From the NCBI GenBank assembly GCA_016839365.1, contig JAEOUH010000070.1:1-64000 (forward strand): 64,000 nt of DNA. Direction: 5' to 3'. This stretch comes from Candidatus Hermodarchaeota archaeon (lineage in GTDB: Archaea; Asgardarchaeota; Hermodarchaeia; Hermodarchaeales; Hermodarchaeaceae). Under the pieces are notes generated by a model that had not been told where the DNA came from, searched no databases, and saw only the letters and a list, made by a program, of their open reading frames with translations. Below are positions 1-64,000 of this stretch, piece by piece; the first letter of the stretch is position 1, and each line of letters opens with the position of its first letter. Both the position numbers and the translations under genes were made by a program.

Positions 1-1214
1 TCCAGTCCTGAGGTAGGCTCATCAAGTATGAGGAGCTGAGGTCGGTGAACCATAGCAATCGAAATTGATGCACGTCGTTTCTCGCCTCCTGATAGGGTTA
101 TTACACTTTGATTTCCTTTTTCAAAAATCCCCAGTTCCCGTAAAAGAACCTTACCTCGACGAACGAGTTCTAATTCGGGAATACCATATTGTTTGCCAAA
201 TTCAACGATATTCTCCAGGGGTGTAAAGTTTTGATACATATAACCTAAGTCTTGCGGAACGAACCCAAAGATTGGTTTGACCTGTTTCCGCTGCGTTGAT
301 AAAACTCCACCAATCACTACACGTCCATGGTTCGGAATGATGTCACCAATCAAGGCGCGAATCGTTGTGGATTTTCCGGATCCTGATTCACCTATTATAC
401 CCATAATTTTTCCGCTCGGTAGTTTGAACGAGACGTCTCGAATAATATCGAAGTTATCGTCAACGGTGACGGTAAGATTCTCAGCAACGATGACATTCTC
501 AACTTTCCCTCGCGTCCGGGCATAGGCCGGAGTAAATAATAGCTTTCGAGCAAGGACATCAGGAACGATGCTGATCAATTCCCGCATAATCTCTGGAGCT
601 GTTTCGCGTCCTCCGATAGTCAAAACCCGATATGAAGCCTCTGATGAGATGGTTGTTAATCGGGTTCGTAATTCGAGTAACCCCACGCGCAACCTTTCCA
701 TTCGGGCATTTGTTATTGTTCCTTTATAGTAAACCTCCTGCCCTTCTTTGTCATTCCCCCAGACTTGAGCGTCAACCTCAGTATAAGCAAGAAATTCCTG
801 AACCCGTTTCACAGCATGATCAATTTCCTCTCCATCGTAGTAGAAATCATCGTGGATATTACGCCGTAACCAATTCATCAGTACCAATTGTCTAGCGGCA
901 ACTTCTTCACGTTCCGTTTTATCCGAGCCAATGGTTAAAACTACACCATTAAGGTTACTCGAACCCTTCGTTACTGTGTTAACCAAAAGGGCAATGCGCT
1001 GACGTCGCCCCCTACGAACAACATCAAGAATGCGTCCCTCAATGGTGATATCCTCACCTGAACTTCGGAGTATTCCTGAAATCTGTGAATGCAGTTCACG
1101 ATCCTGCCTTTCTTCAATCCAATCTAAAGCATCATCGAACCGGGAACCAGCGAAATAGTTCTTCTCAACAAAAACAGGAACATCAGCTAAAGCTTCCAAA
1201 TTATTCACATCCAC
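1..1214 (-). CDS. ABC transporter ATP-binding protein with ~230-aa N-terminal extension (C-terminus runs off window)
   Basis: Not in ORF track. Manual translation from GTG 1214 is open to position 1, with Walker A GESGSGKST, signature LSGGEKRR and Walker B LLILDEPTSG. Lies directly downstream of the ABC-2 permease. Confidence 0.9.
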   Translation of the reverse strand, partial: MDVNNLEALADVPVFVEKNYFAGSRFDDALDWIEERQDRELHSQISGILRSSGEDITIEGRILDVVRRGRRQRIALLVNTVTKGSSNLNGVVLTIGSDKTEREEVAARQLVLMNWLRRNIHDDFYYDGEEIDHAVKRVQEFLAYTEVDAQVWGNDKEGQEVYYKGTITNARMERLRVGLLELRTRLTTISSEASYRVLTIGGRETAPEIMRELISIVPDVLARKLLFTPAYARTRGKVENVIVAENLTVTVDDNFDIIRDVSFKLPSGKIMGIIGESGSGKSTTIRALIGDIIPNHGRVVIGGVLSTQRKQVKPIFGFVPQDLGYMYQNFTPLENIVEFGKQYGIPELELVRRGKVLLRELGIFEKGNQSVITLSGGEKRRASISIAMVHRPQLLILDEPTSGL

Positions 1215-1220
1215 ATAGGT

Positions 1221-2432
1221 TTATGCTAGTGTTCGTTTCCTCCACAATACAAGAATCGCAATGAAGGTGCCACCAATAATGAAGATAAGAATTCGAAGAA
1301 TTTGCTCCCAGCCCGCAATCAACGGAAGACCCTTGAAGGCGGTTTCCCGAATCAATTCCATTCCTAAATTCATCGGTAGAAATTCGGAAATGATTCCCAC
1401 ATCAATAAACATTCCACTCAGAATCATCATGCCCAATAGCAGAAACAGAAATCCTTGGTTAGCCTGTAAACGTGAAGTGGAAAATGACGAGATGACAACG
1501 CCGGCTACTGCTCCCGCCAATGCCATCAGACTAACAATTATCATCAACGTTAGCAAATCTGTCCGCAAGTTTAACTGAAAACTAACAATCCAAAGAACCA
1601 ATAGCAACAAACCCTGGATCATCCCAATGATTGTATAAGCGGCGATTTTTCCAATGACTACTTCTACCTTGCTCGTGGGCGTTAGAAGCATCCGACGAAG
1701 CGGAATATCTCCAACTATTGACTGGCATGAAATCAAGGCAATAGCCATGAAAATACAAAAGACCACCAAAAATGCCCCCACCTGAATCGCCAACCTATCA
1801 CCTTCTGGTACAAACTCAACTTGAGGAATAGTCAAAATATCACTACGAATCCAACCCAGCCTTTCACGAAATATCAGTGTGGCCTCGGTCACTGCAATAA
1901 AAGCATCCCCTTGTCCTTGGAGTTGAGTATTGCTTGTGTGAACATTCACGATAATAGGAAAGTTCATCGACAAAGCATGCTCAAAGCCATCAGGTATTAC
2001 TACGTATGCATCAACCTCTGCGTAAAATAACGCTGTATACGCATCCGACTCGTTCGCGAACTCAATAACCGTGACGCTCTCAACTTCTGCCAATGTAGCT
2101 GTAAAATTCTGGGACAGATCCAAACCCGGATATGTATCTGTTGTATCTAAGTCCACAACTCCCATTAATAATGGCACCGATTCAGCCTGAATATCATTCT
2201 GCTGAATCGCCAACGCTAAGGTACCTATAGTTAAAATAGGAAGTAAAAAGACTAGAAGCATTGCTGTTCTATCTTTGATGATGGTCTGGATCTCTTTACG
2301 CGTTAAGGCTAGAATACGCTTGATAGGCTCAAGGCTACTCATAGGGTTCATCCCCGTTTGACTAATAGAGGGCTCCCTAAAGATTTTTGGTAAAGACGCG
2401 TTTCGCCCAAACCTTTTTTTGATATCTATCAA
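1221..2432 (-). CDS. ABC-2 type exporter permease
   Basis: N-terminal TM, extracytoplasmic domain (VDAYVVIPDGF), LLTP...GK motif and several C-terminal TMs. True start is probably ~2351-2342. Confidence 0.88.
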   Translation of the reverse strand: MIDIKKRFGRNASLPKIFREPSISQTGMNPMSSLEPIKRILALTRKEIQTIIKDRTAMLLVFLLPILTIGTLALAIQQNDIQAESVPLLMGVVDLDTTDTYPGLDLSQNFTATLAEVESVTVIEFANESDAYTALFYAEVDAYVVIPDGFEHALSMNFPIIVNVHTSNTQLQGQGDAFIAVTEATLIFRERLGWIRSDILTIPQVEFVPEGDRLAIQVGAFLVVFCIFMAIALISCQSIVGDIPLRRMLLTPTSKVEVVIGKIAAYTIIGMIQGLLLLVLWIVSFQLNLRTDLLTLMIIVSLMALAGAVAGVVISSFSTSRLQANQGFLFLLLGMMILSGMFIDVGIISEFLPMNLGMELIRETAFKGLPLIAGWEQILRILIFIIGGTFIAILVLWRKRTLA

Positions 2433-2490
2433 TGGACAGTGTACTGGGATAATTTACTAGATTCAGCCAATGAAAAGTAGGTAAGAGAAG

Positions 2491-3405
2491 ATGCGGGACG
2501 AACAACCGCCAAGTAAACCGGCGGATGTATTATCATGGGCAAAGGGATGGCAACCAAGCTGGCCCACGGTAATCACTTTTCCTCAGAATGATTTCTTCAT
2601 TAATCTCTATGAGTTTGTGAACCGTTCAGATGATTTGGATGTTACTATCCACACCGGCAATCATCAACTGCTTCTTCGATTCGAACACGCCTATGATCCA
2701 GAAAGTTTCCACTACTCTATGAAACTGCCTGATATTGATGCCACCATTGACATCGTCCCCTATAAACCGGATTATGGCGTGTTGAAGAAACGCACTTTTA
2801 CAAATCGGGCAAAAGAGTTTGATCGATTTGCACAGCATGAGCTTCTAAAAATCCCCACTGAACAGCAGGGAAACCAAATTCGAACCCTAGCGGATGTCAT
2901 GGGGGTGCTGAACTTTTCCAATGAGGTTATTGAAATCACCCGCGAAACCCTCTTTGGGAATCCGGATCCAGCGAAATTCCGGTATCTCAATAATCCTGTC
3001 TCCTTTCTCAATCTCCAAAACGGCTGGATTCTCATTCCTGATGAATCTGTTAAAATCAAACTGAATATGGGTGTTGAATATGAACACGTGTTCCGCCTAT
3101 CTTACAGGTTTGACCCAAAGGAGGGGCCCGTTGTAGAGAATTATCAGAAGCACCAAACTGCTCTTCAACGGCTCTCAACCCAGACGATTCGCCGCGTATT
3201 TTCCAATCTTGGCACCTATACGTCAATTATTCATAATCCCTTCTTTAGTGACATCAGTCAGCGGTTTCCCGTTCGCTATGTTGCATTGAATAATGGTTTG
3301 CTTGTTGCGTCGCTAGGTAAAGGTTCTGACTGGGAAAGAGGCACCTTTGAATTTTACAAGCCCACCGAGCGCCGAGAAAGGCTTTTTGGTTTACTTGAAC
3401 GCTAG
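2491..3405 (+). CDS. hypothetical protein
   Basis: 304-aa ORF filling the gap, divergent from the permease; no motif recognised. Confidence 0.7.
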   Translation: MRDEQPPSKPADVLSWAKGWQPSWPTVITFPQNDFFINLYEFVNRSDDLDVTIHTGNHQLLLRFEHAYDPESFHYSMKLPDIDATIDIVPYKPDYGVLKKRTFTNRAKEFDRFAQHELLKIPTEQQGNQIRTLADVMGVLNFSNEVIEITRETLFGNPDPAKFRYLNNPVSFLNLQNGWILIPDESVKIKLNMGVEYEHVFRLSYRFDPKEGPVVENYQKHQTALQRLSTQTIRRVFSNLGTYTSIIHNPFFSDISQRFPVRYVALNNGLLVASLGKGSDWERGTFEFYKPTERRERLFGLLER

Positions 3406-3423
3406 GGTATTTCCTTCTCAGAA

Positions 3424-3801
3424 TTATTCGCGGCTTGGACGGTCATAGTCGTCAGTGATTCTGATCACATCCCCAAACATTCGTGTCCCAAGTTCTAAAA
3501 TAAGTGTGTTTTCAAGAGGGTATAGTCGGTGCTGTTGACCGGGCGGGATGTGTAATGTATCGCCTTGATTTAGGGTTATTTCCTTTTTGCCAAGAACCAC
3601 TCTAAGTTTACCATAAATAATGTAGAAGAATTCATCCTTCTTTTCATGATAATGGAACGAACTAGCGGTATCTTTCTGGAGATATAGTTCTTTTAAAAAG
3701 ACTCCTTGGAATTCAGCAAGTGGGCGTTCATATCCCCATGGCTTCTCCTTCTTTTCGCCATATGGGACCTCACTTGAATTCACCATACGCTTCTGACCCA
3801 C
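3424..3801 (-). CDS. cupin domain protein
   Basis: Cupin motifs SFHYHEKKDEFFY and GDTLHIPPGQQHRL. Confidence 0.88.
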   Translation of the reverse strand: MGQKRMVNSSEVPYGEKKEKPWGYERPLAEFQGVFLKELYLQKDTASSFHYHEKKDEFFYIIYGKLRVVLGKKEITLNQGDTLHIPPGQQHRLYPLENTLILELGTRMFGDVIRITDDYDRPSRE

Positions 3802-3825
3802 CTACTAGCTGTGTCAGTGTGTTTA

Positions 3826-4260
3826 CTATATTCCCTCATCAATAATGCGATCGATAATCCGCTGGAGTTTCTCATTATCTTGTATGCGTTCCGGTCTCCA
3901 TGAACGTCCTTCGAAGAGGCGGTCTGGTTCACCTAATATCTCTGCCATAGCCACTTGCAGGGATTTTGCGGCACGAGAATCAAGTCGTGCACATTGTCCG
4001 AAATAGTCGCAGTTTTTCACTGTGCAGACACTTCCCACATCCAATCGATAAACACCAGGCTGCAATAGGATGGCTTTAACCTGAAGGGGGCAGGTTGTGG
4101 TATCATCAGAGAAAATTCGAACACCCTTTTCCTTGTCAATGACTTTCATGCGAGAACCAATTATACGATGTGCCCCTCGTTCAATCTCATTGAGAGTAGC
4201 AACGACAACTAAATCGCCAAATTGACCTTTCTCTGGTTTTTTTGTCATCCAGTGTCGCAT
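3826..4260 (-). CDS. hypothetical protein, Cys-containing (possible metal binding)
   Basis: 144-aa ORF with C...CTVKNC-x5-C; co-oriented with the cupin gene. Confidence 0.65.
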   Translation of the reverse strand: MRHWMTKKPEKGQFGDLVVVATLNEIERGAHRIIGSRMKVIDKEKGVRIFSDDTTTCPLQVKAILLQPGVYRLDVGSVCTVKNCDYFGQCARLDSRAAKSLQVAMAEILGEPDRLFEGRSWRPERIQDNEKLQRIIDRIIDEGI

Positions 4261-4351
4261 CCAAAACCCTTAGTCACTAGCGTAACTTGTGCTATCAACC
4301 TACGTCCAATCGCCTTATTAGCCTTTATGTCCCTTCAAGGGAATTTCTTCC

Positions 4352-4564
4352 CTAATTTCCAAGGTATAACAATAGACTCAGCAAAAACATCATGCCTGCA
4401 AAGAGGACAAGGACAACAGCTAACTCAATGGAGAATAGAGCACCTAACGGAGTATAATAAACTAGTACTGGATGGATTAGAAGAGTGAAAAGAAAGATCA
4501 AAAAAATAATGCCAATTAACCATCCTCGTTGGCGGCGACTGAACAGCATATTATAGTTCACCAA
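4352..4564 (-). CDS. small two-TM membrane protein
   Basis: 70 aa with two hydrophobic segments. Confidence 0.5.
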   Translation of the reverse strand: MVNYNMLFSRRQRGWLIGIIFLIFLFTLLIHPVLVYYTPLGALFSIELAVVLVLFAGMMFLLSLLLYLGN

Positions 4565-4725
4565 TCGTTAACCCGGACTGTGACTGATTTGCTGCTTTAA
4601 GCCTTTCGTCAACGTCATAATCAGTTGTCTCTTAACTTCCTTGAATTTGGGATTCGTTGATATCAGCAAGCCTTATCTGATAATATTATGAAGGGAATTC
4701 AGCTAGGCGGTCCGGTGTAAAATCG

Positions 4726-5712
4726 TTGGTGCTCTCAGTTATATCAATTGCAGCCATTCTCACTTTGATCAGTGGCATTCTTTCGGGTATTGGGCATTCT
4801 CTTCAGCGGTACGGACTCGATAAGTTACCCGAACTCACTCCTCGGGCATTCTATAAACGCCATATCCGGTTACTTTTTACCCTCTTCACAACTCCCATCT
4901 GGTTCTTTGGTGCCGTTCTCGCCGTCTCAGGAGCCCTAATGCGCTGGCAAGCCTTCTCCATGGGTGATGTCAGTTTTTTGAAACCCTTAACCAATATCAA
5001 CATCCTCATCGTTATCATTCTGGGGGTTCTCATATTGGGAGAGGTGATAAGACGATTCGAATGGGGAGGGATTTCTGCCCTTCTTATTGGAGTGTTTGTC
5101 CTCAGCTTATTTGCCCAAGAACGAGTCATCGACAGCTACAATATTTTCTGGTATGTTATTTTTACAATTATTTGTGTCGTACTCGTGACCACTTTCATAG
5201 TCATCGGTTCACAACTCACTAGGAGCTCTCGCGAAAAAGAGCTCATGTTTGCGATCAGCTCTGGTATCCTTTACGGGATTGCAACCATCTATCTCAAGGC
5301 AATGACCATCGAAGTCATTCAGGTCCTTGGGTACTTCAATGTCCTCGATCCCCTCTCACTCCTTACACTTTTGACACGCTATTCCTTCTGGCTCTACTTC
5401 ATCAGCTCGGTCATAGCCTATTTCCTCCTTCAATGTGCCTATTCACACCGAAGGGTTTCAGTGGCCTTCCCCGTTAATAATTCACTCTCAACCCTAGTAC
5501 CCATCATCATCGCTGTTCTCGTCTTTGGTGATTCCCTCCTTATCCTCATCAATGGCTTCATCATATTCCCCGTCTCCTACCTCCCCATCATCGGAATCAT
5601 CGCAATATTCATTGGGATTATATTGCTTCGCCGATTTCAAGGAACATCCGAAAAACCGCTAGTAGATAACTCCTCCTCAAGTGAGGAAGAAATAAAAGGA
5701 GTTTCCACATGA
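4726..5712 (+). CDS. DMT/EamA-like (NIPA-like) membrane transporter
   Basis: About 9-10 TM segments with internal duplication (GDVSFLKP / RVSVAFP; LGE / FGD). Confidence 0.75.
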   Translation: MVLSVISIAAILTLISGILSGIGHSLQRYGLDKLPELTPRAFYKRHIRLLFTLFTTPIWFFGAVLAVSGALMRWQAFSMGDVSFLKPLTNINILIVIILGVLILGEVIRRFEWGGISALLIGVFVLSLFAQERVIDSYNIFWYVIFTIICVVLVTTFIVIGSQLTRSSREKELMFAISSGILYGIATIYLKAMTIEVIQVLGYFNVLDPLSLLTLLTRYSFWLYFISSVIAYFLLQCAYSHRRVSVAFPVNNSLSTLVPIIIAVLVFGDSLLILINGFIIFPVSYLPIIGIIAIFIGIILLRRFQGTSEKPLVDNSSSSEEEIKGVST

Positions 5713-5761
5713 AATCCAATTCCTCTCAATATCTTGATACGAAATGGACAGGTGAATCTCA

Positions 5762-7078
5762 TTGCATCAATTTCTCGACCAACTGGAACAAGCATGGAAA
5801 ACGGGGTATGAGTTCATCAAGGGGAGTCCTGTAATTCTGAAACGGACCGATATAAATTCGGTCATGTCGCATTCTGGGAAAATCCTCAACGAGCGCCGCA
5901 TCCGTGAGACTCTTGCAACTACCATTGAGCTTCGAGAATTGGGCGCCGCTGCAATTACTGATGCCTCCCATCAATCGCGACCTGGACGTGCGGATTTCTA
6001 TCCAACGCTTGAACATACGCGCATCTTGAATTCTATACTTGAAATTGAGTTTCCCGATAAATACGATGAATGGGAATACGTGTTCAGTGATTCGGCCTGG
6101 GGCTTTTCCCAATTGGAATACTTAACCCGTGGTCAAAATGTCATGAGCAATAACATCCGGTTTGCCCCCTGGGAGCTCAATGTGCCCGCCCAACTTTATG
6201 ACATTCCACCTGTTCGACTCGTCGAAAAACTCCGCGACGCAGGACACCGTGTCTGCTATGTACAAGACGCTTTTCCCTCCGCCCATCGCGGAGGAGGTCA
6301 GAAAGACACATCGATGTATGCACTACCAAACTTCTTTAATCGTCGCGGAATTCCCGTGTTTCCATCTCGCAATTTCGCCGAGGAAATGATCAAATTCGCC
6401 GAACTAAACGAACTCATCCATTCCAGTAAAAAAGTCATCGTTGCCCTATTTGGAGGAAAGGTCACCGATTATCTTGATGTCTTCTCCCTTTATGAACGTC
6501 ATAAACACATCGAAATCCTTGCGGGCTCCCTACTTAGTATGGTATTTCTTAAAAGCCAACATCCCACGCTAAGTTTCGGAGTCAACGATGAACGATTCTT
6601 CCAAGACATTGGCGAAGAAGAACTCCGACAATTCAAGCAACACTTCAATAAAGAACGAGTTCACCTCGCGAAAGACCTAATCATCACCACCCCAGATGAA
6701 ATCGTCACTAAATCACTCAACGCCAAAGCGAAAATTCGCTACGAAGTGCAAGGGATTGGACCTGAAACCGTCCAGTCCTACGCAGAAGCGGTAAAAGGTG
6801 CCCAGCTCCTCATGGTCAATGGTTGCCCGTTCAATATTCGCCGGTTTGAAACCTTTGGGAAATACTTCAAGGAATTCCTTACACTGGTCCGAAACCAAAA
6901 TGGGTCCTTGAAACTGTATGAATGCGGAGGTGATGCAATCACTGCCATCAAATATTGTGGCATCAAAACTGATATCAGCTCCACAGCCGGAAAACTCGGA
7001 CTTTTGGCTCCAATGATTGAAGATAAAAGCGACCTTGAAAAATATGCTCCTGCTGTGGTTCCTCTCATTCAACGCTGA
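5762..7078 (+). CDS. divergent phosphoglycerate kinase-family protein
   Basis: PGK motifs RTDINS, RRIR, HQSRPG, NIRF, DAFPSAHR, GGKV, IGPET and GGD; C-terminal Gly loop altered. Confidence 0.78.
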   Translation: MHQFLDQLEQAWKTGYEFIKGSPVILKRTDINSVMSHSGKILNERRIRETLATTIELRELGAAAITDASHQSRPGRADFYPTLEHTRILNSILEIEFPDKYDEWEYVFSDSAWGFSQLEYLTRGQNVMSNNIRFAPWELNVPAQLYDIPPVRLVEKLRDAGHRVCYVQDAFPSAHRGGGQKDTSMYALPNFFNRRGIPVFPSRNFAEEMIKFAELNELIHSSKKVIVALFGGKVTDYLDVFSLYERHKHIEILAGSLLSMVFLKSQHPTLSFGVNDERFFQDIGEEELRQFKQHFNKERVHLAKDLIITTPDEIVTKSLNAKAKIRYEVQGIGPETVQSYAEAVKGAQLLMVNGCPFNIRRFETFGKYFKEFLTLVRNQNGSLKLYECGGDAITAIKYCGIKTDISSTAGKLGLLAPMIEDKSDLEKYAPAVVPLIQR

Positions 7079-7089
7079 CAGAATCTAGA

Positions 7090-9192
7090 CTAATCAATCG
7101 TTCTTCCACAATGGCCACAAAAACTGGCATTTGGAGTTATCGGAGCACCACAGTGGTAACAGAATCCCGTGCGAACAGGCTTTTCAGAAGGAATGTCACC
7201 ACTCTTTGTTGAAGGATAAGTCTGAGATTGGCTATTAGCAGGTGTTGGCGCAGGGGCTGGTGACCACATATACTCTTGGGATTTCCGTTTCCGCCGTTGA
7301 ACAAGTGTACATACGCTGAAGACGATGATTAAGACAATGGCTGCAATGATTATGATCCAAATGATCAAACCAAACCCCGAGATGGTTATAGAATAGTTCG
7401 CCCCAGCATTATTATCCGTGGCTACCCGACCCCCAGCATCAGTCACGGTCACATAATACGCAATAATGGACCCAGGAAGAAACGTTCCTAAAGCTCCTTC
7501 CCATTCAGAACCACTTACGAAAACCATATCAATGTGATACCATCGAGTATCACCTTGTCGTTGGTAATAGATCGTTGCGTTGACAATCCAAGTATCATCA
7601 GTAGCTTCTAGACTCACGGTGATGGGATCACCAAATCCTGGAGCTATTGGAAAGTGGCTCACCGAGCTGATAATGGGATCTGCTAGGTCTACAATGAAAT
7701 GTGATTGGATGGATAATCGACGTCCGCTCCCAGCCAATTCCATAATCAACGTGGCATTATGCGCACCTGATGTAAGCCCGACAATGTCTTGACTAGTACC
7801 CAGTCCACTATACTCCAAGACATCATCCACGAACAGTTCAAAGTGGTCAATTCCTGTTCCTGGAGCCGTTCCAGACCATTGTATAGTAACATTCGGTGTT
7901 AGAATCGCGCTACCATCTAATGGGAAAAGGAATTCCATAAAGGCTCGAATAATTGAAACATTATATGAAGCTCCAACAGCATTTTCAATGACCATTGTAA
8001 ACTGACCGGTGGATGAAACATAGGAATTAACCTCTCCCAATCCAATAGCAAACGCCCCATCATCTACCCCCGCGATGGTCCCAGGATGTGCATCGATAAC
8101 TTTTACAATTCCTTGACCTGATGGGAGCGTTTCATCAATCTCAGTAATCACAACTCCCTCACCACCTGGACCAATAATGGGAAGCGAAGCGTCATAACCT
8201 ATTTTCTTCCGAACTTCGAGAAGAAAATAATGTGTTGACGTTACATTGATTCGAATCAGATGTATACCTGTTGTGAGGAGTTCAAGAGGATCTATCACTG
8301 CAGTGAGATCCGAGGCTACTTCAACTGTATTGCTTGCGTTCACCCAACCCAGTTCTGATTTACTCCACCCCATCATATGTGAAGGTTGATCACCTAGATC
8401 CATGGGTCCATTCCAAGACCCTGCACCCATAAGCCCCCAATGACCAACAAACTGCTCTCCTTCGTAATCGACATCATACAAATCAGGTAATCCTAAGTCA
8501 TGTCCAAACTCATGGGCAAGAACACCTACAAATGACGGATCACCGGGCAGGCTCTCCTCAGGGCTTACTGATGCACGTTGGATTGGAATACCATCTGCCC
8601 AAATGGTAAAGCCCCACCATTCACTGGACCAATAATCCTGCCAATCATGACTCAGCTCTTGACCTTGGCCTGCATGAATAATAGTCACCCCATCATAAAT
8701 CGAAAAATCAACATCCGGATCTGCGAGAGCAATCGCTTCGGAAATTATGTCAAACTTGGGGTCGCTTGGGAATGATGTACCCTCCACATAATAGGCTCGA
8801 TTATGTGAAAGTGTATACCAATTTGTCGCATCACCCGCAACTTGTACTAGCCCATATGAAACCTCATCAATATAGTCATTGAGTGCAGTGATGGCATTTG
8901 TCTCCACTTCAGCTGAAGTAAAGGTATTGCCTTTATCGGGAAATTCGACCAAGATGGCAATCAGGTTTCTAGTGCCCGTAACCTGACGGGAGGAACGGTA
9001 GACTTCCGGTGGAGGAGGTCCATCAAGGCCAAGCCGTGAAGACATCGGCATCGTGGATGCCGAGAATGGTTGATTCGTCAAAGAGGTAGAAAATATACTC
9101 ATAGCAAGTGGCGCAATTAGAGAAAAGATGAGAATTGTCAATAGGGTAATTGTGGGGATACTTATTGGCTTTCGGCTTATATGATAAATCAT
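7090..9192 (-). CDS. M6 family (immune inhibitor A-like) metalloprotease, membrane-anchored, with cytoplasmic zinc ribbon
   Basis: N-terminal signal/TM, IIHAGQGQE, HEFGHDLGLPDLYD, WGLMGAGSW, C-terminal TM, then CYHC-x10-CGHC. Confidence 0.9.
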   Translation of the reverse strand: MIYHISRKPISIPTITLLTILIFSLIAPLAMSIFSTSLTNQPFSASTMPMSSRLGLDGPPPPEVYRSSRQVTGTRNLIAILVEFPDKGNTFTSAEVETNAITALNDYIDEVSYGLVQVAGDATNWYTLSHNRAYYVEGTSFPSDPKFDIISEAIALADPDVDFSIYDGVTIIHAGQGQELSHDWQDYWSSEWWGFTIWADGIPIQRASVSPEESLPGDPSFVGVLAHEFGHDLGLPDLYDVDYEGEQFVGHWGLMGAGSWNGPMDLGDQPSHMMGWSKSELGWVNASNTVEVASDLTAVIDPLELLTTGIHLIRINVTSTHYFLLEVRKKIGYDASLPIIGPGGEGVVITEIDETLPSGQGIVKVIDAHPGTIAGVDDGAFAIGLGEVNSYVSSTGQFTMVIENAVGASYNVSIIRAFMEFLFPLDGSAILTPNVTIQWSGTAPGTGIDHFELFVDDVLEYSGLGTSQDIVGLTSGAHNATLIMELAGSGRRLSIQSHFIVDLADPIISSVSHFPIAPGFGDPITVSLEATDDTWIVNATIYYQRQGDTRWYHIDMVFVSGSEWEGALGTFLPGSIIAYYVTVTDAGGRVATDNNAGANYSITISGFGLIIWIIIIAAIVLIIVFSVCTLVQRRKRKSQEYMWSPAPAPTPANSQSQTYPSTKSGDIPSEKPVRTGFCYHCGAPITPNASFCGHCGRTID

Positions 9193-9417
9193 CAGGTATA
9201 CCTCAATACTCCCTCTACTCCATGTACTGAAAACTGTCCTAGGCTATCAGTTATTGTATCGTTCACGATAATCTAGAAAAACTCTTAAAATCCCAGAAAT
9301 AAACTTTCGGTTCTGTCAACTCAAAAGATAGTGTAATTAGTCTCGTCGCAATCCCGGAACTATCTCTGCTGCCAATGGTAAGGCAGGTTGGTCTCGTCTT
9401 CTGCCTCGCTAGCATCC

Positions 9418-9981
9418 TTAAGGAGGACTGCGCCGACTTTCATGTGATTCTTTAATCTTTATGGCTAAGGTGGAAAATGCTTCCGTGACTTCTTGCCCTG
9501 TCTTTGCTGATGTTTCCTTGTATTGGAACAGGCCAAGATCGCTTGCGATTTTCTCCCCTTGTTCCGGAGTAATTTTGCGGTTTTTCTCGAGGTCAGCTTT
9601 GTTTCCGAGGAGAATCAATAGGGGTTCAGGGCCTACGGCATCACGAAATGCCTGAACCCATCGTGGAGCTGTTTCCAAGGTTTGGGGGCGAGTTAAATCA
9701 AAAACTACGATTCCCCCAGAAGCACCTTGGCAGTATCGGGTGCGAAGATCACGAAATATGTCCTGTCCAGCTAGATCCCAAATGAGAAGCTTGAACAAAT
9801 ACGTGCCGATCTTAGCATCATAGGTGCTGATATCGATTCCAAGAGTTCGATGATAATCACGTTGAAACTTGCCTGTCACATACTTATTGACAAGACTAGT
9901 CTTCCCAACAGCTGCTTCGCCGAGAGTCACTAACTTGTACACAGAATCAAAACGCCTTTCTTCGTCGTAAGTTCTGCTCAC
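9418..9981 (-). CDS. Rab/Ras-like small GTPase
   Basis: G1 GEAAVGKT, G2 TLG, G3 WDLAGQ, G4 NKAD, G5 TSAK; no C-terminal Cys prenylation motif. Confidence 0.95.
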   Translation of the reverse strand: MSRTYDEERRFDSVYKLVTLGEAAVGKTSLVNKYVTGKFQRDYHRTLGIDISTYDAKIGTYLFKLLIWDLAGQDIFRDLRTRYCQGASGGIVVFDLTRPQTLETAPRWVQAFRDAVGPEPLLILLGNKADLEKNRKITPEQGEKIASDLGLFQYKETSAKTGQEVTEAFSTLAIKIKESHESRRSPP

Positions 9982-10083
9982 TTCTCAACCTCCTTATCGT
10001 ATAGCCGGAAATCCAGCCTAATAATGGACAAGTTCCTCTTTAACTGTTGTCGAATCCCTCTCTTATATAAATTCTGACATAAC

Positions 10084-10455
10084 CTACAATTCCTGAATTT
10101 GCTTCAGCTTTTGCTCATAAGTCTCGTACAAGTCTAATAATTGGCTGCCTAGCTCAGTTAGAGCAGTTCCACCTTTCCCATCGCGGTGTCCACGCTGTTT
10201 TTTCACGATTGGTGCACCAATCCGTTCTTCCACTTTTTGAAGGTACCCCCACGCAAACCTATAAGAAGGTGATTCCATCTCTCCCAGGGCATCCTTGGGC
10301 AGTGCCTTCAAGGCTTGACTGATGGAGCCTTTCTCAGCAATCCCCCTCAAGAGCAAAGCCCCACCTTTGCCGAGAATCAACTCCCCATTCAGTTCAAACC
10401 ACAGTTTCACCTTCACTTCTAACAAATCAAGGATTGGGTCCTGTTCACTCGACAT
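10084..10455 (-). CDS. ModE-family winged-helix regulator (N-terminal domain only)
   Basis: LLRGIAEKGSISQA...SYRFAWGYL...RG..GKGGTALT. Start is likely ATG 10455. Confidence 0.85.
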   Translation of the reverse strand: MSSEQDPILDLLEVKVKLWFELNGELILGKGGALLLRGIAEKGSISQALKALPKDALGEMESPSYRFAWGYLQKVEERIGAPIVKKQRGHRDGKGGTALTELGSQLLDLYETYEQKLKQIQEL

Positions 10456-10619
10456 TACAACCACCAAATAGTGTGTAAAGAATGCAGCTAATACTTCTTC
10501 TGTTTTGGTACGACCAGGTGTTTGATGCAATACTTCAAATACACACTAGCTTGTAATATGTTCTTGCCCGGAAGCTCTTGTAAGTGCCATTAAACTAGGT
10601 AATAGTTCATAGGGTTATC

Positions 10620-11375
10620 ATGGTGTCGTCACCGCAACTCGCTCGAATAGTCGTCAATTCCCTCAAAGCCATTCTCGGTGAAGAGTACACTATCCATAAT
10701 TTCGAACGACTTCCCAGTCGGCGAAATGAAGTGTACAAAATCCTTGGTTCCCTCCCTTCTCAATTCACATTCAATCCCCTAGTTGCAAAATATTATAAAC
10801 AGACTGGCATCGCACATGAAACCTCCATACTCCAAAAAGCCCACCAAAATAAGCTCCACGTTCCTGCCGTCATTGGCACTACTGCCAACGTCCTCGTGCT
10901 TGAATATATCAATGGACCCAACCTTTGCGACCTCATCACAATCAACCCAGACCGGCTTCTGGGTCAGCTGCTCGCCAGATGGCTTGCAAGCTTCCACACT
11001 GTTTTTAATCGTGGTGCTGACCAGGTTCTTACAAAGGGTGACGCACGAATCCGCAACTTCCTTGTTTTCCACGACTATCTCGTAGGCGTTGACTTTGAAG
11101 AAAGCCACATTGGATCCTACCACGAAGATCTCGCCATCGCCTGTGCATCGATCCTTGACACTATCCCCCTTTTTACTAAACCTAAATTTCAGCTGTGTAC
11201 AGTGTTCCTAGATGATTACGCTGCAATCCGCCAGATCACAAATCGGGAGGAATTGAAGGCAATAACAGGTACCAAAATGATTCAGGTTCTCAAAGAGACG
11301 GCCCTCCGTCGGGGAAACCCCCCCGAGTTACTCAACCATATCTCGCGATTTGAAAGTGGCGCTATTTCTTTGTAA
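10620..11375 (+). CDS. protein-kinase-like phosphotransferase (APH/RIO/Kdo-like)
   Basis: LVAKYY, LVLEYING, catalytic loop KGDARIRNF and VDFEES. Confidence 0.8.
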   Translation: MVSSPQLARIVVNSLKAILGEEYTIHNFERLPSRRNEVYKILGSLPSQFTFNPLVAKYYKQTGIAHETSILQKAHQNKLHVPAVIGTTANVLVLEYINGPNLCDLITINPDRLLGQLLARWLASFHTVFNRGADQVLTKGDARIRNFLVFHDYLVGVDFEESHIGSYHEDLAIACASILDTIPLFTKPKFQLCTVFLDDYAAIRQITNREELKAITGTKMIQVLKETALRRGNPPELLNHISRFESGAISL

Positions 11376-11563
11376 CTTTGTATCTAGATTGAAGTGTAGT
11401 TTCTTAGTATTTTTTAGACAATTTCCGACTATTACGAAAAAATGTGGAAGCTGTCGACGATTTATTTCATAGGAAGCCAAAAGCCTTTAAGTCGGCTTAA
11501 AGGAACGGAGACAACTCCATTATGGAGTTGCAACAATACAAACTTTAGGAGGCAGTATGAGTT

Positions 11564-11908
11564 ATGGCAGATGATTCAACCGCCCGAACCCTCGTAACCG
11601 TTGGCGCCTGGCTTCAGCTTATCTTCTGGTTAGTCGGAATTGGAATGATCGTTTTTACCTTCCTTTTGTTCCTTCCCTTCTGGGATCCAATGATAATGAT
11701 GTTCTTTCTGTTTGCAACACTGTTCTACATCTTGATTACCATCTTCGGCATCATCTTCATGTTCCTTTGGTTCAGCTGGCGCAAAGATCCAAGTGCACAC
11801 AAGACCGGTCTCATCGTCACCGGTGTCCTCGGGCTCTTCTTAGCTGGATTCCTTCCAGGGCTACTCGTTTTGATTGGCGGCATTGTTGCCCCATCCGAGT
11901 CCGCTTAA
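11564..11908 (+). CDS. small multi-pass membrane protein
   Basis: SD AGGAGG upstream; 3-4 TM segments; C-terminal PGLLVLIGGI. Confidence 0.75.
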   Translation: MADDSTARTLVTVGAWLQLIFWLVGIGMIVFTFLLFLPFWDPMIMMFFLFATLFYILITIFGIIFMFLWFSWRKDPSAHKTGLIVTGVLGLFLAGFLPGLLVLIGGIVAPSESA

Positions 11909-11957
11909 ACGACCTAGGCTCTAGGCTTGCAGGTCGTTCCTCTTTTTCTTTTTTTTC
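11908..11957 (+). terminator. hairpin plus U-tract terminator
   Basis: AACGACCT...AGGTCGTT stem followed by a long T run right after the stop codon. Confidence 0.65.
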
Positions 11958-12097
11958 TGTAAGTGGAGCTAAGAGAAGGTTTCAACTACTATCCACAACG
12001 TAGCCTATCAGAATTCTTAGCTCGCCACAACCTTTATGGTCTATGGCTCGTGGAGTGATGTCAGAGAACGGTACTTCAGCCAAGTAGGAGGTCATTC

Positions 12098-13132
12098 TTG
12101 TTGGGAGTTAAGCTAGCGCCACTCATCACCCCCGAGATCCTAACACTAGAAGATTTACGTGGTCGTTCATTTGCAGTAGATGCCGCTAATCAATTGCATC
12201 AGTTCCTTGCCCTCATTCGTACTCCGGATGGAGTTCCCCTCAAAGACCGCAAAGGGCGAGTCACCTCTCATCTGGTTGGGCTCCTTTATCGCACAACACG
12301 ACTGATTACCGAATATGACCTAAAACTCATCTTTATCTTCGATGGAAAACCTCCTGATCTGAAAGCTAATGAAATTACTAAACGGCGTCAACAACGCAAT
12401 CGGGCTGAACAGGAATACAAGGAAGCGGTTGCAAAAGGTGACATGAAAACAGCCTGGTCAAAAGCCGTGGGCACAGGTCGTCTTACACAGGAGATGGCCC
12501 AAGAGGCACAACAGGTTCTAACCTTCCTTGGTATACCCTTTATACAAGCTCCTGGTGAGGGTGAAGCGCAAGCCGCATATATGGTCCAACGTGGTGAAGT
12601 GTGGGCTACAGCCAGCCGGGATTTTGACACGCTGCTTTTTGGAGCACCCCGGTTACTTCGATATTTGACACTCACAGGTCGGAAACGCCTCCCTAGTAAA
12701 GGTACAAGTGTCCCACTTCAACCCGAGCTCATTGACCTCCATAGAGTACTAGCTGAAAATGGCATCAACCGCGAGCAGCTTGTTGATGTCGCCTTACTCA
12801 TCGGCACCGATTTCAATAAGGGTGTTCCCCAGGTTGGTCCCAAAACAGCCTTAAAACTAATCAAGGAAAACCAATGTCTCGAAAACCTACCTAGTATGAT
12901 CCTTGAACAACTCCCGCCAAATTATCATAAAATCCGTCGCCTCTTTTTAGACCACCCAATTACGGATGAATATGATATAACACCCCACTCTGTTAATCGC
13001 GAAGGTCTCATTGCCTATCTCTCTCATGAACGAGGATTCGCTGAAACGCGAGTGAATAATGTGGTGGACCGTCTCCTAAAAGCCAAGAAAGGGCAACGGC
13101 AACAGAGCCTTAATAGCTGGTCTAAAGGATAA
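12098..13132 (+). CDS. fen: flap endonuclease 1
   Basis: AVDAANQLHQF, FDGKPP, APGEGEAQAA, SRDFDTLLFG, GTDFN and C-terminal PIP box QQSLNSW. Confidence 0.97.
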   Translation: MLGVKLAPLITPEILTLEDLRGRSFAVDAANQLHQFLALIRTPDGVPLKDRKGRVTSHLVGLLYRTTRLITEYDLKLIFIFDGKPPDLKANEITKRRQQRNRAEQEYKEAVAKGDMKTAWSKAVGTGRLTQEMAQEAQQVLTFLGIPFIQAPGEGEAQAAYMVQRGEVWATASRDFDTLLFGAPRLLRYLTLTGRKRLPSKGTSVPLQPELIDLHRVLAENGINREQLVDVALLIGTDFNKGVPQVGPKTALKLIKENQCLENLPSMILEQLPPNYHKIRRLFLDHPITDEYDITPHSVNREGLIAYLSHERGFAETRVNNVVDRLLKAKKGQRQQSLNSWSKG

Positions 13133-13138
13133 CAATTC

Positions 13139-14758
13139 TTACGTTAACAAAATACTGGACCAAAACGAGGCAACCTCTTCACGCGTTTCATAATTCATAA
13201 GGCCATAATTTGCTAATTGTCGGGTTCCTCGTTGCACATTCTCTGCACTGAAAGGACGCTGAATCCAATTAACCCGTTCAGCAATCTCATCCAGTTGTTG
13301 CTGAAAACGGGGGTTCGATCGAATTTCGGTTCGCATGAGTTGAATCAATTGCTCACCAAAGACATCATCAGAATAACTTAATTGCAGATGAGCACCGATT
13401 TCCTTTCGGAGTGATAAGGGTGGAATCACCCCATACTGCCCTTCGGCATGCTCAATTTTTGCTGTGAAAACAGGAATAACAATTTGCATTAAGGGAAGAT
13501 ACCCTTGGAGGGTATCAGCTGGCGCACTAATCGCTTCAAATCGCCTGTGTTCTTGTTCCACTTTATTTTTCAATTGCTTAATCGTTTCTTTTAATTCTGC
13601 ATGGAGCTTGATGATTGCTTCACGAATCATATTGAGCTCCGAGAGCTTTGGTCCTTTAGTCGGTTCCGCTGGCGCTGGTTGAGAATAGACAAGAGAACCA
13701 GTGGGAAAAGGCGGGGAAATCTGATCAGATGAAGGACCGTTCCTGATTTGGTCACGACTCCAAGCAAAACGAGTGCGGGCATCACGCAGCTCTTCTGTTT
13801 TTTCATCCAAATCTGTAAGTGACTGCTGAATCGATATCTGGAAGACATTTGCGGTGTTCTCTAATTCTAATAGCCGCGTCTTCACATTGGCAATATGCCA
13901 TTCTACTTCTGTTGGTTTTGCTTTGATGGAACTCACAAGGCGACGGCACTGTTCTGTGGATAATCCAAGGGTGTTGGCTAGACGGCTAACAATTTGCGCT
14001 AGCTCACTTGAGATACGCTGTTTTTCTTTTTCCAGTTCCGCTGTAGGTTCATCAGCAAAAAAGGAGGTCTGAGGTTCACTTTCAATCGGAGTGGCTTCCC
14101 AACGCAAGGAGGCACCACGGGACAGTCGATCACGACTGGCATCTAGCAAACGGATATTCTCTTCAACAAATTCATCGATCAAACTCTCAGCCTGGCTCAA
14201 CTGAGCAAGATTCGCATCGAGTTGAGCACGCTCATTCCGAAACAGAATCCCTACATCATGAATTTCTTTTGTAGATAATCGAGATGGTAAAACCTCTTCA
14301 TCACCTGGTGGAGGAATAGCAGAATCAACCAATACACGGAGAGTATCTATCATTGTTGGTAGCATAGCATTCCGGATAACAACTAGTTCCGAAGGAGGTT
14401 TTTCGAAACCTTCAATAAATTCACCCAATAATTTGGGGACCAACTCGATCTTCTCAATATTACGGAGTTCCGCACGCATCTGAACAAGCGAAGGAATTGA
14501 TGAATGACGCACTGAAATTGTCGGTTCGCCAACACCGCTGATAATCAAACTTCGACCCGGTAGAGCATGAACAAGATAGAAGGGTAAATAGACTTTCGAA
14601 AAATAAGAGAAAGACACTGGTTCCCGAATCTGTTTCTGTAAAAATAAAAGAGCCGAGGCTAGGTCAGCCTCAGGAGTTGATGAAAAACCATCTTTCATAG
14701 CGTCAGGAGGACCTTGGATGAATGCTGCAACCTTTGTAATTGCCATGTAACCACTCAA
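13139..14758 (-). CDS. hypothetical protein with central coiled coil
   Basis: 539-aa ORF with a heptad-rich middle region. Confidence 0.75.
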   Translation of the reverse strand: MSGYMAITKVAAFIQGPPDAMKDGFSSTPEADLASALLFLQKQIREPVSFSYFSKVYLPFYLVHALPGRSLIISGVGEPTISVRHSSIPSLVQMRAELRNIEKIELVPKLLGEFIEGFEKPPSELVVIRNAMLPTMIDTLRVLVDSAIPPPGDEEVLPSRLSTKEIHDVGILFRNERAQLDANLAQLSQAESLIDEFVEENIRLLDASRDRLSRGASLRWEATPIESEPQTSFFADEPTAELEKEKQRISSELAQIVSRLANTLGLSTEQCRRLVSSIKAKPTEVEWHIANVKTRLLELENTANVFQISIQQSLTDLDEKTEELRDARTRFAWSRDQIRNGPSSDQISPPFPTGSLVYSQPAPAEPTKGPKLSELNMIREAIIKLHAELKETIKQLKNKVEQEHRRFEAISAPADTLQGYLPLMQIVIPVFTAKIEHAEGQYGVIPPLSLRKEIGAHLQLSYSDDVFGEQLIQLMRTEIRSNPRFQQQLDEIAERVNWIQRPFSAENVQRGTRQLANYGLMNYETREEVASFWSSILLT

Positions 14759-14874
14759 CCCGCGAAGATGATGTTCACGCCGCTAACTTGAACCAACGAA
14801 GGGGCGAAGTATAATCTTTTTGGCTAAGGTATTCCCCATGGGTAGGTTAACTAGTCTTTCGGAAATGAATCTCC

Positions 14875-16254
14875 ATGACCCAAAATATAATTGTAATAGG
14901 ATGTGGCACCGCCGGTGCGGCCGCAACCCTCCAGGCTCGCAAGATTAGTCGAGATGCCACTATCACCATCATCCAGGATGAATCTCTTCCTGAATACAGT
15001 CGATGTGGACTACCCTATACAGTCAATCGTGTAATTCCCCGAATCGAGGACATCATCATTCATCCTGAATCCTTCTATACCGGTAATCTGGTACGGGCTG
15101 ACTTACGGCTGAACACCAAGGCTCTAGCGGTCGACCCGAAGAAGAAAACTGTGACTATCAAGACCCCTGAAGGGGAGACTGACTCACTTTCATATGATGC
15201 TTTAATCTTTGCCACAGGGGCACGACCCAGCACACCCCCTATTGATGGTTTGGATGCACCCCATGTAAACCGTCTTCACACCTTAGAGGATGCTAAACAG
15301 CTTCAGACTGTGGCTAAGAAAGCGAAAACAGCTGCAATTATTGGTGCAGGGCTCGTGGGACTCGAAACGGCAGAAGCACTTCACTCCTTAGGTCTTAGGA
15401 TCACAGTAATCGAATTCTTACCCCAGGTACTACCAGCCATGGTTGATGACGATATGGGAGTTTTAATCCAAAAACAAATGGAAGCCAAAGGACTCACCGT
15501 CAAACTAAGTACTACAGCAAAACAAGTCACCAAAACCCATGTGGTTGTGGCTGATCGTGAAACGAACACCGAAGAAGAAATCCGTGCAGATCTTGTTGTA
15601 GTAGCCACAGGCGTCCGTGCAAATACAAGCTTAGCGAAAGATGCAGGGATTACACTTGGTGAACGCGGAGGGATTCGTATAGATAACCGGATGGCAACCA
15701 ATTATTCGAATATCTATGCAGCTGGTGATTGCGCAGAACATGACGATTTAGTAACCGGTCAGAGTATCGTCTCAGGACTTGGAAGTATTGCCCTGCGACA
15801 AGGCGAAGTTGCTGGTATCAATGCCGCTGGGGGATCGGCGGAATTACAAGGAGTGTTATTAGCTCGAACAACTCATCTTTTTGGTCTCGAAATCGCAGGA
15901 GTGGGACCTACGCGTGTCGTAGCCGAAAAGGCCAATCTTCCAGTTCTTGCTGGTAAATTTAAGGGCAGCCGAACCGCTGAATATTATCCAAGTGAAGAGG
16001 ATGTTACAGTGAAGCTTTTGGCAAATAAGGATACTGGACTCTTACTCGGAGGACAAGTCATTGGTCCCTGTGCCCACCAACGAGTAAATGTGCTCTGCGC
16101 CGCTATATCAGCGAAAATGACGGTACGAGATGTGGCTGACCTAGAAACCTGTTATGCTCCTCCTGTAGCCCCAATCCGTGAACCATTTACCCTAGCAGCC
16201 CAAATCCTGGCACTACGGTATGAACGCATGCAGGAAAAGAAGCAAAAAGGTTAG
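14875..16254 (+). CDS. CoA-disulfide reductase / NADH oxidase family flavoprotein
   Basis: GCGTAG, active-site YSRCGLPY, ATGA, GAGLVGLE, IYAAGDC and C-terminal CYAPP. Confidence 0.92.
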   Translation: MTQNIIVIGCGTAGAAATLQARKISRDATITIIQDESLPEYSRCGLPYTVNRVIPRIEDIIIHPESFYTGNLVRADLRLNTKALAVDPKKKTVTIKTPEGETDSLSYDALIFATGARPSTPPIDGLDAPHVNRLHTLEDAKQLQTVAKKAKTAAIIGAGLVGLETAEALHSLGLRITVIEFLPQVLPAMVDDDMGVLIQKQMEAKGLTVKLSTTAKQVTKTHVVVADRETNTEEEIRADLVVVATGVRANTSLAKDAGITLGERGGIRIDNRMATNYSNIYAAGDCAEHDDLVTGQSIVSGLGSIALRQGEVAGINAAGGSAELQGVLLARTTHLFGLEIAGVGPTRVVAEKANLPVLAGKFKGSRTAEYYPSEEDVTVKLLANKDTGLLLGGQVIGPCAHQRVNVLCAAISAKMTVRDVADLETCYAPPVAPIREPFTLAAQILALRYERMQEKKQKG

Positions 16255-16266
16255 CAGGAACTTTGC

Positions 16267-16716
16267 CTAGTCCGCTTGCTTGAGCTTCTCAATGGCCAAG
16301 ACTACGCCTTGGATGATTGCTTCTGGTTTTGGTGGACAGCCCGGAACATACACATCAACTGGGATCACCGTATCAACCCCACCAACAATTGTGTGAGTTT
16401 CTTTGATTTCTGCTCCTTTCCCATCAACATAGATGCCACCAGTACAGGCGCATGTTCCCAATGCCACCACGGCCTTTGGGGCGAGCATTTGGTCATATAT
16501 TCGCTTGATAAACACCTTCGAATGCTTTGACAATCAACCATTCGTGATGAGAATATCTGCATGGCGAGGATTCTGCTTCCATAGTACACCTAATCGTTCC
16601 ACGTCGAATCGAGGTGTCAACACATCTAGTACCTCGATATCACAATTGTTACACCCACCAGCATGGAGTACTGCAATCCAAGGGGATTTCCCACGAGCCC
16701 AACGCATCACACTCAT
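16267..16716 (-). CDS. group-4 hydrogenase small subunit (NuoB/EchC/HycG-like) with one in-frame TGA at 16536-16534
   Basis: The two ORF-track pieces share a frame: GGCNNCDIE...PRHADILITNG*LSK...LGTCACTGG...PGCPPKPE. All four Cys ligands are present across the stop. Confidence 0.88.
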
Positions 16717-16728
16717 TTCTATCCCACC

Positions 16729-17313
16729 TTACAACTTCAATTCCATAAGCTCTCGTGTAGACATTGATCCCCTTAACACAAAGTACCGATATCCAAGAAT
16801 CAAGAGAACAAGAACGAGTATTCCCGCTGTCAACATCAACACACCTTCGATGACGATGTCGAATCCGGGTGTAAGTAAATGTAGAGAATAGACCAGTAGT
16901 GATAAACTGGCAACGGTTTTACGTATATCCGTCTTCACCACTAGTCCAAAGATGCCGATTAGTATTAGGGACCATTCAATCCCAGCCACTCCCAAAACGA
17001 ATAGTGAGACAACATAACTGATGATAATTAGGACAACGAGTACAACGCTCGAAAGTATGCCCTGAAGTAATGGGGGCTCTTCGGTTGGCTTGGTGTACAC
17101 AGTTATAATGAACAGGGCTAATGGTAGGAGAACGATGGAGTACACTGCTAAGGGAAGTATTTCGATGTAAACTCCATCGAGAAGAGCGCCCACAGTGAAG
17201 AGGCCACCGAGGATTCCTAGAAGCACTGTGATGAAGCGGAAATCATCAATCTCGATAATCGCGACCGCAATGATAAGAATAACAAGACCAATAATTGTGT
17301 TCACGACTCCCAC
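16729..17313 (-). CDS. hydrogenase membrane subunit (HyfE/NuoJK-like, tentative)
   Basis: Very hydrophobic (~7 TM) and inside the operon. Confidence 0.7.
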   Translation of the reverse strand: MGVVNTIIGLVILIIAVAIIEIDDFRFITVLLGILGGLFTVGALLDGVYIEILPLAVYSIVLLPLALFIITVYTKPTEEPPLLQGILSSVVLVVLIIISYVVSLFVLGVAGIEWSLILIGIFGLVVKTDIRKTVASLSLLVYSLHLLTPGFDIVIEGVLMLTAGILVLVLLILGYRYFVLRGSMSTRELMELKL

Positions 17314-17867
17314 CTCCGGGCATAGTATTTCTGCGTGTGGGTATTCAACTCATAACTCAGTTTTCTCCGGCATTCACCACAAAGGGTCTCATACTTGGGA
17401 AGATCTCTAACCACTTCTTCCTTAACTGTTGCATCAACATTGGTCATAATTCGTTCCTTGATTTTATCCAAGTGTTTACGTGTGGAGATTACATCTCCAC
17501 ATTGGGAACATCGAACCAATTTGAATACAATCGTCACTTCTGCATTTTTCTTATCCGTTGTCGCTAGTTCAAACTGCTCAGTTAAGCTAATCCCATCTTC
17601 GGGGCAGATATCCTCACAACGACCGCAAAACACACAACGTGGGTAAAAGATACTTAGTGTCCGTGTATCGCCCTCATCTTTCATCGAAATCGCATTCGCC
17701 GAACAACAGACCACACACGCTCCGCATCCGATGCAGTTTTCATCACTGAATTGGGGCAACCCTCGAAGCCCTGGAGGCACGTGGCTGGGGGGACCATGGG
17801 GGTATTTGGTGGTGGCTGGTTTAAATAACGCCTTCAAAGCTTCTTTTATCGCTGTGATTTTAACCAT
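17301..17867 (-). CDS. hydrogenase 2x[4Fe-4S] subunit (NuoI/HycF-like)
   Basis: TTKYP, RG.P, CIGCGAC..CC, CVFCGRCEDICP, plus an extra CxxC...CxxC. Confidence 0.92.
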   Translation of the reverse strand: MVKITAIKEALKALFKPATTKYPHGPPSHVPPGLRGLPQFSDENCIGCGACVVCCSANAISMKDEGDTRTLSIFYPRCVFCGRCEDICPEDGISLTEQFELATTDKKNAEVTIVFKLVRCSQCGDVISTRKHLDKIKERIMTNVDATVKEEVVRDLPKYETLCGECRRKLSYELNTHTQKYYARRWES

Positions 17868-17868
17868 T

Positions 17869-18849
17869 TTAAAATCCCACCAACACGCGAATTAGGGAGA
17901 AGAGGGCAAAGGCCAAGCACACGGTTAGGAACCATTTGAACACGTGACTTATTCGGTACCGTGCGCTGGCGACATGGACAATCGTCATAAGAATAACGAT
18001 GACTAAGCACTTCGCTAGAAAGATGAGAAGGTCAAAGGGGAAGACGAAGCCAACACCTCCACCCAGATACAGGTCGACAAACAGAGCAGTAAAGACATAG
18101 AACCGAAACAGCCGTGCGAGTTCAAAGATGCCAAGGAGGGGTCCACCATACTCCGTTAATGATCCTGCAAAGATCTCCTGCTCGGCTTCAGGTATGTCCC
18201 CAAAGGGGCGCATCCATGATTTCGTTAGTAATGTCAAAAAAAGCGCTATGGCTGCAAGTGGATAACGGAATAGGAACCAGTTGGGCAGGATCCAAATGAA
18301 GGTGCCCTGTTGGGCTGAAATAACATCAGTGATGGACAACGAGAAGCTGAAACCTCCACGGGCAAGGGCTAGCGATGGAATGAGGAGGGCAATGGCTAGT
18401 GGAAGCTCCACACTCAGAATCATCACCACTTCGCGACTTGCCCCAATCTTCCCCCAGGTAGAGCCTGAGGCCCATCCAGCAATGACGAAGGCTAGTGAAA
18501 ACATGACTGAAAAATACAGAATGACGATAAGATCGAAGGCTAGGGGACCTGGCCAGAGTGGGGTTCCTGGAGGTATCATGAAACTCAGAATGAGGATAGC
18601 GCTCAATGCAAGTAGTGGCGAAAGGATGTAAAGGAATTTGTTCGATAGGGCTGGGGTAAACCGTTCCTTCCCGAAGAGCTTGATGATGTCTGCAATGGGC
18701 TGATATGCGGGGGGGCCTCTTCGGGCTTGCAACCGTGCAGACAGTTTTCTGAACACCCATGATGCCCCCCAGCTGAAGAAAAACGCTAGTCCAATCACCG
18801 CGAAATAGAGGGCAATAATGAACAGATAATCAAATACTGTCTGCATCAT
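17869..18849 (-). CDS. hydrogenase membrane subunit (NuoH/HycD/MbhM-like)
   Basis: RKLSARLQARRGPP..QPIADIIKLFGKE, GASRE, PFGDIPEAEQE, EYGG. ATGA overlap with the upstream gene at 18849. Confidence 0.92.
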   Translation of the reverse strand: MMQTVFDYLFIIALYFAVIGLAFFFSWGASWVFRKLSARLQARRGPPAYQPIADIIKLFGKERFTPALSNKFLYILSPLLALSAILILSFMIPPGTPLWPGPLAFDLIVILYFSVMFSLAFVIAGWASGSTWGKIGASREVVMILSVELPLAIALLIPSLALARGGFSFSLSITDVISAQQGTFIWILPNWFLFRYPLAAIALFLTLLTKSWMRPFGDIPEAEQEIFAGSLTEYGGPLLGIFELARLFRFYVFTALFVDLYLGGGVGFVFPFDLLIFLAKCLVIVILMTIVHVASARYRISHVFKWFLTVCLAFALFSLIRVLVGF

Positions 18850-20693
18850 ATCCACCCCACGAAGAGCAACGAAAGGAGTAGTAAGGCAAAGAGGACAAAC
18901 CACACAATATAGAAGTTCACTAAACCTGTGTGTGTCCGTCTAAATCCATTCAGTAGTGGTTTAAAAGGATGTGAAAACACTGTGGAGGCAGGCCGGGCTT
19001 CATCGACCTTCAAATACGGGTCTTTGAGAGCACCTCCAGTAAAGGGCATGGTCTTTTCATCCGCTTTTATGGGCTGGGCGCCACCCTTGATTCTGTAAAG
19101 AACATATCCCACAATCAGACCGATGAAAAGTAAAGTGGCTAGTAAGAACAAATCCAGGGATACCCAGAATAATGGATTCATTGGGGGCGGGATGGCAGTG
19201 GGTAAGAGAACAACGGTAGCAGGGAAAATCAACAAGACTAAGGCGATTTGTGGAAGAAAGCCAAATAGGATGCAACCTGCCGCTAAAATCAGGGAGGGAA
19301 CCACCATGATTTTTGGTGCAGGATGTACTTTATCGTAGGTGCCTGGTGCCTGCCCAAGGAATACGGAGCATAACAACCGGAGAAAGACAGCGAAAGTCAA
19401 GGCGGATGTAAATATCGCTATTAACGCAAAGGCTGGTTGTCCAGCGGCGATGCAGGCGTTATAGATCATCCACTTGCTAGTAAAGCCGTTAAGGAGCGGA
19501 ACGCCGGCAATCGCTAGCGATCCAATGAGCATCACATATCCGGTGGTGGGCATCGCTTGAAGTAATCCGCCCAGTTTATTGATGTCACGGGTTCCCGTTT
19601 CGTGTTCAATTGCCCCAGCACTGAAGAAAAGGACTGATTTGAAGAGGCTGTGGTTCAGTAGGTGGAAGAGTCCGGCAGTGATACCACCAGCTGCCACGAC
19701 TAGCCACAGGGAATCAGCTGATAGGCTATAGTAGGTAATAGCCAACCCACCAATGCCTAATCCAAGGATTACATAACCCATCTGGCTCACGCTGTCAAAG
19801 GCGAGGAGTCGCTTCAAATCATCTTGAGCGAAGGCAATAATGACACAGACAAGCATCGTGAGAACACCCAAGCTGCAGATCACCACCCAGAAAGTTACAC
19901 TAATGAAAAATGAGTAGAACAAGAGGAGGATCAGGAACGCAGGCATACCTGCAACTTTAATCATCATCGCGTGGAGGAGGGTACTGATCGACGCTGGTGC
20001 TGCGGTGGAAGCATCAGGGAGCCAGGTGTGAATCGGGAAGGATGGCACCTTTACCAGAAATCCAAGGAAGATTAGAAATAGTGATAATTTGCCGATAAAT
20101 CCCGTTAGTATCCCCGAAGTGAGAAGAAACTCGATGCTAAAGACCCCGATTCCAGCATAACCAAACACCTGCGCTTCTTGGTATATCAGTCCAAGTCCAA
20201 CAATTACGAAGATGGAAGCAAAAAACTGAATGATTAGATATTTAATTCCACCTTCCAGGGAGGTGGTTTTGAAGTGATGTGCAATGAGGAAGGTCGAGGT
20301 AATGGTTGCCAGTTCAGCAAACACGAAGACCCAAAACAAGTTCCAACTGTATGCCATACCCACAAGGCTGCCCATGGTCAATAACACAAACACACTATAA
20401 GAGCTCTTACGGTGCTCAATATAGCGAATTGAGTACATAACAACTAGGAACCCGATGAAGGTGGCGATGAGTGCAATCAGGTTCGTGTATCCATTCACCG
20501 TGAAATCTAATCCCAAAATTCCAGGTAAACTAATCCAAGGTGGAAATAAGAGGAAATTCAGGATGACCGCAAGGAGCGCAAACCCAGTCGCTAGAATTGA
20601 AATGACATCATTTGCCCTCTTAACCCTCAGACCAATGAGTGTGAGAGCAGCAGCAAGGTATAAGACGATGATAATAATTGCGGGGTCAATCAT
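18846..20693 (-). CDS. ion-translocating antiporter-like subunit (MrpD/NuoL/HyfB-like)
   Basis: EGGIKY, VK.P.FPIHTWLPDA, KRLLAFDSVSQMGY, HLLNHSLFKS, GVPLLNGFTSKW. Confidence 0.92.
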   Translation of the reverse strand: MIDPAIIIIVLYLAAALTLIGLRVKRANDVISILATGFALLAVILNFLLFPPWISLPGILGLDFTVNGYTNLIALIATFIGFLVVMYSIRYIEHRKSSYSVFVLLTMGSLVGMAYSWNLFWVFVFAELATITSTFLIAHHFKTTSLEGGIKYLIIQFFASIFVIVGLGLIYQEAQVFGYAGIGVFSIEFLLTSGILTGFIGKLSLFLIFLGFLVKVPSFPIHTWLPDASTAAPASISTLLHAMMIKVAGMPAFLILLLFYSFFISVTFWVVICSLGVLTMLVCVIIAFAQDDLKRLLAFDSVSQMGYVILGLGIGGLAITYYSLSADSLWLVVAAGGITAGLFHLLNHSLFKSVLFFSAGAIEHETGTRDINKLGGLLQAMPTTGYVMLIGSLAIAGVPLLNGFTSKWMIYNACIAAGQPAFALIAIFTSALTFAVFLRLLCSVFLGQAPGTYDKVHPAPKIMVVPSLILAAGCILFGFLPQIALVLLIFPATVVLLPTAIPPPMNPLFWVSLDLFLLATLLFIGLIVGYVLYRIKGGAQPIKADEKTMPFTGGALKDPYLKVDEARPASTVFSHPFKPLLNGFRRTHTGLVNFYIVWFVLFALLLLSLLFVGWI

Positions 20694-20700
20694 TGTACAA

Positions 20701-21882
20701 TCATCTGAAGGACTTAGATAGATCTCGTAGCGTTCCAGTTTTATGAATCTGGATCCTGTGATCGGTTACGCTACACATCCGATCGGTGCAGGCCATGCAT
20801 GGATCGACGGATGCTACCGTGATGGGAACATCGGCTAGGGACTCTCCTGGGAGCATGAAGAGTAACGCATAATCGTTCAGGTAAGAGGGAGTTCGGACTC
20901 TAGCCCGTTCAGGTATATTGGTGCCGTTTGAAACTAGATAGTACATGAGTTCCCCGCGGGGCGCCTCAACCCGACCCACAGCCTCTCCAGTGGGGAATTC
21001 CTTTACTTCTGCGCGGATAGGTCCCCCGACGGTTTTCAGTTTATCCAAACAGAATTGGCTGATTTTCACGGATTCTACAAGTTCACCTAATCGAACTATG
21101 GCCATAGAAAGGATGTCACCTCCCTCTGCGGTAATGATATCAAATGGAATCTCATCATAGGCTGCATAGGGGTCATCCTTTCTGACATCAATAGCCATTC
21201 CCGTGGCTCGTGCTACGGGGCCTACTACGCAGATTTTTCTTGCGATTTCTTTGTCGAGAGTGCCAATACCCTTTGTCCGGGCTCGTATTCCCCCATCTTC
21301 TAGAACAGCCTTAGTTGCCGTCTCTGTCGCTTTATGGAGTAGCTTCAGCTTCTCTTCGATTTTTGGAATCATATCTTTGTCTATATCCTTTCGAACGCCC
21401 CCAATGGTATTCATTGCATAATGTTGACGGTTTCCAGAAATCGCTTCGAGCACGTCAAGGACATGTTCTCGGTCCCGCCAAATCAACATGAATAGGGTTT
21501 TGAAACCAATAAGCTCCATCCCAACGCCAGCCCATAACAAGTGGCTGTGGATTCTTTCTAACTCGGCGATGAGGGTACGGATATATCGCGCACGATCTGG
21601 GAGCTCAATTCCACCGAGCATTTCAGCGGTTTGAGTATAGGCAGTTGTGTGGGCAGCGCTACAAATGCCACAGACCCGTTCAAAGAGGTAAATGTTCTGA
21701 TGATAACTACGGGATTCCGCCAGTTTCATGATACCCCGATAGTTGTATCCAAGCTTCAAGTCTACATCCAGAACTTTTTCGCCTTCGACTTTCAACTTGA
21801 AATATTCCCCTTCAAGGAGCGCCGGGTGAAAAGGACCTAATGGCACAACGTATTCGGGGGCCGTGACTTTATCGATCTGCAT
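20701..21882 (-). CDS. group-4 [NiFe]-hydrogenase large subunit (NuoD-like)
   Basis: GPFHPAL, L1 ERVCGICSAAH, ELERIHSH, EAPRGE, L2 DPCMACTDR. Both Ni-binding CxxC motifs are intact. Confidence 0.93.
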   Translation of the reverse strand: MQIDKVTAPEYVVPLGPFHPALLEGEYFKLKVEGEKVLDVDLKLGYNYRGIMKLAESRSYHQNIYLFERVCGICSAAHTTAYTQTAEMLGGIELPDRARYIRTLIAELERIHSHLLWAGVGMELIGFKTLFMLIWRDREHVLDVLEAISGNRQHYAMNTIGGVRKDIDKDMIPKIEEKLKLLHKATETATKAVLEDGGIRARTKGIGTLDKEIARKICVVGPVARATGMAIDVRKDDPYAAYDEIPFDIITAEGGDILSMAIVRLGELVESVKISQFCLDKLKTVGGPIRAEVKEFPTGEAVGRVEAPRGELMYYLVSNGTNIPERARVRTPSYLNDYALLFMLPGESLADVPITVASVDPCMACTDRMCSVTDHRIQIHKTGTLRDLSKSFR

Positions 21883-21921
21883 GGGAATGGTTTTCTTTTT
21901 TAGTTTCTTCGGTGTTGGTAT

Positions 21922-22353
21922 CTAGCCCACCTCCTCCGACGGCCAAGCATAGGGGAGAAACAGTTTCCGGGGGTCAGGGTGGCCTTCGAAACTGATCCCT
22001 AGTAGATCCATTAGCTCCCTTTCAGCCCAATTGGCTGACCAAGCAATCTCAGTGACTGAATCGATGACGGGTTTTTTTCGTGGGAGGCGGACCTTCAAAG
22101 CGAGATGTAGACCTTTTTCTTGATGGGAAAAATCAAAGTGGTAGACGAGATCGAAACCGTGTATCCCTTCATCGTTCGCTGAAATCGCGACTAATCGTCC
22201 ATCCAGATTCTCAACTAATAATCGTGTAACAGGGCGAATATGTTGTGGTTTCAATCGGACGAAGACTCGTGAATATTTGTCAATTTTTTCATCCTCATAA
22301 TCGTCTTTGACTAAGGTGATTAATTGCTCTCGAATCGTATCCATTCGACCCAT
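21922..22353 (-). CDS. hydrogenase subunit (NuoC/MbhK-like)
   Basis: LVYHF, ANWAERELMDLLGISFEGHPDPRKLFLP..WP. Confidence 0.92.
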   Translation of the reverse strand: MGRMDTIREQLITLVKDDYEDEKIDKYSRVFVRLKPQHIRPVTRLLVENLDGRLVAISANDEGIHGFDLVYHFDFSHQEKGLHLALKVRLPRKKPVIDSVTEIAWSANWAERELMDLLGISFEGHPDPRKLFLPYAWPSEEVG

Positions 22354-23229
22354 TTAGTTTCCCACCATCCCAAGTTTAGCAATGAGGGCATCGGTTTTCA
22401 CGCGATGCTTGTCTACACCGATTTCCTGGGGTCGGAATCCCAGACTCAGCGCCATCAGCTCAGTGAGACTAAGCATTGGGATTTCATAGTGCAGATCCTG
22501 CCGTTTCAGCAGCAACTGGGCTTTCTCCAACACATCAAAGCACCCAGGACAGGCTGTAACCAAGCAATCCACCTTGGCTTCCTGCATCTTTGCTAATTTG
22601 AATTTAGCACGTTCTTCCATCGCTTCATCCAGAGAATACAATGACAACGGAAATCCACAACAGAGCTTCTCCGCCCCATACTCTATCGCCTTAACCCCAA
22701 GTGTCTCGATAATGTTATCGAAGTAGGTGACGAACTTACTCTCCGGGCTTTTATACAGTTTACAGCCATATTGAACCCCGACCTTCAGGTTCGACAATGG
22801 CTTCTTAATTGAAGCTTTCAGAGATTGCAAACCAACATCCTCTACAATGACTTCAAGGAAATGCTTGACTTTGATTTTCCCCTCCAATCTTTTATCAAAC
22901 AGCGAGAGATGAGAGTTAACCTCTGTCAACAATTCGGGGTCACTCACAATCGCCTCTCTTGCTTCATGCAAAGTTTCCCAGCATCCATTGCACAGTGCTA
23001 GAATGTCTTCACCTTCGGATTCTGCAAGAGCAAGGTTTCGTGCAGACACATACAACCATGCATCGTAATCCACTAGTCGAACAATTTCAGGTACCGGACA
23101 GCACGTGGCTCCTTCCATGTCGATTAATTTCATTTTCAGTAACGGAGCAATTCGTCGTAGGGAAGCTTCAGCAAATGGCTGCATTGAAGGGATATAACAA
23201 CCTAGGAAGAGTGCATAATTTCTGGTCAT
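22354..23229 (-). CDS. hdrB: heterodisulfide reductase subunit B-like (two CCG domains)
   Basis: FLGC..TCCP..LCNGC and YGC..LCCG..ACPGC. Start likely ATG 23229. Confidence 0.9.
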   Translation of the reverse strand: MTRNYALFLGCYIPSMQPFAEASLRRIAPLLKMKLIDMEGATCCPVPEIVRLVDYDAWLYVSARNLALAESEGEDILALCNGCWETLHEAREAIVSDPELLTEVNSHLSLFDKRLEGKIKVKHFLEVIVEDVGLQSLKASIKKPLSNLKVGVQYGCKLYKSPESKFVTYFDNIIETLGVKAIEYGAEKLCCGFPLSLYSLDEAMEERAKFKLAKMQEAKVDCLVTACPGCFDVLEKAQLLLKRQDLHYEIPMLSLTELMALSLGFRPQEIGVDKHRVKTDALIAKLGMVGN

Positions 23230-23239
23230 TTGCTGATCC

Positions 23240-23506
23240 CTACTCGTCTCTTTCATCCCACATGGCCTTGTCATAAAGGTCAGTGCCTTTCACTAGTTCT
23301 TTTAGTTCAAGGCGTGCTTTTTCATCATGATAGGCAGTCGGGGGTTTCCGGTTGATCCCTAGGTTCTCTCGAATCCTTTCCCGTGTGGATGCGAGTTTTG
23401 GGACATGACCCACTCTGATGATATTAACAATTGGATTCTTGAATGACTTTGGAAGTGTTTTCACTCTCTTTCTCCAAGGATAGAGGGTGAGTTCATCGTC
23501 ACTCAT
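23240..23506 (-). CDS. mini-HdrC: C-terminal helical part of HdrC without a ferredoxin domain
   Basis: GHVP...IRENLG....PPT......A..ELKELVKGT resembles the HdrC C-terminus. No Cys; sits immediately upstream of hdrB. Confidence 0.65.
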   Translation of the reverse strand: MSDDELTLYPWRKRVKTLPKSFKNPIVNIIRVGHVPKLASTRERIRENLGINRKPPTAYHDEKARLELKELVKGTDLYDKAMWDERDE

Positions 23507-23975
23507 TTGGTTTTGACTCCCAGATGTTTTTGGCTTCTCGTCGTGACATGACTTGTAATGCTCCAGTACTACAATATTCAGCGCATCTTGGTGATCCATC
23601 ACAGAAGTTGCATTTATTGCTGATACCCAACGACTGCTCGAAAACAGGGACAGCTAGCGGACAGGCAAAATTACAGGATTTGCAACCAATACAGCGCATC
23701 TGATCTATGGTAACGTATCCTTTGTCTGGGTCTTTCATAATCGCTTTAGGTTCAGTTGGACAGGCTAGTTCGCATAATGGATGCTCACAATGGGTGCAAT
23801 GAGCGTTAACAAAACGATTCAATCCAACATCTTGTGGAAGCACCCGGAGATAGGCTTTTTCTAGGTTGGCTTCTTCATGATGGTAAAAAGAACACGCTAT
23901 CATGCAATAATAACAGCCGGAACACTTCTCCGGATCATATACCAGTACTTTCTGGTTCAGAAATTCATCCGACAT
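23499..23975 (-). CDS. 4x[4Fe-4S] ferredoxin-like electron-transfer subunit (CooF/HydN-like)
   Basis: CSGCYYCMIAC, CTHCEHPLCELACP, CIGCKSCNFACP, KCNFC....RCAEYC. Start ATG 23975. Confidence 0.92.
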   Translation of the reverse strand: MSDEFLNQKVLVYDPEKCSGCYYCMIACSFYHHEEANLEKAYLRVLPQDVGLNRFVNAHCTHCEHPLCELACPTEPKAIMKDPDKGYVTIDQMRCIGCKSCNFACPLAVPVFEQSLGISNKCNFCDGSPRCAEYCSTGALQVMSRREAKNIWESKPNE

Positions 23976-24029
23976 TCGGGTCCTTCCACGGGCAATCTGC
24001 ATGTCGGAATAATACGTACGGTATGCGCC

Positions 24030-24045
24030 TATAAATGTATAAACC
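24030..24045 (-). promoter_or_regulatory. probable TATA promoter of the Hdr/group-4 hydrogenase operon
   Basis: Minus-strand TTTATACATTTATA in the 83-nt gap between hydA and the ferredoxin-like gene. Confidence 0.5.
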
Positions 24046-24058
24046 CGTACAAGTGGTT

Positions 24059-25339
24059 CTAGCACGTATGCAAGTAATGAACGGAGCAGGAAATGCACGG
24101 ATCATAAGCCCGTATGAGCATATTAAGCTTCAATTCAGCTTCTTCTTTAGACAAATCTTGCAAAGTGGGGGCAAGTGCCCGAATGTCTGCTTCGATGTTG
24201 GCATAATTCATGGCGGTAGGTGTGATTACATCTGCGGATGTCACCTTCCCCCGTGCATCAAAGGCATATCGATGGATGAGGACACCTCGTGGGGCTTCAA
24301 CTGCGGCTGCACTCATTCCAGCCCGGGCCTCGTGTTTCGCCACATGAGGTTCTAATTTTGTCCTTCGGAGCTCATCGATGATTTCAATCGCATGGTCAAG
24401 ATAATGCAGATATTCGATGGCTTGGCCAATATTCATTTGGAAAATATCATAGCTAGGAAGTTTCAGGCCTACCTGTTGAATCATCTGCTTTGCGGTATCA
24501 GAGAGTTGATCATATGCTATGTTCAATCGAGCTAGTGAGCCAACCACAAAGGGTGTGCCTTTAATTTCACTGAATTTTGCATGAGCATAGGGCACGTTTC
24601 GTTCTTTTATCATGGTTTGATACTCGGGTACAGAGATTTGCAGCCCCATATCTGTAACCAGTTGTCCGTCATGAATCGGGTATTCCTTGGGGTGCTTGAC
24701 AGCTAAGTATTGGCTTCGCCTAACAAGTTGTGGGTCGGTAAAATTCCCCATCAATTCAATCTGTCCCTTTGCGTCTGGGATTGCAGCCCGAAGCCGTTTC
24801 TTCATCGACTCCAATTGCGTTAGGGAGGGAACATGTGTAAATCCACCCACCACTGCACAGAGTGGGTGTGTGTGCCTTCCTCCAACCAGTTCCATAAGCT
24901 CGTTTCCAAGCTTTTTGAGCTGTAAGGCTCGTTGCACTTCTTTTTGATATTTCGGGAGCATTTCTACTATATTTCGGGCTCCGACGTAGTCCGGCAGGGC
25001 AAGAAAATTGATGTGGAGTGCGTGGCTCTCGAGCATATCTCCTAACAACATGAGCTTTCGGAGTTGTATTGTTTGGTGACTCGGTTCGATCCGTAATGCG
25101 GCTTCCACAGCCCTTAATGCAGCTACGGCATGGGAATGGCTGCAAATGCCACAGATGCGGGACATGACGTGGGAGACTTCAGCGAAGCACTGATTTCTAA
25201 GGAAAGCTTCGAACAGGCGCGTTCCTTCGGTGACACGCATTTCAACGTGTGGCTCTTTGCCTTTTTGCAGCTCTACAAAGAGATCACCATGCCCTTCGAC
25301 TCGGGCTATATGATGGATGTCGAATTTTGCTACAACCAT
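24059..25339 (-). CDS. hydA: group 3b [NiFe]-hydrogenase (sulfhydrogenase) large subunit
   Basis: ARVEGHG, SRICGICSHSH, EAPRG, RAYDPCISCSVH. Confidence 0.95.
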   Translation of the reverse strand: MVVAKFDIHHIARVEGHGDLFVELQKGKEPHVEMRVTEGTRLFEAFLRNQCFAEVSHVMSRICGICSHSHAVAALRAVEAALRIEPSHQTIQLRKLMLLGDMLESHALHINFLALPDYVGARNIVEMLPKYQKEVQRALQLKKLGNELMELVGGRHTHPLCAVVGGFTHVPSLTQLESMKKRLRAAIPDAKGQIELMGNFTDPQLVRRSQYLAVKHPKEYPIHDGQLVTDMGLQISVPEYQTMIKERNVPYAHAKFSEIKGTPFVVGSLARLNIAYDQLSDTAKQMIQQVGLKLPSYDIFQMNIGQAIEYLHYLDHAIEIIDELRRTKLEPHVAKHEARAGMSAAAVEAPRGVLIHRYAFDARGKVTSADVITPTAMNYANIEADIRALAPTLQDLSKEEAELKLNMLIRAYDPCISCSVHYLHTC

Positions 25340-26121
25340 TCGATGTCTAACCTCTTTTTCAGCTGCTTCATGAAGTCTTCCATGGAAGCATTAAACATAC
25401 GGAATTTCCTAACGACAACATCAAAACTCGCTCCCTTTTGTGAGAACATGTTGATCTCCGATTCCACGTTGGCTTGAGGGACTGGGCCCCAACAACCTTC
25501 ACATGGGAAGCCAACACTGGGACATCGTGCTCCGCATCCAGCACGTGTTATCGGACCTAAACAGAGTTCTCCTTCCTTCATCAGACAGATATTTTCTTTA
25601 AGACGACATTCCACACATACAGCATAGTTTTTCTCTGAAGGCTCTCCACCGGTCAGTAGGGCTGTGAGGAACTCGATAAATTCATCACCGGCTATAGGGC
25701 AGCCCTGTAACTCATAATCAACCTTGACGTATTCCTTCAAAGGTTGGATTTGCGGAAGTGTTCGTACATGTGAGGCATCCCCATATACACTTTGTTTGAG
25801 CTCTTCGATATTTCGACCATTTCGAAGAGCATTAACGCCACCTGTGGTTGCACATGCACCTAAGGCAACTAACACCTTTGATTTTTCTCGGAGTTCTTTG
25901 AGATGGGCAAGTTCTGCTTCATTTGTGACAGATCCTTCGACGAAGCAGACATCATACGGTCCCGGATGTTTTGCAGAGCTACCCATCCGAAATTGCACGA
26001 GGTTAATATGTCCAAGAATCTCCAAGAGCTCTTCTTCCAGATTGAGAACCTCGAGCTGGCATCCGGCACAGCAGGTTAAGCCGTAAAAAGCAACGACGGG
26101 TTTCGATTTCTCTGTGGGCAT
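25330..26121 (-). CDS. hydD: group 3b hydrogenase small (delta) subunit
   Basis: TCCAGCQ, VEGSV, LGACATTGG, GCP, VCVEC...CLGPITRAGCGARCP...CEGC. Confidence 0.95.
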   Translation of the reverse strand: MPTEKSKPVVAFYGLTCCAGCQLEVLNLEEELLEILGHINLVQFRMGSSAKHPGPYDVCFVEGSVTNEAELAHLKELREKSKVLVALGACATTGGVNALRNGRNIEELKQSVYGDASHVRTLPQIQPLKEYVKVDYELQGCPIAGDEFIEFLTALLTGGEPSEKNYAVCVECRLKENICLMKEGELCLGPITRAGCGARCPSVGFPCEGCWGPVPQANVESEINMFSQKGASFDVVVRKFRMFNASMEDFMKQLKKRLDIEWL

Positions 26122-26143
26122 ATATTGAATTCCTCCCGGTTCC

Positions 26144-27001
26144 TTATACTGCTCCTCGTTGTGCCTTCACCTCTGCATAGCTAAACACTGGCCCATCTTG
26201 GCAGACGAATTTCGACCCCACAAGACAATGGCTGCAATGTCCGACACCGCATTTCATGCGGCGTTCGAGGGACAAGAAAACCCGATCATCAGGTAATCCA
26301 ATCTTTTCTAATTCACGCAATACGAACTTGTACATGATGGGGGGTCCACATACAAGCGCATAGGTGTCTTTGGGCGAAATGTTGATACGGTCAAAAAGAA
26401 CCGTAACAACGCCGATGTTTCCAGCCCAACAATGTTCATCATCCCGGTCAACGGTAGCGACATATTCGATATCCCGTCGGTTGCCCCAAAGATAGAGTTC
26501 ATCTTTAAAGAGGAGCTCCTCTGGGCACCGAGCACCATACATGATCTGTAATTTCCCGTAATTGTCTCGGTTCTCAATAACGTCGAGGATTGCTGGTCGC
26601 AGGGGTACTAGGCCAATTCCACCACCAATGATAACGATATTTTTCCCTTTCACTTCATCCATGGGCCATCCATGTCCAAACGGTCCACGGAATCCCACGA
26701 CACTGTCTGGATTTAGGTTTTGAAGAACATTGGTTAACTTACCAACTGAGCGAATACAGAGATCGAATGAATCAGTCTTATTTGGAGATGAGCAAATGCC
26801 AAAAGGAGCCTCTCCATATCCAAAGATCGACAGGAGTATGAACTGACCTGGTGTAAAGGTGAACTGCTTTTGGATTCCTGGGTCAACATACTCAAAGGTA
26901 TAAAGATTAGTATCGGGAGTCTGTGGCGTTATTCTCACTAGACGGGCCTTATTGTACTGGTAAGCGTTTTTCTCATGACGAAGTGAAACAGGATAGGTCA
27001 T
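26144..27001 (-). CDS. hydG: sulfhydrogenase gamma subunit (FAD/NAD(P)-binding, 2Fe-2S)
   Basis: PGQF, RGPFG, GGGIGLVP, CGPP.M, ERRMKCGVGHCSHC...CQDGPVF. Confidence 0.95.
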   Translation of the reverse strand: MTYPVSLRHEKNAYQYNKARLVRITPQTPDTNLYTFEYVDPGIQKQFTFTPGQFILLSIFGYGEAPFGICSSPNKTDSFDLCIRSVGKLTNVLQNLNPDSVVGFRGPFGHGWPMDEVKGKNIVIIGGGIGLVPLRPAILDVIENRDNYGKLQIMYGARCPEELLFKDELYLWGNRRDIEYVATVDRDDEHCWAGNIGVVTVLFDRINISPKDTYALVCGPPIMYKFVLRELEKIGLPDDRVFLSLERRMKCGVGHCSHCLVGSKFVCQDGPVFSYAEVKAQRGAV

Positions 27002-27005
27002 CTTG

Positions 27006-28079
27006 TTAGGTTCCTCCCTCTTGGATATCGGTCAATAATTCAATCATATCAATATCTGCGGGGCAAGTTCGGGTGCATCGTCCACAGCCTACACAGCCTA
27101 TTACTTGGATTTGTTCAGGCTCAATCCAGAATTTATGGTAGATGCGGAATCGCACACGCGACGGAATAGTTGGCCGGAAATTATGACCTCCTGCAACTAG
27201 GGCAAAATCTACGAGTTGACAGGAATCCCAATTGCGAACACGAGAACCTTGGTTTAAATCCAGTTCTACTCGGTCCTTCACATCAAAACAGAAGCAGGTG
27301 GGGCAAACTAGGGTACAGGCACCACATCCAAAACACCGATTTCCCAAACGGGCCCACATCTCTCCTTCATAACCTACCTGCAATCGTTCTGGAAGCTTCT
27401 CGAATTCGGGGATAAGATCAGGAAAGGTGTCTTCTCGACTAGTGAGGAGCTGTTCGACGCTTTTGCTTTGTTCTTTTGATGCAGATGAGAAAAGTGATTT
27501 CGTGTAATCTATTACTAACTGCCCAGTTTCGGTGAGAACATCCACATAGTAGCTATCATGGAGTTCTGTGAGCATTAGATCTGCACCTTCGGTGGACGAG
27601 AGTGTCATTGTTGACTTACAGAAACTCTCTTCGCACGGTGTAAGGCAATTCAACCCGATGATAATCCCCCTTTCACGTCGATGGGTTCGATAAGGATCAG
27701 GATAGACTTGGGTGAGAATTTTATCGTGAAACTTTATGGCTGCTAGATCACATGAATGGATGCCAACTATCACAAATCGCTTCCCGTTCCAGAGGGTGGC
27801 TTCTTCGCTTTCTTCTAGCGGGCTAGTTATGTTGAGTTGAGGGCTTAAGGAAAAACGGACCATTTCTTCTTGGGGCGGTATGAAGTACTTCTTTGGCGGA
27901 AGAATAGTTGTATCATAATCCAACCGCAGCTGGGATCCCTCACTGATTTCATCAAAGACAAACTGGGTTTTCTTCGCCACTGGTCCATAAACAGTCAAAA
28001 TATGGGTGAGTTTTTTAATAAATGGAGTAATGTCTCCTTTCTTTAAGATCAGTGGACTTGTTGTACTTCTAGGGGCCAT
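27006..28079 (-). CDS. hydB: sulfhydrogenase beta subunit (AsrA-like Fe-S protein)
   Basis: PPKK, HSCD, CFGCGACTLVCPTCFCF, CVGCGRCTRTCP. GGTGA SD precedes ATG 28079. Confidence 0.93.
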   Translation of the reverse strand: MAPRSTTSPLILKKGDITPFIKKLTHILTVYGPVAKKTQFVFDEISEGSQLRLDYDTTILPPKKYFIPPQEEMVRFSLSPQLNITSPLEESEEATLWNGKRFVIVGIHSCDLAAIKFHDKILTQVYPDPYRTHRRERGIIIGLNCLTPCEESFCKSTMTLSSTEGADLMLTELHDSYYVDVLTETGQLVIDYTKSLFSSASKEQSKSVEQLLTSREDTFPDLIPEFEKLPERLQVGYEGEMWARLGNRCFGCGACTLVCPTCFCFDVKDRVELDLNQGSRVRNWDSCQLVDFALVAGGHNFRPTIPSRVRFRIYHKFWIEPEQIQVIGCVGCGRCTRTCPADIDMIELLTDIQEGGT

Positions 28080-28314
28080 GATAATCACCCACTCGTTGAG
28101 AACCTTTTCTGGTAGAAGACCCATCGCTAACCCTTGTTGCGAGGTTAAAATGTCTTAGGCTAGTTCAACTTAGCACTTTTTGGGTTTTCTGAACTTTCTA
28201 TGATGAATCCCAACGCCTTTATAAGCAACGCTGTGAGCGATAAAGAATTAATTAGGAGTTCCCTTAGAGAGGAGCACTGTAAAGGTTTGATTCACCTAAT
28301 ATCGGGGTTATCTT

Positions 28315-30207
28315 ATGGAGGCAAACCAACAAACGGAGTCTGGGGTAAATAAACAACCCTCGCTCGCTGACCTATTACAAGTATCGCAGCCTGCAATCAG
28401 TCTCTATTTTGAACTTGCCACAGGACTTTCTCCTGCTCCATTGACCGAGATTCAGGAACAGCATGGCTTATCCATGAAGAAAGCGGATCAGTACCTCACT
28501 GAACTCCAAACCTGTGGATTGGTCCGGCGCAATCCCGACGAAACCTATGAGGCTGTCGCCCCAGTTGAAGCAGTCATGATTGCTCTCACCCGAGTACGTG
28601 ATCTTTTACGTCAACTTCGCACAGATTTTCCAGAACGAGTTGAAACTGGTATCCCTGGAATCGATGCTTCAGTTAGAAAAGAAGTTGAAACACTCCCCTA
28701 TCAGTTAGAAAAGCTTCGGACGAATATTGACCAGAGACTTGATACCGCCTTTGAAGGTTTTCGTGGTAAAGCTGAGTCCATGCGAGCATCCCCTGCCTTT
28801 GAAGTGTTTACAGATGAGCTTCAAGCAAAGATACTCTCAGAAGTGGATGAGCGTATGATGGAAACCCGAAATCGACTCAATGATTTTGAATCGATTGATG
28901 TTTTTATCAATGTCCTTAACAAACTGAATAACGACGTGTTTGACATCGTCAACATATCACTATCAGATATGCGTGAACAATCCTTCCGGCTCCACGAATT
29001 AGAGGACTTCCGTGAAACCCTTATTGAGCTCTGGAATGTCACCCCCTCTGTTGTCGAAGAGCACTTAGCAGACTTTGAGCAGGAAATGAGTGTCTTGGAA
29101 GCGTCACTCGGTGACCTTATGGAGACTAAATATCGGCTCGGGGCTTTTAAAGGGGTTATTGAGAACTTCGCTCGAGACCACATCATGACCGCTGTAAAAC
29201 GACTCAAGGCTAATTTTCAGATTTCTCTAACTGAAGCTATCCAGGATCACTTACAAGAGGCTCAGGAACGCTTCGAAGAGGTTGCGAAATCAGCCCATCA
29301 AGAGTTCGATAAACTGCGGGAACAACTGGCTGAATGGGTTCGTAACGCTCTGGATTTAGCCTTTAATGAAGTAATTCAACGGAATCAGAAAGCTACCACG
29401 GAATTAGCTGATCGCTTTGCCGACCTAACACTCGCTTTTCAATCCCAGTTTGCTGAAGGACTTGAAGATTCCGTGAAGCAAGTCAAACTCCAAGCTCGCG
29501 AACTCGACACCCACATAGCTAAAATTCCTGACATCATTGACAAGCTGCGAACGCAAGAGTTTACTTCACAACTTGATCAGATGGTGACTCAAAGCGAACA
29601 GCATTTAACAAAAATCACCCATGATATCCCAAAGGTCTTCTCAGAGTGGCGAACTCAATATATCCAATCCACAAACGCACAACTCGCTAGTCTGCTTGAG
29701 GAGGCGGAAGGACATGTTACCCTTGCTACTCAAAGTGTCAACCAGTTCTGGCGTCGATCTAAGGAATCTGAACCTTCAACCTTTGATCTGTATCAATTTG
29801 TAGTTGGAGAAAAGGAATTCTATTCCTATATGGCCAGTCAAATCTCCCGGGCTCGAAGTCAACTCTTCATCATTCTTCCTCGAGCTATTCGAATCAAAGT
29901 CAAGCTCTTAAAAATGATCCCAAGCGATGTTCGCGTACGCATCGTTGTCGCTGACACGCCTGCAACGAAAATAGTCCAAAGCTTGCAGCGTCTAGCAGCG
30001 CAGAACTCCAACTACCAGCTCCGTCACGATCCTCGTGGAGACCTATGGGGAGTCATTCATGATAAGGAAGAAATCATCTTAGGAAATACTTCAAAGGGCA
30101 CAGTAAACGTTGTTGGGATTGCGTCAAGTCATGAAGACCACGTAGATATGCTCCGCTCTATCATGGAGACCCGTTGGCTCCATGCGCGCAGCCTACCATC
30201 ACAATAG
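28315..30207 (+). CDS. TrmB-like HTH protein with long coiled coil and C-terminal TrmB/PLD-like domain
   Basis: N-terminal wHTH ending YEAVAP, ~400-aa helical middle, C-terminal DKEEIILG. Confidence 0.72.
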   Translation: MEANQQTESGVNKQPSLADLLQVSQPAISLYFELATGLSPAPLTEIQEQHGLSMKKADQYLTELQTCGLVRRNPDETYEAVAPVEAVMIALTRVRDLLRQLRTDFPERVETGIPGIDASVRKEVETLPYQLEKLRTNIDQRLDTAFEGFRGKAESMRASPAFEVFTDELQAKILSEVDERMMETRNRLNDFESIDVFINVLNKLNNDVFDIVNISLSDMREQSFRLHELEDFRETLIELWNVTPSVVEEHLADFEQEMSVLEASLGDLMETKYRLGAFKGVIENFARDHIMTAVKRLKANFQISLTEAIQDHLQEAQERFEEVAKSAHQEFDKLREQLAEWVRNALDLAFNEVIQRNQKATTELADRFADLTLAFQSQFAEGLEDSVKQVKLQARELDTHIAKIPDIIDKLRTQEFTSQLDQMVTQSEQHLTKITHDIPKVFSEWRTQYIQSTNAQLASLLEEAEGHVTLATQSVNQFWRRSKESEPSTFDLYQFVVGEKEFYSYMASQISRARSQLFIILPRAIRIKVKLLKMIPSDVRVRIVVADTPATKIVQSLQRLAAQNSNYQLRHDPRGDLWGVIHDKEEIILGNTSKGTVNVVGIASSHEDHVDMLRSIMETRWLHARSLPSQ

Positions 30208-30300
30208 GGGTTGCGTAACCGACGCGCTTTTAACAAGCGGACAACACGAGTTGCTTCAAGTGACATCAGGTTAGTTAAACGGGAGTTAGTGAGACAATCC

Positions 30301-31719
30301 ATGAACATTCGAAATATCTTAGATGAAATCGATACCCAATTCAGCACGACACTGAACCAGTTACAAAATTTTCTTCGCCAGCCTAGCATTAGTGGGACAG
30401 GAGCTGGAATTAACCGCACCGTTCACCAGGTGTTTACAAAACTAGATTCCCTTAACTTCGAGACGACGGTGATCCCCACTCCCAGCAACCCTATTGTCTT
30501 TGGTAAAAACACCTCTGCAGGTAAGAAAGCGCCCTCATTACTCATTCATACTTCAATCGATGTGATGACAACTGAATCAGAGGCGTGGTGGTCAGTTCCT
30601 CCATTTGCTGCTGAAATCAAAGATCACACACGCTTCGGACCCAGCCTCATGGCTAGAGGTGCATACACTCAAAAAGCTACACTAATGGCCCTTCTTGAAA
30701 CCCTTTCAATTATCCAAGAAGTCGATGATACATTCCCCATCAACTTAACCCTTGTTGTGGACAGTGAAGAAGAAAGCGGCAGCCCAAGTCTCCCGGCATT
30801 TGTCAAAGAAAATGAGGAAGAACTGAAGAGGGTTGATGCGGTGTATTATCCTTTCTTTGCTACGGATCGAAGAGGTATAGCTAGACTGTTTCTAGGAACC
30901 AAAGGCATCGTATTTCTTCGGCTTCACTGTCGGGGACCTTCAAACCGGGATCTTCACTCCGCGGAAGTCGGTTGGATCCGCAATCCTGCCCATATCCTTG
31001 CAAAAGCGCTTTCTAGCTTAGTAGATATTCATGGACACCCTCAAATTCCAGGATTATTAGATGATGTCCAACCTCCCACAGAAGAGGATGAACGCCTAAT
31101 TGTGTTGCTTGCGGAATCCTTCGATCCAGGCATTGCAGCCCTCCAATTAGATGCCAAGAACCTAACTATTGAAGCTGATTCCAAAGTTGATCTGCTTCGT
31201 CGCTTCCTCTTTGAACCTACTGTCAATATATCAGGAATTCAAACAGGCTATGTAGGCGACTCATTCAAAACTATTCTTCCCAGGCAAGCCTCTGCTCACA
31301 TTGATATCCGGCTAACGCCCAACGAAGACCCTCACCGCGTCTTCAAGGTTGTCGAAGATCACCTTACCCACCTCGGACTCAGCGGATTAATTGAACTTGA
31401 ATTGGGCTACACGATGAACTGGTCAAAAAGCTCAGATAACACCCATGTGGCAAAATCTCTCTTAAAGTCCTACTATGAAGCGGGAGTGGATAATGTGGAA
31501 ATTTGGCCTATGTTTCCTTCAAGTGTACCTCTCTATGTCTATGCAGAACCGCCATTGAAGAAACCATTTGTCATTGGAGGGCTTGGTCACGGCGGCCACG
31601 CACATGGTCGCGATGAGTATGTGGTCGTGGAAGGCATCCGCCACTTTCAAAAGGGCTTCACACACTTTCTTAATTTCTTCAGCCAAACTGGCAGCAGAAG
31701 TAGCGGCGGAAAAACATGA
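30301..31719 (+). CDS. M20/M25/M40 family metallohydrolase (degenerate metal ligands)
   Basis: W..PPF, ARGA, EEESGSPSL, DLHS, PTVNISG, AHGRDE. Confidence 0.85.
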   Translation: MNIRNILDEIDTQFSTTLNQLQNFLRQPSISGTGAGINRTVHQVFTKLDSLNFETTVIPTPSNPIVFGKNTSAGKKAPSLLIHTSIDVMTTESEAWWSVPPFAAEIKDHTRFGPSLMARGAYTQKATLMALLETLSIIQEVDDTFPINLTLVVDSEEESGSPSLPAFVKENEEELKRVDAVYYPFFATDRRGIARLFLGTKGIVFLRLHCRGPSNRDLHSAEVGWIRNPAHILAKALSSLVDIHGHPQIPGLLDDVQPPTEEDERLIVLLAESFDPGIAALQLDAKNLTIEADSKVDLLRRFLFEPTVNISGIQTGYVGDSFKTILPRQASAHIDIRLTPNEDPHRVFKVVEDHLTHLGLSGLIELELGYTMNWSKSSDNTHVAKSLLKSYYEAGVDNVEIWPMFPSSVPLYVYAEPPLKKPFVIGGLGHGGHAHGRDEYVVVEGIRHFQKGFTHFLNFFSQTGSRSSGGKT

Positions 31720-32531
31720 CCGTTCGAGTTGAACTCCTCATCATCGGAAACGAACTTCTGTCTGGACATACCCTTGACACGAATTCCCAATGGTTAGCCC
31801 AACGGTTACTCGAAATTAAACTCCCTGTCAATCAGATACTGATAATCGAAGACCAGGTTGAAGTCATTGCCACAGCCATCAAAAGTAGTGTAAGATGTCA
31901 AACAAATCTCCTAATCACGAGTGGAGGACTAGGCCCAACCTTTGATGATCTCACTGCGAGTGGTCTAGCACTCGCAGCAGACACTCACCTTGAAATGAAT
32001 CCCTTAGCTTTGAAGATGGTATCCCAACGTTACAAAGAACTTCAGGTCCAAGGGTTGGTGGAAACGGCTGAACTCACTCCAAGTCGAAGAAAAATGGCAA
32101 AGCTCCCCCCGAAAGCTATCCCCATCCCCAACTGTGTGGGTTCAGCTCCAGGGATTCGAATGCAACTAGAGAATACACTCATATTTTGTCTTCCAGGGGT
32201 GCCCCAGGAGCTCTATGCAATGTTTATTGGCGCTGTTATTCCTATGATTACATCGTTATCTGAAAAAGTCATCGAACAGGATACAGTTCAAGTTCCTATC
32301 CTCGATGAATCAGTGCTTGCCCCCCTAATTGATCAGGTCATGTCGGATAAACAGGGTGTATATCTCAAATCCTTACCACGCCCTTATCAATCCCGTCAAC
32401 CTCTCTGGGTTGCCCTCACGGTCACAGCATCAACCAAAGAAGAAGTTTCATCCCTTCTTTCAACAACTCGGAGGCAGCTGGAAGAACTCACCCATGCTCA
32501 TCGTCAATGTGAGCTACCGCTAGATAAATGA
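31716..32531 (+). CDS. CinA-like molybdopterin-binding domain protein
   Basis: IGNELLSG..LDTNS, SGGLGPTFDDLT, LPGVPQE. Confidence 0.9.
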   Translation: MTVRVELLIIGNELLSGHTLDTNSQWLAQRLLEIKLPVNQILIIEDQVEVIATAIKSSVRCQTNLLITSGGLGPTFDDLTASGLALAADTHLEMNPLALKMVSQRYKELQVQGLVETAELTPSRRKMAKLPPKAIPIPNCVGSAPGIRMQLENTLIFCLPGVPQELYAMFIGAVIPMITSLSEKVIEQDTVQVPILDESVLAPLIDQVMSDKQGVYLKSLPRPYQSRQPLWVALTVTASTKEEVSSLLSTTRRQLEELTHAHRQCELPLDK

Positions 32532-32572
32532 AACTTGTATGGCCAATATTGCTAAAGGGGACGCTGGTGAGT

Positions 32573-32785
32573 TTACTCGTCTCCCAGTTCTATTCCAAGC
32601 ACTTCATCTAGTTTGTGATGTGTTTTCTTTTCCAACTGTTCTAGACTCTCTTCAAGAAATTCCTTGATAGTACGAGTGCTGTTCGTGTGTTCAGCTTTCC
32701 ATGCGAGGAAAGAAGCCACAAGTTCAAGAGCATCAATCACTCCTCGCAGATACCGAGGGTCAAGATTGTTCGATTGAATAGACAT
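32573..32785 (-). CDS. small hypothetical protein
   Basis: GGTGA SD before ATG 32785; helical YLRGVIDALE. Confidence 0.6.
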   Translation of the reverse strand: MSIQSNNLDPRYLRGVIDALELVASFLAWKAEHTNSTRTIKEFLEESLEQLEKKTHHKLDEVLGIELGDE

Positions 32786-33027
32786 CTCTACTTCACCAAG
32801 AAATAGCAGTACTAAGGTAGAGGTCTCTGAATCCTTCAATTTAAAGCTTCTCCCACCAATTCCTCAACTTGGAGAATCCAAAAAAGCTTCAGAACACATC
32901 TTTCGAATTCCTTGATGCGGCAAAATCCGGTGCAAGAGCCATCGGACTACTTAAAAGCGTCGGTATGAAAATCCCTACTTGAGGAGCCTACTCCGCCTGG
33001 AGCATGTTCGAAAGGGGAATTCAAGCC

Positions 33028-33507
33028 ATGCTCGATGAAAAAGATCAGAAGATCCTACGTGAACTTGAGCGTGACTGTCGTCAACGCACAAATACTATCG
33101 CCAAAGCCACAGACATTCCAGTCACCACTGTCCATAACCGCATCAAGAAACTATCAAGCTCAGGTCACATCCACTCCTTTCGAGCTATCCTCGATCCAAT
33201 CAAGTTGGAAAAGCCCTTGGTCTCTTTTGTGTTCGTCTCTCTCAACCGTAATGCCATAGAAGCGACTGAGTCGAAAACTGACCGTGAGCTTATCTCTAAA
33301 ATTGCCTCACACTCAGCCGTCCAAGAGGTACATACAGTCACCGGAGATTGGGATTTGTTACTTAAAATCCGGGCTAAAGATATTGGTGAACTTGAAGGGA
33401 TTATCACCTCTGAGCTACGTGAACCCAAACTCATTGACCGGGCTCAAACAATCTGTGCCATGGCCACCTACAAAGAAACCACGAACCTCTTATACAATGG
33501 CTGCTAA
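33028..33507 (+). CDS. Lrp/AsnC family regulator
   Basis: LDEKDQKILREL, TVHNRIKKL, VTGDWDLLLKI. Alternative start at 33004. Confidence 0.92.
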   Translation: MLDEKDQKILRELERDCRQRTNTIAKATDIPVTTVHNRIKKLSSSGHIHSFRAILDPIKLEKPLVSFVFVSLNRNAIEATESKTDRELISKIASHSAVQEVHTVTGDWDLLLKIRAKDIGELEGIITSELREPKLIDRAQTICAMATYKETTNLLYNGC

Positions 33508-33513
33508 ACTCAG

Positions 33514-34128
33514 TTGATGATACGGCCCCTTTTTCTCGCTTCTAATTCTCCTCGTCGAGTCCAGTTACTTGCTCAACTTGGATTCGAATTTACGGTTTGC
33601 ACCCCACAAAACCAGGAAACGCATCTCAAACAAGGTTCAGATGACGAAATCGTCAGAGTAGCAAGTGAAAACGCCTTACAAAAAGCACTCAGTGTTCTGC
33701 CGATTATTGAAGAGGGTATCATCCTGGGAGGTGATACACTTGTTGTCACAGATGACAACATGATTCTTGGAAAACCCAAAACCCCCGAAGAGGCCTTCAA
33801 GATGCTTCAAAAGCTTGTTGGCAGAACCCATCGGGTCATCTCCGCTGTCGCCGTGGTGGACGTAACCACGAGAAAAATACGGCAGGGACATGCGTGGACC
33901 AAAGTGACATTCAGAGATGTATCTGAACAAGCTCTCAGCGAATATGTGTTGACAAGGGAACCACTTGGCAAGGCAGGTGGATATGCAATCCAAGGTAAAG
34001 GTGCGTTTCTCGTTAACGAAATTGAAGGAAGTTACACATCTGTTATCGGATTACCCACGGAGCTAGTCGTTTCACTTCTCAATGAATTTGGAATTACACC
34101 TCTCCTAAGATCAGGCTCCAGGATCTAA
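33514..34128 (+). CDS. maf: Maf family nucleoside triphosphate pyrophosphatase
   Basis: LASNSPRR, GGDT, LGKP, GKAGGYAIQG, GSYTSVIGLP. Confidence 0.93.
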   Translation: MMIRPLFLASNSPRRVQLLAQLGFEFTVCTPQNQETHLKQGSDDEIVRVASENALQKALSVLPIIEEGIILGGDTLVVTDDNMILGKPKTPEEAFKMLQKLVGRTHRVISAVAVVDVTTRKIRQGHAWTKVTFRDVSEQALSEYVLTREPLGKAGGYAIQGKGAFLVNEIEGSYTSVIGLPTELVVSLLNEFGITPLLRSGSRI

Positions 34129-34722
34129 TACAAAACTAGAAGCAATGAGATGTGCAACCCGAATAGGCTCAGGGATGCGGCTTCGGGTTGCTGTTTTCTG
34201 GACTAACTCTACGATCTGCTGAAAAGGCATCCCATGCCACTGTATATAAACAGGAGCACGCCCAGGACGAGATTCCACAACCCTAACTGGTCCTGCGTTC
34301 GTAAGTCGAGAATATTTCTGTTCCCACTCATCTGGATTGATTTTCTGAAGCGCTTTTTTGACCTGACGCATATCTGGTTTTGAATCCGACACCGAAATGA
34401 CAGGTAATTTAGTATCCTCAACCAGCACTTGAAGATCCAACACATTGGTTCCACCGAAGATTGTATCACGGGTCATTATTACTCGCAACTGACCATAATG
34501 TGGCGAGGTGTTTACCATTTGGGTGAGTCGCCGTGTTACATCATCACCATCCACGCGGATGGGCATCTGAAGACAGCCCTCCATCCATTGTCCTCCCCGA
34601 AAGACTACACCTACCAATCGTGTCCACTCATGACGCCCTCTTTCAAACCGAGCATCATCCACACCAAGAATACGAATCTCAGGTTTAATTTGTTGTATCT
34701 CCACTTCATACACCCCTGGCAT
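34111..34722 (-). CDS. DUF99 family (endonuclease V-like) protein
   Basis: RILGVDD, VDGDD, FGGTNV, IPEPIRVAHLIAS. Confidence 0.9.
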   Translation of the reverse strand: MPGVYEVEIQQIKPEIRILGVDDARFERGRHEWTRLVGVVFRGGQWMEGCLQMPIRVDGDDVTRRLTQMVNTSPHYGQLRVIMTRDTIFGGTNVLDLQVLVEDTKLPVISVSDSKPDMRQVKKALQKINPDEWEQKYSRLTNAGPVRVVESRPGRAPVYIQWHGMPFQQIVELVQKTATRSRIPEPIRVAHLIASSFVLDPGA

Positions 34723-34865
34723 ATTTATAATGTGTAAACTCCTATAATGGTGTCTAGAGTTTATTGAACTGCGTAACTAGTCAAATTGACTGCTTGTACA
34801 TCAAAGCGTTTCACGTCAAAAAAGCGAACACCTAAATAGCCCCTAATTCCTCAGGGCGGCAGAGC

Positions 34866-35450
34866 GTGCGAGCTACGATGTCCCCGGGTAAATACTCTGA
34901 TATTTTTGAGGACACCGAGCAAATACCAGTCCAAAGAACCCGGCAATTATCGAACCGACTCGCCAGCTTACCGAAAACTGACCTTGTTTTACTTCGCCGA
35001 ATCTATGATGTGCCGAATGACGTTGAAGCCAAGAAAGTCATCTCTGCAGCTCTTCTCGATGAATACTCCATTCAAGAACTCCGCCTAGCTCTGGCTGTTC
35101 TGGATGGCGTCCATGAACTCCCGTTAGCTGAAAAGCCCCTAGGTTTCGAACACGCCAAACCCTGGAAACCCATAGAAGACACAACACCTCTCCCTCCGAA
35201 ACGATTTTTCGCCCCCTCAGATGAATCTCCATCACTTCCATCAGCAAAAACTGCCCAAGAAATCAGCGATATCCTCACAAGTATCCCTATGGACGATTTT
35301 CAATGGCTCCTCAAACACTATAACGACATCCACGACCTTCGCTCACGCCTTATCATTGTCAAAAACCGTCTCTACCAATACAACTGGGAAGATGTTGCTG
35401 CCACCCTTGCAGCTCTCAAACGCACTCTTCCCCAAGAAGAAACTGACTAA
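34866..35450 (+). CDS. hypothetical protein with two copies of a small helical domain
   Basis: Paralog of the next gene (EYSIQELRLALAVL; SRLIIVKNRLYQYNWEDVAATLA). Confidence 0.72.
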   Translation: MRATMSPGKYSDIFEDTEQIPVQRTRQLSNRLASLPKTDLVLLRRIYDVPNDVEAKKVISAALLDEYSIQELRLALAVLDGVHELPLAEKPLGFEHAKPWKPIEDTTPLPPKRFFAPSDESPSLPSAKTAQEISDILTSIPMDDFQWLLKHYNDIHDLRSRLIIVKNRLYQYNWEDVAATLAALKRTLPQEETD

Positions 35451-35544
35451 TCTAGCACAAAATAGTACCTCCAAAATTCGTACGAAATGGGAACAGCTAA
35501 ATTTCACCAATTCCTTTACTCCAATTCGAGGAGGGAATATCCCT

Positions 35545-36159
35545 TTGCTTGACAGGAATCGTCCTCCATATGTAATTGCGAAACGAGTCAAGGTACACCG
35601 GGCTAGGTCACTTTCAGATCAACTCTCAAACCTCTCATCAGATGAGCTACGGCTCCTACGCAAATACAGTAGGGACCCCAAGGAACCCGGCATACAACAG
35701 ATCCTGGCTAAACCCGTTATGGCTGAATATACGATACAAGAGCTCCGGGTAGCCCTAGCCATGCTAAGCGGCGCTGCCAGTGCTCCTGCCCCTGAACCGC
35801 TATCGGTTCCTGGAACCGTCCAAATGGGTCACCCTTCCCATGGACACATCGGTTTGAGAACAAACCTCAGTCTAATCAGCAACCAGAACCTCCCCCTATC
35901 TTCAAGATATTCCCCAGAAATCGCCAAAAAACTCCAGGCCATGTCCGACGACGAACTCCTTCACCTTGCTCAACACATTGGCAACCTTAGCGATCCTAGA
36001 AGTCGTTTCTTAATCATCCGCTACCACCTCTACCAGTACCACCCCGAAGACATCGCCTCCACGCTGGCCTCCTTATTACGCTTACGGCGCAAGCAAATTC
36101 GCCCTGAACGGAAACGCCGCCCAGATCTCCAATCCGTTTCTACTCCCCGATTTCATTAA
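35545..36159 (+). CDS. hypothetical protein, tandem paralog of the preceding gene
   Basis: GGAGGG SD then TTG 35545; EYTIQELRVALAML and SRFLIIRYHLYQYHPEDIASTLA. Confidence 0.72.
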   Translation: MLDRNRPPYVIAKRVKVHRARSLSDQLSNLSSDELRLLRKYSRDPKEPGIQQILAKPVMAEYTIQELRVALAMLSGAASAPAPEPLSVPGTVQMGHPSHGHIGLRTNLSLISNQNLPLSSRYSPEIAKKLQAMSDDELLHLAQHIGNLSDPRSRFLIIRYHLYQYHPEDIASTLASLLRLRRKQIRPERKRRPDLQSVSTPRFH

Positions 36160-36238
36160 CCTGGCGATTGGTTCTTGGAAGCACTTTTAACCCACCATTT
36201 ATTGAGTGCCACATACGACACCCTCGAGGTGACACACT

Positions 36239-37501
36239 ATAGAACCCAAAGCCTGTGATGAACCAAATCCCTATGAAGTTGCCAAACGCCAACTCGAAAT
36301 CGTAGCTAAACACATGAACCTCAACCCCGATATCCTTGAACTCCTCAAAAATCCCAAACGCGCCCTCGTTGTCAGTCTGCCAGTCAGAATGGATAACGGA
36401 AGAATCAAAGTCTTCACTGGTATGCGTGTCCAACACTGGGATGCGTTTGGTCCCTTCAAAGGCGGCATACGCTATCATCCACAAGTCTGTTTAGATGAGG
36501 TCAAAGCGTTAGCGATTTGGATGTCAATTAAAACTGCAGTTGTAGGCATCCCTTATGGTGGAGCCAAAGGCGGTATCATCTGTAATCCCAAGGAAATGAG
36601 TGTAAATGAGTTAGAACATCTCACTCGGCGGTTCACCCATGAAATCATGGACATCATCGGTCCATATCGTGATGTTCCTGCCCCTGACGTGTATACGAGT
36701 GAACGTGAAATGGCCTGGATTTATGATACATACTCCGAAGCCCAGGGTTATGCCGTACCTGAAGTTGTAACTGGTAAACCAATCTCCGTTGGTGGGAGTT
36801 TGGGTCGTCGTGAAGCCACCAGCCGTGGAACCGTGATCACCATTCGTGAGGCGGCCAAACGATTGAAACTCAACCTGAAAGGTGCGTCTGTAGCTGTACA
36901 AGGATTTGGAAATGTGGGTTATTATGCTGCTGTGCTGATTGCAGAATATGGTTCAAAAATCGTGGCGGTCAGCGATTCACAGGGAGGCATTTATAATCCC
37001 GATGGCGTCAATCCAAAAAAAGTCATGGAGCATAAGAACAAAACGGGCTCTGTCGTGGGATATCCAGGGACAAAGCAAATCTCCAATGCCGAGTTGTTGG
37101 AACTTGACGTGGACATCCTCATACCTGCAGCGCTAGAAAATCAACTCCTTGCCGAGAATGCGCCTCGAATTAAAGCGAAAATTGTTGGTGAAGGTGCCAA
37201 CGGTCCCACCACACCTGAAGCAGATGAAATTCTCTACAAGAATGGTGTCTTTGTTGTACCTGATATTCTTGCTAATGCCGGTGGTGTTACAGTCAGCTAT
37301 ATGGAATGGGTCCAGAATCTAACCCGTGAATCCTGGAGCGAAGACGAAGTGAACACTAAACTCGAACAACGCATGGTCCAAGCCTTCAATGAAGTCTATC
37401 AAGTATATCAGCAAGAAAAGGTTCACATGCGTACAGCCGCATATATCGTCGCATTTCGCCGTATTGCTGAAGCTGTAGAGGCCCGGGGCATTTTTCCGTA
37501 A
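36239..37501 (+). CDS. gdhA: glutamate dehydrogenase (probable ATA start)
   Basis: GPFKGGIRY, GGAKGG, DVPAPDV, VQGFGNVG, EGANGPTT, ANAGGVTVSY. Family-typical N-terminal NPYEVAKRQL lies upstream of the first in-frame ATG (36314). Confidence 0.95.
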   Translation: MEPKACDEPNPYEVAKRQLEIVAKHMNLNPDILELLKNPKRALVVSLPVRMDNGRIKVFTGMRVQHWDAFGPFKGGIRYHPQVCLDEVKALAIWMSIKTAVVGIPYGGAKGGIICNPKEMSVNELEHLTRRFTHEIMDIIGPYRDVPAPDVYTSEREMAWIYDTYSEAQGYAVPEVVTGKPISVGGSLGRREATSRGTVITIREAAKRLKLNLKGASVAVQGFGNVGYYAAVLIAEYGSKIVAVSDSQGGIYNPDGVNPKKVMEHKNKTGSVVGYPGTKQISNAELLELDVDILIPAALENQLLAENAPRIKAKIVGEGANGPTTPEADEILYKNGVFVVPDILANAGGVTVSYMEWVQNLTRESWSEDEVNTKLEQRMVQAFNEVYQVYQQEKVHMRTAAYIVAFRRIAEAVEARGIFP

Positions 37502-37624
37502 TCGCTAAATTGTTATCCTTGCCTCCATAACATAGAAAAGAATCATAGCTATTTGCCTCAACAAAAGGTCTAATTTGATAAACCTGAATTCCTAAGAGTA
37601 GATGAAAGGCTGGTGGACTTCTAG

Positions 37625-38362
37625 GTGCAATACATTGTATTTCAAGCCATTTTTTGGATGATTATGGTTCTCATCTTCATTGGCGTCTGTGTTGGCATTG
37701 CCCGTGATTGTAATCGGATTAGTCGTGATCGACGTCAGAGCCGGAGCGAATACCGCAGGGTCCGTGCACGTAGCCCACCTGGTAAAATTCGAGAGTGGCG
37801 GCTAAGAGACACCCGAGCTGAAGACATTCCCGAAGATAGCACTCATCGACGAGCCTATACCCAATCAAGATTATCTCCTACCCACCCTCAGTATGGTGAA
37901 ATCCAATTAGCGATGTGCCCCGAATGTGAAGCCACCATCCTAGCTGAAACTACGGTCTGTCCCCACTGTGGCACTCCCCAACCTGTTTGTATTGTTTGCC
38001 AAAACTCCATTGTTCCCCTCGACTCCACCCTCAGTTGTCCCCAGTGTCGAGGGCAGGCCCATCGCATCCACTTTCTAGAATACTTGAAGGTCAAAGGTAA
38101 ATGTCCACAATGTAAAACCGACCTCGACCCCCACGAACTCATCGATGAGTCTTCTGAAACTCCCTTTCCGCCATCCACGAGTGGCCTACAACACCTCTGC
38201 ATGGTTTGTAATAGAGCTATTGGGTCAACTGATGTCACCTTGCAATGTCCGCACTGTGAAGGCAAAGCCCATCGGGTACATCTCCTCGAGTACCTTAAAG
38301 TAAAAGGCAAATGCCCCCACTGCAACATCGACCTAGATCCACCAGATCTCCTCGAGGCCTAG
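37625..38362 (+). CDS. membrane-anchored zinc-ribbon plus tandem RING-like protein
   Basis: N-terminal TM, CPEC..CPHC ribbon, and two repeats of CxxC-x12-CxxC-x4-HxxH-(LEYLKVKGK)-CPxC. Confidence 0.82.
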   Translation: MQYIVFQAIFWMIMVLIFIGVCVGIARDCNRISRDRRQSRSEYRRVRARSPPGKIREWRLRDTRAEDIPEDSTHRRAYTQSRLSPTHPQYGEIQLAMCPECEATILAETTVCPHCGTPQPVCIVCQNSIVPLDSTLSCPQCRGQAHRIHFLEYLKVKGKCPQCKTDLDPHELIDESSETPFPPSTSGLQHLCMVCNRAIGSTDVTLQCPHCEGKAHRVHLLEYLKVKGKCPHCNIDLDPPDLLEA

Positions 38363-38420
38363 TTTTCACTCGATTAATGAAAAAATGGAAAAAAGAGAGG
38401 AGAGGCTGAGAACAAAGCTC

Positions 38421-40007
38421 TCAGCCAAGCATCTGTTCGAAGACGTCAGCTTCAACCTGATGTGGCATCCGAATCCCTGTGACTTCAGTCGCAAGTGGCG
38501 TTAACGCCATCAAATCGTTGCGATCCACAAGGTGCAGCTTGAATTTCCGCATTCCAGCAATCAACTGTTGGATACCAACACGGATCCGCTCATAGTAGGT
38601 GTAGACGCCAATCGCTGGCTTGGGAATGTCTTTGTAGTGGTTGCCATACTCGTGCTTCAAGTCAGCAGAGGCGACAAAGAACTTCTCCGGGTCATCACCG
38701 TAGTCATCCACGAAGCTCTTGGGTAACTGACCATTCTTCGCGAGTTCCACAAAGTAATCAGACTTCATAGCTGCGGTGAGTGGTGAACGTGCCACAGCCA
38801 CTGCCTTGAAGAATGGGCCATTACCAAAGTTGCTCATAGCAATCGCTTTTACAATTTGGGCCTCATGGATAAAGCCCCCAGCAATTGAAATGTCAGGGAC
38901 ATGCTTGCCTTTCTTCTTCAGAATCTGACAACCCTTCAGTACCTGAGCCGCCAGATACACGGTCGGCGTGCTTAGCTCATTCATGTGCGCCATGGGGCTC
39001 ATTCCTGTCCCGCCCCCTGCACCGTCAAGGGTGAGCATGTCAACCTTACCTTCACTGGCGACTTTCAAGGCAAACGCCGTCGCTGCGGGTCGATACGCTC
39101 CAGTCTTCAAGAAGACTTTCTTGGCACCCTGCTCGCGAAGCCATTCTAGGTCTTCAATGCAGCTTAGATCCGGCATACCAACACGGCTGTGACGCTCAAA
39201 AGTCTTGATTGTCCCAGCCTTGAACGCTTCTTGAACGACAGGGTCTTCAGGGTCAGGGAGGACTATATACCCACGACTCTTGAGTTTTATAGCACGCTCA
39301 AGGGTTGGTAGACGCACCTCGCCGCCAATCGATTTGGCACCCTGTCCCCACTTTCGTTCAATCACATTCACTTCTAGCTTGGAAATTGCATACAGGTCAA
39401 CTCCAAGCCGTTGGTCTTCAACATTCGTTTGAACCACGATGTCACCGTGTTTCTCATCCCAGAATTTCCGATACGAATCAATACGGAACTGGAGATCCGG
39501 TGAATGGCTGACCTTCCCCTTTGTGATTACACTATCATTATCCATCCCACAGACATTCTCTCCAACTGTTTGGATCGTTCCTGCCATAGCAGAACCCATA
39601 GAGATGCCTTCCCAGTGGTTCTTCGCCACGGCGGTAGACCCGAGCCCGGCAATGAGCATCGGGAGCTTGAGGGGAATGCCACCAACGGAGGTGGAGGCAT
39701 CAGCGTTGGGGAATAATGCCTTGTCGGAATTGGCTTCGATCCCTTCGGCACCCTGGAGAGCAGCAAGCAGCTGGAAGTGTGACCAGTCAAGCCCAAAATC
39801 CTTGTTGGCGGAGGCGGTGCTTTGACCAAAGTATTCATTAGTTGGATAAAGCACCTCGTGGCCACGGAAAGCGGATTTGCTGATCATGCAGAGGACTTTG
39901 CAGTCTCTGATGCAGATGCCACACATGCCGCTGACAGGGTTAGGATCTCGTGTACGGAGGGCGGTGCCATCGGTGGATCGTGCGTTACATAGACTATCAT
40001 CCATCAC
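38421..40007 (-). CDS. glutamate synthase-related FMN-binding protein
   Basis: N-terminal CGIC..C...C, KWGQGAK.IGGE, LKTGAY, DGAGGGTGMSP, IAGG. Confidence 0.88.
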   Translation of the reverse strand: MMDDSLCNARSTDGTALRTRDPNPVSGMCGICIRDCKVLCMISKSAFRGHEVLYPTNEYFGQSTASANKDFGLDWSHFQLLAALQGAEGIEANSDKALFPNADASTSVGGIPLKLPMLIAGLGSTAVAKNHWEGISMGSAMAGTIQTVGENVCGMDNDSVITKGKVSHSPDLQFRIDSYRKFWDEKHGDIVVQTNVEDQRLGVDLYAISKLEVNVIERKWGQGAKSIGGEVRLPTLERAIKLKSRGYIVLPDPEDPVVQEAFKAGTIKTFERHSRVGMPDLSCIEDLEWLREQGAKKVFLKTGAYRPAATAFALKVASEGKVDMLTLDGAGGGTGMSPMAHMNELSTPTVYLAAQVLKGCQILKKKGKHVPDISIAGGFIHEAQIVKAIAMSNFGNGPFFKAVAVARSPLTAAMKSDYFVELAKNGQLPKSFVDDYGDDPEKFFVASADLKHEYGNHYKDIPKPAIGVYTYYERIRVGIQQLIAGMRKFKLHLVDRNDLMALTPLATEVTGIRMPHQVEADVFEQMLG

Positions 40008-40326
40008 GATAAACCTCTTGTTTAATTCTGTCGTGGGGTCTTTACAATCGTAAAGGAGGTTGCCGTTTAGGTGGTCGAGTTAAAAAGACTTTGGTTGTTT
40101 GGCTCTGCTTCTCACTGCTTTCAGCTTAGTTCGGATCCCCACTTTGGTCACGGATACCACTTGCCTGGATTTTTAGAATTATTATTATGATTCCTAGGCT
40201 AATCGTGGTTGCAGCTGGGTTACTCATTAGGGAATCTGGTAAATCTACCAAATGGAGCTAACAGTTTTGATTCCTTGGTAGATAGAAAGCCTTAAGCTGA
40301 CTTTGCTGTAAATAGGGTGTGAGGTT

Positions 40327-40545
40327 TTGTCAATGGGTGTTATCAAAGTCATTGAACTAGTTGGTAACTCGACGAAAAGTTGGGAAGACGCTGCGAATAA
40401 TGCTGTAAGCACTGCTGCCAAGACTCTTCGTGGTCTTACGGGCGCTGATATCACTGGAATGACTGCTGTCATTAAGAATGGGAAAATCGTCGAATACCGT
40501 GCAACCGTTAAAGTCGCCTTCATGATTGAAGACGTGAAAGGATAG
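40327..40545 (+). CDS. dodecin family flavin-binding protein
   Basis: KVIELVGNSTKSWEDAA..A..TA.KTLR...EYRATVKVAF. Confidence 0.92.
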   Translation: MSMGVIKVIELVGNSTKSWEDAANNAVSTAAKTLRGLTGADITGMTAVIKNGKIVEYRATVKVAFMIEDVKG

Positions 40546-40548
40546 TCT

Positions 40549-40593
40549 GTCGGGTTGGGGGATGGGCTACCGTCCCTTCGACCTTTCTTTTTT
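40549..40593 (+). terminator. hairpin plus U-tract terminator
   Basis: GGGATGG-GCTA-CCGTCCC stem followed by CTTTCTTTTTT. Confidence 0.6.
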
Positions 40594-40680
40594 GGATCTA
40601 AGTCAAGTATGTGGGGTTTCACTCTATAACTTGAAAGGAAAACATAGATTTTAAAAGAGTATGATAAGGCAGAACACTAA

Positions 40681-41367
40681 CTAGCCTCGGCTACCGGTTA
40701 GACGGCCATCCGACATAGTCCAATGGCGGTCTGCATACTTGACGAGTTCTTGGTCGTGGGTGACGACGACGAAGGTGATTTTCTCATCCTTATTGAGTTT
40801 GCGGAGAAGCTGCATGATTGATGCGCCGGTTTTGGTGTCGAGGTCGCCAGTCGGTTCATCGGCGAAGACAACTTTTGGTCTGTTGACTAAAGCTCGGGCG
40901 ATGGCCGTTCGCTGTTGTTCTCCACCGGACAGTTGTCGTGGTATGTGATCTTTCCGTTCCACCATATCAACAGCTCGAATGACCTCCATCGCTCGATCTT
41001 CGATTTCTTTGCCTTTGAGAGTTGTTGGCCAGAGAGGAGCAGCAACATTCTCATACACTGTCATAGTGGAGATAAGGTTGAAGAGTTGGAAGATGAACCC
41101 GATTTTTTCTTGTCGGATTTTTGGCAAGATTCGTTCATCAATGACGGTGAGGTCCATTTGGTCAAAGATAATTCGGCCATCCGTTGGGCGGTCAAGGCCT
41201 GATAAGACGTTTAGAAGTGTTGTCTTGCCACACCCGCTTTTTCCTTCAATGACAATGAATTCGCCGGATTGGATAGTCAGATTAATGTCACGGAGGGCAT
41301 GGATAATCTCACGCCCGCGTCGATATTCCTTCTGAACTTTTTGTGCAACAATAATATCGTCTGGCAT
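40681..41367 (-). CDS. ABC ATP-binding protein (LolD/MacB-like)
   Basis: GKSGCGKTT, GFIFQ, LSGGEQQR, ADEPTGDLD, VTHD. Confidence 0.95.
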   Translation of the reverse strand: MPDDIIVAQKVQKEYRRGREIIHALRDINLTIQSGEFIVIEGKSGCGKTTLLNVLSGLDRPTDGRIIFDQMDLTVIDERILPKIRQEKIGFIFQLFNLISTMTVYENVAAPLWPTTLKGKEIEDRAMEVIRAVDMVERKDHIPRQLSGGEQQRTAIARALVNRPKVVFADEPTGDLDTKTGASIMQLLRKLNKDEKITFVVVTHDQELVKYADRHWTMSDGRLTGSRG

Positions 41368-41383
41368 GTCATTTCTTCCTCCA

Positions 41384-41983
41384 TCATTCAGGTCGGGTTA
41401 GAGCCCTCATAGGGCTGATGCGCAGAGAACGCCATAGGAGAATGAGAATCCCAGGTAACTGTACCACCATCACTGCGGCAAATGATATCAACATGAAGAA
41501 CGGGTTAATCAAGATAAGTCGGAGTGCATCGGGAATAAAGATGACAGTATTCCCGAGGGGATCAAAGCTTAACATGATGGCAAAAGAGGCGTAAATGCCG
41601 GTCGCCAGGACTCCGAGGACGGCGATGGTTATCACGGCAGCAATTGTAATGAAGATGACTTCTCCGAGGACCAATTCACGGATATCATGGTTGGACCATC
41701 CGACACATTTCAAGGTAGCAATATCGTCACGTCGTCCATGGGCAAGTAGCCAAGAGAAGATGATTCCCATTATGGTTCCCGCCACAAGAGTCCACCCAAT
41801 AATCACCATGTAATATGTTAAGACATCTGGATTAACTGGAGGGGTGAAGAGTGTGATGTAGTACTGTCGAATGATAAACGCAATCCAAGTAAGTAATATG
41901 GCGTAGGCGACGAGAAAGACGATAAATCGTCGTGTCGTCCGAATGGTGATGCGCCAAGCTTTGAAAAATATCCGAAGAACCAT
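41384..41983 (-). CDS. FtsX-like ABC permease
   Basis: RRDDIATLKCVGWS motif, 4 TM segments, ISPMRAL. Confidence 0.85.
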   Translation of the reverse strand: MVLRIFFKAWRITIRTTRRFIVFLVAYAILLTWIAFIIRQYYITLFTPPVNPDVLTYYMVIIGWTLVAGTIMGIIFSWLLAHGRRDDIATLKCVGWSNHDIRELVLGEVIFITIAAVITIAVLGVLATGIYASFAIMLSFDPLGNTVIFIPDALRLILINPFFMLISFAAVMVVQLPGILILLWRSLRISPMRALTRPE

Positions 41984-42061
41984 AATCAGCCTACCTCGTA
42001 TGCATGGTCACTACTCTCTAATGGAATTCGCCTTAAAACTGCTTTGACTCCTCTGCCTTGG

Positions 42062-42616
42062 CTATTTCTCATCTGTTATTCGCTTAACGATGTTTTGTGC
42101 ATATCGGCTGACCATTCGGGTGGCAAGCTGAATTATCCCAGTCACAACGAGGATAGCGATACAGAGGATAATGATGTTGGGATAAATTGAATTTGTAATG
42201 CTGAATAAATATGGGAAAAGATACTTCCACAATAAATAGATGGCATAGATGCCAGCTAGTGTAAAGAAGACAACTGAGAAGGCAAAGAGCATGAGAATGA
42301 TTTGTCCATCTCCACCCGTAATAGCACCAATTCCTTCGCCCAGGACGAAGTGTTTTACACGTCCATGGGTTCGGATAAAGAAGCCAAAAAAGAGCATAAA
42401 GATTGCGAATGCAACAGCTCCACCAACTAGTAGTAGAAAGATGATGATATCTTGGTTATCTCTGATCAGGGCCCAAACTCCGACAAGCCAAAGTGCATAA
42501 CCGACAAGCGCGCCGATGAGGACCAGGATTGTTAGGAGTTGGATGATGAAGGTTGCGGTTGTTGCTCCAGAAAAAAGACGACTAAGATTTGATTCTCGTG
42601 GTGACTTATCTACCAT
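42062..42616 (-). CDS. four-TM membrane protein
   Basis: Hydrophobic ORF; likely start MVDK. Confidence 0.65.
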   Translation of the reverse strand: MVDKSPRESNLSRLFSGATTATFIIQLLTILVLIGALVGYALWLVGVWALIRDNQDIIIFLLLVGGAVAFAIFMLFFGFFIRTHGRVKHFVLGEGIGAITGGDGQIILMLFAFSVVFFTLAGIYAIYLLWKYLFPYLFSITNSIYPNIIILCIAILVVTGIIQLATRMVSRYAQNIVKRITDEK

Positions 42617-42770
42617 GGTTTTTCCTACCCTCAAAACAGATTACATACCCTCTGCCTGGTGTTACCTCAAAAAGCTTCCGACACCATTTCAAGGCGAAGG
42701 CTTATAGGAGCGGGCGGTGCGGGGATTTTAGTTTCACGGTATTGAATAGAAATCGAATGGCGGCAACCAT

Positions 42771-43694
42771 ATGGGCTCCCTTACTCCCCTCCAAAAAGAC
42801 ATACAGCGTTTAGCTAAAGCAAATCACACGATCATCTTTTCGCACAATTACCAGCCCCCAGAAATCCAAGCCATCGCTGATTATGTGGGGGACAGTTTTG
42901 GGTTGTGTCAAAAAGCCCAACAAATCGAAGCGGATACGATTCTTTTCTGTGGGGTCCGGTTCATGGCCGAGACAGCCGCTATCCTCAACCCCGACAAACT
43001 CGTCCTGATCCCTGATCCCTCAGCTAGGTGTCCCATGGCTGCCCAATTGCCTGCTAATCTCATTCAGGAGGCTAAAAAGCAACATCCTGGGGTTCCAGTG
43101 GTCCTATATGTGAATACTACGGCTGAAGCGAAAGCAGAAGCTGACGTCATCTGCACCTCATCAAATTTGTGCATCATCCTGAAGGCCCTTGATACTAATC
43201 CCGTTCTCTTTGGACCCGATGGAAACATGGCCGAATACGCCCATCATGTGTGCGGATACGAGGTGATTCCTATTCCGGATTATGGCTTTTGCCACGTGCA
43301 TGTGACATTCAGCTTTGATCCCCAAGTTCTCCAATGGAAAGAAACCCATCCCAATGCTAAGCTACTCGTCCACCCTGAATGTGCATGGAATATCCAGGAA
43401 CAAGCTGACTTCATCGGATCCACAGGCCAGATGCTACAATACGCCCGTGCCAGCCCAAATGACACCTTCATTATTTGCACTGAAGTAGATCTTGTCACTC
43501 GTATGCGTTCGGAAATGCCCGAAAAAACCTTCATTCCTGCTCTGGATTATGCCATCTGCAAGGCTATGAAAAAAATCACTCTGGAGAAAGTCAAAGCCAG
43601 CTTACTCAACAACCAATACCAAGTCACTGTACCCAAACCTATCGCCGATAAAGCACGAATGGCGATCCAGCGTATGCTTGACCTTACAAGTTGA
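42771..43694 (+). CDS. nadA: quinolinate synthase
   Basis: HNYQ, GDS, FCGVRFMAETA, CPMA, YVNT, CHVH, HPEC, C..MK. Confidence 0.96.
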   Translation: MGSLTPLQKDIQRLAKANHTIIFSHNYQPPEIQAIADYVGDSFGLCQKAQQIEADTILFCGVRFMAETAAILNPDKLVLIPDPSARCPMAAQLPANLIQEAKKQHPGVPVVLYVNTTAEAKAEADVICTSSNLCIILKALDTNPVLFGPDGNMAEYAHHVCGYEVIPIPDYGFCHVHVTFSFDPQVLQWKETHPNAKLLVHPECAWNIQEQADFIGSTGQMLQYARASPNDTFIICTEVDLVTRMRSEMPEKTFIPALDYAICKAMKKITLEKVKASLLNNQYQVTVPKPIADKARMAIQRMLDLTS

Positions 43695-43765
43695 CTTATT
43701 GAGAAATCTAGTAGAGAGAAGGTTTTTAGAAGCGGTCAAAGCCTAGCATATCACAGTGAATACGA

Positions 43766-44668
43766 ATGTCAACAATTCCTCCCCACTCTTTCCCTGAGCT
43801 ACCCTCACAGCTAGTTCTCCAACGGTTCTATGAGATGCTGGAGGAAGATGTCGGCTTCGGAGACATCACCACCAATGCGTTGGTTCCCCCTAATCACCCA
43901 GCACATGCCCATCTCTTCACGCGGCAAGCTGGAGTAATTGCAGGACTTAGTATCGCTACCATTGTACTACAGGACTTTGGATGTTTTGTTAACCAAAAGC
44001 AAAAAGATGGTACAGCTGTTCAGGCTGATACGACCTTGCTCACCGCTGATGGCCGTGCTACTATTCTTCTCACTCTTGAACGTACACTCCTGAATCTCCT
44101 CCAACGGATGAGCGGTATTGCAACGGCAACAGCGAATCTTTTAGCCATCGCTCGCAAAGCCAATCCCAACATTCGAGTCGCTGCCACCCGGAAAACAGCT
44201 CCGCTGCTACGGCTGTTTGATAAACTTGCTGTTATCATTGGAGGTGGGGATCCTCATCGCTGGCGACTTGATGATGCCATCTTGATCAAAGATAATCATC
44301 TTGCCTTCTACTCGACTCCTGGGGAGGCAGTGAATCAGGCGAGAAACAATTCAAGTTTCTCTACATCCATTGAAGTGGAAGTCACGAATGTGAACGAGGC
44401 AATTTCAGTGGCCGATGCGGAACCTGATATTATTCTATTAGACAACATGGGACCTCGTGAAATCAAAAAAGTCGTTTCATCTCTTAGCAAATCACATCCC
44501 ACAATTCTACTTGAAGCGTCAGGCAACATTACTCCCAATAATATCGCTGAATACGCAAGCACAGGTGTAGATGTCATCTCAGTGGGGTGGATAACCCACT
44601 CCGTTCGAGCGCTTGATCTAAGCATCGATATAACCCCCACCCAAAAGAAAACTCTCTCTGGAGGTTGA
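43766..44668 (+). CDS. nadC: quinolinate phosphoribosyltransferase
   Basis: EDVGFGDITT, ERTLLN...SGIAT, TRKT, HR..L, IKDNH, EVEV, LLDNM, EASG. Confidence 0.96.
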   Translation: MSTIPPHSFPELPSQLVLQRFYEMLEEDVGFGDITTNALVPPNHPAHAHLFTRQAGVIAGLSIATIVLQDFGCFVNQKQKDGTAVQADTTLLTADGRATILLTLERTLLNLLQRMSGIATATANLLAIARKANPNIRVAATRKTAPLLRLFDKLAVIIGGGDPHRWRLDDAILIKDNHLAFYSTPGEAVNQARNNSSFSTSIEVEVTNVNEAISVADAEPDIILLDNMGPREIKKVVSSLSKSHPTILLEASGNITPNNIAEYASTGVDVISVGWITHSVRALDLSIDITPTQKKTLSGG

Positions 44669-44676
44669 GCTAGAAC

Positions 44677-45429
44677 ATGGATTCCAAACCGAATTTTGCA
44701 GAGATCGAAAAAAGAACTACAAAATGGTTGCAGAAATACCTTGAGCAAAGTGTTTGCACAGGATTTGTAGTTGGAATTTCTGGTGGTCTTGATTCGAGCG
44801 TCACCTCAATTTTATGTCGTCGAGTCTCAGATGATACTTTGGGTCTGATATTGCCATGTGGTCATACACCTGAAGATGCTGTCCCAGATGCACAAGCCCT
44901 TGCGGAACAATTCAATATCGATTATCAAACCTATGATCTCACAGCAGCGTATAATTCCTTACTTCTGGCTCTAGGTCTTTCTCCAGAAACGCCAACAACG
45001 ATTCCCTTGGCGAACATCAAGGCTCGTCTTCGAATGGTGGCACTGTATTATGAGGCTAATCAACACAATCGGCTTGTGGTTGGCACCGGCAATCGAACCG
45101 AAATAGCACTTGGGTTTTTTACAAAGTATGGTGATGGGGCAGTGGACTTACTTCCCTTAGGGGCCCTCTTGAAACGTGAAGTCAAAGGACTCGGTGCTCA
45201 TCTAGGTCTACCTGAAAAAATATTAAACAAAATTCCAACTCCTGGATTGTGGCCTGGGCAAACCGATGAGGGTGAACTCGGGGCCAGCTATGAACAGCTT
45301 GATGACCTTGTCGCAGGGAAAACTCCCAAGGGGTTAACCAAAGCACAAATCACCCATTTCAACGAGCGAATTATCAACAATGAACACAAACGCACCCTTC
45401 CACCCATCTGCCCCCAAGAGCCCTCCTGA
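44677..45429 (+). CDS. nadE: NH3-dependent NAD+ synthetase
   Basis: GISGGLDS, NIKARLRM, GTGNRTE, FTKYGDG, PTPGLWPGQTDE. Confidence 0.96.
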   Translation: MDSKPNFAEIEKRTTKWLQKYLEQSVCTGFVVGISGGLDSSVTSILCRRVSDDTLGLILPCGHTPEDAVPDAQALAEQFNIDYQTYDLTAAYNSLLLALGLSPETPTTIPLANIKARLRMVALYYEANQHNRLVVGTGNRTEIALGFFTKYGDGAVDLLPLGALLKREVKGLGAHLGLPEKILNKIPTPGLWPGQTDEGELGASYEQLDDLVAGKTPKGLTKAQITHFNERIINNEHKRTLPPICPQEPS

Positions 45430-45452
45430 AAACGCCGTTAAGTGATTGCACT

Positions 45453-45929
45453 ATGAGTCTCAAAAAACGAATTCTGGGTCCCATCCTAAGCTTCTTCTAT
45501 CATAAGAAGATACACGCATTCAAAGTAAAACTCGATGATCAGATCTATTACGTGTGCGCTCGGTGTTCGGGTCTGTACCTTGGGATTCTACTCGGTTTTC
45601 CCATCTCCTTTATCATGCTCCTTGGTTTTCCCATCTTCTATAGTCTCGGTGATCTTGGCACTACACTTGTTGCCATATTCATCTCATTACCTGCAATCTT
45701 GGATTGGACAACTCAACGACTTGCTTTACGTGAAAGCCGAAACGGCATCCGATTCTGGACAGCACTCCCCACAGGCTTTGCCCTGTCCTGGTATCTCATC
45801 TCACCTGTCTCATTCTTTGTAAAGATTCCCGTTATGGTCGGAGTTCTCATCTTCCTTGCCATCTTCTTCTTCATTGATCGGCGAGACTATACAGAAAATG
45901 AAAATGAGGAAAATAGGTTCGAACAATAG
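45453..45929 (+). CDS. DUF2085-like membrane protein
   Basis: VCARCSGLYLG, DWTTQ, RESRN..R..T. Confidence 0.8.
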   Translation: MSLKKRILGPILSFFYHKKIHAFKVKLDDQIYYVCARCSGLYLGILLGFPISFIMLLGFPIFYSLGDLGTTLVAIFISLPAILDWTTQRLALRESRNGIRFWTALPTGFALSWYLISPVSFFVKIPVMVGVLIFLAIFFFIDRRDYTENENEENRFEQ

Positions 45930-45940
45930 GCTGAATTCAG

Positions 45941-46780
45941 CTATTTTTGTGCTTTAATTCGCTTTAACGCAGTCTTTGCTGCATTCTGAACCGTCTCATC
46001 AGGATCTAGTGTGGCATCTTCAATATCTTTAGCCGCTTCTTCTGGTAATGATTCCATTGCTCCCAGTGCTGTGACCGCAATCACTCGTTGTTCCGGTCGG
46101 TCTGCTCGTAAGGCTTCAAGAAGACCAGGAATAGCATCGGGACCGATTCGCTCCAAAGCTTTCTGGGCCGCCAGTCGAACTTCCATGCCCCTATTCTCGT
46201 GGATAAATTCCTCTTCGTCTGATAACATATTGATTAGAACTGGGACTGCTTCAGGTGCATCTCTGCCTAGATTGCCGATGGCTAGAGCAGCTTCTCCTCG
46301 TACGACTTCATCGCTATCGGAGAGGGCTTCAATCAGCTGTTCCTTAGCTACTAATGCTGCTGTTCCCATGTTCGTAAACACTCGGGCTGAAGCGCGTCGT
46401 ACATCGTCATCATCATGACTCAATAGGTTTGAGAGGGATTCAGCAGCATCTGCTGCATCAGGACCTAGGTAATAAAGTGCTTCTGCGGCATACCGGCAAA
46501 TGTCATCCTCATCACTATCAAGCCCGCTAATGAGACTCGGCAACGCTTCAAGGAGTAGAGGATTGTCGCCAGATTTTGAAGCTATTTCGAAAGCAAAACG
46601 CTGCATCGATTCATCTGAATCTTCAAGCAATTCCATAAGGTCTTGCCATGCATCTTCGTCCTCGTTCACCAGCTGTAAGGCCTTCTGGATTTCGCCTTCT
46701 TCAAGCAATTTATAGAGATCTGACACTTGCGACGCCTCGAGGAGGGTCTTTTTCCTGTTATGATATGGGCTCATATCCAT
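45941..46780 (-). CDS. HEAT/PBS-lyase repeat protein
   Basis: Repeated L.D.D..VR..AA.ALG units. Confidence 0.9.
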   Translation of the reverse strand: MDMSPYHNRKKTLLEASQVSDLYKLLEEGEIQKALQLVNEDEDAWQDLMELLEDSDESMQRFAFEIASKSGDNPLLLEALPSLISGLDSDEDDICRYAAEALYYLGPDAADAAESLSNLLSHDDDDVRRASARVFTNMGTAALVAKEQLIEALSDSDEVVRGEAALAIGNLGRDAPEAVPVLINMLSDEEEFIHENRGMEVRLAAQKALERIGPDAIPGLLEALRADRPEQRVIAVTALGAMESLPEEAAKDIEDATLDPDETVQNAAKTALKRIKAQK

Positions 46781-46838
46781 TCAAAAAGGTTATCGCCGAC
46801 CAGCAGAATTTAACTACCCTAATAAGGGGTTCCCAATT

Positions 46839-47945
46839 CTATAGCTGGATCATCCAATCATATTTTCTTAACCCCAATGCCAGGGTGACAGAGAGCAATT
46901 GAACGCCCTGGCTCCCCCGAATATGGTTATCTAAGAACGAGTTCAAAGCGTCACGTGACGCAAAGCTTGTAAGTAGAATCAGGTTTGCCCTGTCCCCGGT
47001 TTCCAGCACCAGTTTCACTTCTTCAACTGCCCGTAGGTCTGTGTTCAGTTTTGGTAACACCTTGGCATCCACTTCCAATTGAATCAGTGCAATTACTTCC
47101 ATCCCTACTTGTTGGGGATCAACCAAGGTTGTAAACCCCTTAATCACATTATTCTGCTCGAGGCGGGAAACTCGGCTCCGCACCGTTGCGTCACTAACCT
47201 TCAATCGGCGGGCGATGTTTCGAAAAGATAAACGAGCATCTCGCTGTAGGATATTCAGAATCCGTCGATCCACATCATCCAGATCGACACGATACTTTCG
47301 CCGAGAAGGTTTTTCAGCTTCAGGGGTTGGATGAAATCCCAGATAGTGAATTATATCTCCACGATGCACCATGTTCAATCGGTAGATATAGACGGCTTGT
47401 TCCGTCATTACAGATGGCTCAGCGGTGTTCTGGCATTGAAAACATCGGAAAACTAATCGAGGCTTGGCGCCCACCGTTTTACAGTCTAGGCATTGAAAGG
47501 CTTCTTCAGATTTGTAGTCCTGCTGCTCACCGCTCAATAATTCTCCACAAGATGGACACCGTAATCCCTTATCAGTTTCATACTTCGTTCGGGGTCCAAT
47601 GAAACCACAGCTGAAATGTTCAATCACTGGATGGCGAACCAAACGGTTCTTCCCACACGAAGGGCATTGGGATTGGGGATGTAAGTCTGGCGAGGTACAC
47701 TCATGACACGTGAAAATCGACTCCGATAACTCCCCCTCTAAAATACCAGCACGACGTAATCCCTCCAGACGATCTACGGTATCCTTTGCATCCACTTCTA
47801 ACACCTTCTCAGCTTCAGGATACCGAAACCCGTACGGCGCTGCCACATCAAGTACAGGGACTACTTCCTCAATTGTCCCATCCAATAACCGTTTGATAAG
47901 CAACCACGCGCCATGGTCTTCCAATACCGAGGGTTTAAACGTCAC
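46839..47945 (-). CDS. TackOD1-like multi-zinc-ribbon domain fused to an Lrp/AsnC regulator
   Basis: GFRYP...CHEC..CPSC..EHFSCGF..CPSC..CLDC..CFQC, then LDDVDRRILNILQRDAR...TVRSRVSRL...TGD. Likely GTG start at 47945. Confidence 0.85.
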   Translation of the reverse strand: MTFKPSVLEDHGAWLLIKRLLDGTIEEVVPVLDVAAPYGFRYPEAEKVLEVDAKDTVDRLEGLRRAGILEGELSESIFTCHECTSPDLHPQSQCPSCGKNRLVRHPVIEHFSCGFIGPRTKYETDKGLRCPSCGELLSGEQQDYKSEEAFQCLDCKTVGAKPRLVFRCFQCQNTAEPSVMTEQAVYIYRLNMVHRGDIIHYLGFHPTPEAEKPSRRKYRVDLDDVDRRILNILQRDARLSFRNIARRLKVSDATVRSRVSRLEQNNVIKGFTTLVDPQQVGMEVIALIQLEVDAKVLPKLNTDLRAVEEVKLVLETGDRANLILLTSFASRDALNSFLDNHIRGSQGVQLLSVTLALGLRKYDWMIQL

Positions 47946-48089
47946 ATGCCCACCCGCCGTTGCACGATACCCATTATTCACCCGAATCGGGTGCAGATAT
48001 GCTTTGTCCTTTCTTTGAAAACCACAACATCTCAAACCCAACAACCTAGCGAAATGTAACACTTTTAAGAAGATAACAAACCACGCGCC

Positions 48090-48182
48090 TGCGCGAAATC
48101 ATATCATAATGACCTGTTTTTTCGCACCCCATATGGTATATTTTCTACGCAAATGCGCAGTTTATATTACCGGAACTACGCA
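48090..48182. promoter_or_regulatory. array of TGCG/CGCA half-sites (putative operator)
   Basis: Five half-sites, including the inverted repeat TGCGCAGTT...AACTACGCA around TTTATATT. Confidence 0.45.
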
Positions 48183-48214
48183 ATCACCGCTTAATAATTA
48201 GTTCTTCTTGGTAA

Positions 48215-48470
48215 CACAGACTCCGGAAAGCACCCTGGACGTGACGCGGATGTCCGGGCACCTCGAATAACCCTCCCGCCCGGGGAGCCCTCCAATCCTA
48301 TCCTCCCAAATCCCTCCTCCCGTTGTCCGAACCTCAGAAATTTTTTCCGAGGTTCCCGGAACCGACGAGCGTCCTGTGTCTGAGTTACCCCCCTCCTTGC
48401 GGGGATGTAGGGGGATGATCACTCAGGGACGTGCCCGCGCTCTTTGTCGGGCACCTCCACCTTTTTTCCT
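48215..48470 (+). ncRNA. putative structured small RNA 1 (anti-SD-rich)
   Basis: GC-rich stems (CCTGGAC/GTCCGGG, GAACCTC/GAGGTTC, TGAGT/ACTCA), seven CCTCC motifs, terminal hairpin GTGCCCG..CTCTTT..CGGGCAC plus T-run. Confidence 0.55.
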
Positions 48471-48510
48471 GAGACCTCAAACCACGTGCTAATAGAATCC
48501 TACTCTGGCA

Positions 48511-49242
48511 TTATTCTGCTGTTGGTTTTGAATAAAGTCTGGTAAGGACAATGCCTAGAATATTTAGTACCCATGCAGTGGCAACGAGTACGAAGGCATA
48601 CAGGACAAACGCCACGGTGAACTGCACGGCTGAAATCAACACAGCTCCAAGAAATGATAGAAAGAGCCCTATCCATCCAATCCATAGCCCACCCTTCATG
48701 GATCCCTTCATCCGTTTATTCAGTTGAATGCCAACGTACAAGGGAATCAAAAACATGTAGATTGCCCCAAGGAAAATCGCATACATCACCAAGACCAAAG
48801 GCATGGCAACGTAATTGAGCCAACCGTCTGAAACGGTGAACACTGTGAATGGATTCGGAAGAAGAAAGAGCAGAGCCACATAGACTGCGCCACCTAACAC
48901 GATGAGCAGAAATACCCATTTTCGTTTACTGAGGAAGCGGGCGCCGAGACAGAACAATATGATGAATAAGCCATGGAGCCCAGCAAACCCCCAGATCACG
49001 ATGTAAAATGGAAGCAGCTCAACAACACTTGCAGTTGCTGGCAGCATAGCCATTGATATTGCAAATACAAGATACATAAGAAGAATCGACAAGACAAACA
49101 AAAGCCCAAAGATTCTCGTCCAGCGCGTTTTGCCTTCAGCTCGGTTCACAGCAAGAATCGCAAGTAATAGAGAACCAAAGGTTATCGCACAAATCAGCAC
49201 TACAATGGCAAAATGTAGCGGTGTTTCATGAATGAAAAGCAA
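48511..49242 (-). CDS. standalone 7TM membrane protein, paralog 1
   Basis: IHETPLHF N-terminus, seven hydrophobic helices, VSDGWLNYVAMP loop; GGAGGG SD before TTG. Confidence 0.82.
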   Translation of the reverse strand: MLFIHETPLHFAIVVLICAITFGSLLLAILAVNRAEGKTRWTRIFGLLFVLSILLMYLVFAISMAMLPATASVVELLPFYIVIWGFAGLHGLFIILFCLGARFLSKRKWVFLLIVLGGAVYVALLFLLPNPFTVFTVSDGWLNYVAMPLVLVMYAIFLGAIYMFLIPLYVGIQLNKRMKGSMKGGLWIGWIGLFLSFLGAVLISAVQFTVAFVLYAFVLVATAWVLNILGIVLTRLYSKPTAE

Positions 49243-49407
49243 CAAAAATACCCTCCAGCAAGCCCTCCAACGATTTTCTATAAATACACTTCTATTTTCT
49301 CTGAGAGCAACTATCATTCAACTAAATGGTTTCGGTGAAAAAGGAAGGCAGGCCCATTTCCTGTTGATTTCAGGTTACGGGCCAGATGATGAACGGGGTT
49401 ATCCTTG

Positions 49408-50121
49408 CTAGCTTCTTTGTGTCGTTAGGAACCAGGCGATAAGCATGATTATCCAAGCAATGGATGCGAGAATGAAGGTATAGATCATGAAAGGTGCTGT
49501 GTACTGGACAAGCGCCATGAGCAGTACAGCGATGAACCACAGCAGGCTGCCCAACCAGCCGATCCAGGTCCACATCTTCATTGATCCTTCACGGGTCTTT
49601 GCCAGCCTGTAAAGGGTAAGGGTTGGAACCAGAAACAGATAGATGACTGTCAAGAAAGCGGAGTACAACAAGAAGTTTAATGGCATCGCGATGTAGTTGA
49701 CGACTCCATCTGAGACGACGCTCACTGTTGTTGGTGTCACGTAAAACCACATAATTGCAATCCAAGAAAACGTTGCCAGGATTGGAAGATACACAAGCCA
49801 CATTCGCTTCTTAAACCAGGATAGATCGAGGAGATAGAACACCAGGAAGAAAGCATGCAATCCTACAAAGGAGTATACGGCAAGATAGTAGGGGAACAGT
49901 TCATTAGCTGTTGCTGACGCCGGTAATAAGTAGACGGATGCCGCGAGGATGATGAAGGCGAAGAAACCGAAGGCGACTGTCAGGAATCCTGACCAGCCTG
50001 AAGGTGATGGTCGATCACTTCGTAGGGTGCCCATTATACCGAGTAGTGCGAAGAAGAGAAGGATGATGGCAAGCAGTAGTATGACTCCAAAATGGATAGG
50101 TGATTCATGAATGAAGAGCAA
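49408..50121 (-). CDS. standalone 7TM membrane protein, paralog 2
   Basis: IHESPIHF, LPASATANELFPYY, VSDGVVNYIAMP; GGAGGG SD before TTG 50121. Confidence 0.82.
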   Translation of the reverse strand: MLFIHESPIHFGVILLLAIILLFFALLGIMGTLRSDRPSPSGWSGFLTVAFGFFAFIILAASVYLLPASATANELFPYYLAVYSFVGLHAFFLVFYLLDLSWFKKRMWLVYLPILATFSWIAIMWFYVTPTTVSVVSDGVVNYIAMPLNFLLYSAFLTVIYLFLVPTLTLYRLAKTREGSMKMWTWIGWLGSLLWFIAVLLMALVQYTAPFMIYTFILASIAWIIMLIAWFLTTQRS

Positions 50122-50184
50122 TCCAAAGAAACCCTCCGCGCACACATCCTTGATATTTGCTATAAAAACGCTTGCTTTTCCATT

Positions 50185-50224
50185 AAAAAAGAGAGACCCG
50201 ATAACCAAATTTATTGGTTATCGG
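50185..50224 (-). terminator. hairpin plus U-tract terminator of 7TM paralog 3
   Basis: Perfect 11-bp inverted repeat CCGATAACCAA/TTGGTTATCGG followed by a T-run on the minus strand. Confidence 0.65.
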
Positions 50225-50240
50225 ATTAAATTTCACAGCG

Positions 50241-50966
50241 TTATTTTGATTTTGGCTTCGCCCGAGTAAACATCATTAAACCGATGAAAGTCAGTAGAAG
50301 TCCAACGAAACCGAGTGCAAGGATTCCCAACATGAAAGGGGCAACGAAGAACACTAAGGCCATACCCATAGCTGCGATTGTCCATAGGAGAAGTCCGACT
50401 AGAGCTATCAAGTTTCCAGTCTTCATACCGCCTTCTTGTTGTGAGATCACGCGATAGGAATGAATGAAGGGTATTATGAATAAATAGAGAACTGCGAGTA
50501 TCGCACCATAGATTACCACAATCCAGGGCATAGCTAGCCAGCTAAGAAGTCCGTCAGACACGACGAAAGCAGTAGTGGGCGTGGTGAAAAACCAAAGGAC
50601 TGCAAGAAATGAAAGGGTCGCAAGAAGAAACAGATACTTAATCCATGCAGGCGCACTAATAGATTTCGAACTGAACGCGAAGAAAACTAGGAAGAAGCCG
50701 TAGAGTGCAACACAGGACCAGGCTCCAAGATAATATGGGAGCAGTTGATCCGCTGTAGCGGCTGCCGGAAGCAGATAGATCATTGCGGCTAGGATTGCAT
50801 AAGTTCCTACAAGAAAGAAAATAACAAGGAAACTGAGCCAATGATACTCAAGATTTTTTTCCTTAGTAATTGGTGAACTAAATGACAGGAGTGCTAATAT
50901 AAGCACCACAATCAGAGATGCAATTATCATGGCGAAGTGAATTGGTGTTTCAAGAATGTACATCAT
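50241..50966 (-). CDS. standalone 7TM membrane protein, paralog 3
   Basis: ILETPIHF, LPAAATADQLLPYY, VSDGLLSWLAMP; GGAGGG SD before ATG 50966. Confidence 0.82.
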   Translation of the reverse strand: MMYILETPIHFAMIIASLIVVLILALLSFSSPITKEKNLEYHWLSFLVIFFLVGTYAILAAMIYLLPAAATADQLLPYYLGAWSCVALYGFFLVFFAFSSKSISAPAWIKYLFLLATLSFLAVLWFFTTPTTAFVVSDGLLSWLAMPWIVVIYGAILAVLYLFIIPFIHSYRVISQQEGGMKTGNLIALVGLLLWTIAAMGMALVFFVAPFMLGILALGFVGLLLTFIGLMMFTRAKPKSK

Positions 50967-51194
50967 TCCAGAGAAACCCTCCGCGCACACATCCGCTACT
51001 AACTGCTTATAAGTGGTCGCTTTTCATACTCGTAAGTTGACAAATTTTCCACCCTCGATACTCTCCCCACTATTCAGCTGCACCTCGAACCTAGCTTTTT
51101 TCCGATTCCACGGCATTTTCCGGAAAAAACGTGCAGAAGAAAAAGGAAAGCATTTTAAATTCGGTACACCCTTATAAAAGCTGGATAACGGGAG

Positions 51195-51462
51195 TTCCCC
51201 GAGGTGGAATAGAGCACAATAACTTCGCTTACACGATGAGTAAGCCATCTATCCAATCATCACTTCCACGTTCTTCGGGATGCCAGTTTCCACACACAAG
51301 ATATTAAACGAGGTAAAACCAAAACATTACAGCGACAGGATGGGGTTTCCTTTCCCTGTGTCTTTCATTCCCCTCTCCCCCTCTCCTCCTTTATGTCCTC
51401 GTTATGGACGCCCCGTCCCGCTATAGGGTGGCGCACTCTTTTGCGTCACCTTTTACTCTTTG
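51195..51462 (+). ncRNA. putative structured small RNA 2 (C/U-rich loop)
   Basis: TATA-like CTTATAAA at 51171. Stem 51331-51350/51406-51422 encloses a pyrimidine tract with CTCCTCC; terminal hairpin GGTGGCGCA-CTCTTT-TGCGTCACC plus T-run. The 5' end is uncertain. Confidence 0.5.
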
Positions 51463-51958
51463 AGAAAATGTAATGTGTCGTTTTTTGTCACCTTTTATTC
51501 TTGTCCAATCAAGACGAAGTCACACACTCGTCATGGTGATAACTTTATGACTCATCCACCTAAAGACAAAGAACCTTATCCAGTCTAAACCACCCGTAAA
51601 CATATCTTGTGAAACCTAACGGATTTCATTGAACCGCTCTAGGACACCATAGGCTAGAAGATTAGTTCTCAACATACTTGAAGGCCCAAAACAAGAATTT
51701 TCATTGGCACTACTTTTGCCAATCTATTTGAAATACACTCAATCGTGTTTGAAATGTCAAAAATTGAAATTAGTTCTGGTGAGATTTTGAAGCATTTCCT
51801 GTAATGTGACCCAAAAAGCGACAAATCAAGTGGTATTCGTGTTATCTAACACCATCCACAAGGGGACCGAAGTGAAAGTGGTAGTTGAAGAAAACGAGTT
51901 TAAAGACTAAGTATGGGGCACTTGGTGTATATGCCTTCTTAAAATCAAAGGTGATTGA

Positions 51959-52339
51959 ATGATTGAAGATGTACAGATAATCCTCTCAGCACTATGGATA
52001 GCTCTGATGTTTACCTATTTGTTGGGTGATGTATTACGTATCTTTAGCGGTGATTTTGTACCTGGCGAAATGGCTGGAACGAAAGCGTCGCAGAGAACAT
52101 GGTTGTTAGCCGCATTACTAATGCTGATTCCCATTGTAATGCTCTTCTTGTCGTTGGTAGTGCCAAATCCGTGGATTGGCTGGTTAAATATCGTCTTAGC
52201 CGTACTGCTCTTGATAGTCAATCTAGTGGGTGTCCGTTCATATCCCGGATATTATGATCGATTCCTCATAATTGTGGGTTGTGTGTTCAATATTTTCACA
52301 GTTTGGTATGCATGGCAATGGTTATTCGGATTGATCTAA
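51959..52339 (+). CDS. DUF6326-like four-TM membrane protein
   Basis: LSALWIALMFTYLLGDVL...IPIVMLFLSL...YAWQW; GGTGA SD upstream. Confidence 0.72.
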   Translation: MIEDVQIILSALWIALMFTYLLGDVLRIFSGDFVPGEMAGTKASQRTWLLAALLMLIPIVMLFLSLVVPNPWIGWLNIVLAVLLLIVNLVGVRSYPGYYDRFLIIVGCVFNIFTVWYAWQWLFGLI

Positions 52340-52420
52340 TGATCCTGCCTTTGTGTGGAAGCCTTTTGCCAACCCTTTTAAGTTGTTAAGACAGGCTACA
52401 GAGGTTAGGTGACCTTCCCA

Positions 52421-52798
52421 ATGAAAGTTATCGGTGAAGGCCTGATCAGCTTGAATAAGAGTGCTGAAGGTGTACTTCGGGAAATCAAATCCATCCAAGA
52501 TGTATTAACACTGCTCAAAGAATTCAAGGCTGATGAAGAGAAGGGAACCGTGAAAGAGACCATCGTCTTGGTTGAAGATGCAGGAACCACCACGTTAGCG
52601 CCAGTACTTTCACGCCTTAAAGGCGTCATATGCACCTCAGGCGCTTTAGGGTCCCATTTAGCAATTGTAACCCGAGAATTTGGCATTCCAGCTCTCATGG
52701 GGACCAATCTTGATTATGATGGTGAACTCGCGAATCAACGGGTTCGCATCGAACCACGTGAAGGAACCTCAGGGATTTTACTTCTCTCAGAGATTTAG
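52421..52798 (+). CDS. standalone PEP-utilising phosphohistidine (swivel) domain
   Basis: GVICTSGALGSHLAIVTREFGIPALMG; AGGTGA SD before ATG 52421. Confidence 0.88.
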   Translation: MKVIGEGLISLNKSAEGVLREIKSIQDVLTLLKEFKADEEKGTVKETIVLVEDAGTTTLAPVLSRLKGVICTSGALGSHLAIVTREFGIPALMGTNLDYDGELANQRVRIEPREGTSGILLLSEI

Positions 52799-52820
52799 AA
52801 ATCGGGAGTATGAAGCTTCG

Positions 52821-53780
52821 ATGATACGCTCTCTTCGGGACGTACTTCCTGAGCACCTCGGCGATTATGGGGGCAAAGCTGTCAACCTCGCCCGACTTCA
52901 AAAAATCGGCATCCGAGTCCCCGAGGGTATCGTTGTTCCGACCCAGGAATTCAGCCGTTTCTTGAATCAGTGTCAGCATTTAGAGACCTTAAAAATCCTC
53001 CAACAAGAGGAAACCGATATCGAGGCTATTCTGGAGCTTGCAGAAGAATTCTACCAAGACGCAAACAAGTTTGAGATTCCACCAGAAGTTGCACGAGACA
53101 TTAACCATGGGTTTGATTCACTCCGGGGCAATAAACCCGTTCCACACCAAAGCTACGCAGTTCGCTCTTCCGCCACCATTGAGGATACTGTCCAGTTTTC
53201 CTTTGCTGGTCAAGCTGAAACCTTTCTCTGTGTCTCAGATATCTCTTCTATTCTCGACGCTATCAAATCAACATGGCTTTCCATCTTTTCTCCGCGATCT
53301 CTACTCTATCTCCAGGGGAAGGGAATTCCCCTTCGTCAAGTACGGATGGGTGTCATAATTCAAGAAATGGTTCTCGGAGATGTTTCAGGAGTCATGTTTA
53401 CTGCGAATGCTAGTTCAGGAGACATAGCTCAACTTGTGATCGATGCTACTTGGGGGTTAGGGGAAAGCATCGTGGCAGGAAAAGTGACGCCTGACCATTT
53501 CGTACTTCAAAAAATGCCTCTCGCTGTGGTTCATTCACATCTTGGGACCAAAGCTGTATACAGCGCACCCTCTCCAAAGGATCAGCCTAATTGTACGGTT
53601 TTGCTAGAAACTCCTGTAGAAAAACGCGGGACTTACTGTTTAACTGAAAAACAGCTTCGAGAACTGGCCCAATTGGGGTTACTAATCGAAGAGCACTTTG
53701 GAGCCCCGCAAGATATCGAATGGACCTACCAGCATGGACAGTTCGTGGTTTTACAAACACGACCCATTACGACCCTTTAA
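52821..53780 (+). CDS. standalone PEP-synthase/PPDK N-terminal ATP-grasp domain
   Basis: GGKAVNL, AVRSSATIED..SFAGQ, QEMV...SGVMFT, GLGESIV.G.V.PD, PQDIEW, LQTRPIT, then an immediate stop. Confidence 0.92.
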   Translation: MIRSLRDVLPEHLGDYGGKAVNLARLQKIGIRVPEGIVVPTQEFSRFLNQCQHLETLKILQQEETDIEAILELAEEFYQDANKFEIPPEVARDINHGFDSLRGNKPVPHQSYAVRSSATIEDTVQFSFAGQAETFLCVSDISSILDAIKSTWLSIFSPRSLLYLQGKGIPLRQVRMGVIIQEMVLGDVSGVMFTANASSGDIAQLVIDATWGLGESIVAGKVTPDHFVLQKMPLAVVHSHLGTKAVYSAPSPKDQPNCTVLLETPVEKRGTYCLTEKQLRELAQLGLLIEEHFGAPQDIEWTYQHGQFVVLQTRPITTL

Positions 53781-53914
53781 CAAACAGAAATTGGATACGT
53801 TCGATCATTCAACGAAGGCCATTCATGGGTTTCATGTTCGGCATTAACTTAGTCGTTTATGTGACGCTTAAATGGAGGAAGCCTTTATTGTACCTTTCAA
53901 CGAGTTGAACAATT

Positions 53915-55081
53915 ATGATCGGCGATATCAGCACACAAGATGCTAATAACCTGCTTCGACGGGCGAGCCAAGCCAGCACCTACCTGCTCTCACAACGCAC
54001 AGCTCTCGAGTCAAAGCTCTTTCCAGTAACTGCCTACAACAGCGTCGCTTGCGCCCAAATCTACCGAGGATACCAGTACAATCTTTTCAAACAACTAGCC
54101 AACAAAATTACCCCCGAAGAAATTGGTGCGCAGTGTCGCACACTAGCTGCATATCCAAATGTGTTGGGTATGTGGGCGTTCATCGGGCTTTGGGGGCTTG
54201 GGCGGATGCAAGACCTCTTCGATGGAGGCGGTCCTGAACATGAATCAGTTGATAGGCGAAAGGAAGCAAAGTTTCTCATTGATTTCTGGTACCGCATGGC
54301 CACTAGCTATTATGCAAGTGATCGACCCTTGGCTGCTGAAAATAATGATTCAACCCTTGTGTTACCTGACACTATTCTTGAAAGGGTGAAACAGGAACTC
54401 CAACCGATTACTCCGGATCAACGAAACGAACTCAAACGCACTATGGCGCAGTTGTACCTCGCTGAATTTCTTTCCTACTGCGAATGTAGAGCCAGCATCC
54501 ACGAAATGGGCCCCTACCCTCTCAATGACAACGAATACCTCATTTTTCGCGAGTTTTCACCCCTTTATGATGGAACACGCCTGATTTGGGACTGGCATGA
54601 CACGAAAGCAAAATCTCCGATTCCCAATCTCTCTGTCGCGTTGATTGTTAAAGACATGGAGGAACTGGTGTTCACCGATTTTGCCACACTCTTTCCCAAA
54701 CCCGAAGAATATTCTGACCACATCACACAATTTGCCCTGTTCACACGTTACGGCAACAAAATCGAAACCACTCCATTTACCGTGTTGAACGACTTGGAAA
54801 AATTTGCGACAGAGGTTCAAACAGAACTCTATTTGGAATTCGCTGAATGGGATGATGTCAAACGCCTCAAAGCTGGCTCTTCGGTCTTCTTGAAATGGTT
54901 CTATATCTTCACCGATATGGGAAATATCACTGATCAGGTGACGATGGGCTTATCTGAAGACATCGTTGGAGATTACCTCCAAAGAATGCTCAAAGCCATG
55001 GGTCACCCAGCTTGGGCACGTTTGTTCCGTGATAAAAACGAATGTGACAAAGATCCAACCTTCTACGAACTCTTTGACTAG
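53915..55081 (+). CDS. hypothetical protein (candidate substrate-binding partner of the split dikinase)
   Basis: 388-aa soluble ORF (ESKLFPVTAY, CRASIHEMGPY) co-oriented with the PEP-domain genes. Confidence 0.72.
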   Translation: MIGDISTQDANNLLRRASQASTYLLSQRTALESKLFPVTAYNSVACAQIYRGYQYNLFKQLANKITPEEIGAQCRTLAAYPNVLGMWAFIGLWGLGRMQDLFDGGGPEHESVDRRKEAKFLIDFWYRMATSYYASDRPLAAENNDSTLVLPDTILERVKQELQPITPDQRNELKRTMAQLYLAEFLSYCECRASIHEMGPYPLNDNEYLIFREFSPLYDGTRLIWDWHDTKAKSPIPNLSVALIVKDMEELVFTDFATLFPKPEEYSDHITQFALFTRYGNKIETTPFTVLNDLEKFATEVQTELYLEFAEWDDVKRLKAGSSVFLKWFYIFTDMGNITDQVTMGLSEDIVGDYLQRMLKAMGHPAWARLFRDKNECDKDPTFYELFD

Positions 55082-55996
55082 TTGGTGACACCGTTTATGT
55101 CATATGAAGTGTCTCCTATCCATGAGCAATTTCATGACCCCTCTTCTGTATCTGATTGGAAGGAGTCCTACTATTTCCAATTCTACGATCCACAGATCAA
55201 ACTCGCGGCATTCTTCTATATTTCCGCATATCCTAATATTCCCAAACGTGACTACCTCGTGGCCTATCTTGCTGATGGTGACGTTGATATCTACCTAAAC
55301 ACGGAACCAACACCGGGAAAACTCGAAGCTCTCAGTGATGGTAAACTCCGATTTGAGCTCATTCAACCACACGAGCTCTGGAAAATCCACTTCAACGATG
55401 GAAAACGATTCGCTCAACTGGAGTTCACTGGTCGCTTCGACCCATTTGCATACGATGCTAGACAAGCGTATCAACAGGGAGTGCTCGAACAGGAACACTA
55501 TGAGCAAGGCTGCTTCGTCGAAGGAACTATTCGGCTAGCTAGTGGCAAAGAACTTCAGATTGACTGTTATGGTCATCGCGACCACTCATGGGGACTCCGT
55601 GATTACGCCGCTATCAATGAATGGAGCTGGATTGCCGCCCAATTCCCCTGGTGTACGATTAACATCATTAAACTGCACATCGGTGCTAACTACGAAACCG
55701 CCGGGTTCCTTTCAAGCCTGGTTGGAAACCAGCACCTAACCGATATCACATTCAAAACTCATTTTGATACTGATAAGATAACACCTCTCGGTTTTACAGT
55801 TCAGTTCACTGACGAACAACATAAGGAATGGCAGCTATCGTCCACAAAATTACAGACCATGATGTATCCACCACGTCAATCTAAGCCAGGACGAGAAACA
55901 AATATCTACGAAATTGTCTCAGAGTTCACTCTCCATGATGATCCAGGAAAAGGCTACGGAATTGCAGAATACCTCATAAGTCGGGAAACTAAGTAA
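55082..55996 (+). CDS. AttH/tocopherol-cyclase-like beta-barrel protein
   Basis: WKESYYF, EHYEQ, G.I, GHRDHSWG.RD, W.W motifs; abuts the previous gene. Confidence 0.75.
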   Translation: MVTPFMSYEVSPIHEQFHDPSSVSDWKESYYFQFYDPQIKLAAFFYISAYPNIPKRDYLVAYLADGDVDIYLNTEPTPGKLEALSDGKLRFELIQPHELWKIHFNDGKRFAQLEFTGRFDPFAYDARQAYQQGVLEQEHYEQGCFVEGTIRLASGKELQIDCYGHRDHSWGLRDYAAINEWSWIAAQFPWCTINIIKLHIGANYETAGFLSSLVGNQHLTDITFKTHFDTDKITPLGFTVQFTDEQHKEWQLSSTKLQTMMYPPRQSKPGRETNIYEIVSEFTLHDDPGKGYGIAEYLISRETK

Positions 55997-56023
55997 TTCT
56001 GGCTGACGCATTTGGGGAAGAAA

Positions 56024-57730
56024 TTATGGTCGGCGAAGGTACCATATGGAAAAGATTACAACTACCGTTATTATGATGGTTGAGGTCACAATTATGATAA
56101 GCATCGTTGGTGATACAGGTAGTATAGGAATAATGAAATATCCTGAAGTGGGAAGAAGCGTCTGTCGTTGGGCATAATCGTTAACGGTGAAATAGTACGC
56201 AATCTTAGATCCTATCATTCGATCAGCATTTATCTCTCCTTGATAGGATGTTGAAGTGAGACGGGTTAAGAGCTGAGTGTTCCAGGTTCCTGTATCTCCG
56301 ATTCGATAATGGAATTCAATACGTTCGATAGCGTCATCATCTGATGCCTGAATGTCGATGCTGAAAGGTGTTTGTGTTAGGATGAAAGCTGGCGATGTAT
56401 GATTGATTGATGGCGCTAAAAGATCCTGCCTGGCAAAGTAGATATCTTGGTCGGGTCCTCGTCCATCCGTCCAAACGATGTAGAGTCGACCATCGGGACC
56501 GGAGCGCAATGTGAAGTAGTCACCAGGTCGTGTGTATGAAAATGGGGTGCCTTCACTCGTGATTTTAATATCATTAGAGAATGTGGCTCCTCCATCAGTT
56601 GAGTAACTGTAGAAGATATTCCATTCACCTAAACTACCATCTAACCAGGCAACATGAATATTATCTTCGGGGTCGATGTGCATCTCAACCATTCGTTGCA
56701 TATTCGTGCTGTTATCATTGACTTGTATTGGTGTGGACCAAGAGAAGCCACCATCTGTTGATTTGGTCACATAGATTTCATGATCAGTAATGGAGCCTGC
56801 GGAAAAACAAATGTAAACATCATTATTGCTATCAGTGGCACATACAGTGATTAATGAAATGCTCGGGTAACCCCATGTGCTCACTCGAGTAGGCGTTGTC
56901 CAAGTATTGCCTAAATCAATTGATTTTGAAATATAGATCATATCTGGGTAAGCTTCACTTGAGTCCCATGTTGTCATATAGAGAGTGTCATTTGTTGAAC
57001 AGGTGATATAGGGAATACCACCGCGTTCTTCCCATGGGCCAAGTGTGATAGTGGGATCAAAAGAAGTGCCACCATTCGTTGACTTTGTAAAGGTCAGATA
57101 GGCTGTACCGCCATTGGGGTAATTTTCAAAAAAATCCCAGACTAAATAGAGATTCCCATTGGTATCGACACACATGGTTTCTTTGTCATCAAGTCCTGCG
57201 GGCGTATCACTAGCTTGTGTTGGTGGTTGCCATGTCAAACCACCATCAAGCGTTTTAGCGACGCCCATACCCTCTGAAGTACCTCCATATTCAAGGAAGG
57301 CAAAATAGGCATTATCGGTATGGTCTTTTACAAGCCAGGGATCGGATTGCGAACCGCCACCCAATGTAGCCATAAGAGTGTTGTTGATGAATGAATAACC
57401 ATCATCTTCTGAATATGCGAAGCCTACTCGAAGTCCTGGTCCGGTCGGAGTGGCGGCTTCTTTCCACCCTATAAGGATGCGACCATTACTAAGAATCGTT
57501 AATGTGGGTTCCACTTGTTCAGGATAACCTGAATTACCAGTATTGACACGGCGGTTTTGACCAAACCTAACATCTGTTGCCTGAAATTGAAAATGTCCTG
57601 ATTTAGTTGGTGCATGTGATATTAGGGAGAGTTTCTGATATGAGGATGAAACAAATGGAGATAGGAGAAGCTGGATACATAATAAAATGGTGAAAAGAGC
57701 GATTCCTGAAGAACGGAATACTGTCTTCAT
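56024..57730 (-). CDS. exported BNR/Asp-box (sialidase-like) beta-propeller protein with C-terminal membrane anchor
   Basis: Signal peptide; Asp-boxes SEDDGYSF, TLDGGLTW, STNGGTSF, SIDLGNTW, STDGGFSW, STDGGATF; C-terminal TM followed by RR. Confidence 0.9.
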   Translation of the reverse strand: MKTVFRSSGIALFTILLCIQLLLSPFVSSSYQKLSLISHAPTKSGHFQFQATDVRFGQNRRVNTGNSGYPEQVEPTLTILSNGRILIGWKEAATPTGPGLRVGFAYSEDDGYSFINNTLMATLGGGSQSDPWLVKDHTDNAYFAFLEYGGTSEGMGVAKTLDGGLTWQPPTQASDTPAGLDDKETMCVDTNGNLYLVWDFFENYPNGGTAYLTFTKSTNGGTSFDPTITLGPWEERGGIPYITCSTNDTLYMTTWDSSEAYPDMIYISKSIDLGNTWTTPTRVSTWGYPSISLITVCATDSNNDVYICFSAGSITDHEIYVTKSTDGGFSWSTPIQVNDNSTNMQRMVEMHIDPEDNIHVAWLDGSLGEWNIFYSYSTDGGATFSNDIKITSEGTPFSYTRPGDYFTLRSGPDGRLYIVWTDGRGPDQDIYFARQDLLAPSINHTSPAFILTQTPFSIDIQASDDDAIERIEFHYRIGDTGTWNTQLLTRLTSTSYQGEINADRMIGSKIAYYFTVNDYAQRQTLLPTSGYFIIPILPVSPTMLIIIVTSTIIITVVVIFSIWYLRRP

Positions 57731-57838
57731 GGGAGGTAGTAGTATAGAAGCAGTAATAAAAGTTTCAACAATTAGGCATTCTCTGCTTCAAACCTTATAT
57801 CTAGTAAGAATAAAGCTAAGCCATGAAATGCTTTAGAC

Positions 57839-58015
57839 TCACTCAAGAACAATCGCGTCTTCTGAACAATTTTCGACACAACTTTCACATTCTGCGCATG
57901 CGTCTGGGTCCGTGACCTTGGACTTGTTGTCTTCGAGGGTGAAGCATTCGCTTGGGCAGACGTCAACGCAGGTTCCGCAACCAGTGCATTTTGTTTCATC
58001 TACTTTTGGTGGCAT
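57839..58015 (-). CDS. 2[4Fe-4S] ferredoxin
   Basis: CTGCGTCVDVCP and CAECESCVENC; GGAG SD before ATG 58015. Confidence 0.93.
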   Translation of the reverse strand: MPPKVDETKCTGCGTCVDVCPSECFTLEDNKSKVTDPDACAECESCVENCSEDAIVLE

Positions 58016-58203
58016 GTGATGTATCTCTCCTTTGAGGAGCTCTACGCCTAACATTATAAGCGAGATTATCTCCACAGGATGGTAGGTGTTTTTTAACCTT
58101 TACACTCGGTCAAAGTTTCATCCTGTGCGCCCATATCGCAAGCATAATAAGTGTAAGCACTGATTCCTGTCTACTCTCTTTCTTGGTTATTGGAGATGAT
58201 TTG

Positions 58204-58599
58204 ATGCCCTCGAAAAAAACTCGGGTGTTCACCCAAGATGCTCCTTCGCCAGTGGGACCGTATAGTCAAGCAATCCACGCAGGCGATTTTTTGTTTGTGG
58301 CTGGGCAGGTTCCCGTGAATCCCAAAACTGGTGACTTCGTCACTGGGTCAATTGGTAATCAAACCCGGCAATGTATGGAGAATTTGAAGACTATTTTAAA
58401 TGCCGCAGGCGCAAGTCTTGCGGATGTGGTGCGGTCTACGATTTATTTGACGAACATGCAGGATTTCGGCGAAGTTAATGATGCCTATGGAAATTACTTC
58501 GACCTGGATCCCCCAGCTCGTACCACAATTGGTGTCGCTACCCTCCCGAAGGGTGTGGCTATCGAAATTGATGTTATCGCGTACGTGCCCTCGAAATAG
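58204..58599 (+). CDS. ridA: RidA/YjgF/UK114 family imine deaminase
   Basis: AP.PVGPYSQA, AGQVP, PPART, LPKG..IEID. Confidence 0.92.
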   Translation: MPSKKTRVFTQDAPSPVGPYSQAIHAGDFLFVAGQVPVNPKTGDFVTGSIGNQTRQCMENLKTILNAAGASLADVVRSTIYLTNMQDFGEVNDAYGNYFDLDPPARTTIGVATLPKGVAIEIDVIAYVPSK

Positions 58600-58660
58600 C
58601 GACATATGGACTTGGCTTAAAGGTGTAAATTTAAATCACAAGGGTTGGGCATGCTATAGC

Positions 58661-59752
58661 ATGACGCATCTTCATACCGACCTGTGTGATATGTTGGATA
58701 TCCGTGTGCCTATTCTGCAAGGGGGTATGGGGCCTTACAAGACTGAGGACTTAGCCATCGCGGTTACCAATGCGGGCGCCTTAGGAGTTATCAGTAGTAT
58801 CGGGATGGCCGCCACCCTATTACCTGAAGCAGCTCCGGTGGATGCGAAACGATTGTTTGGCGATGACCCACCTATGGTGTTATTGCAAAAATCCATAGAA
58901 GCTGTAGCCAAGGGGACCAAATCATCGAAGGGCGTTTTTGGTGTAAATGTTCCAGTCGCCGCAGAGTTTTTGGTAGCATCAAAGATGTTTGTCGAACAGG
59001 TAATTGAGACCAGGAATGCAGATTCAGATATTGAACGGCGACTACGGGTGTTAATCACCTCGGCAGGGAATCCGAAACCGTGGGCTGAAGTCAAAAACCA
59101 TGGGCTCATCTGGGTTCATGTGGTTCCATCCGTCTATCATGCGAAGAAGGCTGAACGGGCAGGGGCTGATGTGATTGTGGCCTCGGGGCATGAAGGCGGG
59201 GCTCATGTCTCCTGGGATCCCGTCCATTCGATGGTGTTAGTCCCTGCAGTGGCCCAGGCGGTTAAAACCCCAGTAGTAGCTGCGGGAGGGTTTAGTGATG
59301 GTGCGTCCCTAGCTGCAGCTTTATGTTTAGGCGCGGTGGGGATACAAATGGGAACACGCTTTATTGCGACCCAAGAAAGTGATTTTGAATCAATCTGGAA
59401 AGACGCTATCATTAATCATGAGGAACGACAAACGCTTGTTGCACGTGGCTTATTTGGGCCGATGCGGTTCCTTCGAAACCACCGTGCTGAGATGCTTGTT
59501 AAGCAGACACTGGACGATGTTCCCCGGTTTTATCTTGGTGAACCAGTTGACTCGAATAACGCCATATTGAAACTAGAACAATCAGGATTTGTAGATCTCT
59601 TAGATCATAAATCCGATACTGCTTTGATGTTTGGTGGCGAGGTGACAGGTCGCATATCTGATCTGCCCACAACTGCTGAATTAATTGACACCATCGTTGA
59701 GGGTGCAATTAAGGTCTTGGCACAACTTCCTGGAAAGGTTCTCAAATCCTAG
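58661..59752 (+). CDS. nitronate monooxygenase / FabK-like flavoenzyme
   Basis: PILQGGMG, FGVN, SAGNP, GHEGGAH, AAGG..DG, QMGTRF. Start ATG 58661. Confidence 0.9.
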   Translation: MTHLHTDLCDMLDIRVPILQGGMGPYKTEDLAIAVTNAGALGVISSIGMAATLLPEAAPVDAKRLFGDDPPMVLLQKSIEAVAKGTKSSKGVFGVNVPVAAEFLVASKMFVEQVIETRNADSDIERRLRVLITSAGNPKPWAEVKNHGLIWVHVVPSVYHAKKAERAGADVIVASGHEGGAHVSWDPVHSMVLVPAVAQAVKTPVVAAGGFSDGASLAAALCLGAVGIQMGTRFIATQESDFESIWKDAIINHEERQTLVARGLFGPMRFLRNHRAEMLVKQTLDDVPRFYLGEPVDSNNAILKLEQSGFVDLLDHKSDTALMFGGEVTGRISDLPTTAELIDTIVEGAIKVLAQLPGKVLKS

Positions 59753-59760
59753 CTTGGTAT

Positions 59761-61164
59761 TTAATAGAATTGTTGGGTTCTGTGCCACCGTTTATGGGCT
59801 TCCGCTTTGTCTTTGGGAATAAAACGCCTGCAAACAGGACATCGAACATACCCTTGGGCAATCATCTCTAAGGCACGAGCCCGACGACGTTCATCAGTGA
59901 CTTTTCCAAAATATTCAGCGAGTGCGAAAAGAAGGAATGTTGCTGGAAGTAGGAGAATTGCCGGTATCAAGACCGCTACCCCTGCCCGTAGGATCCGGTC
60001 AGAATTCGTTGGGACCGACAACACGGTTGTCTGTGGTGGATTGCTGATGAGAATCTCTGTTCCCAGACGGTTGAAATCAAAATTTTTTGCAATAACATTA
60101 GTAGGTGATTCCACTAAGTGCCAGAGAATGTTAGGCTCCCAACTTAACATATGCTTCAGGACAACTAGTACTGGTTTGGTATTTTCATTTACGGTGCCAA
60201 CACCCAGCACCTCATGTCCAGGGTTAAATGGGTCGATGTCCCCGATGAACACAGACTCAATTCCGATTTGCAAATGTTCCTCCGACCAGATAGTCGTCGT
60301 TATCCATTCTCCCAATTGCCTGTAGAAGACTCGAATATCATGATCCCTTACGATGGCGATTTCATTCCCTGCAGGTTGAAGCATGAAATCTCCCACTGCA
60401 ATTGAACGTGTTACCCCTCCCCATTCAATGAGTTGGGTTATCGTCCAAGTTCCCTCATCGTATCTTAAATAGAAGGCTCCAGTATCTATTCCGCCTGCAA
60501 TCAATTCATCGCCGCTGTTTGAGGTATCCACATTACCAGCTGCGCCAGTGAGTAAAATGGTTAGTTCAGTATGAACTTGGTCAATATTCCAAGTTGTACT
60601 ATTGAATCTGCTAGCTACATAGATGTGACCCGTTGAAGTGGTAGTAGACACATTGTAATGTTGACCAATAATGGCTATCTCCATGGCGTCTGATGTCGTG
60701 ATGAATTGACCGGCAAACATATGGTTAGTTGTCCACACTGGATATCCATCGGGAAGGTTACCGATTTCTTCTGAATGCCAGATGGCAGCTCCGCGGAAGT
60801 TCAAATGGAGTATTCCATCCTGTGTAAGGACTGCGATTTCGTCTCCTTTGTATTCATCATAATAATCGCCAACGCTTAGGGCTATGAGTGGATTCGTTTC
60901 CCAGTCGGGGTTCTGAAAGACCGTCTCTTGCCATGGGGACGCAGTTAACCCACCAACTATAATGACACGCGATGGAGTTAAGTAGACTAATTCAAGGCCG
61001 GGTTTTGAAACGTCAAGGTCACCAAGTGCAATTTGCGTTGCATTATCAGTGGGATATGTACTTGTTACATATCGATCTCTTAGGCCAATCCAATTAACAA
61101 CGAGGAGGATGATAATAAGCACCAGCCAAACCGTATATAACTGGGATTTTCGAAATCGTACCAC
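59761..61164 (-). CDS. FG-GAP/VCBS-like repeat membrane protein with cytoplasmic C2H2 zinc finger
   Basis: Repeats of (L/V)GD.D....G.E(L/I), N- and C-terminal TM segments, CPVC-x10-HKRWH. Confidence 0.8.
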   Translation of the reverse strand: MVRFRKSQLYTVWLVLIIILLVVNWIGLRDRYVTSTYPTDNATQIALGDLDVSKPGLELVYLTPSRVIIVGGLTASPWQETVFQNPDWETNPLIALSVGDYYDEYKGDEIAVLTQDGILHLNFRGAAIWHSEEIGNLPDGYPVWTTNHMFAGQFITTSDAMEIAIIGQHYNVSTTTSTGHIYVASRFNSTTWNIDQVHTELTILLTGAAGNVDTSNSGDELIAGGIDTGAFYLRYDEGTWTITQLIEWGGVTRSIAVGDFMLQPAGNEIAIVRDHDIRVFYRQLGEWITTTIWSEEHLQIGIESVFIGDIDPFNPGHEVLGVGTVNENTKPVLVVLKHMLSWEPNILWHLVESPTNVIAKNFDFNRLGTEILISNPPQTTVLSVPTNSDRILRAGVAVLIPAILLLPATFLLFALAEYFGKVTDERRRARALEMIAQGYVRCPVCRRFIPKDKAEAHKRWHRTQQFY

Positions 61165-61303
61165 TCAAAATCACCCTCAACCAGTAAGATACTCCTACAA
61201 ACTCCAACCTTAAATACTCTTTATACTTTGCCCGGAGCAGGGAATGTGTAAATTGCCTTCACCGTTGACTTAATACGGAGATAAAACTCTGCCGTCAAAA
61301 AAG

Positions 61304-61834
61304 GTGTTGACTGATTTGGTCCGTCGGACACGTAGCCTAATCTTCCTTTCAATAATCCTAGCATCGAGTGTCCTTTTGGGTCTATCCGCCTTTTATCAAG
61401 CTGATACTTATCAATCTCTTAGTTTTTCCTTTGAAATAACCGCAATTAATGTGATCAGTAATGCGACTAGCGGCAGGTATGTAAGAGTGCAGATTGTTGG
61501 TCGAATCCAAAATCCTGGACTAACTCTCTCCGTGGACCTCATTCACACCGATACGCGTATCTTTCTCAATGGCGAACAGCTCTACTATGGATTCGGATTC
61601 AAAGGCAGCCGTATAATAATTATCCCTGGTGAAATTCGTAATTTTTCTTGGAATTACTCCCTAACTGATTCTGATCAACCTCTGTTCCTAGCCGCAGAAT
61701 CCAGTGGGAACTGGAATTGGGTTCTTCTGTTAGAACCACTTGTACAAACGCCATTTCTTGCTGAAACGAATAACGGCCGCTTAGAATTATCTCGCATCGT
61801 GGTCTATTTCGGAGCCAACATGCTCCCTCGATGA
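61304..61834 (+). CDS. hypothetical exported/membrane-anchored protein
   Basis: N-terminal TM followed by a beta-rich domain. Confidence 0.65.
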   Translation: MLTDLVRRTRSLIFLSIILASSVLLGLSAFYQADTYQSLSFSFEITAINVISNATSGRYVRVQIVGRIQNPGLTLSVDLIHTDTRIFLNGEQLYYGFGFKGSRIIIIPGEIRNFSWNYSLTDSDQPLFLAAESSGNWNWVLLLEPLVQTPFLAETNNGRLELSRIVVYFGANMLPR

Positions 61835-61964
61835 AACGAAATTAGATCGTCACCTGCATTCCATTTACTTTTAAAATCTAACCATCGGTTCTGGTGCAAG
61901 ACTATCAACTTTAATACCCACAAAGTTACTCACACACCAACTCCTAATTAAAGGGCATGAACCG

Positions 61965-62492
61965 ATGGCACAAGACATTCGACCCCGCGTTAGATGGCGA
62001 CATATCCTGACAATTGCAGGAATCATGTGTTTGGGATTCATTGGTATCGATTGGCTTCATTTCTTCCTCTTTGGAACCAAATTCACTTATCTTATCAACC
62101 CCCTTTCTCCCACCGCAGCCATAGACTTCTTCTTCTATCTCTTTGTCTTTGCTGGCATGGCCTTTTTCATCGGGTTCTTCGTCACCTTCGAAACGAAGGA
62201 GGTTGTAATTGCAGGATTCTTAGGTCCTTTCCTATTTCTTTTTTTCAACTATTTCATCATATTGGGAATACTTTTCATCAATCCAGCTTATGCCACTACC
62301 TTGATCCCTGGTTGGCAATGGATTTGGGGAATGGATCCCAACTGGGTCGCCGTATTCAACGAAGTCCTTGTAAGTTTCACCCTATTTTATCTACAAAGTC
62401 TCTTCTTGTTCCTAGTTATGGCTACCCCCTTCATTCTTGTCCTAAGCTTTACTGGAAATGCTTTTCGGCAAATGATGGGATGGAGTATTTAG
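61965..62492 (+). CDS. hypothetical four-TM membrane protein
   Basis: Hydrophobic, Phe-rich ORF. Confidence 0.7.
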   Translation: MAQDIRPRVRWRHILTIAGIMCLGFIGIDWLHFFLFGTKFTYLINPLSPTAAIDFFFYLFVFAGMAFFIGFFVTFETKEVVIAGFLGPFLFLFFNYFIILGILFINPAYATTLIPGWQWIWGMDPNWVAVFNEVLVSFTLFYLQSLFLFLVMATPFILVLSFTGNAFRQMMGWSI

Positions 62493-62573
62493 CAGACTTT
62501 TCCAAGAAAGAAACAGAGAAATAGCACCACCGTTAACCCACCAAGCACCCATGCATATCCTAGGTGTGATGCC

Positions 62574-63155
62574 TTGCTAACTGGAGAGCACATAATCCTT
62601 CGAGGATTAGAACTAGCGGATGTTGATGAGATACTCAAACACTGGAACGATGTTGAACTGCGACGTTTTCTCGGCCTAACAATGCCTGTATCAAAAGAAG
62701 AGGAGGAACAATGGATACGTAACACTTGGGACCAGCGTCGACAGGGCAACGAACATGTCTTCGGTATTGAGACCAAGCAACCAAAACACCTCATAGGTTC
62801 GTGCAGCCTGTTTAAACTTTCATGGGTTAACCGGTCAGCTGAACTGGGGATAGCAATTTGGAATAAACAATACTGGGCTAAAGGTCATGGCCAAGAGGCA
62901 ATCAATCTGCTGCTCGGTTATGGATTCAATTTCCTCAACCTCCACAGCATCTTCCTCCTCGTCAATGAGGATAATCCCCGCGCCATCCGAGCCTACGAGA
63001 AAGTGGGATTCCAACACGTGGCACGTCATCGCAAGGCCCTTTTTCAAGAGGGAAAATACAAGGACGTGCTAATCATGGATATCCTCGATGAGGAATTTCG
63101 CAACCGTCATCCTCCACATTATCCGCTCATCCAGGAGGGAACAAAGAATGTTTGA
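62574..63155 (+). CDS. GNAT acetyltransferase, RimJ/RimL family
   Basis: AELGIAI...YWAKGHGQEA, N.RAIRAYEKVGF. Confidence 0.92.
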   Translation: MLTGEHIILRGLELADVDEILKHWNDVELRRFLGLTMPVSKEEEEQWIRNTWDQRRQGNEHVFGIETKQPKHLIGSCSLFKLSWVNRSAELGIAIWNKQYWAKGHGQEAINLLLGYGFNFLNLHSIFLLVNEDNPRAIRAYEKVGFQHVARHRKALFQEGKYKDVLIMDILDEEFRNRHPPHYPLIQEGTKNV

Positions 63156-63684
63156 GGGTAAACAGGTTCTGCTACGCAGCCTTGAGCTAACCGATGCAGA
63201 GACGATAAACCTGCAATTCAATTGGTTAGAAGTTCGACGGTTCTTAGATATGCCCTATCCATCATCACTCGAAGATACAAAACAATGGATTAAGAAAACA
63301 TGGGAGGCAAGGAAAAACCACAAACACTATTTCTTCGCAATTGAGCACACTAAACTGCAACAATTACTCGGTGTCTGTGGACTGATGGATATCAGTAAAA
63401 TCAATCACAAAGCTGAGCTCATGATTGTGATTTACGAAGATCGGAACTACGACAAAGGATATGGAACTGAAGCCCTACGGCTTCTTCTGAATTTTGGCTT
63501 CAAGCAACTTAACCTTCATCGAATCGTATTATTCACACACGACATTAATATGCGTGCACAGCGAGTCTATGAAAAAATAGGGTTTAAGCCCGGCGGGCGC
63601 CGCCGCCAGGCCTCATTCTTTGAAGGGGCATACCACGATCTTCTACTTTATGATCTGCTTGCATCCGAGTTTCTTGATGTTTAA
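63148..63684 (+). CDS. GNAT acetyltransferase, RimJ/RimL family (tandem paralog)
   Basis: GGAGGG SD before ATG 63148; KGYGTEA, N.RAQRVYEKIGF. Confidence 0.92.
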   Translation: MFEGKQVLLRSLELTDAETINLQFNWLEVRRFLDMPYPSSLEDTKQWIKKTWEARKNHKHYFFAIEHTKLQQLLGVCGLMDISKINHKAELMIVIYEDRNYDKGYGTEALRLLLNFGFKQLNLHRIVLFTHDINMRAQRVYEKIGFKPGGRRRQASFFEGAYHDLLLYDLLASEFLDV

Positions 63685-64000
63685 GCCTCCGCTCGGGAAA
63701 ACAAGTAAGTTCCAATGGCAATCATTAGAAGTGAAAATCCACCTAGGACTGCCAGCGCAATGAGGGGGCCCAACGGACCTAATATAGGAGTAATGTATCC
63801 AACAAGGCAAAAGCGAAGGAGTTCTACTCCGTAGAAAAGAGGATCCGCGAGCATCGCTATTTGCAGAGGCAAGGGTGCTGTGTCAATTGGGAAGAAAACA
63901 CCACTTAACATAAAAAGTGGCCAGATGATAAACGTTGAAATCAACTGGAAGGCATGAAAATCTGTAAGAGCTGAACCAATTGCTACTCCGAGTCCGACAA
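63681..64000 (-). CDS. ABC-2 permease, C-terminal part (5' end outside window)
   Basis: PLFMLSGVFFP...P..LQ....DPL.YGVE..R. Confidence 0.85.
   Translation of the reverse strand, partial: VGLGVAIGSALTDFHAFQLISTFIIWPLFMLSGVFFPIDTAPLPLQIAMLADPLFYGVELLRFCLVGYITPILGPLGPLIALAVLGGFSLLMIAIGTYLFSRAEA

Follow-up and report, generated by a model that had tools for sequence, protein, structure and literature searches.

The gap between a TackOD1-AsnC gene and a cluster of 7TM genes in the Hermodarchaeota contig analysed here (the window, a stretch of 64,000 nucleotides) very likely holds a genuine RNA gene of a new, uncatalogued family. The predicted product, which we call sRNA 1, is a structured non-coding RNA of about 243–260 nt that is confined to Hermodarchaeia, a class of Asgard archaea. 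Given the copies of CCUCC in its large open loop, it probably controls translation.

Asgard archaea are the closest prokaryotic relatives of eukaryotes, and almost nothing is known about their regulatory RNAs. The RNA described here, about 250 nt long, is found lineage-wide and supported by covariation, and its design is unusual in that long-range helices present a multivalent anti-Shine-Dalgarno (anti-SD) strand. Genetic linkage connects it with another RNA built in the same way and with a regulator of the zinc-ribbon/Lrp type. If it masks ribosome-binding sites (RBS), a mode of control demonstrated so far among archaea in just a few Methanosarcina sRNAs would extend, in multivalent form, to the Asgard archaea; if it acts as the scaffold of a ribonucleoprotein (RNP), it would represent a new archaeal RNP. 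Either way, the RNA constitutes a concrete, alignable family, which can be added to RNA databases and searched for in metatranscriptomes.

A new RNA family in Hermodarchaeia

For the host of the window, class, order and family coincide and comprise 19 species genomes in two genera, here called g1 and g2. BLAST searches with the element yielded matches in both genera, at 67–91% identity. We built a covariance model from 12 copies (R1), which matched the window at 48200–48470 with 277.9 bits and found one full-length copy in each of 13 of the 19 genomes, with 142–287 bits, but no copy in 132 other genomes of the phylum. Searches of genome contigs with a 20-base gapped pattern returned only the same Hermodarchaeota genomes and 8 chance matches in bacteria, and metagenome contigs added only 2–3 near copies. 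The public records that contain the invariant motif of the element are metagenome-assembled genomes (MAGs) of Candidatus Hermodarchaeota / Promethearchaeota.

None of the models in Rfam 15 matched the window at the gathering score, and the region 47950–48600 had no Rfam match on either strand at E-values up to 10. An earlier note on this DNA, made from the sequence alone, had reported that SRP and RNase P signatures are absent, and this is borne out by the location of both RNAs on other contigs of the genome: SRP RNA at C19:70307-70647 (123.7 bits) and RNase P RNA at C80:3030-3407 (175 bits). The models tested for these two RNAs (RF01857, RF00373) had no match at the sRNA 1 locus. A likeness to the U6 ACAGAGA/AGC elements or to a telomerase template, which we also considered, found no support and no Rfam match.

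The same note had named conservation of a 74-aa minus-strand open reading frame (ORF) as an observation that would speak against an RNA gene. In relatives this frame is split, and the C-rich tract of the homologues contains 1- and 2-nt indels. Since the minus-strand ORF is broken and the tract carries such indels, we consider the element non-coding, and we rejected a small protein gene on the same grounds, there being no conserved open frame. The proposal of a stand-alone, structured non-coding RNA on the plus strand, matching nothing in Rfam, is thus supported.

Strand, promoter and ends

The locus comprises the following features, listed by position in the window unless stated otherwise:

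46839–48062, minus strand: gene for a protein with TackOD1 and an AsnC-type HTH (Pfam matches), divergent from the RNA
48084–48095: GC-rich palindrome CGCGCCTGCGCG in the divergent promoter region, conserved in g1 and reading TGCGCAGCTGCGCA in g2
48145–48160: palindromic box CTACGCAAATGCGCAG, kept ahead of the RNA gene in g1 and g2
48174–48182: half-site AACTACGCA, conserved in both genera, with spacers that vary
48191–48200, plus strand: TATA-like box TTAATAATTA, 25 nt ahead of 48225
48225–48467, plus strand: most likely extent of sRNA 1, about 243 nt, with a predicted 5' end
48511–50990, minus strand: three tandem 7TM paralogs
51183–51465, plus strand: sRNA 2, uncatalogued, with its promoter region at 51100–51160
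G000:C1:12585, plus strand: fourth 7TM paralog, elsewhere in the genome

A TATA-like box at calibrated spacing and, at the other end, a T-run behind the terminal hairpin suggest that the plus strand may be transcribed as a unit of its own, from an archaeal promoter. At the promoters of SRP RNA, RNase P RNA and sRNA 2 in this genome, the TATA box precedes the RNA start by about 21–26 nt, and from this calibration we predict a start near 48225, at GGAAAGCACC. The A/T box of most relatives has the sequence AGTATTATTT and is shifted downstream by about 8 nt. By the same spacing, the transcript would not include the 5' strand of P1, a possible outer helix (see below); a genuine P1 would require a start at 48211 or further upstream. 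At the other end, a T-run at 48462–48467 closes the element. T-runs follow the terminal hairpin in most copies, in the plus sense only, and the transcript likely ends with the terminal hairpin and T6.

Read in the plus sense, the helices contain 55 G·U and 27 A·C. We favour the plus strand because of these counts, the terminal T-run and the sibling RNA, sRNA 2.

Long-range helices close a large loop

The predicted fold comprises these elements:

48211–48221 with 48378–48388, plus strand: possible outer helix P1, 5' strand GTAACACAGAC
48225–48234, plus strand: 5' box GGAAAGCACC (GGGAAGCACC in relatives), nearly invariant in our alignment (A1)
48237–48241 (GGACG) with 48370–48374 (CGTCC), plus strand: helix P2, 2 of 5 pairs changed on both sides
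48246–48249 (GCGG) with 48362–48365 (CCGA), plus strand: helix P3, 1 of 4 pairs changed on both sides
48254–48265 (CCGGGCACCTCG) with 48348–48359 (CGAGGTTCCCGG), plus strand: helix P4, 9 of 12 pairs changed on both sides
48266–48347, plus strand: loop of about 80 nt, rich in pyrimidines and closed by P4, here with five CCUCC and hairpin P5
about 48274–48286, plus strand: P5, a small hairpin in the loop
48320–48335, plus strand: 16-mer CCGTTGTCCGAACCTC (as RNA, CCGUUGUCCGAACCUC), identical in every full-length copy
48341–48346, plus strand: internal U-run of the loop (T6), just 5' of the 3' strand of P4
48378–48420, plus strand: 3' domain, consisting of GTCTGAGTTAC, P6 and then the G-box
48389–48405, plus strand: P6, a hairpin of a C-run and GGGG
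48409–48420, plus strand: G-box AGGGGGATGATC, near-invariant (RNA form AGGGGGAUGA(C/U)C)
48431–48467, plus strand: terminal hairpin GTGCCCG/CGGGCAC followed by CTCCACC and T6, 3 of 7 pairs changed on both sides

The stacked long-range helices P2–P4 would join the 5' part of the RNA to its middle. Across homologues, P3 reads (U/G)CGG/CCGA, and P4 takes the form CCGGGCACCUCG/CGAGGUUCCCGG as RNA. Pairing covers 86.5% of the cells of the model-fitted alignment, compared to 34–50% when the partners are slid against each other, and 18 pairs show changes on both sides, compared to 5–11 with slid partners; none of 500 shuffles reached the observed value. A MAFFT alignment gave similar pairing statistics. 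P4 has been compensated independently several times, as CCUU/AAGG (G014), as GGCUC/GAGCC (G004 and G005) and as CCCCC/GGGGG (genus g2). A local hairpin around the U-run, GAACCUC/GAGGUUC, would compete with this helix; we prefer P4, because the compensatory changes fit only the long-range pairing.

Within the loop, AGCCCUCC, GUCCCUCCC and AAAUCCCUCCUCCC form conserved units. All copies have a T-rich tract of 4–8 T at the position of the internal U-run. Judging from its sequence, this run is a possible site for an Sm-like protein or a partial terminator, and a tract of T6–T8 could end archaeal transcription early.

In most g1 copies, helix P1 would form 10 of 11 pairs; about 85% of its cells are paired, and two-sided changes are almost absent. 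GGUUAC has two mutually exclusive candidate partners, the 5' GUAAC in P1 or AUGACC of the G-box in an alternative helix, P6L; each of the two helices is well paired, without two-sided changes. A reading of GGGGGAUGA(C/U)C as K-turn or C/D box was discarded, since the 1n A and the GA of the opposite strand are not conserved in g2.

The 3' part of the RNA varies in two genomes. The copy in G005 lacks the G-box and the terminal hairpin. G016 has an additional partial copy that consists of the 3' domain only (C397, 1241–1345, minus strand; CGCCCC…GCGGGGAGAAGGGGGAUGACC), about 400 nt downstream of its full RNA, from which the 3' domain is seen to act as a separable module.

CCUCC motifs are exposed in the loop

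The core of the anti-SD sequence at the 3' end of 16S rRNA is CCUCCU, to which the repeated unit of sRNA 1, CCCUCC, adds one C in front. The earlier note had counted seven CCTCC between 48272 and 48458. This count is correct: on the plus strand, the motif starts at 48272, 48289, 48302, 48313, 48316, 48392 and 48454, where about 0.2 would be expected (139 CCTCC on both strands of the window, or about 1.1 per kb and strand, scaled to 187 nt). When the 271-nt element was shuffled by mononucleotides, it contained 0.93 CCTCC on average and 4 at most. The multiplicity is conserved, with 2–7 CCUCC per full-length homologue against 0.4–0.9 expected.

The note had also placed the motifs mostly in a segment between strong stems. 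This holds for five of the seven, which lie in the open loop; the motifs at 48392 and 48454 belong to stems or adjoin them. In unconstrained folding, the five loop motifs have probabilities of being unpaired of 0.63–0.98, compared to 0.07 at 48392 and 0.21 at 48454, and in all 14 of 14 homologues the loop motifs range from 0.6 to 0.98. Exposure of several anti-SD-like motifs between stems is supported by unconstrained folding, together with the helices that close the loop.

The CCCUCC blocks are conserved and vary in unit number, with an additional unit in G017 and an extension in G004. Each copy contains 3–5 unpaired CCCUCC, complementary to SD sequences (the 16S tail being CCUCCU). In relatives, the 16S rRNA reads ...GGAUCACCUCCU at its 3' end; the MAG to which the window belongs has no assembled 16S gene. 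CACCUCC at 48452–48458 is identical to the 16S 3' end, ...AUCACCUCCU; it is mostly paired in the prediction (0.21 unpaired) and missing from genus g2 and from G005. As a separate observation on the rRNA of this class, the 16S gene of G005 (L074, G005:C71:619-4212) spans 3.6 kb for a model of 1.48 kb, which points to large insertions or introns.

Gene neighbourhood and a sibling RNA

In genus g1, the order of genes is TackOD1-AsnC (divergent), sRNA 1, one to three 7TM genes (convergent) and sRNA 2. In g2 it is RidA, ferredoxin and then sRNA 1 and sRNA 2 in tandem, without 7TM genes (0 of 4 genomes); the g2 orthologue of the TackOD1-AsnC gene is on another contig.

sRNA 2 is present in 14 of the 19 genomes of the class, always near sRNA 1. 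Its closing stem covaries (GGAUGGGG/CCCCAUCC in g1, GGAUAGAG/CUCUAUCC in g2) and encloses a pyrimidine-rich loop of 55 nt that is invariant across both genera (…UCAUUCCCCUCUCCCCCUCUCCUCCUUUAUGUCCUC…). Upstream it has a palindrome, TTCCG-N16-CGGAA, and a clear plus-strand TATA box, ATTTTAAAT, and it ends in a hairpin and T7. The two RNAs thus share the lineage, the strand, a covarying stem, a pyrimidine-rich loop and a terminal hairpin with a T-run. They differ in that sRNA 2 has another loop sequence (UCAUUCCCCUCUCCCCCUCUCCUCCUUUAUGUCCUC), contains a single CCUCC and survives in G011, a genome that has lost sRNA 1. Upstream of sRNA 2 in the window, GCACCTCGAACCTAGCTTTTTTCC (51080–51103, plus strand) resembles GAACCTCAGAAATTTTTTCC of sRNA 1 (48329–48348), and this stretch could be left over from a tandem arrangement like that of g2.

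Upstream boxes and a candidate regulator

The upstream palindrome CTACGCAAWTGCGYAG, the half-site and the GC-rich palindrome are retained in both genera. The boxes at 48145–48182 are a candidate operator at which a transcription factor would act on the RNA gene, and the conserved palindromic boxes probably control its transcription. Their form (48084–48095 and 48145–48182) is typical of the operators of dimeric Lrp-type factors, and the protein encoded next to them, TackOD1-AsnC, is a candidate for the factor that would act there, with CTACGCAAWTGCGTAG as its putative DNA site.

The TackOD1-AsnC gene adjoins the RNA throughout g1. Among the 19 genomes, which are related to each other so that the counts are not independent, 13 have both the RNA and the regulator, none has the RNA without the regulator, 2 have the regulator without the RNA (both fragmented MAGs), and 4 have neither. 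In G011 the RNA and the regulator gene have been deleted together (L094, G011:C2:146000-160000, at about 5240–7460), leaving the last 36 codons of the regulator, and the genome keeps two 7TM genes with GGAGGG leaders as well as sRNA 2. We found no ACGCA-type boxes upstream of the regulator orthologue in g2; because of this, it is co-occurrence alone that assigns the regulator to the RNA. For the same lack of a box, we rejected autoregulation of the g2 orthologue via the same boxes.

Two further observations concern this region. Conservation of the upstream boxes extends to genomes in which the regulator gene lies elsewhere. In addition, a conserved TATA-like sequence, CTTTTAAG (48062–48069), lies at the GTG that opens the longest TackOD1-AsnC ORF (region 48030–48069, minus strand), because of which the true start of the regulator is probably near 48041 (TTG); its mRNA is possibly leaderless.

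Candidate targets

The earlier note had noticed that sRNA 1 is complementary to the leaders of the neighbouring 7TM genes and had suggested specific pairing with them. The complementarity itself is exact. AGCCCTCCAA occurs on the plus strand both at 48286–48295 and at 49261–49270, and since the leader of paralog 1 is on the minus strand, a plus-strand RNA is complementary to it; likewise, the leaders of paralogs 2 and 3 contain GGAGGGUU, to which AACCCTCC (48269–48276) is complementary. The leaders are conserved in all four paralogs, with a TATA box followed by GC-GGAGGGUUUCUnUGGA-AUG. As for the genes themselves, the true 7TM starts (M-L/M-F/Y-I-H/L-E-T/S-P) are about 25–30 codons inside the longest ORFs.

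Several findings speak against specific pairing with these leaders. AACCCUCC is limited to this genome and its nearest relatives and missing from most homologues. The 10-nt match to paralog 1 decays to 7 nt in the closest relative, without a compensating change. The 7TM family is found in 11 of 14 genomes of g1 and in 0 of 4 of g2, a genus that has the RNA, and G011 has kept GGAGGG leaders, even a double one, after losing the RNA. We therefore rejected the 7TM leaders as conserved targets.

Complement matches to the RNA across the genome did not yield an extended antisense target either: they were at most 13 nt long, those of 10–13 nt were at chance level, and 10-mers matched 1394 times, compared to about 1100 expected, which is about chance. 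Initiation led by SD sequences is common in this genome, as GGAGG stands 3–13 nt ahead of the start codon of an ORF of 80 aa or more at 499 sites. Among these 499 candidate initiation regions, the leader of paralog 1 ranks 11th, and those of paralogs 2 and 3 are within the top 20% of all sites and are unremarkable. GGAGG is followed by G in 18% of the regions; GGAGGG is thus not a preferred form of the SD sequence. Comparisons of the sRNA 1 and sRNA 2 loops with 16S and 23S rRNA by RNAduplex gave no better pairing than shuffled loops, and rRNA was rejected as a target.

Possible modes of action

The best reading of these data, which we advance tentatively and with less than even confidence, is that sRNA 1 would act in trans by masking SD sites. 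By pairing with GGAGG(G) ribosome-binding sites, its exposed CCCUCC units would bar 30S subunits from these sites, possibly on several mRNAs or at several sites simultaneously; the neighbouring 7TM genes would not be conserved targets. We favour SD masking because an exact, repeated anti-SD core is held single-stranded by a covarying scaffold. What counts against this inference is that a CCUCC-rich RNA is by construction complementary to any strong SD sequence; moreover, no specific target stands out, with complement matches at chance level. SD pairing also leaves the 16-mer, the G-box, the U-run and the loop of sRNA 2 unexplained, which makes a protein-binding scaffold or sponge a serious rival and the main one, if somewhat less likely. 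Here the loop, 16-mer, U-run and G-box would bind candidate KH-type poly(C) or Sm-like proteins, and the RNA would titrate or assemble these proteins instead of pairing with mRNAs. The conservation of the 16-mer (invariant) and of the G-box (near-invariant) hints at tertiary contacts or a protein partner, and strict invariance without a pairing partner recurs in the 55 nt of sRNA 2. The varying number of CCCUCC units, the conserved U-run inside the loop, the genome devoid of an extended antisense target and the failure of either loop to pair with rRNA better than its shuffled versions also agree with a scaffold. Yet a protein site would not need the exact anti-SD core that is repeated in the loop, and partners of a CsrA-type sponge are absent. 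Combining both RNAs, one may further conceive of a two-RNA system of one Asgard lineage, in which sRNA 1 and sRNA 2 would each use a covarying stem to present a long, invariant or near-invariant pyrimidine strand as a platform for a conserved protein machine (such as a eukaryote-like RNP of KH or Sm type) under the TackOD1-AsnC regulator, and so a new archaeal RNP, not a classical antisense regulator; we regard this as speculative and improbable.

The remaining readings are weaker still. Some factors recognise the anti-SD tail of 16S rRNA, examples being 30S maturation factors of the Pno1/Dim2 or Nob1 type, and the RNA could mimic this tail, its CCUCC units and the 3' CACCUCC serving as decoys for putative tail-binding factors and tuning ribosome biogenesis or initiation. 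The identity of CACCUCC (48452–48458) with the 16S 3' end and the several copies of CCUCC would fit, but the terminal CACCUCC is mostly paired and absent from g2 and G005, and the conserved units of the loop are CCCUCC, which differs from the 16S context, so that we consider such a mimic very improbable. We place below it the possibility that the functional transcript comes from the minus strand, as an RNA rich in G that would contain GGAGG repeats and possibly form G-quadruplexes: the 3' UTR of 7TM paralog 1, the leader of the regulator gene or a sponge for GGA-type proteins. Both flanking genes are on this strand, the fold z-scores of the two strands are about equal (−1.88 for minus, −1.96 for plus), a terminator-like hairpin is found at 48096–48081, and the C·A mismatch of the upstream palindrome would become a G·U pair. 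The excess of G·U over A·C (55 to 27), by contrast, is in the plus sense, a T-run follows the element in the plus sense and none in the minus sense, and in g2 the element has neither flanking gene but stands in tandem and co-oriented with sRNA 2. A multi-GGA protein sponge on the other strand, which the earlier note had offered as an alternative, is unlikely in particular, as CsrA (PF02599) was not found in this genome (84% complete) and the strand evidence favours plus. Least probable of all, to the point where we give it hardly any credence, is a DNA-level regulatory region without an RNA gene, that is, an operator array between divergent and convergent genes. The palindromic boxes just upstream would suit it, and it is at odds with compensatory changes that keep the pairing of helix strands 100–130 nt apart, with conservation of the element in the other gene context of g2 and with the hairpin and T-run at its end.

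Comparison with known RNAs

C-rich sRNAs that target SD sequences in Firmicutes (RsaE/RoxS type) are about 100 nt long and carry CCCC motifs in hairpin loops and linkers; their unpaired C-rich stretches pair with the G-rich SD regions of several mRNAs. sRNA 1 likewise has C-rich stretches, predicted to be unpaired, that are complementary to SD regions. It differs in being archaeal rather than bacterial and about 250 nt long, and we found no homology in Rfam.

Within archaea, the closest counterparts are two intergenic sRNAs of Methanosarcina mazei, sRNA41 and sRNA154, which mask ribosome-binding sites, sRNA41 at several sites, as summarised in PMC5867862 (citing Buddeweg et al. 2017). Going by that summary, they and sRNA 1 have in common that they are archaeal and intergenic, with their own promoter (predicted for sRNA 1), and that unpaired sequence complementary to the RBS is proposed to repress translation. 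sRNA 1 is larger (about 250 nt), comes from another phylum (Asgard) with no sequence or structure relation shown, and presents 3–5 motifs in one loop closed by long-range pairing, in place of the hairpin loops of sRNA41 and sRNA154.

The repeated motif has its nearest parallel in the cuckoo or alpha-r14 RNAs of Alphaproteobacteria (CcsR1-4, RSs0680, NfeR1, SmelC397), which consist of 2–4 adjacent hairpins with CCUCCUCCC in each loop (PMC4615179). sRNA 1 resembles these RNAs in its repeated anti-SD-like pyrimidine motif, on which sequence conservation centres, and in a unit number that differs between members; even the 9-mer CCUCCUCCC occurs, at 48313–48321. It occurs only once, however, and is variable among homologues, and the motifs of sRNA 1 share one loop of about 80 nt. 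Cuckoo RNAs are bacterial, whereas sRNA 1 belongs to one archaeal class and matched no Rfam model at E-values up to 10. As neither the adjacent hairpins nor the alphaproteobacterial distribution is found in sRNA 1, we rejected membership in this family and conclude that the likeness is convergent.
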